A stretch of DNA of 64,000 bases. Origin: Raillietiella orientalis. Taxonomy: Eukaryota. Both the position numbers and the translations under genes were made by a program. Of this stretch, positions 1 through 64,000 are shown in pieces. Numbering within the stretch: position 1 is the first letter of the stretch; every line of letters begins with the position of its first letter. The stretch covers positions 4,402,001 through 4,466,000 of the forward strand of contig JAYWIR010000006.1 of assembly GCA_036172245.1 (NCBI GenBank). The letters run 5' to 3'. A model generated the notes under the pieces. The model made no database searches. It worked only from the letters and a program-made list of their open reading frames with translations, and was not told where the DNA came from.

Positions 1-2694
1 ATTGTACCGACAATAACGCTACTACTTGATGCAGAAAAAAAAAAAAACAAGCACCTCACAACTTAAAAGTACTACACAACGAGTTTGCCAATTTTCAAAA
101 TTACCAATTAAGCTAATGTAGCGAAGTATTCCCTACCGGAGACTTTCTTAGTCTACACAATAAGCAAACACCCTAGAGTTTTCAAGTTTCGGAGAAGAAA
201 ACAAGAACTATCAGACAGTGTCCATAATTATAAAAATTTTAAAGCAGAAATACTTATATGAAATTATAAACTGAAACATGTCAGTGTGAAAGGAGGGCAA
301 CTTACATCCAAATCCATCATTATGTAGCAAACGAATCGTTACTTGGAACGACACTTTAGGAAGTAAACATCATATGTTCATTATCTATTTAGGATTACCA
401 ACATCATTTTCACTTAGAAGTTTTGCCCTTGATTTCACAGCAGAAGAAGATGGCGATATTTTTTGAAAAATGGAATTAAATTACAAATGCAAGGGGAAAA
501 TATTTTGTATATTTAACGACATTTTAGATAGAATTACTTCACAGAACATTATGATTGTTCATTCTATTATATGAGCAAGCAGTACGTTACACGTGTGCTT
601 GCATACTTCTGCCATGCATTCTTATAAATGAATACTTGAGTCGATGAATCGTATACGTTGGCGATATTCTTAATATCTATGACAACTGCTGACAATTCAA
701 GGTCTCACAGGGGCTATCATAATGAAATGATAGGTCAGAGAGCGGATAAAACGAAATTAGTTTCAATATTAAATTGTATATTCAACTTCAATGAAAGTTA
801 CTTAGTAATCAGTATAACGAAGTGTACAAGAAAAGAATCATATCGATCTCTCAAAATTTAACTTCTTTTTCAAATATAAATATTAATTTGAAGACGCAAC
901 TCAAAGATAGTAAGAATGATAAATTAATTACGCTTCACAAGGATGAAGACGAAATGAAATTTTTGCGTGTGAATCTTCTGCAAATTTTATAATTAAAAAC
1001 AGAATAATTGTAATTGGTTAATTGTATAAGATGAATAGAATTTCTCATGAAAATATTCTTCAAATGATAAATATTTCTGCCATACATTGTAGTTAATACG
1101 GGAAAATCTTGGAGCAAGATGTTTTTTTGTTGGCCTAAGGAAGGAATCATCTCTAAAGCGTAGTAAACAAATGTAAAAAAACAGAAATAAAGTGACAACC
1201 TGTTTAGTAAGATTTCATTCTGCTTCGAAAGTGCAATACATGAAATTCTTGCAGAATCGACAGTTTTGAGTATTTATAATGAAATCACCATATTGCGGCA
1301 ATATATAATTATTCTCATCCTAAGAGATGTATGTTATGAGAAAGCATTTGCTATCTATGAAGAACAAAATGTTCAAGGGAAAGGGAAAGGGAACATCAAG
1401 GGAAAGAAAAAAAAGGTAGGATTGGATTCCTGCTTTCTGTATGTAGAATCCAATTAATGATCATTTATTCTGCTTCTTCAATGCAGATATGAGTAAAGAA
1501 ACATATTTACAAAACTAATCTATATGATTCTTTTTCTTGAACTCCATTGCACTTGTACATGTATTTTCAACAAAGAAATAAAAATTCCCTTCCGTTTTGA
1601 ATTTATTTCAATTTCATAATTCTTTCGTCATAATATCTTCTCATGCGTATTTCCTGAAATGTGAGGTTTCTCGTAACGGGATGCTTTTGAAATCCATTAA
1701 GAATATTCCCCTTACTTCGACAATTCACAAAAAGAAAAGAACACAAACTTTGTGTTTCGATTGGAAAAGGTGTGACCAAACAAATCTTATTTTCTTGTGT
1801 AATCACCGTCCTTTGCACCCGTCCATCGCTCCACTGACTTTTGCGTGCCTGCTGAGACAAGTTTCCGTCCTGTGCATTTGAAGGATTTCGTTGCTTCGCC
1901 ATTCAGAATTACATCTGCTTCAGGTTATCCATAAGTGGTTCGAACAGAAAGTTGCATGATGGCGAATCGGAGTTGTGTGCGGGTTGTTGCAATGTCTCAA
2001 AACTTTAATTCTTCCTTAGCGTGAGTCGTGTGTTGGCACTGTTCCCTTTTGCACGATAACACTCCTTCATCACCTTCATCACCATCATTGGTATCAGTCT
2101 GTTCTTTAAGATGCCTGTTTCGAGAAGTGAATGGTTTTGTTGATGCTGGTTTGCTCAAACCCATCATCGAAATCCCGGATTCAACAGTCCCCAGCTTCTC
2201 AGTCAACTTTTGAATCCCTGAGAACTCGATCGCTGCTGAATCTTCGATTTGCTCCACTGTCTTTGGCTTTCTGGAGAGAAATGGTGAAGCGACAAAACAA
2301 GGGTGGTTATCCTGTTATAAGTGCTCGTTCCTTCCTGTGCCACTCCAATCGATGTGTACAGATATGGGTGAGTTTCGTTGTTTCTCGGACACTGTTCTAC
2401 GCGCTTTGTTGTATCCGATTAGCTAATCCGTAGGTGCTGTCCAGTTCCGAAAGCCACCTCAGCGATGGCACCAGATTTCCCGTCATTCTCGATGATGGTG
2501 CCAGCACGTGCGATGTTTCCCCTTCCGAATCTTCTGAGTGATCTTCCTCCAGGAAGCTGGCTGGTGCATCTGTACAGCGATTTCCGATTGCTGACAGGTT
2601 TTCCGCTGGAGATGCCACATTGCGCCACACCTTGATGTTGAGGACAGTGCTTCAGAGCATTGCTATTCGCTGTTCTTCGGCACAGCCAGGAGGC

Positions 2695-3140
2695 GAGTGG
2701 GGCCGGTGGTATTGAAGAGGACATGCTAAGGCATTTCAAGTCTTCGGGCGCCTCGAGTTCGGCCCGTTTCGGTTGGGTAAGTCGCCACTTTGCAGGCTCC
2801 AACGCTGAAGTGTGTGCGGGTTGAGCGCTGCATGCGCAGGCGGGAGGACGCTGGGTGGTAAGACCGGGTAGGAAACGCGAGAGGATGGCGGCGGGAATGT
2901 CCACCCCCCCCCCTCCCCCGTTGGTGGTGGTTGAGGGCGCTGAGCTGGAGGCGCGAGAAACGGGGTCTCGTCGACCGGTGTGTGCGTTGATGGCTCGGAC
3001 GCCAACGCCAAGGACGGGTGCGCTGTTGCCGGGGTCAAACGGGAAAGTCCACATTCTTCCCGGGCGATCTTCACGCAGAGACCGAGTCTCCCGATGAGCG
3101 AGACGGGTGCGTGGGACCGTTTCGCCTTTCTTGAAACCCC
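2695..3140. repeat. Dispersed repeat A, copy 1 (about 445 bp, GC-rich)
   Basis: Near-identical direct copy at 17186-17630 (GAGTGGGGCCGGTGG...TTCGCCTTTCTTGAAACCCC) with unrelated flanks. Confidence 0.9.
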
Positions 3141-6100
3141 TAGTGGCCGCCATCGTAGAGGCAGCGATGGTGGGAAATCGATGGGTGTGCCATCCCCTTG
3201 TGTTCCTGTGCTTCCTTCTTTAGGTGCTCGTGTTGAAGAGTGTTGGAAAAAAGAGGGTTTCCACTCCCTCTTCGGCAGCTCAGGGCAAGCTGCAGCCGAA
3301 GAGGAAGCATTCCTCATTATTCGTCTCGCAGCCTGCCCCCTGCCCAAACCCTGGAAAGGACAAGGTGCACGAGTGCCTCCGTGAACCGAAAGCAGCCTTT
3401 GGTGCGGTGCAGGAGGAGAGCCAGAGAAATCGGGGTGTGGAGCGGATGGGAAATGGAATACCTCCTGACCACCTCACCTGGATGTCTCTTCTAACTGAGC
3501 AATCTTGGAGGAAAGAGGCAGAGTGGAACGACGAGATGGGTATTACGTTTGAAAGAAAGGCAGCTTACCATTAGAGACTAGATCTCCCTCAGATGTTCCC
3601 TTTAAAGGGTTTGCTTTCGTGTGGAGGACACTCCCTTCCTTCCTCTTCTGGATTTTCTCCTTGCCTCTAAAGGGGAGATCTCAGACGAGGGCAGGGAAGG
3701 TGATCGGTTTCAGCGTGATAAAGGGTGAAAACAATTTTGGAACATTGCAGGGAGGCCAGATGACCCCTGTTTTTTTTTCTTCTCCCCTCCGTTTTTTCCC
3801 CACTTGTGCCTTCTCAACGCTTCGTCTCCGCCCGTTTTCACGAAAGCGCTCAGAGAGCGGCGTGATGATTCCGGAGCAGTTCCTGCACCCGTCCAGAGGT
3901 GGCAGCACGAGAGCAGGGCGCTGCTCGATTTTGCTCCGGGCGTTCGAAAGGGTCGGCGGGGGCGCGATTCCCGCCGCAGCGTCCACGAGGCGGGTCTGCG
4001 GCGCGCTCCCGGAGCCGTTTCAGGACAGGGAGGAGAGGGGCCGGATGGGGGGCGATCAGGTTACGCGTTTTCGAGGCGCGGCTCGCCCGTTACCTCGCGC
4101 GCCCGGTCGTAGCGGCCGCGTCGTCGTCGTCCCGTCCGCCCTCTCCCACGGGAATCGCCACTACGGGAAGGGCTCGTCTTCCGGCCGCGCGCACCGATGA
4201 AAACGAAGGCGTTCCTTCTCTCGCACACGCACGGGCATCCCGCACGCAGCCTCGCGCAACGAGCTTCGATTAAACACGCTCGAATTCGATGAGGCGGCGT
4301 CGTCTTCGTTTCCATGGTGCTTCCTTGGTGTTTGTCATGTCGTCCGCGCTTTTCGATTCCGCTGAGAAATCACAAGAGAAATCAAGGGAGTGTCGTCCGT
4401 CCACGCAAGGCGAGGGACTGCCCTTTGTCCCCTCCTCCCGGCTCCGGGAGGCGCTCCGTTCAACTGAGGTGAGGTGGGGGTGGGCTTTGCCTCCAGTCAC
4501 GTCCGCGAAATGCCGCGGACGTGACTTCGACCCCGTGCGCCGAAGACCCCGCGAATTGCCCGCCGCGCAAGTGCCGCTGCTTGCCCTTCGTCAAGGGCCG
4601 CCTTTCACAACTCGCCGCAGCACTTTTGTGATCCGCCGCAGCAGTGCGCGAGCGCTGCGTCTCGCCCTCGGGATCCATCTGCCCATGTTTGCACGTCCAG
4701 TGTTTACATGTCACCTGATTACGCAGTGCAGTACGGGAGCACGGGATGCGATACTGGGCGTGCCGCGTGTTGCGTGTGTCGTGACCGCCCCCCTGGCACC
4801 CTGCTGCGCGCGTGAGTGTTCCAACTTGCGTGGGAGATCCTCGGCGGACTCGCGTCCCAGAGCCATCAAGCGTTTTCCGTAATCCAGGGATGCTCTCCCG
4901 GCTTCCTCCAGGGTTCGTTCTTTCCCGGGATCAGGTTTCTTCTGCCTGAGGTCTCGCCTGGATTTCGGGTGCGCGCGGCCCTTTAAGCGACGCTCCAGCT
5001 GCAGCGGTGCGGCGGCGGCCGCTCGTTTATGGAGCGAAAGCGATGGCGCGCAGGAAGCCGCCTTCTTCCGTGGTCCGCGGTCACTGCCGTCGCCTTTTTT
5101 TCCTGCGGCGCCAACTCCCGGTGTCCGAACGGCTTGCAGCAGTGGCGCTCCACAAACAAGTTTGCGCTCCGTCCGGCGTCCGCTCGGAAACAGGACTCTC
5201 GCGTGGCCTTCAAGGCTTTTTGTGTTGTCCCAGAAAGATGTTGCAGTCGGAGGGATCCACTTTTCTTTGGCGATTCTGCGTGCTCTGGATTATCCCGGGG
5301 ACCGTACTTCTGCGGGATGCCGTGTAAGTGGATGTCCAGGTTTCCAAGCGAACCATCAGAAGCTGCGGTACAGCTTCCCTGCTTGCGCAGGAAGTCTGAG
5401 GCTGCGTTCCCACAGTAAGACTGCACGCGAAAGGAAAATCCAACTGTCGGCCGTGGAGTTTCCATTTGGAGCAAGAAAGGGAAGCGGCCGGGGGTCGTCC
5501 AGCCACATTCCCGGACGCTCGCCACTTGGAAAAATCGAAAATCGTCAAAGTCAACCTGGCTGCATCACGAACATCAGCTGCCGCTTTAGAAGCTCGGGCA
5601 TAGCCGAAGCACCTTGAGCCACCAGGGAGACTTCGGGAAGCCGAGTGGGGACCTTTGTTTTTGCAGAGTTCCGCTCAGCATCTTGCGAAAGAAGTGCATC
5701 TGTCGTCTGCCCTCCAAGGCAGGAACGATCTCTTAAAACAAATCGCAGCTTAAGCAGCCTCCTCTAGTCAGAAACGACCCCGTTCAAATTGGTGCTCCCG
5801 TTCCTCCTTGGAGACACTTCTGAGCGGGACGATTTCTCGTTTTGTTTTCGGCTGTACAGGCTGATGGTACGTGGGTGACGCCATCCGTGATTTTCGAATA
5901 TAGCAAGATATTTTCTCCGCTCCTGGAACATGCGCGCACATTTGCGCATGCGTTTGTTAACTGGTGGTTTGGAATGCTTCGGCACTCCGAGCGGCCAACT
6001 CCCGAAGACAAGTTGGCTCAGCCGTCCGGAAACAGATAACGCAGCCAGACCTGTGATGGAGCGAAAGTATCAGTTAACGTCAAGCGCGGATGCCAAAAGG

Positions 6101-7624
6101 AAGCACAGCACCACGAGGCGACACCATGGAATCCTTTCGACAGGCTCGAGGAGTGCCAGAAGAGCGAGTGACCATGATCTCTCAGATGACCACCCGACCC
6201 ATGGGCGCATGCACTCGGAGCGCGCGGGTGCGATTCGGTCGTGATCGAGGATCGCACTGAGGAGCAAGGATGAAACAGCTGGACCAAGACCGACATCGTG
6301 GAACTTCGAAAGGAAAGTTGGTCCTTGAGCCGCCACATGGTTGTTACTGGCCACCTGGACTTGCAATCTGCAAGTCGAAAACGGAACACGGAGTAGTCCA
6401 TCCTTTTCCGCTTGCTTTGATGACCTGCCTTTGGGCATCAAGGAATTCACCCCTCATACGCAACATCCAACACGAGTGCTCGGTGCACGAATAAATTCTT
6501 CACGCGGCTGCGGATTACCTCACCACGCCCGCTGTCCAGCTGAGGCCCTCGGTCGGTAACTGCTACAGCTCTGACGTGCGTGCATTGATGCATGGTGCAG
6601 TGCCCTCGGGTACCCCAAGCGGATCCGCGACTTCCCTTCCATGAGTGCACCTAGGCAGACTCGCCTGCTAGCGGAACCGAAAGCCCGCAGTTGGGCGGCT
6701 GGGAAAAGTGACTGCGTTGAGACCTGAGTGCCCAGCCAGCCCAGCATGCGAAGGCTGGAAGCTTCTTGCGGTATGCAGGGACCGCGGGACAGCAACTGCC
6801 GCGTTCCCAGAGCACCATCGTGGCCACTTTCGTTTTCGTACCGAAAGCAAATGCGACGAAGCGCCTCTCAGTCCTCCAACTAGGCAGCAAGTCTCTCCAC
6901 CTGCAAGCCAAGTGGATCGGAGGAGCACCGGTGGAGTAACCCCTTTCCGGAAAGCGGACCCGCGGGCGTTGTCTCCACGCCGACCTCGCGTTCATAAAGA
7001 AAGCTGTTGTGTTTGTGTCACGACAATCGTGTTCCCTTATCCTTCCGCCTGAGTGCTTCCCACTCGAGGGAGCATGCAAGTCAGCAGGAAGCGCTTCTTG
7101 TCCCTCCGTCAGCCCCCAGGTAGTGCGTTCACTTTGTGTGCGAGTTTGACACATCATGCTCTCAGCATGGGCAGCATGCGACCCTCTGATTGACGGCCAC
7201 GAACACCTCCTCCGAAACGTTGCATACGAACTCTTCAACGGACTGTGAGCGCGGCGCTCTGGATTATTCCAGAATGCAGACTCTCTCCCTTTTCCTTTCC
7301 AATTTCGCTACCGGGAGGCGGACATGTTTGCCTCACATAGCGCCTATAGAGAAATGTGCGACGTTCCCAGTCCACGCTTCAAAAGTGAGACGAGAGGGCA
7401 CGAAATGACCTCTGTGCGCCGCGAGATCGCGGGGTGCACCCCATCCCGTCCAATATTCCCTCCCCCGCCTCTTATGGCCAAGAGAACGGGACCGAAACGT
7501 GCCAAACACTTGCAGACGTGCTCCAGTAGGTCCCACTTCCTATCCTGCACACACACGCTCTTCCTCCTCGAGGAACCAACCGGCCCAAACACGCGAAAGG
7601 AGTCGACGCGAGGCGTCCGCAGCC

Positions 7625-9087
7625 ATGTTAAACCTACCCGTCGACGCGAAGCAGAACGCAAAAGTTCAGAGACTCAGGCAGCAGATGGAGCAGAGGAAAC
7701 AGCGCATCCTGAACCCGAAGCAGTACGCGCTGGGAGTAGGTCGAGCATCAGAAGTGGAGACGGGGAACCTTTCCTCCTCTCTCCCAGATCGACCTGCAAG
7801 GTGTGGAGCAGCAAATCCAGGAAAAACAGCTCCAGAGACGAAGGGATAAAGAGATTGACGAGGCCATCGAGAAGCTCATGATACGCAACGACCACGTGGC
7901 ACAGGAGCTGCAGCGAAGAATGCTGATGGTACATCCCCGCCCGCTCCGAAGCAGCGCCTCGGAGCCTGACATCGAGGGGAGGCTGGGGTGTGTAATCGCC
8001 GCAGGAGCGAGTGGAACGGGATAAAGATATCGAGGCCTTCCGCCGGCTGTACCAGGGCCGCGAGCGGAGCCGAGAGTGGGACCTTAACAGCAAGGCTGGC
8101 ATTTTAGGAAACAGCATAGAAGAAGCCAAACTTGGCCCCTCCGCAGCCCAAAGGTGAGCCCCTGCTCTCCGTTCGATGCGCCGAGTTCTCACGAAACAAG
8201 AGTTAGACAGGTTTCAAGGCGAGGATGTCGAGTCGCAGGAGAAGAGACTCTGGAGTATGCGGCAGCAGCATGACTGGCTCCAGCAGCAGATCGCCGAGAA
8301 GAGGCAGTTGAGAGACCAGGAGCGCAGGGACAATGAACAGTACGAAGCCTACGTACGCTCTCTGAACAGCAGCCTACAGGACCTGGAAACTGCCAAGGAG
8401 CAGTGCCGCCGGTTCATCAGCGAGGCGACCAACCAACTCAACAAGCGGCTAGTAAGTTTTGTTCCTCCCCCTCTTCCGCTTCTCTTTTCTTGAATACAGA
8501 CAACCCTTTCGACACCATTCGATCTTGTATTGGGCAGCTGCCGCTGCCAAGGGGAGAGGGTGAGGGAGGAAGGGCTATCTCACTATGCTACCACCAGATG
8601 GAGGAGAAGCAAGCCAGGAGGGAGGAAGCTAAGCAACAGCTCAGCGAAAAGAACCGGATACACGTCGAGCCGTCTCACCACGAAGGGTGCAAAGATCATG
8701 ATGAGTTCCGCGGAATGAGCAAGGAAGAAGTGGACAACATACGAAAGCAGCAGCTGCAGCAGATCCAGGAACGAAAGGTAATTGCTTGTATTCCCTATTT
8801 TGGGATTCCCAAAGACTGATGCTCTGCTCTCCTCTCTCCCTCTCTTTCAGCAAAGGGAGACAAAGATGGCGCAAGAGGAAGAACAGTGGGCGCGGATGCT
8901 AAAGCACTACGAAGCAATGTATGACCATGCTGCAGATGAAGCTTCAAGGCGGAGGAGGGACCTGCTGCTTCAGCTGCAGAAGGAAAATGCCCACCTGGCG
9001 GAAGAGCAAAAGCACCGGCGGGTGGAAGAAAAGTTCGCAGTAAACACTGACGAGTTCTTCAAGCACTTTGGGACCAGTGCCCGCTGA
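7625..9087 (+). CDS. RIB43A: RIB43A-like coiled-coil protein (RIBC1/RIBC2 family, ciliary doublet microtubule inner protein), 6 exons, about 352 aa
   Basis: Exons 7625-7735, 7788-7928, 8005-8153, 8211-8451, 8598-8777 and 8851-9087; all introns GT-AG and frame-consistent (1059 nt). The product carries RIB43A-family motifs: MLNLPVD...EQRKQRILNPKQYALGIDLQG, REWDLN, GPSAAQRFQGED, WLQQQIAEK, FRGMSKEE...QLQQIQE and C-terminal EFFKHFGTSAR*. Confidence 0.88.
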
Positions 9088-9090
9088 CTG

Positions 9091-10335
9091 TCACGAGTCA
9101 GAGAATGTAGCCAATAAAATATCAGCTGCAGCTCCAGGGGTCATCCGCCCATTGAGCACATCCAGTTCAAGGCGGGGGAGCATGGCACTGACAGAGGTGT
9201 GCTGACAGAACAAGTCGAGGACAGAGTCTTTTATGTGTCGCCACATCCACAACTGCCGCTGCTCTCGACGGCGGACTTCTAGTTCTCCAGAGCTCAGCAT
9301 TGTGGTATGGAACTGCTGCACAACTTCTCTCAGTTGCACCATGCCATCATTTGTTTTGCTGGACACCAGAAGAACCTGCAAGAAAGATACAATCCTCAAG
9401 TTAATGTGAAAATAAAAGTCCCACCCTGCTGAGCAACCTGTGGCTTCCAGCATGTTGTCCGTGGACGCATGTACTTCAGTGCACTCACATATTCCTGCTT
9501 CATGCGTCTGGCAGGCACTAGAAGGTCACCATCAGCTTTGGTTACCACTACTATATCAGCACACTCTATCACACCACGCTTCAATCCCTGCAGCTCATCT
9601 CCTGCTGCAGGTGGCACAAGCAACACAAAGCAGTCCACCATGCCTGCCACAGCCAGCTCTGACTGGCCTACCCCTGCACCCAGTACGCCACTAGTGTCTG
9701 CACCCTCTACCTACGGTCTCCACTAACAGGAACTCAAATCCAGCACTTTCACATAGGCAGATGGCTTCTTGAGTAGCCCGAGTCACACCTCCAAGATGGC
9801 CACCTGTTGGTGAGGGGCGGATAAAGGCATTTGGTTCCCTGGCCAGTCGTGGCATCCTTGTCTTGTCACCCAGCAACGATCCTGCTTGGAAAATAACACC
9901 AGGAAGGAGGAACAGGGGTGACTGACGTACCACCTGTCCTGATAGATGATGGATCTACTGCCAACACAGCCACTTTGTGACCACTAGATGTCAAAATACA
10001 GCCAAAAGTCTCAATTAAGGTTGATTTGCCTGTGCCTGGAGGCCCTGAGAGTCCTGTTTGTCACCATGCAAATCATTTCTCTTTCCTTTACATTGATCAC
10101 ACTGACCAATGCGTTGACTAACCCGACCTGTGTGATGATTCAACACAAGATCCAGCAAAACTTTTGCTGCTTTCCTCTTTTCAGTGTGAATACTTTCCAC
10201 CAGTGTAATGCCCTGGGCTAAATACTGCCGGTCACCTTTTACAATACCATTGTACAACAGTTGTGGATCGGGTGCTATAGTGGCAAAATTTCTGAGTGCT
10301 CTTGTATAACCAAGCCACTTGCCAGTTACAGCAGC
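9091..10335 (-). CDS. MMAA: Methylmalonic aciduria type A protein (MMAA/MeaB/ArgK family GTPase, cobalamin chaperone of methylmalonyl-CoA mutase); initiator Met must come from an upstream exon
   Basis: Minus-strand exons 10335-10107, 10053-9931, 9881-9711, 9673-9438 and 9375-9091 (1044 nt, frame-consistent, GT-AG). Motifs: [27 protein letters not shown] (Walker A), [79 protein letters not shown]. Confidence 0.95.
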
Positions 10336-10450
10336 CTAATAAAACACAAACTAACTGAAAAGATAGAAGAAAATGCTTTCCCACGCTCAAATAAATAGTA
10401 GTTCTAGTTAAATTTCCCTCTCTTGCTTAAGAAACAAGAGGCACTGGGAA

Positions 10451-10456
10451 TTTATT
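10451..10456 (-). promoter_or_regulatory. Candidate polyadenylation signal of PAM16
   Basis: AATAAA on the minus strand about 24 nt after the PAM16 stop and upstream of the MMAA first acceptor. Confidence 0.5.
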
Positions 10457-10479
10457 GTCAGCATCCTTAATATTCATTG

Positions 10480-13400
10480 CTAAAGACTTTTTTTCCACCT
10501 TTCCTGGGTGGATGTGGTTTGGTGTCGGATCTCTTCATCTATCCTTTGCTTTGCACGTATAACCTACATTTAACAATTTGTAAACATTCAATTTACGCGA
10601 TTAAGAAGTCCATTACTTTGGATTGCAGGTAAAATGATCCTCCATGTGCCTTGTCATTGACTTCAAAAAGGTGCTCAAAGCGTTTTACAATTTTCTCTGG
10701 ATCAAGTGAATCAATATTGAGGATTCGCTTAGCCTCATCCAAGGACATTCCCATGGTCATATTAGCTGCTGCAGTCTCAGCACCTTTCCTTCCACCTCCA
10801 GCAGCTCTAGCTGCTTGCTGACTGGCTTCATTGGAAAACAGTGTGGTAAATTCACCAATTGCTACATACCTTGCAATTCCTGTCTGAGAGCATGAGAAAA
10901 AGCCTTCACTAGGATCTGTGTTCCCGCAATAACAATCTGAATAAGGATCTTCGCCTATGGAGCAAAATACTGTCACAAAACTTCAACAATGGCATTAGAA
11001 ATCAAATTTCACTGTCTTGAGAACTATCACATTTTACTTAAGATTTACTTTCGCCTAATGATCGAATACGAAGAAATTAGGAACATAATTTCAATTTCAG
11101 CAAACTGTTTCAACTCAAGAAGGAAGTATATGAAAAAATATTGTCTAAAGGTGGGAGTTGATCTCTGCATATGAGATTTTGAAATACCTGATTCAACTAT
11201 TTATTTGAATTCTAAAGCTATGAAAACAGGTTTAAAAACAAAATAAAAAAAAAGGTAAATTACATAAGTCTACACATTGGTATAAGAACTGAGTGTGAGT
11301 AAAGCTGCCTCTCTAACAAGTTTCACATTTTACTTTGGCCAACCTCCAATGGAAATTACGTTCTCTCAGACTGACAAATAAAAAACATCAATGATGGGCC
11401 TTGAATACTTCAATGTTGTAAAATAAATGCGTGATCCATAGGAAACATGAAAGGGCACAACATATATAAAGATACTACATAAGATTCAATTTTCAAGTTC
11501 ATTCAAAGCTACTGCAAAATTCTAAACGTGGGAGTCTTAGGAGAGAAGGAACTGATATGGAACTTTTGAAAAATACAAACCATTCGACTTGAACATTTCT
11601 GATTTATGTCCAATATTTTATTACATAGTTTGCAATCTCCAAATTTTAATCAGTCTATCTTAGCTTTCCACACGTGATCCACAGAATTACCAAATACACA
11701 AATACTCTAAGAGATTATATGGAGTAGATTTTCCGGGGGATTTTCTCCTAGAACGCTATATAATCGTGATTATTTTATCTTTATAGAAGATACCTTCATG
11801 AACATTAAAAACTAAAGTAACTATTAAAAATACTGGGCATTCGAATCCATTGTTTTATGGGAAAGAAGCTACTGCAGCTGCATGACTTTTTATGGAACTA
11901 TTGGCTCTTGTCCTATGGAACTAAAACAGGAATACTGTTAGCTCCACATAGACAATTTTGTTCTTCCATTTTTACTTCAGATACAAAAAAGAGGTGAGAA
12001 ATGGATAGAATGTAGAAATAAACTACTAGGACATGACTGACGAAGAAGACGATCCATACAGTGGCGCATTAAGAAACGAAACGAAACGAACAATCATATG
12101 AAATGAAAACAAAACAAAATTTCTAGACTGAGATGCGAACCTGGAATGTGGTAGTACTGAAGAGAATTGGATCACAGTAAGAATAGGAAAGACTGACACC
12201 AAGAAAATTAAAGGGACTCCTCGAAGCTCTCGACACATTCCTACTCTACGGAGACTCAGTTCCTCTAAACATGGCGTTCCCAGAAGCTGCTTTCTGTTTT
12301 CAATGATTCTTCTCGCGCTTCCGATGCTTAATAGGAAGCTCCACATGCTACAGCATACACACATCATGCATCCAGCTGCACAGTCCATAGTCTAGAATGG
12401 AAACTAAACAATGGAAAAAAGATGCTTAAGTTGAGACAAGGGCTTGACCATCTAACATGAAAGTCAATATCCCGATTTTGCGGGGATGAGTTCCGATTCA
12501 AACCATTCTTCTATGCACTTAGTCATCTCATACGCACTCTTGGTTGACACCAAACAGCCTTTCTCGTTAATTTGCACTGTGAGACTCACGAGGAAGGGGA
12601 CATCATTATCAAAGAGATGAGAATTCCATCTATCCTTTGCTATCAAGTCACCTAGTGAAGTTTGATTGCTGTCATATTCTCAGATCAAAAGAGCAATGTA
12701 CCCTACATTGGTACTATTGAATTTCATCAATGTTTGCAGTGATCCAGAAAACTCTCAAAGATTATTGCACTTTCTCTGCAATTTGCATTTTTCTTCATTT
12801 TGTAAACCACCCTTCGAACGACATGCCGTGCTGCAAAATTCCTGCCAAGACTCGCAAACTGTGGGACGAGCCATGGTTTAGGAAAAGGATGAATTATATA
12901 TTCCGATGCCGAAAGTGTGGAGCAGATAGAATTACAAGTTATCATATGAAATTTCGATTTCCTCCGATTTACGCTGTCAGATTAACATTACAGATATGAC
13001 AGATGTCTTCCAGAACCTGTTTATTGACTCACAGATTTCCTTTATTTCGCTATTTTCCACCAGAAACTCCTAATCCTCCAGTTCGTATGTGAGCTAGTCT
13101 TGCAAATTGTGAGGGTACAGCCTTTCATATAGATTTATTTTGGAAACCAGACTTCCACTTCTCTTCTCATGACAAGGAAGTTTTCTTTGTTTATCTATGT
13201 GCTTAAGGAATCGTTGACCAAGGAATAGATTCCCTGCCTTGCCGAATGCCCAATTCCCTCCCTTTACCAAAGCTTTGATTTTTTCCTAGAAACGCTCGTC
13301 CGTTCTTTCTTCTCTAGGACGTCTAAGAAAGCCTTTGCATCTGCTCTTAAAGTCTTCACAACTTTCCAGAGTACTTCATTTTGAAGGCCCTTAGAAGTCA

Positions 13401-14236
13401 AGTGGAAAACCTAAATATTATCGCCCTGCCATGAGTTCTAACTAATCTGAAATCGTCACTTGCAATTCCTCAAAAGGAAAGAATCAACACTTTGCATACA
13501 TCAAACAGGAATATGTGTAGTACATCACAAATCCTATCGTTCAGTAACAGATATTAAATAATATAGTGATAAAATAGTGATAGATAGGTAGCACGCAGTG
13601 ATCTTATTCCAATCTTCAATGGTTTATACGAATTCTCCGAAAAAATGGCACTTTTCTAGATGATCGGTTATTACACGGGAATTTTTGAAAAAAATGAAAC
13701 GAAAGCTAATGAATGACACTACAAAATGTAGCTTGTGAGGCAAAAAGGGATACGAATTACTGTTCCCATGTTATCCTATTCATTACACCCTTTGATTGAG
13801 AATGTTCTTCCAGCATATTCACATTCCTAGTACTGTGAATATCTACTTTATTTGGGAAGCGGGCGGCCCGTTGCTCGTAGCGGGCTGCATGTCGGATTTC
13901 TCCCTTATGTAATGAACATGCGATTGGATTGTAGTGAGCTATTAGCGTTAAGCGAGTGAATGCGGAAACGTGACGTTATGGAATATGATTAGCGCCGGAA
14001 AAGGGTTGCTATTTTCTAAATAAAGATGGACATGAAGTGACCAAGTTCAGGGTTCAGTTTGTCGCGTGGCTGCTATAAAGTGCTGCAACGCTTCACGGGA
14101 ATCCATTCTCAGATAACGAATCATTCGAGATTTGAAAGATCTAAATTGTTTGAAGCATGCGTTTGCTAATTTCAAAGGGTAACAAACTACGAACGATTGA
14201 TTACTTCCTAAATTAATCAGTGGACCGACTTACCAT
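10480..14236 (-). CDS. PAM16: Mitochondrial import motor subunit PAM16/Tim16/Magmas, about 126 aa, 4 coding exons
   Basis: Exons 14236-14234 (ATG only, followed by a perfect GTAAGT donor; inferred), 10954-10870, 10825-10617 and 10563-10480. Product: M|AKILIQIVIAGTQILVKAFSHALRQELQASQQAARAAGGG...GMSLDEAKRILNI...[32 protein letters not shown]. This has the J-like domain and the [10 protein letters not shown].RAK signature. Exons 2-4 are secure; exon 1 placement is less certain. Confidence 0.9.
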
Positions 14237-14651
14237 AGCAATGAAACATTACGAGAACTATGAAAGAAAAGGAATCAAGGCAGTAATTGACAAGGCCAGT
14301 GACAAAAAAACGGAATAGATACTTGGCCACGGATAATCACTACGCATATCATTCACCGTGAATGCAGTGAATTGATGTCTTTCTTTAATGGATGCATCAC
14401 TTAATAAATTGAATAGTTACCCTTATGTTTAGTGAGATTTCACAAAGCAACCAGAAAGAAAATCTTTGCGAATCGGACAATCTGGGACTTTTGCGAATCT
14501 GCCTGTCAGGTGGGAAAAAAAAGTCTCCTTCACACAAGCAACTCGATAATATGTGGATTATGTAAACCAATATTTTTTCGTTCAAAGATGATCTCGGAAA
14601 TAGGGAAGACTTGGTTACGCTGCCTACCTCGTTGCATCTGCACGATTGAAG
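14237..14651. promoter_or_regulatory. Probable bidirectional promoter and 5' UTR region between PAM16 (-) and NDP kinase (+)
   Basis: Head-to-head initiator codons about 465 bp apart (14236 and 14701). The region retains CpGs, unlike the CpG-poor gene bodies on either side. A likely 40-nt 5'UTR intron of NDPK lies at 14652-14691 (GTGAAC...GCTGAC...TTTGCAG). Confidence 0.55.
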
Positions 14652-14700
14652 GTGAACGCGCAAGGGCGTGCTGACGGTCCAGGGTTTGCAGGCTCACATC

Positions 14701-15614
14701 ATGGCTCCCAAGGAGGAACGAACGTTTATCATGATCAAACCCGATGGAGTTCACAGACAGCTCATCGGTCAAATCATCCAAAGATTTGAACAAAAGGGCT
14801 TCAAGTTGGTGGCCATGAAATTCATGAAGGTAAAAAGAATGCAAGTCGTTTTTCTCATTTACAGGCCAGTCGTTTAGTGCATTCTCTAGTGGCAGCTAGA
14901 ACACTATCCAGTGGTCTGCAAAAGCGTTTATATTGAAAAATTTGATTCAGTCAATTGCAATTGTTTGATCGCATGTAATGTTTGGAGTCGTAAACTGTAA
15001 ATGCATTTTCATGTTGTACTCGGATTGCCTTGCAACATAATTTCGAATCTTGCATAAGTCAGCATTTTGTTTTATTTAGTTTATTGGAAATCACAGTTAT
15101 CTCGAATAAAAAGGCATGAAGTGTGCCAAAGCCACAAGATGAGGCCGAGTAAGCCAGTGGTGTTTTTTTAGGTACTAAAGGAGTTGGTTTCAAAATGATG
15201 CAATGTTATATAAGGCCCTTTCGTTTCTTTCAGCCTCCTGCTGAACTTCTGAATGCTCATTACGCCGAACTGGAGTCTAAGCCGTTCTTCCCTTCTCTTG
15301 TGGAATATGTTGGATCAGGTCCTGTGGTGGCCATGGTATGGGAAGGTCTAAATGTAGTGAAAACTGGTCGGCAAATGCTTGGAGAGACTGATCCTGCTGA
15401 TTCCAAACCTGGCACCATCAGAGGAGATTTCTGCATAGAGAAAGGAAGGTGAGTGCATGTTCTGAAGAGTACTGAGTGCTTTGCTTTTTTACACAGAAAC
15501 ATCATCCATGGATCTGATTCTGTAAGAAGTGCAAATAAAGAGATAGACCTGTGGTTTTTTGAAAAAGAATTGCAGGATTGGAAGCCTGTGGCCGAGAAAT
15601 GGGTCTATGAATAA
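14701..15614 (+). CDS. NME: Nucleoside diphosphate kinase, group I (NME1/2, awd-like), 153 aa, 3 coding exons
   Basis: Exons 14701-14829, 15234-15448 and 15497-15614 (462 nt). Motifs: [72 protein letters not shown], catalytic NIIHGSDS and C-terminal WVYE*. Confidence 0.97.
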
Positions 15615-17185
15615 AGATTGCAAGTTAGGCTTACAGTAAAATAGATGATGCACTGCAGATTGATTAATCTTAATGACTGCTGTACCTTAAGCAAATTAAA
15701 TATTGCAAAATGAAAATTTTTTTCATATGATCGTATTTTGCATTTCTTTGTCTTCTGTCAGATGAACATTTTGTGGCAACATGAGCTTTGGCACTCTTAT
15801 TTGAGATCACAGTTGTCTTTTTGCATATGTATGGTGATAGGAGCCTCCTATGCACACCTACATATTTGTTTCGTTTCAACAGAGTTTTCACAGAATGTTG
15901 GTGCATTAATTGAAAATATGTGAAATTATTGGGTCAATGTTCACTGGACTTCCCAGTTTCTGTAAGAGAAGTCCTGTCTTTGGATGCAAGCAAACCTGAT
16001 AAGACAATGCAGCTTATGATGCATCTGAGAGTACCATGATTTGAAGCAAGCCAAGGAATTGAATCTCCAGTACAAACTTGGAAACTACTTCAGTTTCATT
16101 GGGTAAAGCTCAAATGTGCTGCTTTGTTGGGAGCTTTGATGTGATGCTTCTAAAGAAGGTGATGTGACAGATGTCATATCAGGAAAACTTGTATGCATGC
16201 TTGGGCAGGAGTGATGGACTTGAGTGAGGGTTCTGTGGGGGTGCAAACATGGGCTCATTTCTGTGGTATGTCTCCATCATTCATGAATGTTGCATGGACT
16301 GGTTTATGAGTTATGTCAATACGTGGAACTTGCAAAGCAATACAAATGGACAAACTTGTTGGGAATCACAGTTTTGATGTTTGATGCTCTGGTTGCGGCG
16401 GAACAACATTGGAATGCATTCAAGCCACAGGAAACCCACATTATTGTGCCTGATCATGCATTGCCAGCTGCTCGATGTCCTCTAGAGGATGCTGCCTGGA
16501 GCAGGCGGCAGTTTTGGTTACAAAACATCAGTGTAGTAAATCATTTTAGGCAGACAGCAGATGTGACACTGATGGGCCACCTATGGTTTTGTGCAGACAT
16601 TCGCAAGGAAGCTTAAAAGACCAGGCAAGAGACAGTGTGTAAAATACGAGGGCACGAGACGCCATATGAAGAGGGGAGCTTGCGCAGCTACATCGAAGGG
16701 GAAATAGCAGATTTCCACAAGACGATTCCAAAAGATATCCTAAAGTTATCAGAAAGTTCACTTTGCATGGTGAAATTTTGGAGCTGTGAGAAATGAGGTG
16801 CTTCCTCATGCTTTTGTTTTGAAGTCGTTCGCTTGGTGTTCATTCTTGATGAAGATTTCCTGCTGGAAGTCGAGGTCGTGATGTGCGGGCGTGCGGAAGG
16901 AGACATGCTGCAAGCAGACGACTAGCAGCTCGCATGGGAGAAGACAACAGCAATGAAGGGCCGAAGGATTGCCGAGCAGCCAGCTAAGAGGAAATATTGC
17001 GAACTTTTAACGAAGTTGATGTGTGCATTTGAAATTTCCCGTGTGGAATTGGGTTTGCGAGTGGGAATGAGGTGTTCAGACGATATCGCACGATTTGAGC
17101 AGGTTCGGAGATCGGGGAGGGGGGGAAGGGAAGCGGAAGGAGTGCAGGGATCAGAGGAATGGAGAGCGAGGGCGAATGCGTGGAA

Positions 17186-17630
17186 GAGTGGGGCCGGTGG
17201 TATTGAAGAGGGCATGCTGAGGCATTTCAAGTCTTCGGGCGCCTCGAGTTCGGCCCGTTTCGGTTGGGTAAGTCGCCACTTTGCAGGTTCCAACGCTGAA
17301 GTCTGTGCGGGTTGAGCGCTGCGTGCGCAGGCGGGAGGACGCTGGGTGGTAAGACCGGGTAAGAAACGCGAGAGGATGGCGGCGGGAATGTCCACCCCCC
17401 CCCTCCCCCGTTGGTGGTGGTTGAGGGCGCTGAGCTGGAGGCGCGAGAAACGGGGTCTCGTCGACCGGTGTGTGCGTTGATGGCTCGGACGCCAACGCCA
17501 AGGACGGGTGCGCTGTTGCCGGGGTCAAACGGGAAAGTCCACATTCTTCCCGGGCGATCTTCACGCAGAGACCGAGTCTCCCGATGAGCGAGACGGGTGC
17601 GTGGGACCGTTTCGCCTTTCTTGAAACCCC
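17186..17630. repeat. Dispersed repeat A, copy 2
   Basis: Matches 2695-3140 apart from a few substitutions. Confidence 0.9.
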
Positions 17631-17958
17631 GGGAGGAGATGGTGGAGGCTGATTGAAGTACGAGGAGGGGTCACGTGGGAGAGGCTGCAGTGTCGGGTAT
17701 GTTGATACCTTTCTGTTGTGAGTGGAAAGATCAGGGCACTCTGTTGGGTCGGTGTCCTCAACCGACTTCATGAAGTGCAGGAGCCATTTTCGTGAGCTGT
17801 GGAAAAAACGTTGACGTTTGCGGAAAACTGCGGTTTTGTGCTAGCGGGCACCTGATTTCTGTTCGCACTGTGTAGTTTTGCGGGATAAGTGGTCAACCCA
17901 CTGCTATGGAGCTGAAGGCGACGTATACGCTGGTGATGCCTGTGTGCAGCACATGACA

Positions 17959-18079
17959 ACGCGGAGACCGAGTCTCCCGATGGGTCTCGCTCATCGGGAG
18001 ACTCGGTCTCCGCGTGAAGATCGCCCGGGAAGAATGTGGACTTTCCCGTTTGACCCCGGCAACAGCGCGTCCGTCCTTG
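17959..18079. repeat. Inverted 96-bp fragment of repeat A with a perfect 24-bp hairpin
   Basis: 17984-18079 is the reverse complement of 17499-17594 (3 mismatches). 17959-17982 and 17992-18015 are perfect inverted repeats around a 9-nt loop. Confidence 0.9.
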
Positions 18080-21000
18080 TAGCCAGAATGAGGCAATGAA
18101 CTGATCTGGACGTTCTGTTGGCTCACGTACAGATTTGTTGGTCGAAGTTTGTGCCGAACGCGGAAGGCGTATGAGAGCTGCCTGTAGGATGGAATTGCAA
18201 TCTTTCGAGGATTGAACAGCTTCATTGGACAGTATCAATAAGAATGAAGTGATTGGTGTTGACTGTCTTTGGGGTCGGCGGGGATATGCCATTGCAGAAG
18301 AAATCGCGGTGGAAATGAAAGTATTGTCCAAGTTCCTCGTTTCAAGAGGAGTATCCTAGAGCATGTATATTCCTTCGGAAATGAAGTATGGCAAATATTT
18401 TCGAATTCTGGCTTTCTGGTGAGGGGTTGCTTCCGTTCAATTTGAATTACACAGTGCAGACTTTTGAATAAAACCTGAAAACGGAAGGGAGATGAAGAAG
18501 TACATAAAAGTTCGTAGCCAATATTGAACTGCAGTGTATTTTCGGGTTTGGTCAGTCTTCTGTCCGTTGTTACGGGAATAAGGTAAACATGCTTGCTCAC
18601 TTGACGAGCAATCTGTTACCTAAATTTAAATAAAAAATCAAAAAATGTTGTATGGGCTAAAAATTCATAAGTATGCTTTTACCCCACGAATCATGGAGCC
18701 AATTTCTTTGGGCATAAGAAGACTGCAACAAACCGTAATTACAACACAGGAAGTACACAATGACTTCTGGATACTGCATGAAACTGCTGATTGCATTACA
18801 GATCGGTATTATAGGATTCAAATTGATGCATGAAACAACTACAAGGCTAAACAAAGTCCATTTGAGTCAGCAATGATACAGTGAGATCTAATACAAAATG
18901 AAATCCTCATGAGCTTTTGCAGCAGAAACAAGTTAACTTCAGAAAGGAAAAGGTGGAGCCTCATGGTGATTTTTATCATGATTATACAAATACAGAAATG
19001 ATATAGAATGTTGAAGACAGGAAGGGCCAGTTACAGCTGCTACATCTGATCACAAAATTTGGCTTACTTTGATTTTTGAGCATATGGCCACTGGTTTTCC
19101 ACAGCTACTGATTGCTACTAGAACAGCTAGTATTAATTCTGCAACACCCAAATGAATTACCAGAAATTAAACTTCGAAATTACACCTTGGCAGAAACTCC
19201 TGTTCTCAAAGGTAGTTTTTGATTTTCCTCATCAAAACTGCATACAATGCTCAGAGAATGCATGAGCAAAATTTCTTTCCTAGCAATCAAATGAAAGCAA
19301 AGTTTCAAAATTTCATAGTGTCTGCATTGCAAACCAAAACAAAATGAGCATACTGACAAGTCCTTTGGATCTTTTAGTCTCATGCTAGCACTTCATGAGA
19401 GCAACAGGTTGCTGGGAAATTATCATTTTCACTATGATGCATGTGCAAAACAGACCTTTTCAAAACTTTAGGTAATGCAATTGTTTGAGATGGAGACACA
19501 CTGTGCAATGTTCAGCTATCTCAATAGTAAATGTTTGAATAGTTCTCATCTTAAGCCATCCAATACTTAATGAACAGTAATGCACATTCATAAAGGTCAT
19601 GCTGAGTTTCAGTCTCAGTTTAGTCCACAATATTTGTAAACAACTGCAAAAAAAAACACTGCATTCCTTTATGTCTGTACATCTGCTAGAAAATGCACAT
19701 TTCAAAAACTGGAACTGTGCTCAGCAGAAAAAGAATTTGATAGTGCCAAACATGAGCAAAACTAATTTTTTCTAAAAATAAAAAGCCTGGACATAAACAT
19801 AAATACAAGAAAAAAAATTTCAATCCCAAAAGTATTGCTGAAATGGGTGACTGTCCATACATGGATGCTGGATACGATCTGAATGTTCATTTAAAACACT
19901 TAAATTCAAATCATACACTAAAGGAGGTAATGAAATACCTCATCATTTAAATATGGATCTATCTGAAGCAAAACCTGGAGGCAGAGTGCTTACTATGTTA
20001 ATAGAAAACTCTCCTGGTCAAAATGCAGTGATGGAAACTGGTGTAGAAAATACCTCAGATGGAGAGAGGCAGTTTCCACTCATTCCAGCATATCCACCTT
20101 CATTGATAGCAGGTCATATTCAGAATACAAATGCAACTCTTCTAGAGCAATGCATCTTTGTGTTGTTTTTTGTGGGATATTTGCAGCAAACCACAAAGAG
20201 ATTCAAAAAATGCTCTAGTCGATCTTTACAAGTAAACTGCTTGAACTAAAATTTAAACTGTTCTGAATCGTGGAGGTGCTTCATTGAACTGTGTGCCTCT
20301 CTTGTGATGCTGATGAAGAGCTTCACACATAGCTTCTAGAACATCAGTTGCTACTCCTGGTGAACTTTTCCAACCTTTTCTAACCTCTTTCATTCAGTGA
20401 CTTTAATGTACAAGCAGCCATTGCATCATAAACTTGAGAAGTCTTATCTCAGGAATCTTCGTTTGTTTTCATGAACCAAGGGAACCTGAAAAACATTTCC
20501 ATGATTTTCCACACATTCTTCATAATGAAAAAAGGGTGCTTTCATTCACATTCCATAATATAGTCGTTTGCAGCATTTGTCTCGTAGAATAGGGTTTTTT
20601 TTTTTGAAACTAAAATCTGCACAAGTTATCTAAACACCTAAATTCAACTTTGCATGCCACCCAAGCGCTTTTGCAACCCTTGATTAAACAACTGGGTACT
20701 TATACTTAAATTACCAAGCTGCGATGGGGAGTAGACACAACTGAATTTTTTTTGAAGGGGCACTGGGGGGTGAATCGTCTCCTCTGGTCCATCCCGCCAT
20801 TCACAATGCACATAACTTGAAAGTGGAGCTGAAGGAGGCAGAAAACGAGGAAGGGCAGCAGCCGTTCCCCCGACGTTGCGGTTCTTCCCCTCGTGACCGG
20901 CGGTGCCGTGCTGGAACGGCACGGCGGCTCAGACCGGGCGCTTCCCCCCCATTCCCCACGGGAGGGGGGGGGGAAGGGGGCCGCCGCACCACCACCACGG

Positions 21001-21537
21001 GCAACAGGTGGGGTGAGGGCACCGGTGGCGCTCCCCCTTCCGCCGCCACCGGGGCCGCTGTCGGCGACGTCCACTCTCGCCAGGCACGCGGGCGAGCAGC
21101 AGCAGCGGCGACGACGTCGACGACGTAATGCACGCGCTCCGTTCGACGGATCGTCCGCGTCGCGAGCACGAAACTGGTTTAATGTTACTGAAATTTTCAC
21201 CAGGTGGAAACAAAAACAAGAAAATTAAGAATATCATAAAGCGTACTCGCTGTCACCCGAAATGTGCGAAACACGTTCGGTGCGTGTGTAGCGTGTGTGT
21301 ATACGCAGCACGTCGTTTTAAAACGGAGGCTACGAAATAAGATGTACGCTTCACGGTGATGGATTTTTCGATTCCAGTGTTCCTTATGGTTAGGCCTAGT
21401 TTTTTCGGGAGATAAGGAACGAGTTTCCAGTGCTTTTTGAACTGTTAAGCCAAACGAGTGCCATTCGCTGTGTTTCGTTGTGTAAAACATCATGAGTGAA
21501 ATGTGCTCGTTGCATATGTGGTTGTGATCTGCTCTCT

Positions 21538-21684
21538 GAAGAGAGGGAGAGAGAGAGGGAGAGAGAGGAAAGAAGAGGAGGAGGAGGAGGAGGAGGAGGA
21601 AGAAGAAGAAGAAGAAGAACAAGAAGAAGAAGAAGGAGAAGAAGAAGAAGAAGAAGAGGGGCAAGAAGAAGAAGAAAAAAAAAA
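21538..21684. repeat. Compound polypurine microsatellite (GA)n-(GAG)n-(GAA)n-An
   Basis: About 147 nt with only two pyrimidines on the + strand; a second purine tract lies at about 21917-21968. Confidence 0.9.
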
Positions 21685-22254
21685 TCAACTGGTTTGGAAA
21701 AGATTGTGCGGTGCCTTTCCTGCACCGTATTTGACGAGGAAAATATATAGATGTGTTTCCGCTGTCCTGAAGCTTAGTACTTCAGTGGCACGCGAAGTGC
21801 ACACATGAAAGCCTTGAGGTGATCGTAAGTGTGAAATCTCATGATGAAAACTGATTAGTGTGTTTTAAACATTTCTATTTTTGTGCGGAAAGTTTAACGG
21901 TGACCTCGTGAACGCTAAACGAGAAAAAGAGGAAGAGAGAGAGAGAGAGAAAAAAAAAAAAAAAAAAATTCAAAGAAAATTGGAGGATAGCTGAAACGAA
22001 CGATTTCAGAAAACGAATCGATCAGATGTTTTCTGGATAATCGAAAGCTATTCGAACCTCCACAGACTATCGAATTTTTGTTTTTCTTGATGCAAATCAT
22101 CGGATTATCACGGAAAGAAGATAATGTGGCTGCAAGTTTTTTTTTCCATGGTGTTACGGGAAACATGCGAATTAGTCCCGGCATGTCGGCATGTTCTCCG
22201 CCGTAACTGTTTCACCCCTTTGACTGATGCCTGACTACGCATGGCGCTGGTGCG

Positions 22255-23964
22255 ATGAGGGAAGGCCCTGGCCCTTACATTACTTTTCGCCAGGATTCGA
22301 TCTGGGCCTTGCAGGCGTCCAAGTCCCTAAGCATCTCACGTGTGTTCCCGCGGCTCAAGCAGAAGAACATCGACTTTGCCCTCCAGGCGCTGGTGACCGA
22401 TGATACGGAGATTCCCCGGGAGGCAGATGCTCCCGACGGAGAAGCCACGGCCGTCGACAGTTCTGGCCATGAGAAGAAGCCGCCCAGCAGGAGGTGTTCC
22501 AAGAGCGGCTGCTCTCGACCCGTCGCCTCATCGACCCCCAGAAAGAAAAAGAACTCGTCCTCGGTGCGCGATCCCCTTCCTTCTCCGGGAAGCCGCGCCC
22601 CGGGAGCCGTGCCTTTCTACGAGCGCGTCATCATCGACGGGGTGCGGTTCCTATGCTTCGAGACCCAGGAGGACATGGACTGGTTCTCCCGGCTTGGCGC
22701 GTCGATTCCTCGTGCGGACCCAGCTCCTGAGGCGGCACGCCGCCTCCAGGTTCCCGGCAAGTTCCCCAGCGTCGACGAAGAGCTGATGAACTTTGCCCTG
22801 GGCGCCCTGCAGCCTCCCCCAGTATCTCCCCATAAGGCATCCTACCGCATAGCAGAAAAGCTGGGCATCGCCAAGAAGCTCCTTAACTGGAGCAGCAGGA
22901 AGCGGAAGCCTCCCCTGGTGATCCCAAAGACGGAGTCCGCGATCCCCCCTTCTGAAGACACCCCCACGGCGTCGGCCAGCTCCTCTCCCGCCTCCGGCCG
23001 GCGCCGCTCAGAGCCCTCCTTCGCGCGGCGGCGCCGGGGAGATGCGTTATCCTCTCCCTCCCTCTCGGAAGGCGTTGCGACTCGGACCACCGCCACCGTT
23101 ACCACCACCACCACCACCACCACGTCCTCCTCTTCCCGCGCATGTCCTTCTACCTCTTCTGGGAGATCCGGCAAGCGCCGCCGGACGTACCCTTCCCCTC
23201 GAGGATGTGCCGTGTCGGTTGCCCGCGCAGGCTCCGGACTTGTCGCCCTGCCCGCCGGCCCCCGCCTGTCGTTGCTGCTGTGGCGTGCGCGCATCCCGGA
23301 CGCGCATGCTGCCGACTGGTTCCGGCTGGAGCGGAAGGAGCTGGCGCTTGCGGGACGCGTCTCGCTGCCCGGACTGACCTTCTCGGTGCCAGCCCCCGTG
23401 CTTGGCTCCCTCGATGACGCCGCCCGCCGTCTGCGGGCACCTGTCCGCTACGCCATCGACGACAAGGACCACGGCCTGCCGGGCCTGCTGGTGCGCGTGG
23501 TTGCGGTCGCCCTGCGCCGTCTGCTTGTGCTGCGCTACACGGTCGAGGAGGAGGAAGAGGAGCAGGAATGCGAGGGGGAGAAGGAATGGGAAGGAAGAGA
23601 CGTAAAAGGGGAGGGCGAACCGCCGGGGTGCGGTTTCCACGACTACCACTTGCGGACAGCGGAGGAGAATCGCGGGTCAGCGGGACCTCCCCCTCCTCCG
23701 AGAGGTTTGCGACAGCGGGAGGGGGCATGGCGGGCCCTACCCAGCAAGGACTTTTCGTGCCTCTGTCTGCGCGGCGTCCCCCATCATCTACAGAGGGCTG
23801 GAGGCGCTCTGCTGCTCGTCAACACCTGCCGCCCGCAGACCGGCGCCCTGCCTTACGCTCCGCGGTGCGCCCTTTTCCGGTCGATCGAGGAGGCGAAGGC
23901 CTGGATAGCCCGGGCGCCAGCGGTTCGGCCATGGCGAGGCGGCAGCGGTGACCGGCGGAAGTGA
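22255..23964 (+). CDS. Hypothetical protein, 569 aa uninterrupted ORF, no family recognised
   Basis: Longest ORF in the window. It has G/C-ending codon bias in globular-looking blocks (KQKNIDFALQALVTD, FYERVIIDGVRFLCFETQEDMDWF, PVRYAIDDKDHGLPGLLVRVVAVALRRLLVLRYTV) separated by Ser/Thr-, Pro- and Glu-rich linkers. AATAAA at 24016-24021 follows the stop. The 5' end may instead be a splice acceptor near 22293 or 22314. Confidence 0.6.
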   Translation: MREGPGPYITFRQDSIWALQASKSLSISRVFPRLKQKNIDFALQALVTDDTEIPREADAPDGEATAVDSSGHEKKPPSRRCSKSGCSRPVASSTPRKKKNSSSVRDPLPSPGSRAPGAVPFYERVIIDGVRFLCFETQEDMDWFSRLGASIPRADPAPEAARRLQVPGKFPSVDEELMNFALGALQPPPVSPHKASYRIAEKLGIAKKLLNWSSRKRKPPLVIPKTESAIPPSEDTPTASASSSPASGRRRSEPSFARRRRGDALSSPSLSEGVATRTTATVTTTTTTTTSSSSRACPSTSSGRSGKRRRTYPSPRGCAVSVARAGSGLVALPAGPRLSLLLWRARIPDAHAADWFRLERKELALAGRVSLPGLTFSVPAPVLGSLDDAARRLRAPVRYAIDDKDHGLPGLLVRVVAVALRRLLVLRYTVEEEEEEQECEGEKEWEGRDVKGEGEPPGCGFHDYHLRTAEENRGSAGPPPPPRGLRQREGAWRALPSKDFSCLCLRGVPHHLQRAGGALLLVNTCRPQTGALPYAPRCALFRSIEEAKAWIARAPAVRPWRGGSGDRRK

Positions 23965-25507
23965 GTCGGAATATGCCGTAACGAGCGGGCAAGCGGGGTC
24001 ACTTCCACCTCCGTCAATAAAAGACGCATATCCAGGGTTTCCACGTGCGAGGCGGCGGCCCCAGTTGGTAACAAAGGGAAAAGAGGGAAGGAGAAGGAGG
24101 GGGGGGGGGGGAAGAAGAAGAAGAGGAGAAAGAGAGCATCCTATCAGCAGCAGTCGGTCGCCGTGTCACGTAGTTTTCTACTGCCTCTTCGAGGGAGGGC
24201 CCCTTGCTTGCTTCCCCCCCCCCCCATATCACCACCCTTCCCTGGCTTGTGTTATTAATAGACATGAAAGGAATTGCGCACTACATGCAACCTTAGCAGA
24301 CGCGGGCACATGGCACGGCGCGAGTCGATCCTTTGCTTAACGCAATCCGTTAGGCTGCGTATCGATCGAACAGCTGCACGTGCTGCCGTGACTCCACCCT
24401 ACGGATGTGTGGTCTCGATGCAGACGATGTCCCTGTGGCATTTCGGGTCGCTCCTGTGTCTCGCAGCGTGCGTCAGTTCGGTGGAAGGGGAGGAAGGACA
24501 TCCGGAGGAACACGCAAGTGTCTTCTCGGGCTTGGGAGGGCTTGGATTACTCCACCTCAAAGGTTTGCAGGCCGGGTTCTCGGGAATCGCCGGGCACGGA
24601 AGCAACCGGAACTGGTCAGGGGGACTCTGGAAAGTAGCAGAAAGGGGAGAAGGGTAGTAGAGGAGGAAACTCGCCCATCAGGCGGCTGAGTTTCCAGATG
24701 GACCGCCAGTTCGCAGGTGGCGGATGGAGTCGGAGAAAGGAAAAGGACCCAAATGCCTCTTCTGCTTGTTACGGCATCACGCGGTTTGCGGGGGCAAAGA
24801 GGGGGTGCAGGCAAGCTGACCAAGTGCGAGGAGGAAGTGCCGTCCGCGCTTGCCAAGCCGACTTGCAGTCTGCGGATGCTGCTGCCGCTGTTCCCAAGTT
24901 CTTCGGGTCATCCTGAACGATTGACTTCCAGTGGCCGCTCGCAGAGCTCGAGAGGAAAGCGGTTGCTATGAGAGCAGCAGTGCACAAGGAGGCGCGGCCA
25001 AACCAATTCGGGGCGGGTCTCCGGAAAGTCACCATCCCCTCCATCCCTCGCAGCAGCGGCGCTGCGCGTCGGCTGTGGCCACCGGCGTGGACGAACGGAT
25101 TGATCCGAAGCACCACGACGAGGAAGGTGACCTCGACCGACTGCTTGCGTCGGAAAGCACGGGGCACGAGAAGTGTGCTGGCCGGTCTCGAGGGGACAGC
25201 AGCCAGCCCGGTTGCACTCCCCCTCCTTTCCTCCGAACAACACGCGTAACCTTTCAACAACTGCGTGCCATTTCCCTAAACACTCCCTCCGAGCAGGCGC
25301 GTTGAGTGGAGATGCACCTCCTCCACTTACAAAAAAAAGGCAGACATCTCGGCTTCATCATCGAACACTCGCGGAGTAGCGCAGGTTACCATCTACCCCC
25401 ATCCCTAGGTAATAATCGTGTCGGCACGACGACGCGATTCGCTAAGCTGCGCACCCATGCCCAGCATGGCGAGGACAAACCCGCGCGAGCTGCGTCACTT
25501 GCCCCTC

Positions 25508-26057
25508 CCCCCCCGCTCCTTCTCGCGTTTTTTTTTTTCTTCTTCCTCTTCCTCCTTTCTTTCAAGCGTTCTGGCGCGAGCGTTTTCCACGTGTGTTTTT
25601 GCGGGCCGCTGCAGATCCGATACACGTCCGCCGCACGTCTTCCCGGAGATGCGCTTCCCCCCCCCCCCTCTCTCCCGGTCGCCATGGTCGTCTTCCTCCA
25701 TCCCCCCCCCCTGCCCTCCCCCGCCGCGAGCAGGGAGGGAGGGGGCTCACCGTCGGCCACGGCAGTCGTCGTCGTCGTCGTCGTCGTCGTCGGAGGCGCT
25801 CGGGTCGCCAGGCAGCGGGCGATGGTCGTCGGCCTGCCTCGTCGCAACGCGGGCAGGTGTTGGATCAATACTTAGCCTAACGGGTTGCGCTCGGCGGCGG
25901 ACCGAACTGCCACTCGGCCGTGCGCGCGCGTCCGCTGCGGTCGGTCGCTCGTGGCCGCCTACGCGCCTGCGGAAAAAAATGCGGTGGCGGTGTGGCGCTC
26001 GCGAGCGGCGAAGAGCGGACTATCCTTCCCATTGTGTCGTCGAGATCCAAGCGCCAC
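25508..26057. repeat. Dispersed repeat B, copy 1 (about 550 bp, contains (GTC)n and T/C runs)
   Basis: Almost identical direct copy at 33589-34139. Confidence 0.92.
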
Positions 26058-29000
26058 CCTAATCTGAGCTTCGAAGTCGATTTCATCGAAGACACGTGAA
26101 GTTATGTTTCATAACCGCCTGGACTAACGGTTCTCCCCTGAAAAGCGACGAAGCCCATCAGCCCAGCCATGCTCCCGCTTCGTGTGCGGTGTTGTCCCTA
26201 CAAGAGAGGTGGGCGGAAAGGAAGGTCGGAAAAATCAGGGGGAACGGCTTGCCCGTCTCCTCTCCCCAAAGTCATTCTGCAACCGGTGAATCCCCAGCGG
26301 TTTAGTGTAAAGTCCCTGCTGCCACCGTTCTTCTAACGGTGACATATTCTTCCATGAAGGAAGTTTTTCGAATGGTACTGTCCCCGCGGAAAAAAATCCT
26401 GCCGCCGACCGATCCTTCGATCCGAAAACATTCTTTGCACCTCGTTTCGATTTCGGATGCTCCCTGTAGAACTTCCCTAGCGTACGCCCGAGGGGAGACG
26501 ATCTTCGCTTTTTAGCTCAGAGAACCGGATGTCTGACAGCACCATCAGTTTTCGGACAGGCAACTCCCTGTCCAGTTGTTCAATCGGAACCGAAGACCTG
26601 CTCTCTTCGTGGTCTCTGAACAGAGAAAATGCCTTCTCGTGTTCGGCTGAGTGGTCGCACTCCGTGTTGATCCTTGTTGGATCGGAACTGGTTCTGGAAG
26701 CTGGGAAGGAAAACGCAAGTATTTCGTATCCGTCCCGACGACCGAGAGGGTATAGAAAGCATGTAATCATAGAAGAAACGAACTTGTCATGTGCTGCTTC
26801 GTAAGCAACGCCTCCAGCATACGCTTTCCCAGGTCTGTTCGATGCACGATACCGTGAGAGGAACGCCTGCTGCTTGCATCGGCAGGTGCTCTCCATCATG
26901 AAATTCGTGTCGTGCAGCATTCTTGTATCCGACACGGCTACCCCCCGGCCTCCTCGACCTCAGCTGAATTCCTGTGATCAAACGCAGCGAAGGCTCTCTT
27001 CGTTCGGGCCCGCTCGCATGGTACCAACCATATGTCGCCCTGTGGCACGCACCACGTGCTCGTGCTCCAGGCAGGCTGGTTTCCACAGTCTTCCGTCCGA
27101 GGAATGGTGCAGCCTAATCATCACATCGGCATGCGACTTCTCATGGGGTCGTGATCTTGATCCGGTGGTGGATGTAACCCGTTTCCGCAGTGCTCAGCCT
27201 TCGGCTCCAGGTTTGCGCTCCATCTTTTGCTGATTTTTCCACGTGGACAGCAAAAGGCGGTTTCCATCAATCACGTGCGGTGAAAACGCAAGCGGAAGGC
27301 TCCCATTCACTTTCGTTGGACGTTGCATCCACGAAGTCCCGTTGCCTCAGATGTCACGAACCCGAAGTTCCGTTGCGAAGACGAGCTTTCCGAACCCTGC
27401 TCCAAGGTCGCCCTCTCGCCGGCACTCGAGGTCCGCTCCGAGAAGACCTGTTGAACGGAGGTGCTTGAAACTTCGGGCGGCGGTTTCATTCCGCTTCTCG
27501 CGGAAGAATAATCCACTGACTGGCGCAGATGCATGCGGCCCCCAACCTGCGTCACTGTGAGCGAGGAAGTCATGTGCATTCAGGGTAGGAGTGGCGTCAC
27601 TTCTACGAGTGGCTGCAGTCTCGTCTGAGCACCTGTTAACCCAAAACCCACCTCGACGACGGTCTAGGCCAAAACGCCAGAAGCTTGCGGACAAAAGTGG
27701 GCCGAAACTTCTGTCGCTGCCCTCGGAAGTGCAGAAACGATCCGAAAAAACGATCTTCCGTTCTTTTCCGAAAATGCGCACCAGCTCGCCTTTTCCCATT
27801 TCTTCTGTTTGTGCGAGCAGAGGATGTTTTCAGGATATTCCGCCTGGAAAGTGGACCCATTTGGCCTTAGGAAGGTGAGGCCAAGTCAAATAGATAGGAA
27901 GCAGACTGTCTATGGCCTTGTGAGTAGAGCACCTGCAGACTCCGAAGTGACAGAATTCTCCATGGCCAGGAATCACTCCAATCTCTTCCTTTTACTGGAG
28001 AGCCTGCAGTCTTCAGACAGGTCGCCCTTACCCAAGAATTTGGCAATCCGACCTCTCAGGTCCATCCAATTTTTTTTCTTTTTCCAGTAAAGCCAGTAAG
28101 CGCTGCAGGAGAGGGGGGGAGGGGGGTCGTTCACTCTGATCTTCAAAGTCTGCGAGGAGCTTGAGCTTGAGCCTTAGTGCATGGGGGAAAACTGTGTTTC
28201 TACGGCGTATACCTGGCTCACGTGCACAGGGCAAATCCCCAAAACCTGTGCACGGAAAAACTGTGCTTCTAGGTGAACAGTACAGCGGTACCTTGCTGTT
28301 TGAAACATGCAGAGGGGCGATGTCATCGGAGATCTGCCCAAAGCACTGCCTACCTTCGCCTTTTCACCGCCGCCCACTGCCTTCAGTGCTGTTTTCCAGA
28401 GTTGCTCTGGAACACCAAAGCCTTGTCATGCTGGAAACTGCGGATCCAGAGTCTCTACTGTACCGGAGCCTTTGCAAATAGATCCCGGCATCTTCGAGAC
28501 AGAGTGGACCTGCAACATGGATCGACTCCTGGCCCAAACATGAGCGACAAGCAACGGTACAGTTCAATGATACTGGTTCACTCACGCATCGCCTTCACAT
28601 CGTATGTATCGGCTCTTCAAGGTCATCCAATGGTAAATGCCGACGATAAGGGCAAGAGGGGTACTCTTCGACCGGGTTTGTCACCTCCTTGTGATGTTTG
28701 CATACGCAGCTTCATATCTCCCCGGCACTTTCATCCTGTCTCGTTTCCATGGCGCCTCCACATTTCTCCGTGATTAGGATATACAAGCTCTCTCGCTCGT
28801 GTGCTGGGTCGCGGTGGTACCGAAGTGTGACGCGGGCGCATTTCGGTCCAGCGGGCGAGTCTCCTCCAATCAGCCTAACGCGGCGCCCAAGGGAGCGCCT
28901 GGGAGGAAGATCGTCTGGGAATAAATCGGGGGTGTCCCCCTAGAAGCAGGACACTCCGGAACACAACAAAGACCTCAGGCTCGGGAAAAGGTCCGATAGT

Positions 29001-30292
29001 CTTTGAATCCTCCGGTGACACGCTGGCCTTCATCCAAGCTCATGAGTCGCCCACATGCGAAGGCGACAGGCACGCTTAGATAGGGGCAAAATCGGCCGAA
29101 TTGCCGATGAGTGCCTGACTCAACGGCCTCAAAAGGGAAAGGACGATGATCCCTGGATCGAAAGGCGGTCGATTGCATCCAAGACATCTGCACGGATGCA
29201 TGCCTTCTCCCCTCTCTCCTGAGAGCTCCCATGCACAATTCGCCATCCGACCGTGTCTCCTGGACCGCGGGAGTTTTCGTTACATCCATGCAAAACCATC
29301 AATTCACTCATGGAGGGATGGAGGTTCGCTAATCTTGTGGGTGACCGCGTCCACACCAGTTCCAAGGACAATGGTGTCCATTGAATCGAAACCGTTCCTT
29401 CTCCTCCGCCGGTGCTGGGAGCCGACCACCTGTCTGGTTGCGCCATTTCCTTCCTAGTTTCGCAGCCCGGTAACCGCCGGCTTGCAATTCGAAGGCGGCT
29501 TCTCGATGGAGAAGAGTACTTGGCAGCCACTGAAGATCTACGGGAACGTGACTAGGCCCCTCCCCCAGCCCCAGTAAGAGAGCTGAGTTCTCGTGGACAG
29601 ATGCTCCGCCCAGGACGCGCCCTTCTGGACGCAAACAGCCTCATCGACTCCGGGAGAAGGGCTGCCGCTCCATCCGGGAAGAGACATCCCGCTTGCCTCT
29701 GCGCTGAGCCGTCACCTCCCGACGGGCAGCAGAGACACGGTTCCAGGGGTTTCTGGCGCGTAGCGCAGGAAGTGGAACAGCATCCATGGGCGCCTTTACC
29801 TCACCGCAGCATAGGAGGGCGCCAGCGAGCCAGGTGTCTCGGGGTTCGAATGTCCACCCTGCTGTGCACCATCCTCGACCCAGGCGCTCATTGGGTTCCC
29901 GTCGTCCCACAGCAGCCAACCCGGGCATCCAGGAGGGGAGCACAGCATTTGGCAGACGCCCAGCCGCTTCCTGCCTCAGCCAATCGCGCCTGCAATAGCG
30001 TCTCATCAGCCTCGGTTCCTCTTCCCTTTACTCTTCTGCACCTCTAGCCTTCTCCAAGTCGGCGGAGTGACGAGAGACATCAGTGACCTCTCCCGGGACG
30101 GCGCCGTTCCCGCCCCGCAAAAGGACCGGCAGGAGGGAGACAGAAGGGGGCTTCCAGCTAAGGGGCGACTTCCCGAAAGAGGTCATCGCTAGAAGGAAGG
30201 GGGAGGGGGTTGGAACGCGAGGGTGGTCGGGTGAGGGTGGGGGGTGGGGGGAATGCATCTGTAGAGAGCAGTGGCAGGCAACGCGCCAGCAG

Positions 30293-31020
30293 GCCCCTTC
30301 TTGGCACCTGCATCATTTCCTCCCTTTTCTCACTGCCTATCTTCTCTGGGGAGGGAGTCACAGGGTCGAGACCCCCCTGTAGGGTTGCGTGCCTCCACCT
30401 TTTCTGGGTGCGGTTCTCTTCCCCTGATTCCTTCTTCCTGCCACACTGACACTCCGCCCCGTGAGCAGAGGGGCGCTGCAGCCATGATCGAAGGGCGGGA
30501 AGGAGAAGGGCGAGTTCTTCGTCCCCTACCTCCCCTTCCGGTTCGGACCGACACCCGCACGAATCTGGCGGAACGGCCACTCTGTGCGAGCTTGCACACT
30601 TCGCCCGCCTCTTGCCACCGCGAGCGGCAGCGCCAACCCGCGTACTTCTGGCACGCTCGCGACTTAGCTGCGAGCGACCACGCCCTGCTGCGGAGGGGCG
30701 CCCGCCCGGACAGGCGTAGCTCGGAAGAACCTCGTCAGTACTGCCGCCCCGATGTGGGCGTGCATGGGAAGTGGCACGCAACCTCCGCGGAGTTTCTGCG
30801 CCCTGGATGGACACCACGCGGTCTTCCCTGAGGGCATCCCCTGAGCCGAGCCTCCTTCAGGAGCACGGTACGGTGCTGTGGCCACCGTTGCCACGGGGGG
30901 CATTCTACTTGCCTGCAATCCTGCGCCAGCCCCTTCTTGGCGCCTGCATCATTTCCTACTATTTCTCACCGCCTGTCATCCCTGGGGAGGGAGCCGCAGG
31001 GTCGAGGACCCCCCGTATGG
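30293..31020. repeat. Diverged local duplication of about 90 bp (30293-30383 and 30929-31020)
   Basis: GCCCCTTCTTGGCRCCTGCATCATTTCCT...TTTCTCACYGCCTRTC...CTGGGGAGGGAGYCRCAGGGTCGAG occurs twice. Confidence 0.8.
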
Positions 31021-33588
31021 CTCATATCCTTAGTCCTTCGGGTCCAGCGCTGAAGAGGAGGGTAGAGGAACTCTCCGCGCACCCCCACTGGCGCCAACAG
31101 GCTCAAAGAAGCGGCTCGACATCGCCAGGCTCTCCCGGGGTCCGGAAGATCGACAGCGCCTGGGGGCAGCGCTGTGATCTGTCTCCCCTTGCCGGAGGAG
31201 GTGGGTGGGCCACCATGGATCCTCCGTCTTTTGCAGGGGCGCTCGTGCCTCCAGAGAGCACCGGACCGTCTCCGACGAGGGGCTGCTACCTTCGCATCAG
31301 AGGAGAAGGATCCGTCCCTCGGCTTCCGGGAGATCACCCCGAGGGCGCGGCGAGCTCCTTTCGACTGAGTAACCTCCCTCGGAGGTTTCGGCACTGGAGC
31401 GATCCCTCTTCTTCCCCGGACCCCGCGCTCTTTCCCTCCTGAGAGAAGCGGGAGCGGACCGCATCCAGGCTCCCTTTCCGGAAGCCCCGGCCGCTGAGTA
31501 GTCGCCGTCTCTCTCACCAGGGAGGGGAGGGCGGGATCCGCCCCTGCAGCCATCCACCGAGCCCGAAGTCACAGGAGGCCCTCACCCGGGTGGCTTCCTC
31601 ACGGTGGGACAAGAGGGACGCGCAGCGCGCCCCTTCCCTGCGCACCGCGCCTCGCATGGCCGCCGCGAGATGGAGCGCGCGCGACCTCACGAATCTCGTC
31701 AGGAGACGGCGTCCGTCCCTTTGTCTCCCTTGCATCCCGTTCGAGGGAGGCCTGGCCGCCCTTCAGCTTGTCTCCGTCCGCCTACCTCTGTGGTCACCCC
31801 TGAGTCAAGCAGTGTTTGCTCCATTGAGTTTCCAGGGCTGACCGCAGGACGTGTCGCGCGGGGCGCCGCCCGGCGGAAGCTCCTGGAAGCGACCGGCCTT
31901 TCGCGCTGGTGCCGCCGAGTGTCCTCCCGCCTGAAGGAGGAGGGCGCGAGGCGGCTCCCCGCCACTCCGAGCGGACCCATTGGGCTCGGAAGCCCTGGGC
32001 AAGGATCGCCTCCTTTCCGTCCAGCTTTTCCCCCGACGTCCCTCAGGGCATCTTACGGGCAGAGGATGACAACCGCTCCCAGGACAGCCGAACTTGCTGC
32101 TGCTCCCCTTCTCATTCCCGAGCCGGAAGGTGGCGAAGACGAAGGGGGAAGGCGCGGACTCAGGGGCGGCAGCGGCAGCTCCAAATGCGGTGCGATCGGG
32201 CGTCCCTCTTGGCTTTCGCGGTTCGTTCCGGGGCGCGGAGACCTCTCCCTGGGGGCGCCCACGTTCGCCTCGCTGAAGTGCCTTCCCACGTGGAACGTCG
32301 GTCCCGGAGACCCCGTGGATGAGGAACGCGTACCCCGGAGATCCCTCGTCCCCTGGGCGCCACTCCCTGCCCTCCGTCCGCTCCCCAGGAAGGCAGGAAG
32401 CGTCCTGCGGGAGCGCCGGGCCCGCGGGACTGGTCCGCGATCAGGTCCGCTGAGTGCGCGCGAAAATGCGGAAGGGAGGAGGGCGGCATCGGGGCGCAGC
32501 CTCCGAGGTCAGAGGGAAGAGTTGGGGGCAGTTGCCCTCGCCATTCGTCCGACTCCCCGAGGACGCGCGCCCGGTCGTCCCTTGTTCCTGCTCGGAGGAA
32601 GACCAGGGGCGGGGAGTGGTTTCGCCACGTCCGCTGGAGTCCAGGAAAGCGCCACGCTACTCTTTGCAGGCAAGGCGGGAGCGGCGTGGCGGACGCCGGG
32701 TGGTGACACCCCAAGCTGCGCCCCAGCGGCTGCAGCGGCTCCCGAGGGCTGGGAATGACTTCCCCTCCATCCACCTCGTCAAACTCTCCAGGTGAAGACC
32801 CGAGGCCTCCCACTGACCACTTACCCAGCCCGGAGCACTCCTCCCTCGGAAATCGGAGAAGGCGCTTTCGCTTGCGCGGGGCGCTCAGCAGGAATCGACG
32901 CCCTTCTGCCCGCGGCCGGGAGGAAGCCACGGGGCCGCGGCTGCGACCCACCCCTCGGCCGCCTCGATCCCCAGGCGGGGGGAACAGCCGACCCTCTCTC
33001 GGGTGGACCCCTCGGGCCCTCCCTTGCGCGCGGGAAAGCCGACCCCTCCAAGGCGGTCCAACGTCCCGTCGTCATTCGGTCTCCAAGGCGGGTGCGCCAC
33101 GCGCCTCCTAACCCCCTCTCTCCCTTCGACAGCAAAAGGAAAGATAGGAAAAGGAGAAGCAAAAAAGCACGCGCGCGCACACATGCAGCAGCGCCTCGAC
33201 CGGGCCAGAAATAAAAATAACGCGCGCGAGCCACGCACGCAGCACTCGGGGGAAACCGTGCGAACTTTTCGGTGGAACAGGGATCGGTTGCAAGCGGGCG
33301 AGGCGGGGCCGATCGGGCCACAGCGGGCTCGGCCCTTCGTCACAGGAGGATCGGCACGCTTCATGAAAACCCAGCGCGGTTATTTTTATTTCTCCTTCCA
33401 GCAGAGCTGCTCCCCTACGCACGTGCTTCCCCGAAAGGGGTGATCCCCGCTTTACGGGGCGGCTCGCACCCGGTGGCTAGGCAGACGCCGGAGCCCCCGT
33501 CCGTGGCAGACTCGAAAGACGCGCAGCAGGGCACTCCCCCCACCCCCAAGTGACCTCATCCACACCGAGCATATAGCAAAGGAAACTG

Positions 33589-34139
33589 CCCCCCCGCTCC
33601 TTCTCGCGTTTTTTTTTTTCTTCTTCCTCTTCCTCCTTTCTTTCAAGCGTTCTGGCGCGAGCGTTTTCCACGTGTGTTTTTGCGGGCCGCTGCAGATCCG
33701 ATACACGTCCGCCGCACGTCTTCCCGGAGATGTGCTTCCCCCCCCCCCCCTCTCTCCCGGTCGCCATGGTCGTCTTCCTCCATCCCCCCCCCCTGCCCTC
33801 CCCCGCCGCGAGCAGGGAGGGAGGGGGCTCACCGTCGGCCACGGCAGTCGTCGTCGTCGTCGTCGTCGTCGTCGGAGGCGCTCGGGTCGCCAGGCAGCGG
33901 GCGATGGTCGTCGGCCTGCCTCGTCGCAACGCGGGCAGGTGTTGGATCAATACTTAGCCTAACGGGTTGCGCTCGGCGGCGGACCGAACTGCCACTCGGC
34001 CGTGCGCGCGCGTCCGCTGCGGTCGGTCGCTCGTGGCCGCCTACGCGCCTGCGGAAAAAAATGCGGTGGCGGTGTGGCGCTCGCGAGCGGCGAAGAGCGG
34101 ACTATCCTTCCCATTGTGTCGTCGAGATCCAAGCGCCAC
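33589..34139. repeat. Dispersed repeat B, copy 2
   Basis: Matches 25508-26057; the visible differences are one substitution (GATGCGC/GATGTGC) and a C-run length. Confidence 0.92.
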
Positions 34140-37100
34140 TTTATCCCGAATTACGAACGTCCCCGAGCAATGTCTGCATCTGTGCACGCGAAGCCGCCTC
34201 GATCCACATGTAGCCTAACAGCCTCGGGAAAGCAGCAGCAGCAAGTCGAGCACTTTCCTCGCTCTCTTTCCTTCCGGTTCACGGAGGTCGTCTGGAAACC
34301 TCGCCGAAGTGTGATCCATGTGCAGTTACTTATTTCAAAGAGAAACGTCGACAGCGGAAGAGAAACGAGAGAGAGCTTGCGCCATCAGGTGCTGGCTGGT
34401 CTGCCGCCTCCGATGCAACTCGCGCACTCTCAACCTGTTCGTAAACTTGTCTGGGACCGCCTTGCAGCTGCTGGCTTCGCATCTTCTCTCCAGAGTTGAT
34501 GGCGTGCACGTTCCGGCTCCCGCATTTCATGCGAAGCTTGGGTTCGCCATCCTTCCTCCAGGGTCCGCTAACGTCCGTGAACGCTGCTTGATTCCGCGTT
34601 CCGAATCAGGAAGCCGAAATTTCTTTTCTCTATTCTTCCTGCATCCTTTGTTCCTCCGGCAATCCTGTTCCCGAGGCTTAGGGAGCCAAGCGAGCGTCTC
34701 GAGCATCTCTGCCGACTGGCTGCCACAGGTCTCGTTCCTATGGAGACGTTGGTTTCCTGGAAATTTTCAAAGTCCCTTTCCCTCTCTGACAGCCTGTTCG
34801 AACTTGAAGGTGGAGGAGGCTTTCTTTCCTTGAGTGTGAGGAAGCAGTCGGGAGGGCGGTTGTCGATCGCAGCAACGACCCGAGCGCTGGACCTCCTTGA
34901 GAAAGAACCTGATCTCATCATGCGCCCAGGTTGCGACCACGATGGGGCATCGCTGCAGAGGAGCGATGGAGACGTGGCCGAGGAGAGGTTGGGATGAGGC
35001 CTGATTTGTATTTCTCTTTTTTCGGAAACACTTGGGCATGAAACACGAGACACAGGAATCTTCGGTGGTGAAGGTGCGTGGTCTTTTACAAGGAAGAAAC
35101 GTCTTGAAGCCTCCGGAGGGGCATTGAAACGAGCGGCTCTATCGCGGGTGCAGGTACAGGAAAAGTCCTCCCTCTCTGAGATAAGGATGCAGAAGACCCT
35201 CGAGGACTCGCATCGGGATGAGAAACTCCTTCAAGATGATTGCGCCACAATCCGCGCATAGCTTCTGGTTTCCATCCCGACGAAGAGGGGTTGCTTTGCG
35301 AGAACATGTGGCCACCGCAAACCATACACTGCTAGGAAGCGGAGCCGTTGCTGGTCGGTCACATAGATGTCTCTGCCTCAGGCAACTATTTGAAGCTTCG
35401 TGGACATCGCTCTGAATAAGTGCTGAACAAAGAGTACCTTCCTTTCCTTCATCCGATGTTCAATAGAATCCTCGTTAGCATCTTTTTCGGATGTCTTCTC
35501 CTAAGGATCCACCTACCAATTCTTGATGGAACCGACGCACGCACATAAAGAAGAGTTCCTTCGTTCCCACACAGATGCCCCCGCTGTTGTAAACAAAGGA
35601 AGAGACGGGGATACGCTCCCTTGTTGACAGAATCGCCGACTGACGTCACGGAACGTGCGACGACAGGGAAGCTGGGAATGGCGGAGTGCTCCTTCCGGAG
35701 CACCCCGGTGGAAATCGAAACTGCGCCCGCACCCTCCTCGAGCGCCGTCTTCGTGAGCTCCTCCCCGATTCCCGGATTCTCGCAGCATGCTGCTGCTGCT
35801 GTCAGGTTTCTCGTCACCAAAGCCGTGGGTCGCAAGGAGAACCGAACCGGGAGCCGTCACTCGGTTCCCGGTCCCGGTGTTGTCTCTCTTCCTTCTCAAA
35901 CATCTGCTCGTCATTCCGCGTGATTTCCTGCGAGCTGCTAATGGCGCTCCGGTTGGCTCCCCGCGGTTACGTCATCCGTGCGCCCACAGTCAGCGGAAAG
36001 CACCACCTCTTTCCGCGCAAGGCAAGCCGTGCGGCGTGGTTGGCGTTTTCGTGTTTCATCATCGCGGTCCGGGTTCAGACCCAGCGCGTCGCGGCAGAGT
36101 TTCAAGGAGCAGGTGGAGGGAGGGAGGGAAGCGTTCATTGCAGGCTCTCCGCCTTGCGTCCCTCCTGAGTTTCCGCAAAGAGATCACGTGATCGGATCGA
36201 GGACGGTTCCTTTCACGATCGCTTCCCGTGCTGAGCTGCCGAGAGGCGCTCCGACGGATTGCGGTAGGGAATTCGGGCGCCGATTCTGTTCCTCCTGACT
36301 GATTTTCCCACCGGAACATCCCAATTTTCCCGCTTCTCCTGGAATGCAGGGCTTTCCGGTTGAAAGGAGCGGCAGCGGCGGGGTTTCTTGCCGGAGCGAA
36401 GGCGTTCGTTCCGGAAACTTCCGCCATCTCCAGGAGACATTCACGGAGGAAAGTCAACAGGCCCCCTTTCGCGAGTAGTCCTTCCTGCCTGCGGCGCGAA
36501 GGTCGCGCTGGGAACGCGAAAGAACGCGGCCGGGACTGCAAAGCGCAGGCTGCTGCTGCCGCCGCTGCTCATCTCCTGAGCGCATGCGCAGACGCCGTCA
36601 TGCTTGGCATTCCGGGTGCTCTCGCTATTCCAGCTCGCATGCGTGTGCATGTGGAGATCGGCGCGCGCGTGCGCACGCGCGCGGAAAGCAGCATGTCGCA
36701 GTCGCAAGCCTTCGGGCGAAGCTGCCGCTGCCACCAGGAACGCGTCGAGGGCGATGGGTCGCAAATTGAGGCACTTCCTCAAGAAGGCAGGGGACGCTTT
36801 CAAGCCGGCAGCGTTCACGAGGGGCGCGCGTGCTGAAGCCCGCGAATGCCGCGGCGCGCGCTCGGGTCACCCGGCGATCCAAGACGCGCGCGGCACGCTC
36901 GCAGACGCGTCGCGCTTGCGCTTCCGGGAGGTCGTGGCAACCGCCACCGCGTTTCGCGGCACGGCCAGCACGGTGGGGGGCGCGTCCGGAACCGGAATGG
37001 ATCTTGGCTCGGATGCGTGGCGCGGGCAGCGCCAGCAGTCGGTCTCCTCCGATGACTTCCGGGTACATTTCCTGCCGGCGGGCTTTCAACGGCACCTCGG

Positions 37101-40100
37101 CGAGGGCCAGGGGGCGGGGCGGGCTCCAGGCTGCCGCTTTTCCTCTTTCGCGAGGCCTCTCCTTTTCCTTGGGCGCACCTACAGCCGCGAACCCCCGCTG
37201 TCCCTCGTCGCTACGAGAGGAGGAGGCCGCAGAGGATCTTCCGACTCTAGTCGGTTTCTCGGACGGGGCTGTCGACCATGCTCCTTGCTTCCTCCCTCTT
37301 CCTGGGGGATGACGCGGCTCGGTAGCCACCGGGGACGGAACGGGAGGGGGCTGGATGCGCATGAGGCGCAGTGGCGTACGCCAGAGGCTAAGGATCGAAC
37401 GAGCGGAGGAGGAAGGTAGCGAGCGGCACGGAATCTCTTCCTCTCGGCGGCGTATCCAGAGGGACGAACGACGGGGAGCGAAGGCCGAAAGACCGGGGCC
37501 GAGTTGTCGGAGCAGGTCACGACGACGGCTTCCGTGCTTTCTCCCCCATGGCTCGGGTTGGGACGTAGGAGAAGGGGAGGAGGGGGGGGACAGGGGAAGC
37601 TGCCTTCGGTTGGTTGTCCGGGCAACGCGGCGCAAGCCCAGCCCCATGCTCAACGGTCCTGGCGGTGGATGCCCGAGAAGCACCATGGGCCACGCGGCAT
37701 CGGACTGCCTCCGCTCATCCCCTTCCCTCCCCCTCAACCGGCGCGCGGAGGCACCCCGGCTGGCCGGGAATGCCAACGAGTTGGTTGACCTGCCTACAGT
37801 TGGCGGTCGGTAGGCGCCATCTGCCCTGGCATTTGGGGAGACGGCGTAGAGTCCCAGGGAGCTGGTTCCAGTCCATGGCTGGAGGTGAGCGTCGGCAGCT
37901 GGGAGACCGGGGTAGAGGCGGGATCAGTCGTGACCGTCACGTCTTCCTGCATGCGGCGCCCTCAGCAGCCCCCTTGGGCCTCTCTGCAGAGGTGCGCTCG
38001 GCTCCCTGGAGGTCCCCACACTACGGGGGTGGAGGAGGGGACAGAATCCAGGCAGCGGGTCGCGGGAGCTCCCCTGGCGGCGAGCTTCGGAGTCGGAGGC
38101 GCGAGCCGCCCCCGAGGGGCGCTCGGGGTACCTTGCCGCGCACGCCTTCGGGTCTCGGGTGGTGAGCCGGAGCAAAGACGAGTCGGGAGGGGGACGGAGG
38201 GCTTTCCTTGAGCGACGGGTGGACGCAATCTGCGAGTGCGGTGCTACCCGTCGCACGGCGGCGGTGGGCGACGGCCGCTGCGCGAGCGCCCTGCTGATGC
38301 TGCCTGCGGCGGCGCGTGCGGAGCCGTGCCGAGGAGAGCGCCTGGTCTCTGACGCGCTCTACGAGAGGGCCTGAGGGCCTCCCGCGGCGCGGCGCGGCTC
38401 GTGCGAGCCGACTAGACCTTCCGCCGCCCGCTCCCGTTTTCGTGACGACGGCGGCAACAGCTGCTAGCCTTCCTCATCCGGCACGGAGCCCTCGCTAGCG
38501 CGGAGCTTCCCTTTCCGTTCCGGTCGGTCAGTGCGTGGGAGGCGCAAGGGGGGAAGGAGGAAACGGGATGGGGAGGAACGAGCGTGCACGGCGTTTTTCC
38601 GAGCGTTTCCCGTTCGCATCCCTGCCCTCGCCGCCGTCCACACCGTGGTGCGCTCCCTGCTTGATCTCGTGGGAGAAGCAAGGTGGCTGAGGAGCCGGCC
38701 GTCTCCCCTCCCCCATCCTTTCCCTTCCCCTCCGCCCCTGCATCGGGCAGCCTTCCGGAATAGAGGCTGCTCGCGCGGGTGCACGGGGTGTCGGGAGATG
38801 TCACAGGTGCTCCTCCTCCTCCGGAGGGGAAGGAAGGCTCCTGCAGGCGGCCCCCAGGTGGCTGGCGTAAGGCTGCGAGGCTGGAGGCCGAGTTCCCTTG
38901 GAAACGACTGCGAAGTGGGGGAAGAGGGGTGGAAGCGCCTCCCGTCGGGTGTGCAACGGGCTGGTGGGCAGACGTCGGCACTGCAGGACTCCCACGAAGA
39001 GCAAGGCAGAGGGTCAGAGACCACCGTGACCCGAGTTTCCGCGACCGTCCTCGGCTTCCCGGGAAGCGCCCGCTCTTTAAGGGACATGCAGGGATGCCCA
39101 AAGACCTTCCTCCACCCTCGGCCTCGCCGCATCCGCTCCTCCCTTTCGTGACGCGCCAAGAGCAAGCGGGGTCCTCCAAGTGCCTTTCCTCCTCTGCACC
39201 CCGCTTGCCCTCCTGTCGACTTCGCTCCAGTTCAGCTCGACCTGCCTGTCGGGGAGGTCGCCTCCTTGACCTTCCCGTGGAGTCGCTCTCGCGAGCCCTG
39301 CCAAGGTGGCGGAGCAGGAAGCCGTTCCTCTCCCAATGAGGACCGCGGGCACTTTACCTCGCCGACCAGAGAGGCAGCAGCAAGGGGAGCTCCCGCTTGG
39401 GTGGCCGGACGCGACCCCCTGAAGGATCCCTCTGATCGCGGAGCCGGCGTGCTCCGCCTCCTGGCTACAAAAGTGGCTGGCGCGTGGGGATCCTCCGGTA
39501 GAGGCGCCACCCGCCGCGAGTCGCGCCGTTGATTCCAGCACTCGTCTGGAAACCCTCTGGAGGGACTTCGACTGCCGGGCGCTCAACGGTAACGAGGACC
39601 GAGAGGACGTGGGAGAGAGGCGCTTGGAGAAGGCGCGGACAGCCCCCGGGGCGGCAGCCAGGGAAAAATGCTGCGGGAGGAGAGGAAGCTGCCACCAGTA
39701 GTGACCTCTCCGCTGATGCGGGGCTTTCGACTTGTCCTCGCCTCCCTTCTCACGTCTTCCTGGACGGACATCCTCAGGGAACATCGCGACCCTCCGTCCT
39801 GGTGGTCGACAGGGAGGAGGAGGAGCCGTGTTCTTCCGGGTCGCCACCCGGAGACGACTTCGCTCTTCAGAATCCCTCCTGCTGCCGACTCCCACGCTGG
39901 AGTTCCCCGGTAGCCGCGCGCGCTCTCCAGGGTCACGACAGATCCCAGGATGTGGGATCTGTCGTGCTGGGGAAGACTTCCGGTTCTCTTCTGGCCTCTC
40001 TCTCTTCCGCTGCAGAGCCCGGCGCTCCGGACGAGCGGGACGCCTGCCTGAGGGCAGCAGCGCCTCTCCGGAAAGAGCCCGCACGCCGGCTCCAGGAAAG

Positions 40101-40400
40101 CTCACAGGGCGGGAGCGGGCCTCGTCCACGAGCGGCCTCCTTCGCGCCTCGCAGTGGTCACGTGGCTCCCTCCCTCCCCTTGCCTGACTTCTCGGATCCG
40201 CTTACGGGGTGTGCAGCGCCCCTCCTCTCCTGACGCACGAAGAGGGTCCAAGAAAAGGCCCTCTCCCAGGAGGGCTGCCCCTGGACAGCCTTCCGCCGAT
40301 GCCGCGGCTGTGCCTCTTGGCTCCTTCCCGGTGAGGAGTTGCGCCATCATTCCAGCCTCCCTTTCCCCTTTCCTTCCCTGTGTTCGTGCGCGTGTTTTCC

Positions 40401-40406
40401 TTTATT
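40401..40406 (-). promoter_or_regulatory. Candidate cyclin D polyadenylation signal
   Basis: AATAAA on the minus strand about 230 nt after the cyclin D stop, in an otherwise GC-rich region. Confidence 0.45.
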
Positions 40407-40635
40407 CGGCAGTCGGGAATCGGAGCGCGGGCTCTCGATCCCGGAGACTAGAAGTCGAAAGGCCCGGCGGCGGCGGGAGGGTCGGGATGAGACCGGAGAG
40501 CAGTTCCCGGCTGCTGGCGACGGGAGCTCGCCGCCGCGGGCGTCCGGAGGCGACTAGAAGACCGCTGGGGCGACGGCGAGACCTCCCTCACCTCCTCCAC
40601 TCGGGAGCGCGCGCGCGCCCGCCTCGGGCGGGGTC

Positions 40636-43600
40636 TCACGTGAAGATGTCCTGGATGTCGGTGGGCGTCTCCTGGGGACGCCCCGCAGAGTCCCCCTGCT
40701 CGTGCTTGGGTACCGGGAGGCAAGGGTGGGGACCCGGGTACTGCTGGGAGCAGGTGCGGGCGTGGCCAGCCGCACAGGAGAGCACCCGGGAGACGTGGTC
40801 CTCCAGGACGCAGTGTTTCACCCGGATGAGGTCTGCGAACACGGGCACGGTCCTCTCGTAGCTGGGATGATGGGCGAAGAGCAGGGCCGCCAGCAGGCAG
40901 GACGCAGCCAGCACGGATGCGGGGATGCGCAGGAAGAATTCCTCTGCAAGAACAAGGAAGCAGGAGCTCAGCGGAGGCGGCAGAAGTAGAGAGGATCGGC
41001 GAGATCTCCCCGCCCTGCTCTCGGGCTCGGCGTGCAGAGTGGGCCGCGCTCGGGGCCTCCTGCTTTACCCTCAGAAGGCAAGACGTGCTTCGCTTGAGGG
41101 TTCCCGGACGTCGCCGGTTCCCAGCAGAGGCGACGGGGCCCCGGGAGCGTGCCTTCCCAGAGGAAGTCCCTAGACTGCAGTGAGGGACTTGAAAGAAGAG
41201 TGGGGTCGGGAGGAGAAAAAGAATTGAGCACACGCGGTGACCGGCCGGCCGGCGGATCATTCCGGGAGCGTCTTCCGGATGTCCAGCCAGCGTGGACAAG
41301 CAGCTGCCGGCGCGTGCTCACCGGAAGGGGTGGTACGGGGGACGAGGGAGCGGTGGCAGTGGCATCCCGGTGGGAGCCTCGGGGCGAGTCCGTACGCGCG
41401 CGCAGAAGCGAGCAGGAAGCAGGGCAGGCGGCGGCAGGGAAGGAAGAGCAGCAGACAAAAAGGCGTGCAGGACGAGGAGGAAGGTGCTGCCATGACGCGT
41501 CATCAGGGGCGTCATCAGCTGACCCTTGCCCAAGGGGTAAGGGTCAGCTGTAAGTGGTGCTCCCCGGCCGAATCACGGAGAAAAAACCTGCCACTCCGCC
41601 CGCCGGAAGGCGCCAGTGTAGCGTCCTTTCCTTCGAGTCTTCCGGGATGCGCGTCGAAGTCGTCCGCCGGGAAGAAGTGCGGTGCCTTGCCACCAAGAAG
41701 GACACCGGGGAGGAGCGCGACCTGCCACGAGGCGCTGGACCGCCGCGCCGCCGCGTGGTCAAGGCGGGGAAGAACGTTGGCAGAACCTCCCTCGTCGGAC
41801 GATCGACTCAAATCCCGCGTGTGTGTTTGGGGGAGGAGGATGGGGCAGAGGAAGGGTTGTTCAGGACGCAAACACGGATGCAGGATACGACCCGTCCGAG
41901 CAGCAGCAGCAGTATCCGGAATGAGTGCGCGCGAGGGTCAGCCCTACGAGACCTCGGACGGGAGGAGCAGAGCGAACTCCCGGAAGGCATTCGGCTGTGC
42001 TGCGAGCCTCCTCCTCCTCCGGTGTCCCGGACGGATTTCCCCGTCTTTTTCTCTCCCCCTCGCGCTCTCTCCCCCTTTTCCTTCCCTCCCCCCACTCCCG
42101 CGAGGTGGGGGCCACGGTGGCTGCGCGCGACGCGCTCCCTCCGCCTTGCGGCAGCTGCAGCGTGTCCGGGCGACACCCCGAACCCGGCGACGCCGCCGCC
42201 GGGATTTTGTCCTCAGCCTGGGAGAGACTCCCGGACTACGCGACGGCCGTCACCCGTCACGTGCCGGAGAGGAGCGGGGAGGCGGGGGTGGAAGAGGGAG
42301 TGGTGAGGGGGGGAGGAGGAGGAGGAACTCGAACACCTCGCGAGGCGCGTGGTCTCGATCGTCCTTTTCCCTTTCCTTTTCTTCCCCGTCCTTCCTTTCT
42401 TTTTGCCTCCCCTCTCCTCCTTCTCCTCCCCCTCCCCGTTGCACCGTTTAACCTCAAAGGACGCAACAGCCGGTGCTTTCTTTTGCGGTAAGTCAAGACG
42501 TTCTGGCATGTGCCATTATTTTGATAGTCGGACCGTTAGTCAGCTGATGGGGGAGCGGGCGCGCCACGCGTTCATAAAAGAAACAGCTGCTCTCCTTCGA
42601 GGAACCGTTTCTTGCGGACGCGCAGGGAATGCCGTTTGTCTAGACAGATAAACTGTATCAAAAGGAAACGGGAATGAATGCCGCTGCTGCCCTCCAACGT
42701 CCTTCGCTTCCTCAGGATGGGGAGAGGAGGAAGAACCGGGAGCGGACGCATAAGGAGACGGCGGAAAGGAGACGGGAAAAAGGAGGAGGCGGAAAGGCGG
42801 GATGCTTTCGAACTCGCAACCCGCGCGCGCCATCCGTTCGAAGGCTCCGCAGGTCCCGACCGGACGGCGGCTGCTTCTGAGAAGCGAACAGGAAGACGCG
42901 GGGAAGAAAAGGAAAGAAAGAAAACTGAAGAAACAGGAAGAGGAAGGTCATAGCTCTCGCGACCCACCCCCGCCGCCCCCCGGCGAGGCTAACCGGTTTG
43001 ACCGTGCCGCCGCCCGAGTCACGGCGGGCAAGCCAGGAAGGCCGGGATGCTGAGATTCCTGCGGGAGGAGCTGCGGCGGGTGCGCGCGCGCGCCGCCGCG
43101 GTCGGATTCCGCCGCTTGTGCGGAACGGGAACTTACGAGCGGTGGCGGCGCGTGCCAGGTGTTGCAGCATATCGCCGCCGTCCGGACAAAAGACGCGCAG
43201 CGGCGGCGCTTGGCAACGCTCCCCCCCCCCCCTCCTTCCCCGCTCCCTACCCAGAAACCAGTCAATGCCCGAGCGCTGTCGCTGCTCCTCCCATCCCCGC
43301 GTAGCTCTGGAGATTGTCGGAACGCACGCGCGCAGATGCGGAGAGCCGGTGTGATACGGCGAAAGAGAGTTGGGGTCACCCAGGCGTCGCCCGCGGCGTG
43401 TGTAGTACGCTACCATGGGAACACCTGCTCCGCGATCGGAGCGGAGCATGCGTCCCTCTTTCAGGGAGAGAAAGGAGGATTCCCTCCCCCTTCTCCGGGG
43501 AGGCGTGGAAGCCGTCCCACTGCGCGAGAGCGCACACACCACGGACCCCCATGACGCGGTAGGGGCCTCGGCATCCGCTGAAGATGGCTTCTTGAGACTC

Positions 43601-45284
43601 CGGAAGCCGCGTGTTTGCGGCTTCCGGAGAAGCGAAGTCCAGAGGCGCTGGCCGCGGCGGCGGAACTTGCGCGGACGAGCAGACGGCTCGGGGAGGGGGG
43701 TGAGCAGGCGCCACCCACGGCCTGCGTAGACGAGGAGCGTCTGCTCTGGGCGTCCTCGGAGACGTTATGCCTGCGAGGTCAAAGGCTCCGAAAATATTTG
43801 CAAACGCCTGTCCTCGCCATGGATGCAACTGCATCTTATATAAGAATGTTCTGTTCAAGTTTATATACATGTATACATCCCTATACGTATGTATATGCAC
43901 ATATATAAACATAAACACAATAAATAAATGAAAAGAGAACGCATGCCGCAGAACGATGGCCGGCGCAGCCCCCTGCGGACCTCTCTCCTCTCCATCCTTC
44001 GATGCTGTAGGTGCACGAAATCCCCCACCAGAGGGCGTCCCTTACCTGTTATGACGAACGTGAGGATGGTGTTGGCGCACCTCCGATGCGCACTAATGAT
44101 GACATCGTTCATGTGGGCAAGGAGGTGGTCGATGAAGTCGAATCCCGTGATGGAGCACATGTCCCACCGGAGCTTCGACAGCAGCATCACTTCCCATTTC
44201 TACGGGACACGAACACAGGGCTGCCGATCTCTCTTCTTCCTCCTGGCCCCTTACCCCTGCCTCGCGCGCGCAGACCCTCCGAATCGAGTAGGAGCCGACC
44301 GCGGCAGACGAGTGCCTTCCCGGAAGGAAGAGGGGGAAGGAGACCCTTCCGGTCCGAGTGCCACTGGCACCCTCAGCAGCTGCCTGCGGAAGGCTCCCGC
44401 TTCGAAGAGGGAGCGGTGCGGACCCCGGGCGACGATGAACGGGCGCGTGCGCGGCCGGGAGAGATCCCGTGTCGAGCCTGGCTCCATTTCCGCGCAGCGG
44501 CGGCGCCTGTCTCGTCTGCCGGCTCTCCCCGTCCTCGTCCCGCTTCCGTGGAGGGAGGGCGCCCGCGGCGCGGGGATGTCGGAAGGGACAGCTGCCGGCA
44601 GGAAGTAGAGCGCATACCGAGAGCGACTGCCTCCTCGCCCGTGCGGGAAGGACCGGGCATTGGCGGCGAGGGGAGAGGGGGAAAGGCCGAATCCCCCGCT
44701 CGTCCGCCATCGGCAGGCCGGCGTGGGAGGTGGTCCTGGGAGTCGCTGCTCACCTTGATGTCCCCCTCGGACACGCTGTAGTCGGTGTAGTAGCACATGG
44801 TGGCGATGGACAGGGCCTTGCACTGCCTCAGCTTGGACGCCACCAGCAGGCACACGGTTCCCAGCAGCTGAAGGTGGATCCTGTTGATTTCGCAGGTGCA
44901 CAGGAACCGATCCAGGAAGTTGACGGCCAGAGGGAACACGGAATCCTCGCAGCTCTGCTCCCCGCACACCTTCGCGTGCGGAGGAACACACATTTTCCCT
45001 CTGCTCTTCCTCTATCCCCAGCGCCCGGCAGCCTCTAGAGGCTCGCCGCTGGCTGTTCTGCCTACCTCCATCATCCAGGACGTCACGATCTTCCTCATGC
45101 ACGGCTTGATGTCCCGCTGCAGCGACTGGAAGTAGTCGAAGGCGGGTAGGTAGGCGGACTCGAGCTGGAGGAGGTTCTTCAGCACCTTTTCCTGGCCCAG
45201 GATGTCGGGGTCGTACTCTGCCCGCAGGCCCGGTTCATCGCTGCTGCTCAGGCGCTCCCAGCAGCACAAGTCGGGGCTGGGCAT
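40636..45284 (-). CDS. CycD: G1/S-specific cyclin D, about 298 aa, 4 exons
   Basis: Exons 45284-45066, 44969-44754, 44199-44046 and 40943-40636 (GT-AG, frame-consistent). N-terminal LxCxE Rb-binding motif (LCCWE). Cyclin box [38 protein letters not shown]...LQLLGTVCLLVASKLR, then YTDYS and WEVMLLSKLRWD. C-terminal D-type phosphodegron TPTDIQDI. Confidence 0.95.
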
Positions 45285-48200
45285 CACCGAGGGAGAGGAG
45301 GTGGGTTCTGGGGGGTCTAGGGGGTGGGGGGATGGGGTATCGGACCAAACTCTGTAACTGTTTTTTTTTCTTTTTCTCTTTTTTTTCTTTTGCTTTTTTC
45401 CGGCTTCCCCTGGTGTGCACGTGGGCGCGAAGGAGGAGCGAGAAAGGGTCGAGACGAGGCTCCTCTACCACCACCACTACCACCACCAGCAGCAGCAGCT
45501 CTTGCACCTTCTTCTCACACGTGGAGGGGCAAGTCTCTCCGCAGCGCCGCCAGCGACTCCTGTTGCTCCGGAGAGCAATGTTTACATTCTGCTGGAATCA
45601 CTGGGAGCCCCATCACTTATCCCAGTCAGCCATCTGCCAGCGAGAGCCCACCATACGCGTCGATAGTCGTAAGCGATAGCACATGCCTGCAGAGTACGCG
45701 ATTGGAGCACGGAAGCGGAAGAGTGCTGCAACCAATGGCGCGCGTACGGAGGATCGCGGTGACGTAAGACGATCCTCGCGTACGACTCTACGCGCGCGCA
45801 AGCTCCCGCTCCTCCACGAGAAGTCTGCGCTGCAGTGGAGAAGGGAGGGGATAAATGAAACCTGTAAGTTATTATGTGCTCCCACTTCTCGTTTCCACTC
45901 TCCCACGCACGCATGCAGCGTGCGCAGGAAAAGTCCGTGCGCGGCAGAGGTGGGCAGGAACGCTCTCCTGGGAATCCGGGGAAGAGGAGTCCGACGGTTT
46001 CGGGGTTTCGTTCCGACGGAGGGATTTATCGATCGCCTGCAGCCGAGCGCAATTCCGAGAGGTGCCGTCCCTGTCCTGCGCGCGGCAGCAAAGAGGGTGG
46101 GCGGACGCGGTGCGGTGAAAGAGAGGGAAGGAAGACAAATTTACGCGACTCCCATGCTGTGCCTGAGATCTTTCTGGCACGAGCACGACAATCAGCCGGT
46201 TCTTTGGTTTCCAGCGTGACCTTCTACGAGGCGACTCTCCGGTTATTGCGAAAGAAAGTAGTACTTCCAGACGATGCGTAGCCATTGCCCAACGTGGTGC
46301 TCTCGTGCGTGGGAAGGAAAAAACAAAAGTAAACATATCGATCCGGCCACGTGAGTTCCTCGCGGACTTCATGCCTCCTGACTACCAAAGTCGGCAGAGC
46401 GCGTGCTGGCGCCGAGCTTGAGAGCTCAGGGATGGAGTCATGAGAACTACCAAGGGAACGCGTGGAATCGCATTCTTCCTGCCCTCTTGGGCAGGCAGAA
46501 TGCAATTCTCCAATTTCCCCGTCAACTCCGGTTCGGGGTCCATTTCGAAGGCATAAAGATGAGTACCAATCCTCATGTCATGATTTGGCAGCCGATTCTC
46601 TGCGCCTCCGAGCGACCGATCCCTGCAGAGGATCCTCTGCGCCTCTGCGTCCTGTCCCCGGAGAGACCAACCCTTGCTATCTCCGAACGAGGCACAGCCC
46701 TCTTGGTCTTTGTCACAAAACCTTGCAGACGATCTCAGCTTGTGCTAGTTCCACCACCCATAACTCCGCCTCATCCTCTTTTTGCAGGGGGTAGAACAGA
46801 GTGCAGCCGCTTTCATGGGCCTGGCCCAAGCCGCCAGACCCATGAAAGTGAGGTGGCTGTTCGTGAAGACGCACGGGGAGGGGGGGGGGGGAAGGGGATT
46901 TCCATCCCGGACGCGAACTGCAACGACCGCCCCTAGGCAGCAGACGTTCGGCACCCGTGGAAGAACACCGAAGGCGGCTTCGGCTCCCCTTAGCCGCCAG
47001 GTGCTGGTAGCAGGGAGGAACTGGTCTCTGCCGGGGCCATGTCCCACATTCTGAGCTTCCTTTCGCAGGCTCTCGCAGTTGCAGACACGTGCGCCGCTGA
47101 CTCTGTTGCCTACCGCTCGCCAGGAGGCCTTCCGGAAGCCCGCGGGAAGTGTCGCTTTGACTCAGTGGGTGGACCGGGGCGATTTTTCCAAATGCCAAGG
47201 AGACCCACAAAAAACGTTCCGCAGAGGATGGATTCTAAGGGAGACTTTATGCAGATGGATAACCGGAACGCAGATCCTGATACTCGTTCGCATCCAGAGG
47301 GAGATCTCGTTTACGTCTTGACAGAGATGGAACGAGTCACGCAAGATCAGACTTTCTGCACGCGTGCACGGAGGTTCTTTCCTCACGCCAACGTACGAAC
47401 GCGCTCTTCCTAGCTACATCCCTGCCAAACGCTTGCGCCACCCTATTCGCGTTGCGTCCACTTTGCTGGAAGCCTGGAAAGAACTGCTCTTCCCCTGGAA
47501 CAAGACACCACATAGGTTCCCACCCCGCAGCCCTGTTTTCCATAACACTCTCTCATGGAGTGAAGGAGCTTCCTCTTTACATGGAACTGGGAGATGAAGT
47601 GAAGATAGGTAACACCTGAAAGCTGCATAACACATGACAGAAAGTCTGGCGCCCTAGCAGAGTCTCTTTTAGTGATGAGTCATCGCCTAGAGATTACGAG
47701 TCCTTCAGTCGCATTCCTATGGGAGCTTTTCCCCGTCAACAACATGCTGTGAGGACCATGTGGCTAGGAAGACAGCAGGAGCAATGATGCCAGTCTCTTA
47801 GTCTTCTACTTTGATATAATTTTCCAAAGTGCATTCGCATTCTTGTATATGCGAAAACACGTAATCCCTTGTGCACGCATCCGAACACTCGCGGAAGCTC
47901 TTCGGGAGCGCAGGAGCAACTTCCTTAACTTGCGGGCGTGCGCTGCCTGACGACGCAGACAGCAAACGGGGCGTGCTCCACAGATTTCGTGATGCAGAGT
48001 CCGAGCCGCCTCGCCATTGGCACTAACGAGATGTGCAAGAGATTGAAAATCGTCTCTGATAAGACTACTCTGCCTGTCGTTGTCAAGGGAAGAAATGGTG
48101 GGCATTCTCCAGTTGATGGTTGCGCAACGACTGTACTCGCTCAAAGATCCTTCTGAACCTCCGTGAAATCTCATCTTCCTGAGCATGGGAACGGTTCTTT

Positions 48201-51200
48201 TCATGTGGAAAACACACGGAGTAAACTTCACTCTCTTCAGTAATTTGTTGGGTTTGTGCCCGCACTGCAGTCGCTGACTCTACTCTCTCCTGGAGAACAA
48301 ACATTTCCTCAATATGAGTTCAGTTTTTTAAAGGTGCCATCAGGAACGGAGGTCTTTCAGAACGAAATGGTAACCAGAAATCCTCCCAGATTTTTTTTTT
48401 TTTTCAATGTGTGACGGCATTTTACCATTTTAACTAACTCTTAGTTTGGTAGTGGTTGCACACTGACTTTTGCAGGACAATCCGTATCTGGGAAATGCCC
48501 TCTATCCGTTGTGCACGATTCCCTAGACAGCCATCACAGTTCTTTCATCTAACGGGATGCATCCCCTCAAGGGCGCACCAACCTTTCTTCTGGGTTACCT
48601 CCCCGCGTAATGTCTGCATTACCATCTCGTACGTGCCGTCTGGGTACGGGTCTGGGCCTCACGGCACGAAGAACTAGAGGTGAGCGGACTCGTAATCTCG
48701 GAGGATCCTTCCGGGAAGCGGAGCCCTTCACGTGGGTCTCCACTCAACTACGAGGAAGCCTGGACTCCCGCAAGAGCCTCACAAAGAGCACTGAGAGGGT
48801 TCGATTGCATTCAAGTCCACTTCGCACCATTCACATATCGCTTTCGAATTTGCACGTTGCCAAGAAGACTGCTAGCTGCCCTGGATTCGCGTCTACCCCG
48901 CCCTAATTCGGTCATCGTGAAACCCAAACGCAAGATATCTGCTTTTCCCAAGAGTGATTGATCGCAGGTTTGCGGGATGTGGTGAGAAAGGGCAGTTCGA
49001 AGCCTACATGATATCCCCAGGTCGGACTCACAGCATCGCTCCTCCGGCATGGGTTCCAAAAATTGCCGAAGAGAAATGGGGTTCAGCGCAAATCGGTCGA
49101 CGTTGACCGAGGACGGCAAGGAGGTGGACTTCCAGCTCTTCATCCAGCGGTGGCTCTTCCAAGTTTCGAAAAGGTTCCGGAAGTCATTCTAATCATCGAT
49201 TCGCCTCCCATCATGATTTCGACTCTTCTAAATTCTCGAGTTCGTTCGCCATTAAGAACTGCGATTCCTAGAAGTCTTTCCGTTTTGATGGACCCGACCC
49301 CAGCAGTAACCAACAAGAATTCCCTGTCGTTTGTACGTTCCGTTCCCTCGTATCGCACAGGAAGCGGAACCCAGGTATTTCCCGTTGTGCACCCTATACG
49401 TTTCACATCACCAAGGCTCTGGTTTCAAAAGTACAGAAGCACGTTTCTCCGTTTCGAGGTCCATAAGCTCCGAACGGATGCCTGCTCATTCTGGCTAGCG
49501 CGCTAGTGTGACTGTTTGTAGGTAACAAGGGATGCGACCCACCGGCATCTCGCAGGAACCCCACATTCCTCTCAAATCTTCATAATACCAAAATAGGATG
49601 CTCGTTATCTCTGTTGAAATCCAGCTCCCATTTGTACATGACAACTGACAATTATGCTCTGGTAGTCACCACGTAAAGCAACTGTTGACAGGGAATTCAA
49701 GGATGAAAACCCAGATCAGAAGGATGAGCCAGGTCACATATTACCCTCGGCCACAAACAACAGCATCACAGAAAGCGGATTCCTCGAAAGGCGAACCTTT
49801 ACGCTGAAGTGGAACATTGCAATCCTCCCGCAATCAGAGCAGCAAAGGGGAAGCAGACTGCCAGGCAGTCCTGCACTTTTCGATACCCAGAAGTAGCAAA
49901 CTTAATACGAAAAATAAGAAGATAGAGAAGAAGGGTTGAGTAAAACTGAAAAAGAGAAAGGAAAAGCAAACAAACAAAAAAACAAGAAGAATCGTCTCTT
50001 TAATATCGACTTCCGGTATGCCAGGAGCATTTATTCGCCCCTGTTTATTTATTTTTCGACATTTTGAGAGAAACCAAAGGATCTAACGGCAATGAAGGTG
50101 CGATTCGCGACAGTGCATTCAAGGTTTCAGGCACTGATGCTGTGACCAAATTCGTTGTAATCATCTTCGGTAGATCATAGGCGCTTCGCTGTCTAAAGTG
50201 AAAGCATGCCTTCCGCGTTAGTTCAGGAGCAACAGATGACCTAGACATTTCACAGTGTTTTGTGGGAAGTGATCAAAAGGAAGGCATTGATCCAGTTTAA
50301 AGAAGTGTATCCACCTATCTATCTACCTATGTCTGCCTATCCATCTATATCAATAAACACCTGTCTAATTCTTTCTCTCCCCCATCTTACATACAAACGT
50401 AGATGGATAGATTTCCCCTCAATCGTGAAGAGTGATGCCCTTCGAAATTCTTCCTATTTTTTTTGTTAGAGATTCGGTGATGATTTGCAGTCACAAGGTG
50501 CTTAAGAAAGTGTGAAAGGGCTCCCCCTCGGAGAGAAGAAGAGTTGTAGTTTACACGAAATCTCAGTTTTCAACACCAAAATCTCCTAAGCCTGTCGTTT
50601 GGGGACACATCTCACGTACGCTTTACTTGGCAACGTAACATGCGCTCATCTGAAGAGAAATGGCACACACCTTTCCTAGTGACGGCAGCGGTGTGGAGAG
50701 ACGAAGAAGACCAAGTAAAGCCAGGCATCCAAGAGGGGAGCAGTGAAAAATTTGCTTCGGTCGGGGATCCCCAACCTGGTCGGAGTTTGCATATTCAGTC
50801 CGTTCCGAGATAAGCGTACCTGACAGATTGACGGATCGCGCTAGCCATCCCTAGAGAGGGCCTATTGTGGCAAATGCTGAGCCTCGTGTTGAGCCGAGCT
50901 ACTGAACGCAGAAACAATGCGGTCATGTTGAAACATGCAGCTCGGTTTCAAAATGGGGGACCAACTCTGGAGGAATGCTTCCACCAACCCATTGGCAGGA
51001 ATTGTGGGAATGATGACATTGAGGAGCGCTGACAGAGTGCGGATAAACGTCTTTTTCCTTTGCTTTCTTGAGGGAAAAGTGTCTGTGCTCCCACGAGCAA
51101 GCAAATGGTCGCAGTCCTGAGATTACGATCTAAGAGCATCAGATCGTTTGCCACCGAAAAAGGCACAGTTCATATATATAACACGCTAGTTTAGTTCATG

Positions 51201-54200
51201 AAGCCCGAAAGCTGCTTGGGAGATGCTTTACGACGGTTATGTTCTAGGAAGAAGCGCTGCCCCCGGTACAGTTGCCTTTCTCCACCACTTTCCTGTTGCG
51301 ATGGAGATCGGTAGTCAAGGAAGCTCCTCGTCCTTTGCTTCGATCACCGTGTCTCCGGTGCACAGGACGGAAAAAAAAAAAAAACTCGCGAGGCGACACT
51401 CAGAGCTGATGGCCTTAAAGGCCCAACGAGTCAATCGAAGATGTCGACTCCGAAGGAATTCAAGCTCTCCCGTGAGCTTACTGACAGCTAGCACAACTAC
51501 TTTGGCTCTCGGCTGACCTCATTTGAGGGCGCGAGAACAGAATTCTCTCATGTTTTACGTCACTAGAATGTTAATATGTTTGTAGAAAGGGAAAGCTTGC
51601 CACAGGTGTCGGATCGCGGAACTCTTCATCGCTCGCTTCCTGAAGGCGACTAATTGACACTCAGAAAGCTACAACGTATCATTAGTGCAGAATTCCTTCC
51701 GAGAATGATGAAATGGATTCCCCCCATTCCACTTTTGCAATTCACATCCAACAGAAGAAAACTCCTAGCTCTTGAATCTTTCAATCTGAAAAAGATTCAT
51801 GCGTTCCGGAAGTGCCCACAGCTTTCTCCATTCGGAATGTGGAAGACTCTGACCAGATGGCAAACTTCGGAAAGGCGCAAACTGCGCTGATGGCTGTTCG
51901 CGGGAGACTTTGAGGTTTCGCCTGCAGATTGAAGGGAGTGTTTACACGTGACTACCGCACAGAAGCCGTGCAGAGGAAAGCAACGGGTAATTTCCCTGGT
52001 CACTGAATGACAAAATCTATTATAGTAGCTCCTGCAGCGCCGAGTCCCTGGAAAAGGGAAGAGAGCACTGCGGAACTATCCCTGTTCGTTCGTAAGCGTA
52101 TCCATCAGCTGTTCCGGTGAAGGCACTCTAACAGCCGATCTGCCAGCTTGCTCCAAGCGTGACTCTCCAGCCCGTTAGACAGCCTTCGGTGCCAGCAACG
52201 GTTAGCAGGGTGTTTCCCAAGCTCGAAATCGAAGGAGGACCACGCAGAGGGAAACAAGATGCCGCCTGCGAGGGGAAGGAGGAAGTCCGAAAGGCAAGCC
52301 GTTCTTGGAACTCTCTGCGTCCCAGCAGCAAGCGCCTGAATTCGAGCAGCCTGCCTAAGAAGAACGCAGGCGGTCAGATCAGACGAAAGACGGAGAGAAA
52401 GGGCTCCACCGCAGCAAAGTGAACAAATCTGAGCGTTCGGGGCCCACAAAAAGTTGTTTCTCTTGACATGGCACTGAGTTGCGTTGCCACCACCGCTTTG
52501 CAAAAGCCAAACCGCGGTCTCTGAGAAGCCTCATCGAAGGTAAACCACCGGTGAAAGAGCAAAGAGACTGTTCGTGTCCAGAAGGATCACTTCATTTGGG
52601 GGAGACGTGGCATGCTCGAAGGATATCCCCAAATCCACGACCAGTTCCCATCGCAAAAATCGTGGATTCCCAGAAGCCAAGCAGCAACCGCGCGTCCCAG
52701 TCATTAATTCAGTGATTAGCCACGTACACGAACAACCACATTGATTCACGATTCAGGAAGATGGATTTATCACAAAATAGCAGGGATATTTCGTACATTC
52801 ATCCACGGATTAGCTCCTTCCTTTCTTCTCCACTCTCTTTTTCACGTTGCGGACTCAAACGAAAACAAATTACGAAGAGAAAATCAAAAAAATCTGCGAG
52901 GACCGTATCGGAACGGAGAGGAGGAATGGAATTCTATCACTATGGCACGTTCAGAAAGAAAAGGAAAAAAAAGCACACACACATACACACACACACCAGA
53001 ATAAAACTCTCAAAAATGAAACATATTTACTGGTTTTGTCATCATTCTGGCTTTCCGACACGGGAATGGGAGTTTCTCTCTTTCTGGGTGATTCAAGATA
53101 ACGGGTCCTTTGCCAGAGCTTGCACGCTAACGAACTTGCTGGTAACTTCTAAAGCCTGGCTTTCCGTCCAATTACACTTCGGACTTTTCTGCAGTCACGA
53201 ACGGTTTCGAATCCAAGAGAAAATTTCCCGTTTTTTTTTTTTTCTTTTTCTTTTTTTGTCGCATGCAGGGGATGGCTGTTTTCCTCTCCTGCGACCTCCA
53301 GAAGCCAGTGGGGGACCTCCGGAGCACCGGGGAAACGACGCACCTTCAAAGGCAAGCGAATTTTCTAATACGGCAAATTCTAACAACGGAATTTGTTTTG
53401 CTGCAAGACCGACTCCGCACAGCACAGCTACCTTTGTTTTGCGCTCGTCCTCCCCCCCACCCCATCCCCGGTTATCGTAGGCCTAGATTTTAGCCTACGA
53501 CGGGGAAGCCACCGGTTCCCATGGCGACGCGGGCCGGAACGCTTCTGCGTAGTGCGCGTTGAGCTCGCCCGCGAACGCGGGCAGCCAATTCATTTCTCAG
53601 ATACGCAAGGTTTTCTGCCTTTTTCCGAGTTGAGATGAGCAGGAAAAAAATAAAATAAAAAAAGACAGGAAGAGAAGACGGCAGTGCAGATGTTGGAAAA
53701 CGCGCTGGACGGGGGGGGGGGGAAGGGGGCGAACGCAACGATCCGGAGATGCTCGAGGATCATTCCAGTGTTCGCTCTGCTCCCCGCAGCGATCTCGTGA
53801 AGCTAACAGAGTCTTCGGCATCAAAATGGTATGGGAACGCTGCCCACGTCCGGTTTCCCCTACCCACCCGTCTTCCCACCCTCCTGAAATGTGTGGTCCA
53901 TCCCGCGCGCCGCTTTCGGAAAATCGCCGCGAGTTCGCTACGGACTCGAATCCTTCAAAGGAGAGCTGGTCGGCGGGAGCTTCGGACACATCGGTACGGT
54001 CGTGGGCAACTCGGTGCGGAGCGTGGGAGGAGGGTTATTCCAGGTCTGTGGGAACACTTTTGTGTCCCAGGAGCAGATGCTTGGGTCATCCCGTGTTCCA
54101 CAGGACCAGGAGCTAGAGCGCTTCGTGAACACAAGGAAAAGCGATCTTGAGAGCATCTGCCGAAGAAGTCCGTGCATGGAGACTGTGGCCCTGTTTCCTG

Positions 54201-57200
54201 CTCTGGCCTTGCGGATCCCTCTTGCTCCTCAGAATAAAGTCCACGTTCCAAAGACTCGTGGGAGGCGTATCCCAGCCCATCCTTTCTTCCCCTCCCTCAG
54301 CGCCCTTCTTTCCTACGCCCAACTCGCGCTTTCCTTGCTCGATTCCGGCGAGGCATCTCTTTTGCCTTCTGTCTACGAAGACTCTGAGGAAACCCATTCT
54401 GCGTGCTCTCTGGATGAAGGGGAATCCGTGTGAACAGGGTGGCATCAGAGATGTTGTCTTGGTTGGCTGTCTCGGAAGCGAATCCGGAGATTTCTCGTTA
54501 TCGCTTTTGGAAGAGGCATGGCAGGCATCCTTTCCGCGGAGATCCCAAATGCGTGTGCACCTTTGGACGGACATTCGCAGCTTGGGCGCGAGACGAGTTC
54601 ATGAGGGAGGTGATCGGTAGGAAAGGGGAACAGGGAGGGGACGTAGAGAATTTCTGATCCAGTCATCGCCAAACAAAATAACAAAAGCCGAAGAAAAACT
54701 GATAAGTTTCTCAGCGGTTCGAAGACTTTTAGAGGATGCGTGTCCCCGTTTTACCCTCCCTCGATTCTGGTTTCCCGTCGCCCCTACTAGCCCGCTGATG
54801 AATCAGACTGCTCCCCTCGCCATGGTGACTACTCGTCGCCATTCCTGAACTCTTCGATTCGACTTTGCTGCCCTCGTTTTCCTTCCTCTTCTGCAGCCGT
54901 CGCATCAGGCTTCACGGGCAGGCTCAGAAGAGCCGCCACTTCCGCTTTCCTGTGCTACCCAAGAAACACGTAGTACATCCATAGAGGTATGCTCTTTGCA
55001 GGAAAAAGCAGGGAGGGGAGCGGACTTAGCAAGGCTGATTTTCTTTTTTCTTGTCTTCTTCAGAAAAAGAGGACAAACACACTCAAGAAACAAAAAAAAC
55101 CAGCCCGCGTGCAGCAGCAAGTGCCCTTCAAGGTGTTCTCACGCAAGCAGATGGCACGCATGAAAGTCTGGAAGCGACAACCCGCCGGCGCTCTGCTCAT
55201 TGGAGCGAGCAGCACAGCAGCGCGTTCGAGTTAATTTCGGCAGGTACCCCTATCCTCCTGGAGGGGAAGGGAAGCAGGCAGTGACCTCTGTAGAAAGAAG
55301 ACAACAATGCGCTCCAAAGGTCTCCGGGTGCACTCCTCCTAGGAAAAATGGACACATTCTATTTATTTATTTTATTTTTCTAGTGTCGTGATTCGGGAGG
55401 AACCAATGAGATCGTTTTCCTGCACCTGCCTGCGTTTCTTTTGGCGAAGCGGAGAGAGAGACGCAGTCCTTCTTCCACACCATCCAAAGAAACAGCTCTT
55501 GGAGGATGCCCGCTGAAAATCCAAAGCTCTGCTCAGCTACGCAGACGGCAGCGGCGTCCTTCCCGTCTTCCCTGATCCGAGGGCTGAGAAGGATCTGTGG
55601 GAGCGCAAAGTGAGAGACGACTCAGGGGACCCGTTTCTGGCTCTCATGCACCCCGTGCAGACGGTGAGCCAAGTCATCCTCACCTTAGGATCCTCGAGAA
55701 GCCCTCTACCGTACTAAGATCTCCGCAGCACGAAGATGATCCCTCCAGTATGTTACTCTCTAGAGGAAAGAGGGTGAAAAAGCTCTTCTCTTGCACTCCC
55801 CATCGGAACCTTCGGGCAAACTCAGATCCCAGTGCTTCCCTGTTCCCAAAGAGGAAGAGTTGTTGCTGCCGGGAGAAGGAATGGTGAGGAAGGAGAGGAG
55901 TTAGGAATGAGATGCAGGCATCTCGGAAACAGTTAGAAGGAGGAAGGGAACGACGAAAGCTAGTTCTCGAGGACACTGATTCCCTGGAGATCTTTTTGGT
56001 TTCGTCAGGGGAACACAAAAGACACAACAATAACAACGAGATAGAGAGCAAAAAGGAAAGTGGGGAGTTGAAGTCGTTGCAGGCAGGTGCTAGGAAGAAC
56101 CCGTGATAATCGAAGGAGGGAGAGAAAATCGCTCATCGTTTTCCCGGGCCAAAGTGAAAGTTGCTATTGCAGGCAGGAGACGTCCGGAAGAGCATCGGAG
56201 CTGGAAAGATGACCGATGGTAGAGACGACACAGGAACTTCCCATCTTCGGGAAAAAAAAATGCCAGAGTGCTTTTCGAGACTGGGTTTATGAGGAGCAGA
56301 TTTTGTTCGTCCCCAAGGGAGCTTGGAAAGATGGTGCATGGCGCCGGAATCTGCTGCTACCACTCGCGGATGAGCCCTGCAATCTGCCTCCGGATCTCTC
56401 CAGTTTTCCACCCGGTTTTTCTGGGACATTTATTATAAAAAAATGACAATAAAAGCACATCTTCGTGGTAGAAGACTTGAATTTATCGAATGCTTGGAAC
56501 CTGCCTAAGGCCGGTACGCAGACGGGCGAGGTCCGCTTCGGCAGCGAAGGGGCTGCATCTCTTTAGCAAGATGTGTACGTAGCCAGGTTTCAAGGAGTCG
56601 TTCCGTCGTCATTCCCTTAAAATGGATTCCCGTTTCAGCAACCCAGTGCCGCAATTCTTCACGAAAGCCAGGATCAAATCTCTCCTGATGTTCCCCGTGG
56701 ATCATCCGCAGAAAGGGGATATTTGATTGCGCCTAAAGATCATTCGATATTCTGCTTCACCCAGCAGCGTATTTGAAAGGCGCTCAACGAAGAGGCGACG
56801 ACAAGGAGGGCGGCCTCGAGGAAGCGCTGCCGAAACATTATCTCGAAACATTGTTGCTTCCTGCCCCTCGATTGTTGCGCAACAAACGCAACGCTAGGGA
56901 TGCGAAGCGCCTTTTTCAAGAGTTCAACAATGGGGAAGCGGAAAGGAAACAAACACAAAGGAGAGCGGAACTCGGGCGCGCTTTTTTTTTGGCTGCTGCC
57001 GACGTCACAACAGCGCTTATCAGGACGCGCAGGAGGTTGCTCCGTGGTAGTCTGAACCTTGATTTACCGCTGTCATGACGACGAGGGGGGAGGGGAAAGG
57101 TTGAGGGGGCCAGCGATTGGGAAAAAAAAGGGGGGCAGGGGAGAAACAAAGGATGCGGGACCGCTTCGGAAATCCTTTTCCCATGAGACAGCAGAGCACG

Positions 57201-60200
57201 CCGTGGTCCTGGGATGCCGGAAATTCCTGCCTCACCATCGGCAGTCGTCCTCCTGGCAGAGGAATGCGAATCCGAACGTCATGGGAACGGGTGGCTCGCG
57301 TCCGAGGTGTTCTTGATAGACAAGCCAGCGGTCAGGGAGCGGGCCTGCGGGCAGGAACGAGACGGTAGAGGCACCCTCGTCACTGGAGAACGATTCCTGG
57401 GGGGAGGGGGACGCGACCAACAGACCTCCCTTCCTACCACGCTCGCAAGCGGCCGGACGCGCGCGATGCTGCGGGTTGCCGTCATCGTCCAACATGTTCT
57501 TCCCGTTTCCGCGCCTTCCTCCGCCCCCTCCTACGTCTTCCGCTCCCGGAGGGACCGGTCGTCCACTACGCTTGGCCGCTGCCAACCGGGCGCCGGGGAA
57601 GGGTGGCGACGACGATGGAACGGTGGACGACGGGCTGTCTCCTGGCGGTGATCGAGGGCCAGGGAAGAGAGAGGGGAAAAAGGGGGCGAACCGGGAAGGA
57701 TAAAGCGGCGGGGGAGCACCCCGTTCCTCCACCGACGCAGAGGAGCCTCGCCGTCTCCTCTCCCTCTTCCGCCCGTCGAGACCTACTCCTTCCCGACGGC
57801 GTCCTCGCGAGGTCACCTCCCGGCTTCACAGGGCAGGGAAGGCGGAGGAGCATCGGGCGCTCTCCCCTCCCAATTAGCCTGGGAGAGTTCCCATCGCTTC
57901 CTATCGCGGCGTCCCGTTCCCCTCCCTCCCTTTCCCTCCCTCCCGGCTGCCTTCCCCCGGCGCCGCTCCCGGATCGTCGGAATGCTCGTCCTGGGAACCT
58001 CGCGCTCCTCCCTTTGTTCGGCGCGCGGGAGACACACCTGTTGGGTCTGCCCCTCCTCCCAGCGGGAACAATGGGGGGACGCCCCGAGCGGGCGCGCGCA
58101 CTCGGGGATTCCGACGCTGCTCAGAAGGGAAAGGAAGGGACGGAGGGAGGGGGGAGCTGCACCGTTCCTATCCCGGGGGTGGGGGCAGGGAAGCCGGTTG
58201 CCCTCTCCCCCCCCGCGGGGGTCTCAGGAGAGCGAGGGGAGGGGGAGGCGCGAGAAACGGGGGCAGAGTCCTCTGGCGGCGCGAGCCGGGCCTCCCTCGG
58301 AAGAGGTAGCGCCCGAGGCGGTATGCTCGCGTCAGCTGCTGCCAGCCGCCGCCGTCTGCGCCCCGCCTGCCCGAGTGGCGACCGCCGCCGCGCGGGCGCG
58401 GACGCGCGCATGCCCGGTTCCCCCTTGCCTCCTCGGGGTAGCGTCGCGAAACGCGCGGGATGAGGGGCGGCAGTCACATCGCCTTCTGCGGGGGGAGGAG
58501 GTGGGGAGGGGGACGACGACCGGATGGCCGCCGCCGGCGGCTTCTCGGAAGGAGAGGAGACACCGCCTCCGCCGCCCTTGCTAATGAGGCGCTTCCGGCC
58601 GTCCCCTTCCGGTCCCACACTCCTTGCTTCTCGCCGCCGCCGGAGCGCCCTCAGGCGTCTGCGGACGAAGGAGGGAGGGGAATAAGGCGGCGAACGCCCC
58701 TCTTCCTCCTCACTGGAGTACCACCGACTGGCGGTCGTCCCTCGGGTTCGCCCCGGGACATGCGGCATTTCGCGAGCAACCCAGCCTGTCGCTTCCCTCC
58801 GGAAGCAGGGCGAGGGGGCGCGGCGGAGGAGTCCCTGCGAGTGACTCTCTGTGTGGCGCCAATGCAAAGGCGCCAGGGTCCCTGAGATGGAGAGTTCAGT
58901 CGCCATCCCGGGGCCGCCCACCTGTGCCGGTGGCGCTGGCGCAGCACCCGCAGCGGGTGCTCGGGGATGGCGCCGCCTCCATCCGACCTTCTCCGATCTG
59001 CGGGCGGAGCCCCCTCGGGTCGCCCCCCACTCCTGCTCCTGGTTCCCCGCCGGCCCCCATGCATCCAGAGCCAGCCCGGACGATCTCATTCGCCCCTTCT
59101 TCTCTTCGCGAGCTCTGGCAGCCCTCTCGAGTCCCCAGGGGTGGCCTCGAGCAGGGGTGGCTGATCTCCCTCCTCTGTTTCCCACACACGATGAGCAGAC
59201 GCAAGGGGACAGCGGATCGCCGTGAATCGATCTCTCCAGGATCTTCAGGGATCCATCCAGGGAGGGAACACACTTGCCCATCGGGGAGGCCGCTTGCCCA
59301 CCCCTCCGCTCCTTGGTCCCCCGGCAGGAAACGGGGGTCAGCTACGAGGGCTGCAGCCGGGTCGCAGGGGGGGGGGGGATCAGCGGCCGGTCCAGCGCGC
59401 CGACAGGGCTGTGCGCCGCGGCGGCGACCACACGCGCGGCTTCCGCGCGCCAGGGGCGCGTGCGCACGTGCGGGCCGCCGCCACCGCCACCGGCCTCTCA
59501 GCTTCCCGGCTGCGGAAGTGCGTGGACGCGCGTGGCGAGAAGGCGAGCCCGCCTGGGAAGTTCCCGTAGTCGCTCCCGGTTCCGGTCGGCATCCGCTGAT
59601 TGGACCCCGTGGGAGGACGGCGGCCCCTCCTTTGAGACGCGCGTGCGCGCCCCACTCGGTTCCAAGCCTTCGCAGCTGCTTGCCTTCCCGTCGGGACGTG
59701 CGGCCCGAACGTCGTCCTCCCGCTGCCTTGGTTTCCGACCTGCAGACCGTTCCTCGGTGGCCCGGAGGACCTCGAGCCCTTCCTGCAGGGCAGAGGGCGG
59801 CTGCGCGCGCGCGAGGAGGCGCAAGGGCACAGGAGTCCTCCAGCCACTCCTGAGTGTCCCTCGCCGACCGGTCGGCGGCGGCCCCTGTGGAGACGTCCTC
59901 GACCTAGCCCCCTCCCACTCCGTTCTGGCGCCCGAAGGGGGACAACCCACGGAGGGAGCTGCCGGAAGGTTCCCCCCCACGCCTCGATGCCCGCTTCCGC
60001 GGGAAAGGGGGGGGCTCTTCGATGGCAGCCCGCCCCCGAGGGTTCGCAAACTGGGGCGACCATGGAGGGTCACTGGAGGGGAAGGGGCAGTCAATGGAAA
60101 GACCCCGAGAGGATCGGAGACCTCCCGTCGAGGAAGGGAGAAGCTCCGCTCCTCCGCCGTCGCTGCCCGCAGCCTCCGGCGAAAGGCAGCGACCTAGGGG

Positions 60201-63200
60201 GGTCGCCTCCGAGGCCTTCCCCGGGGAGCGGACCAAATTGGTGTTGGCAATGGATCGGGAGGGTGCGCTTTCCACCCCACAGGGGGCTTCCCTCCCGCCC
60301 TCCTCCCCTTCCCTCCTTCCCGCGGAGTGGCGCGAGTCGCCTCCAACCTCCAGGAATAGGTGGGGGGGGAGGAGGGAGGAACGAGCGGGAACTATAAATA
60401 ACGCGGGGCCCCGCCGAGGACGAGTCGCTCCTGGAGCCCGCGGAAGGGAGCGAGCGGGAGACGTCCCGATGAGATCGCGACCGGGACTCCCGGCCGCACA
60501 ATGCGCCCTTTTGTGATGGGAGGAGCGAACCCAGAGCGAGAAGGAAGGAACAATGGGGTCCCTTCCCAGGCAGAAGGGGGGCAGAGCCGCTCCGGGAAGA
60601 CGGGGAGCGGCTCCGGGACAATGCAGTCTCGCCGTCGGTCCGGGACTCGGGAGAAATATCCCCCCCACCTTTATCTCTTTCCCGTCTTCTCCCCGAATTC
60701 CCTCTCCTCCCCCTCCCCGCGTGCCTCGAGAGGTCACTTCTCCCCCTTACCGCTTCGAGCCTTCCCGGGAATGCCGCCACCGGCTCCCGACATCCCTGGG
60801 AAAGGCGGGTGCCTTCCGACCCATCACCCCGCCCTTCTCCCCGCGTCTTCCTTCCCAGGGGATCGCCTTCGGCCGGGGAAGTGCTCTCCCTGGGAACGAT
60901 CGGCTGAGAACCCGCCGTCGTCCGGAAGAATCCGGGAATCTCGGGGGAATTAGTTCCCGAGCGACCTCCTCACTCTCGAAGAGGCGCGCGTGCCCACGGG
61001 CGGGGGAAGGTGAGCTCCTTGATCCCGCGCAGGGGCCATGGCCCGCAACGATGGTGCAGGAGGTCGCTGGCTGGGGTCGGCTTGCCCACTGCTTCGCCAG
61101 CCGTCTCCATGGGGACAGCCAACCGAAGGCTCTGGAAGTGTCGCCGCTGTCAGCAGTCGCGTCGTGCCAGCAGAGCGGAGGATGGACGCCTTCCTGTCAC
61201 CGCTTCCGGTGACCTCGCGACGACGACCCCGGCGACCTTGACCTGGACCAGAATGGATGGCGGACGCGAGTGGTCGGCTACATCCCATGGGCCTCCCGCG
61301 GATGGACGCCGTCCATCTCGCCTGCGCGTTTCTGTTTCCCGTACCCTCCTCCTCTGCCGCCGCCGCCTCAGACCGGGAGTCGCGCCCGTGGCCACATTGC
61401 GCGAGCTCCGAGGTGGTTTCTTCCGCCAGCGGTCCTCTTCTGCCTTACGCCGCCGCCTTCCCCCCTTGCCCCCCCCCCGCACCCGCTGTGTTGCCTCTCG
61501 GGCAGCAAGGAAGGAAGGTTCCGGGCTCGCGTCCACCTGGCGGTGGAGGGGAGGAGAGCTGCTCCCGCGTCCGCGGTTCGCGCGCGCCAGGTGGGCGAGC
61601 GTCACCAGCAGGGCAGCTGGATATCCCGGCGGTCCCTCCGAACGCTGACCCGGGTGGTCGAAGTTGCCATGGGAAGATGTCTTGGAGGAAAAGTCCACTT
61701 CTCCTCTCATTTTGGTTGTCGAGGATGTGTCGTCGTCCCCTCCTTCCTCGGCTGCTGATGGGAAGCGGAAAGGAGGGTGACCCCAGGGTGGAGGGCTGGT
61801 AGTCCCCGAACTCTAGGAGGCTCTGCCGGGTTTGTCCCCTGACCTTTTCTCCGTTCCTTCTGGCAGCCGGAGGTTCCGGACCAGCCTCCAGGCATGTGAT
61901 CCCTAGGCTCCCCTCTTCGTCCCCATAGTCCCTACAGGGACTTCCCATAGGTCTCGTGCCTTCCTTGCTTGGTGTGGAGGTCACCGTCCAGCGGGGATAG
62001 GAGGGCTGAGAGCTCGGGAGAAGGGGAACAGGCCGTAGAGAGAGGGCGCAGGAGAATCTGAACCAGAGGTCTCGGATGAGGTGAGGACCCCATCCTTCCC
62101 TCATCCGAAAGACCCTCGGGTTGCTTTGGCCTGTCCCCCCTTCCATCCTGCCTCTGCTGAGGAGACGCGAGAGGCCACTTGCCGCCAGGGGTGCCCTCAG
62201 CGTCTCGGACACCGGAGGCGGGTCGCGAGGATCTCTCCATCCTCCCTGGTCCAAGGGAGAAGGAGACAACCAGCGCGGCTGCGGACATCCATGCAAGGTG
62301 GCTCGCCTCTTCGGTGGAGGCGCCAGCCATCAAGGTGGAGCCAGATGGAGGGCACCAGGGCCCAGATATGGCCTCATTGTCGCAGAGAAGCCGAGCACCA
62401 GCGTTCGCGCGCGCGCTCAGGGCCGCCGAGTGGGCGCCGCGGTGGCTCTCCGACCTGCTCCTTGCGGTAGTAGCCGGAGTGCTTCTGGAAGAGCGGCAGG
62501 TCTTCTTGAGAGCCAGCGAACGAGCAGCAGGAGGATCTGATGCTTAGCAGCACAGGGCCGAGACGCTGTTCTCGAGAATCACCGTGGCGGCGGCGTGCAT
62601 TCCGGGACAGGTCGAGCGGGCTAGCGCTGCACGAGGAGTGGGAAAACAGACCGGCCATCTTCTGACTCTCCTCCCTGTTCCAGTGGGAACGTCCCCTCTC
62701 GGAGCAGCACAAAAGTACGGAGAAAACTTTCCAGCTGCTCCCGGGGGATGATGAAATAGTCACTTGAGGGACGATCCTGTCCATGAGGTCCTGCGGGAGC
62801 AAGGAGGAGGAAGAGGAGGAAGGGAGAGGAGGAAGGAAAAGAAAGGAGGCCCCACCGTCACACCGTACGAGAGGATCGCTCACGGAAGCGCCGGAAACGG
62901 AAAAGCTTCCTTCTTGGATGCTGTCAAGGGGAAGGCAGTTTTCAACGCCTTCCCGGTGTGTTTTCGGCACTCGCGGGGGGTTTCAGTTCTGGGGGACTCG
63001 TGACGCCGAGGTTCACCGCAGCCAGTAGCTGCGCGGCAGCACGGGCGCCCAGGAAAAGGGAGGAAGTGAAGGTAGTAGCACCATCCGAGAAGGTGGCGTC
63101 CGCTTTCAGCCCTGCGGCGCTGTCCGACGCTGCTCGCAGGGGCACTCAGCCCTCCATTTCTACTTCCAGTGCGATGCAGCATTCAAGAGCTGGGAGGTCA

Positions 63201-64000
63201 CTCGTCCTCCCGGCTGCCGAAGGGAAGAATTGGCGGCAACCAGAGGCGGGCGCCGCATGCCGCCTTCCGTTTCGCTCTCTCGAGAAAGCTGAAGAGGAAA
63301 CGGAGGAGAATCCGCAGGGATGCTGCGAGGGTGGGTGCTCATCTCCCTGGCGCTGCTCTCGCCTCTGCAATAGCTGCTGGCTGGGTCTGCACCTTCGCAC
63401 TTGCGAGGAGCCTGCGGGCGTTCACAGAGCTTCGAGGACAGCGCGCGCGCACTGAAGCCGGGCTTCGCCACCCCCGAGGAGCGAGGCAGCCGAGGGGCAA
63501 AGTCAGCGGAGCGGCATTTCGAGGAACGCACTGCGTTCTTCGAATCCCTGTGGCGAGACTGGTTAGCTGAAGCAGGAGTGCGACGGGCACATCGCACCCC
63601 CAGGCGGTATTCCCTGGAGGACTTCCCGGACCCTGGCAGCCCAGTGCAGGCACCACATCGGTTCCCTGCTTTCTGATTCGGAGACACGTCCTGCATCTCC
63701 TTCCAGAGCACCCGCCGTCCCCATGGTTACTGCTCCCGCCACCGAGCGGCGCCTGTGAGCGATCGGCTCCTCTCAAAGAGCAGAGATGAGGGCATGGACG
63801 CCCGAGCGCGACCTCCCGTGACCACGGCCAGCATCTGACTCCCGCACAACCTACACCAGGCCGAGATCATCTCTCGCGATGAACGGGAATCTCGTGTCCA
63901 GAGGCAAACATCTGCAGCGAGCATCCTCGCAGTTGCAGCGGTCCTCCGTGCTGACCGTCTTCTCGAGAGTCGCGGGGACCTCCAGGAAGGAGGGCTATCA

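Follow-up and report, generated by a model that had tools for sequence, protein, structure and literature searches.

The PAM16-MMAA locus in the 64-kb window (i.e., the whole stretch of DNA that we analyzed) is real and unusual. Behind PAM16 lies an intact MMAA gene without a start codon, an observation that held when all coordinates were rechecked (Table 1). Splicing must therefore supply the start codon that MMAA itself lacks. Judging from the sequence, we tentatively propose that this initiator is the ATG exon of PAM16, which MMAA would acquire by cis-splicing.

Table 1. Features of the PAM16-MMAA locus and its surroundings (positions are those of the window).
Feature	Position	Strand	Remarks
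MMAA exon 1	10335-10107	minus	presequence-like residues 1-19, then MeaB core begins
MMAA exon 2	10053-9931	minus	
MMAA exon 3	9881-9711	minus	
MMAA exon 4	9673-9438	minus	
MMAA exon 5	9375-9091	minus	stop TGA at 9093-9091
PAM16-MMAA spacer	10336..10479	minus	144 nt, U-rich tract at end, two AGs 19 nt apart
AATAAA, PAM16 poly(A) signal	10451..10456	minus	115 nt before MMAA acceptor
PAM16 exon 4, coding part	10480..10563	minus	stop TAG at 10482-10480
PAM16 exon 3	10617..10825	minus	77.6 bits; phase-0 end, donor AAA/GTAATG
PAM16 exon 2	10870..10954	minus	begins at codon 2; Pam16 PF03656 23.2 bits on 28 aa
PAM16 intron 1	10955..14233	minus	3279 nt, AT-rich
Complementary arms, 13-nt perfect RNA complement	10387..10399 and 11196..11208 (PAM16 intron 1)	minus	brackets PAM16 exons 2-4
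PAM16 exon 1, coding part (ATG only)	14234..14236	minus	consensus donor GTAAGT at 14233-14228
Upstream out-of-frame ATG	14247..14249	minus	13 nt before PAM16 ATG
NDK gene, divergent	14701..15614	plus	own ATG at 14701; 464 nt between the two ATGs

As for the MMAA gene body, its exons sum to 1044 nt, in which 347 codons run uninterrupted to the TGA, and the four introns between them, of 53, 49, 37, and 62 nt, are all GT-AG. Membership in the MeaB/MMAA GTPase family (PF03308) is supported both by Pfam, in which exons 2 to 5 match MeaB one by one with 51.7, 75.5, 79.5, and 28.5 bits (gathering cut-off 23.1 bits), and by a full-length, collinear match to known MMAA with the P-loop present. The Walker A motif, GPPGTGKS, is found at residue 81 when the protein is numbered with a prefixed Met. 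The gene is thus like the MeaB/MMAA G3E GTPases (PF03308; 2WWW, 2QM7) in its full-length match and Walker A. The PDB structures aligned to exon 1 are these same two; residues 20-72 align with residues 4-55 of bacterial MeaB, and residues 26-69 with residues 19-62 of human MMAA (2WWW). Identity is 57-60% over ~328 aa to the best 40 of 120 MMAA sequences compared, a mostly vertebrate set with one bivalve among the best-scoring 40. The best identity is 76% for MMAA exon 4 (to lungfish), 53% for MMAA exon 5 among the 150 representatives listed, and 81% for NDK exon 2; the 20 representatives that were named include skate, carp, bird, Monosiga, sea urchin, nematode, Macrostomum, Aplysia, an amoebozoan, and a diatom. 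A word-based search with MMAA exon 1 returned 148 candidates, none at E <= 0.001. When metagenomes were scanned, the exon 1 peptide gave 215 pattern matches, of which none was confirmed, and a 27-base NDK stretch gave no match. The Atlas search gave only bacterial MeaB clusters.

Since its frame is intact, its splice sites are canonical, and it shows such identity to orthologues, MMAA is, as far as the sequence tells, very probably expressed. The same features speak against MMAA being dead. Recent disablement of the gene by loss of its first exon, an exon hidden by an assembly fault, or a non-AUG start would each account for the absent start codon. For a non-AUG start, an ATA is the only in-frame near-cognate codon that exon 1 offers within its first 23 codons. 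However, there are no N bases in the window. We consider this group of explanations very unlikely.

The acceptor ttttattag/GCTGCT (the slash marks the splice boundary) opens MMAA at 10335, its TAG being in frame and abutting exon 1. In the Met-prefixed protein the next Met is residue 128, beyond Walker A. The first ~19 residues are basic and acid-free, with an RNF/A motif; over the first 23 residues, including the supplied Met, the charge is +3 with no acidic residue, and the hydrophobic moment reaches 0.46, above the 95th percentile of the mature part (0.43). With the MeaB core beginning at residue ~20, the whole N-terminus is already in exon 1, which by its sequence is a complete presequence-like N-terminus short of only a Met. 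An earlier note on this DNA had claimed as much: the TAG as an in-frame stop, a first in-frame Met after Walker A, and a basic, acid-free, presequence-like stretch with RNF/A are all borne out. In contrast to other MeaB/MMAA genes, the gene body in the window has no start codon, which, like the presequence-like stretch, bears on expression and not on family membership. Its N-terminal extension of only ~19 residues also differs from that of other MMAA, in which the match starts at residue 51-99 in the best 40 alignments, apart from three shorter entries (residue 2 or 25). In the Macrostomum MMAA model, which its source labels partial, the first ~100 residues have no alignment to exon 1. A start inside the spacer is ruled out, there being no usable ATG/donor pair. 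Its two ATGs (10477 and 10464) both reach stops, as the earlier note had it, and all seven GT dinucleotides score -2.1 or lower on our rough donor matrix, an approximate consensus rather than a trained model, with which all donor scores given here were obtained. The sole phase-0 GT, CCA/GTGCCT, scores -4.35.

PAM16 encodes 126 aa in four exons on the minus strand, with no internal stop, and belongs to the PAM16/Tim16 family (PF03656), its exon 3 scoring well above the gathering cut-off of 30.3 bits. In human PAM16, the first coding exon consists of the ATG alone. Here, PAM16 appears to use an ATG exon in cis: its exon 2 begins at phase 0 without a Met, and joining 14234 to 10954 gives an open 126-aa frame. 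The motif ATGGTAAGT is found once in 64 kb on both strands (expected 0.22). When the 3746-nt interval upstream was shuffled with its dinucleotides kept, 50 of 3000 shuffles contained the motif, which makes a chance occurrence of the ATG/GTAAGT exon unlikely. With a score of 6.67, its donor is the best of 108 phase-0, Met-supplying candidates in the 4.9 kb upstream of MMAA, the next independent ones scoring 1.86 or less; the donors of this locus that are certainly used have scores down to -1.66. Positions 14234, 10954, and 10335 are all in phase 0, so the first exon fits both acceptors. Both joined frames are open, that of 14234 with 10335 running to 348 codons. Here too the earlier note was right, in that it had described the Met-less phase-0 start of exon 2, ATG/GTAAGT at 14236-14228, the PAM16 poly(A) site at 10451-10456, and a divergent NDPK neighbor, which is NDK on the opposite strand with its own ATG. 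A separate candidate, the PAM16 exon 2 donor (5.86) with the out-of-frame ATG at 10893, is unlikely, as it must scan past the main ATG; with this donor the main-ATG frame would stop at codon 64.

If MMAA does obtain its initiator by cis-splicing, transcription would begin in a promoter region common to NDK and PAM16/MMAA, and part of the transcripts would read through the PAM16 poly(A) signal. In these read-through transcripts, the ATG exon would be spliced onto 10335, with its U-rich acceptor, instead of onto 10954, PAM16 exons 2-4 being skipped as one block. The product would consist of Met plus the 347 encoded residues, with the first ~19 serving as mitochondrial presequence. The first intron of MMAA would thereby contain PAM16 exons 2-4, an arrangement like that of the cholinergic ChAT/VAChT locus, and the output would be decided by acceptor choice versus cleavage and polyadenylation. 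That one three-base coding exon would provide the initiator of two unrelated mitochondrial proteins, PAM16 of the import motor and MMAA as B12 chaperone, their acceptors competing with the PAM16 poly(A) site, is possible but doubtful. Of the shared-ATG interpretation put forward in the earlier note, the sequence premises stand (a startless yet intact and conserved MMAA, a presequence-like N-terminus, and a best phase-0 donor unlikely to be random), while the junction itself is tentative. We infer this junction of 14234 with 10335, the read-through, and the shared promoter.

The acceptor of MMAA favors the shared exon, its upstream tract (-23..-4) being the most U-rich of the 10 acceptors scored (U fraction 0.60). 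By analogy, so do precedents of unrelated genes with common 5' exons. IL4I1 transcripts are described as arising from the promoter of NUP62 and carrying its first two exons (PMC1198218), which resembles PAM16/MMAA in that unrelated proteins come from one promoter by alternative pre-mRNA processing across the upstream gene; unlike what we propose for MMAA, IL4I1 also keeps its own promoter. The ChAT/VAChT locus, as described in bioRxiv 10.1101/2021.03.29.437568, has 5' exons common to both genes, one of which sits within the first intron of its partner. It is alike in having one promoter, a shared first exon, one coding body in between, and splicing that picks the protein, but there the shared exons are reported to be untranslated, and both proteins belong to the same pathway. 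In PAM16/MMAA, by contrast, the shared exon would bear the initiator, and a poly(A) site would also take part in the choice. We know of no common exon that itself carries the initiator codon, and a search for two genes with an initiator-bearing common exon turned up no precedent among the papers listed. Several points count against the shared exon: a canonical AATAAA must be read through, a 3.9-kb exon skip is needed, and the 144-nt same-strand spacing resembles that of operons resolved by trans-splicing, as these are described in PMC12582326. In addition, the ATG at 14249 would interfere unless the transcript starts downstream of it, since with transcription starting upstream it would open an overlapping ORF of 39 codons in both of the spliced mRNAs.

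The same sequence is also compatible with two other sources of the ATG, a separate MMAA exon upstream or a trans-spliced leader. Apparently startless genes are most often missing a 5' exon, and MMAA might have its own promoter and a short Met exon, in PAM16 intron 1 or elsewhere upstream, spliced over exons 2-4 to 10335. PAM16 and MMAA would then overlap on one strand with no exon in common. At 3279 nt, versus 37-62 nt for the other six PAM16/MMAA introns, PAM16 intron 1 is large enough to house both a promoter and an exon. It holds phase-0 candidates with ATGs at 11805 (MFMK/GTATCT, 1.86), 12727 (1.54), and 12371 (1.12), and since used donors go as low as -1.66, even such weak exons have to be reckoned with. 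The 13-nt complement around PAM16 exons 2-4 might aid any upstream donor equally; its length was reached in 12 of 500 shuffles, and its duplex energy, -23.6 kcal/mol, does not stand out from those of 323 intron tiles (median -21.4, best -32.3). However, the intron 1 candidates are all far weaker than the ATG/GTAAGT exon, and the weak donors known to be in use here are all found in introns no longer than 62 nt. Of the 18 ORFs scanned in intron 1, none contains a Pfam family, MMAA exon 1 already resembles a complete presequence, and a donor within intron 1 would meet the PAM16 exon 2 acceptor too. We regard a separate MMAA exon as somewhat unlikely.

The initiator might also be supplied in trans, an alternative that the earlier note had already raised. 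PAM16 and MMAA could form an operon, with cleavage after the PAM16 AATAAA and trans-splicing at 10335 of a leader ending in AUG, which would provide cap and initiator at once. The two genes are on the same strand, and the MMAA acceptor, which is strong and U-rich, lies 144 nt behind the PAM16 stop and 115 nt behind the AATAAA, with codon 2 coming straight after it. Introns of 37-62 nt are compatible with flatworms, among others, and an AG lies 9 nt before the NDK ATG, in frame. As reported in PMC9851317, flatworm leaders end in AUG; it credits Cheng et al. 2006 with finding that 28% of trans-spliced Schistosoma transcripts have the leader AUG in frame and that >40 Schistosoma cDNAs depend on it. 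MMAA resembles this case in having an acceptor with codon 2 of an ATG-less gene directly behind it. Similarly, flatworm operon candidates are given in PMC12582326 as same-strand pairs 300 bp or less apart, a spacing that PAM16 and MMAA fit with their 144 nt. A leader of this kind would yield the same protein as the shared exon. Unlike in the flatworm case, however, the window has a same-strand ATG/GTAAGT exon 3.9 kb upstream, which makes supply in cis possible, and PAM16 seems to take its ATG from it. Moreover, leaders with a terminal AUG are, in the account of PMC9851317, known only from flatworms, and nothing puts this animal among them: MMAA identity is 49% to Macrostomum, lower than to lungfish (59%) or a bivalve (57%), and in a poorly resolved tree (17 rows, with 7 of 14 inner branches open) MMAA falls into a loose group with sea urchin and vertebrates (support 83/91). 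Searching the 64-kb window, a very small sample, for an SL RNA gene gave no Rfam match and no pattern match. The ATG/GTAAGT site was itself considered as an SL RNA gene and rejected, with a fold z-score of 0.07, no ATGGT...Sm-site pattern, and only a chance CRISPR-DR match (E 1.8). Trans-splicing of an AUG-ending leader is, in our view, clearly unlikely.

Finally, MMAA might be translated as an extension of PAM16. Joining the PAM16 exon 3 donor at 10616 to 10335, with exon 4 skipped, would give an in-frame PAM16(1-99)-MMAA fusion of 446 aa, whose internal RNF/A site might free MMAA after import. Both ends are in phase 0, no stop interrupts the frame after joining, and the intron would measure only 281 nt. 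However, the donor AAA/GTAATG is weak (0.74) and has its normal acceptor 53 nt away, and to our knowledge there is no precedent for a truncated PAM16 domain ahead of a presequence. Such a fusion is extremely unlikely.

Together, these findings describe a conserved, intact gene for an enzyme chaperone that has no start codon and must be completed by RNA processing. Gene predictors will mis-annotate or drop the MMAA of this locus. If an AUG-bearing leader were the source of the initiator, the animal would trans-splice with such a leader, and the locus would be an ordinary case of a known flatworm mechanism. If the ATG exon of PAM16 is shared, alternative splicing would give two unrelated proteins one initiator codon, the ATG exon would do in cis what the AUG-bearing spliced leader of flatworms does in trans, and MMAA output would be tied to PAM16 transcription and to the contest between splicing and polyadenylation.

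MMAA, a gene for a MeaB-family B12 chaperone lying directly behind the mitochondrial import-motor gene PAM16, is confirmed to lack a start codon of its own, which is unusual. Its frame consists of 347 codons plus a stop with no internal stop, its introns (53, 49, 37 and 62 nt) are all GT-AG, and each of exons 2-5 matches Pfam MeaB. Bacterial MeaB (2QM7, residues 4-55) can be aligned to exon 1 residues 20-72, and the crystal construct of human MMAA (2WWW, residues 19-62) to exon 1 residues 26-69. Among the best 40 of the 120 MMAA sequences compared (mostly vertebrate, one bivalve included), identity is 57-60% over about 328 aa, and the match starts at orthologue residue 51-99, with three shorter entries starting at 2 or 25. 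The 37-nt GT-AG intron (9674-9710) interrupts the conserved motif ETVGVGQSE; the other small introns of the gene cluster measure 44-62 nt, and introns this short narrow the possible host lineages. G+C content shifts within MMAA from 45-47% (exons 1-2) to 52-54% (exons 3-5), and is about 36-45% in PAM16 and its introns.

Features of the window, with strand and the evidence for each
Feature	Position	Strand	Evidence
RIB43A	ATG 7625, stop 9085-9087	+	Pfam
MMAA exon 5	9375-9091	-	Pfam MeaB
MMAA exon 4	9673-9438	-	Pfam MeaB
MMAA exon 3	9881-9711	-	Pfam MeaB
MMAA exon 2	10053-9931	-	Pfam MeaB
MMAA exon 1	10335-10107	-	aligns to 2QM7, 2WWW
AATAAA of PAM16	10456-10451	-	sequence
PAM16 exon 4	10563-10480	-	open frame
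PAM16 exon 3	10825-10617	-	Pfam Pam16, 77.6 bits
PAM16 exon 2	10954-10870	-	open frame
PAM16 exon 1, coding part (ATG alone, then GTAAGT)	14236-14234	-	open frame
NDK	ATG 14701, stop 15612-15614	+	Pfam
D-type cyclin	44373-45290 (about 44.4-45.3 kb)	-	Cyclin_N, 60.4 bits

The window is eukaryotic, has no N and is very uneven in G+C content (33% to 72% in 2-kb steps). A Pfam scan covering 258 of the 882 ORFs of at least 45 aa, picked by composition, recognised only five genes, and RIB43A, MMAA, PAM16 and NDK are crowded into 8 kb. RIB43A and MMAA are convergent, with only 3 nt between their TGA stops (9085-9087 and 9093-9091); the 3' UTR of each must therefore be antisense through the last coding exon of the other gene. 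The cyclin gene sits in very G+C-rich DNA and has an ATG of its own behind a long pyrimidine tract; it is the only gene recognisable in the scanned ORFs of the extended G+C-rich regions at 22-47 kb and 56-64 kb. Dispersed direct repeats of about 450 nt, 96-100% identical, form two pairs (2695-3140/17186-17630 and 25505-25956/33586-34038). They are probably mobile or duplicated elements of recent origin, and a 96-nt fragment of the first family also occurs, inverted, at 17984-18079.

The earlier note proved right in each detail that was checked. The MMAA acceptor (ttttattag/GCT) does carry an in-frame TAG and, if a Met is placed ahead of the frame, the following Met comes only at residue 128, behind the Walker A motif at residue 81. 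Both ATGs in the spacer between the PAM16 stop and this acceptor (10477 and 10464) open frames that meet stops, and neither has a convincing donor, all seven spacer GT dinucleotides scoring -2.1 or lower with the rough matrix used for every donor score here, an approximate consensus. Only about 19 residues of exon 1 precede the MeaB core. The first 23 residues, supplied Met counted, include three basic and no acidic ones and an RNF/A motif, as had been claimed; the hydrophobic moment of their best 18-residue stretch is 0.46, exceeding the 95th percentile for the mature part, 0.43. On these grounds the gene body encodes a complete presequence-like N-terminus, from which only the Met is absent.

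With the proposed ATG-only exon placed first, the four PAM16 exons join into an open 126-aa frame. The window has a single copy of ATGGTAAGT, both strands counted (0.22 expected). When the 3746-nt interval upstream is shuffled, 50 of 3000 versions contain it and 98 of 3000 contain the relaxed ATGGTRAGT. Since chance produces the motif so seldom, the exon is probably real.

We listed all ATG-opened, stop-free stretches ending at a phase-0 GT from 15200 to 10336 on the minus strand, which gave 108 candidates for a Met supplied in cis. The ATG/GTAAGT exon ranks top (donor score 6.67) and, joined to 10335, gives an open 348-codon frame; we tentatively suggest that this PAM16 exon may supply the MMAA initiator by splicing to 10335. 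An out-of-frame ATG at 14247-14249, 13 nt upstream of the PAM16 ATG, opens a 39-codon overlapping ORF, which both mRNAs would carry if transcription began ahead of 14249; this suggests a very short 5' UTR or upstream-ORF control. The second candidate, the PAM16 exon 2 donor with the out-of-frame ATG 10893 (5.86), would need ribosomes to bypass the main ATG. A private MMAA exon, inside PAM16 intron 1 or at another upstream site, is a little less probable than this shared exon. The best independent candidates, at ATGs 11805, 12727 and 12371, score 1.86, 1.54 and 1.12. Donor scores at the tiny MMAA introns run from just -1.66 to 2.66, so weak sites are in use at this locus, though solely for introns no longer than 62 nt. 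A stretch of intron 1 (11208-11196) is perfectly complementary at the RNA level, over 13 nt, to one in the spacer (10399-10387); the two arms enclose PAM16 exons 2-4 together with the poly(A) signal, and their pairing would loop out exons 2-4. A complement of this length was attained in 12 of 500 shuffles, and the pairing deserves little weight because its predicted duplex energy is ordinary.

The Met might instead arrive in trans, on a spliced leader ending in AUG and joined to 10335 within an operon. The layout resembles an operon: PAM16 and MMAA share a strand, the MMAA acceptor lies 144 nt from the PAM16 stop and 115 nt from the AATAAA, and its tract is the most U-rich of the 10 scored. 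In flatworms the leader ends in AUG and provides some mRNAs with their initiator. As related in PMC9851317, Cheng et al. 2006 reportedly found this AUG in frame in 28% of the Schistosoma transcripts that are trans-spliced, with more than 40 cDNAs requiring it; flatworm operon candidates are defined in PMC12582326 as same-strand pairs at most 300 bp apart. Such a leader would account for the locus fully, but only if the animal has one. A search of the 64-kb window, a small sample, turned up no SL RNA gene, and we consider this origin unlikely. MMAA identity is 59% to lungfish, 57% to bivalve, 53% to sea urchin, 49% to Macrostomum, 47% to nematode and 43% to Monosiga, and a tree with unresolved branching places the window MMAA loosely alongside sea urchin and vertebrates (83/91 support). 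Together, these comparisons point to an animal with a moderate evolutionary rate and give no sign of flatworm affinity. Nematodes are not known to have motile cilia, and the presence of RIB43A argues against a nematode. Relatives of MMAA exon 1 were found neither by word search nor among metagenome contigs, and a 27-base NDK stretch was absent from the metagenome contigs scanned. An acceptor-like tttgcag precedes the ATG of NDK by 9 nt (14688-14703), where the junction would be in frame with that ATG, and ccgcag stands 2 nt before the ATG of RIB43A (7625); this is too little to establish trans-splicing.

The PAM16 exon 3 donor is indeed in phase 0, and a 10617->10335 splice would leave an open 446-aa frame. 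An in-frame PAM16-MMAA fusion is nevertheless very improbable, as this donor is weak, and we know of no precedent for such a product. It is also improbable, to a lesser degree, that MMAA is not normally translated or that the assembly is at fault; the remainder falls to something unforeseen.

The shared PAM16 exon and the trans-spliced leader, mechanisms that we infer from the DNA, predict an identical protein, and only RNA 5' ends separate them; N-terminal proteomics cannot tell them apart because the protein is the same and the presequence is removed. Of the systems already described, the flatworm AUG leader, the cholinergic locus and IL4I1/NUP62 come closest. If true, an initiator codon borne by the shared exon itself would be a new form of such a system.
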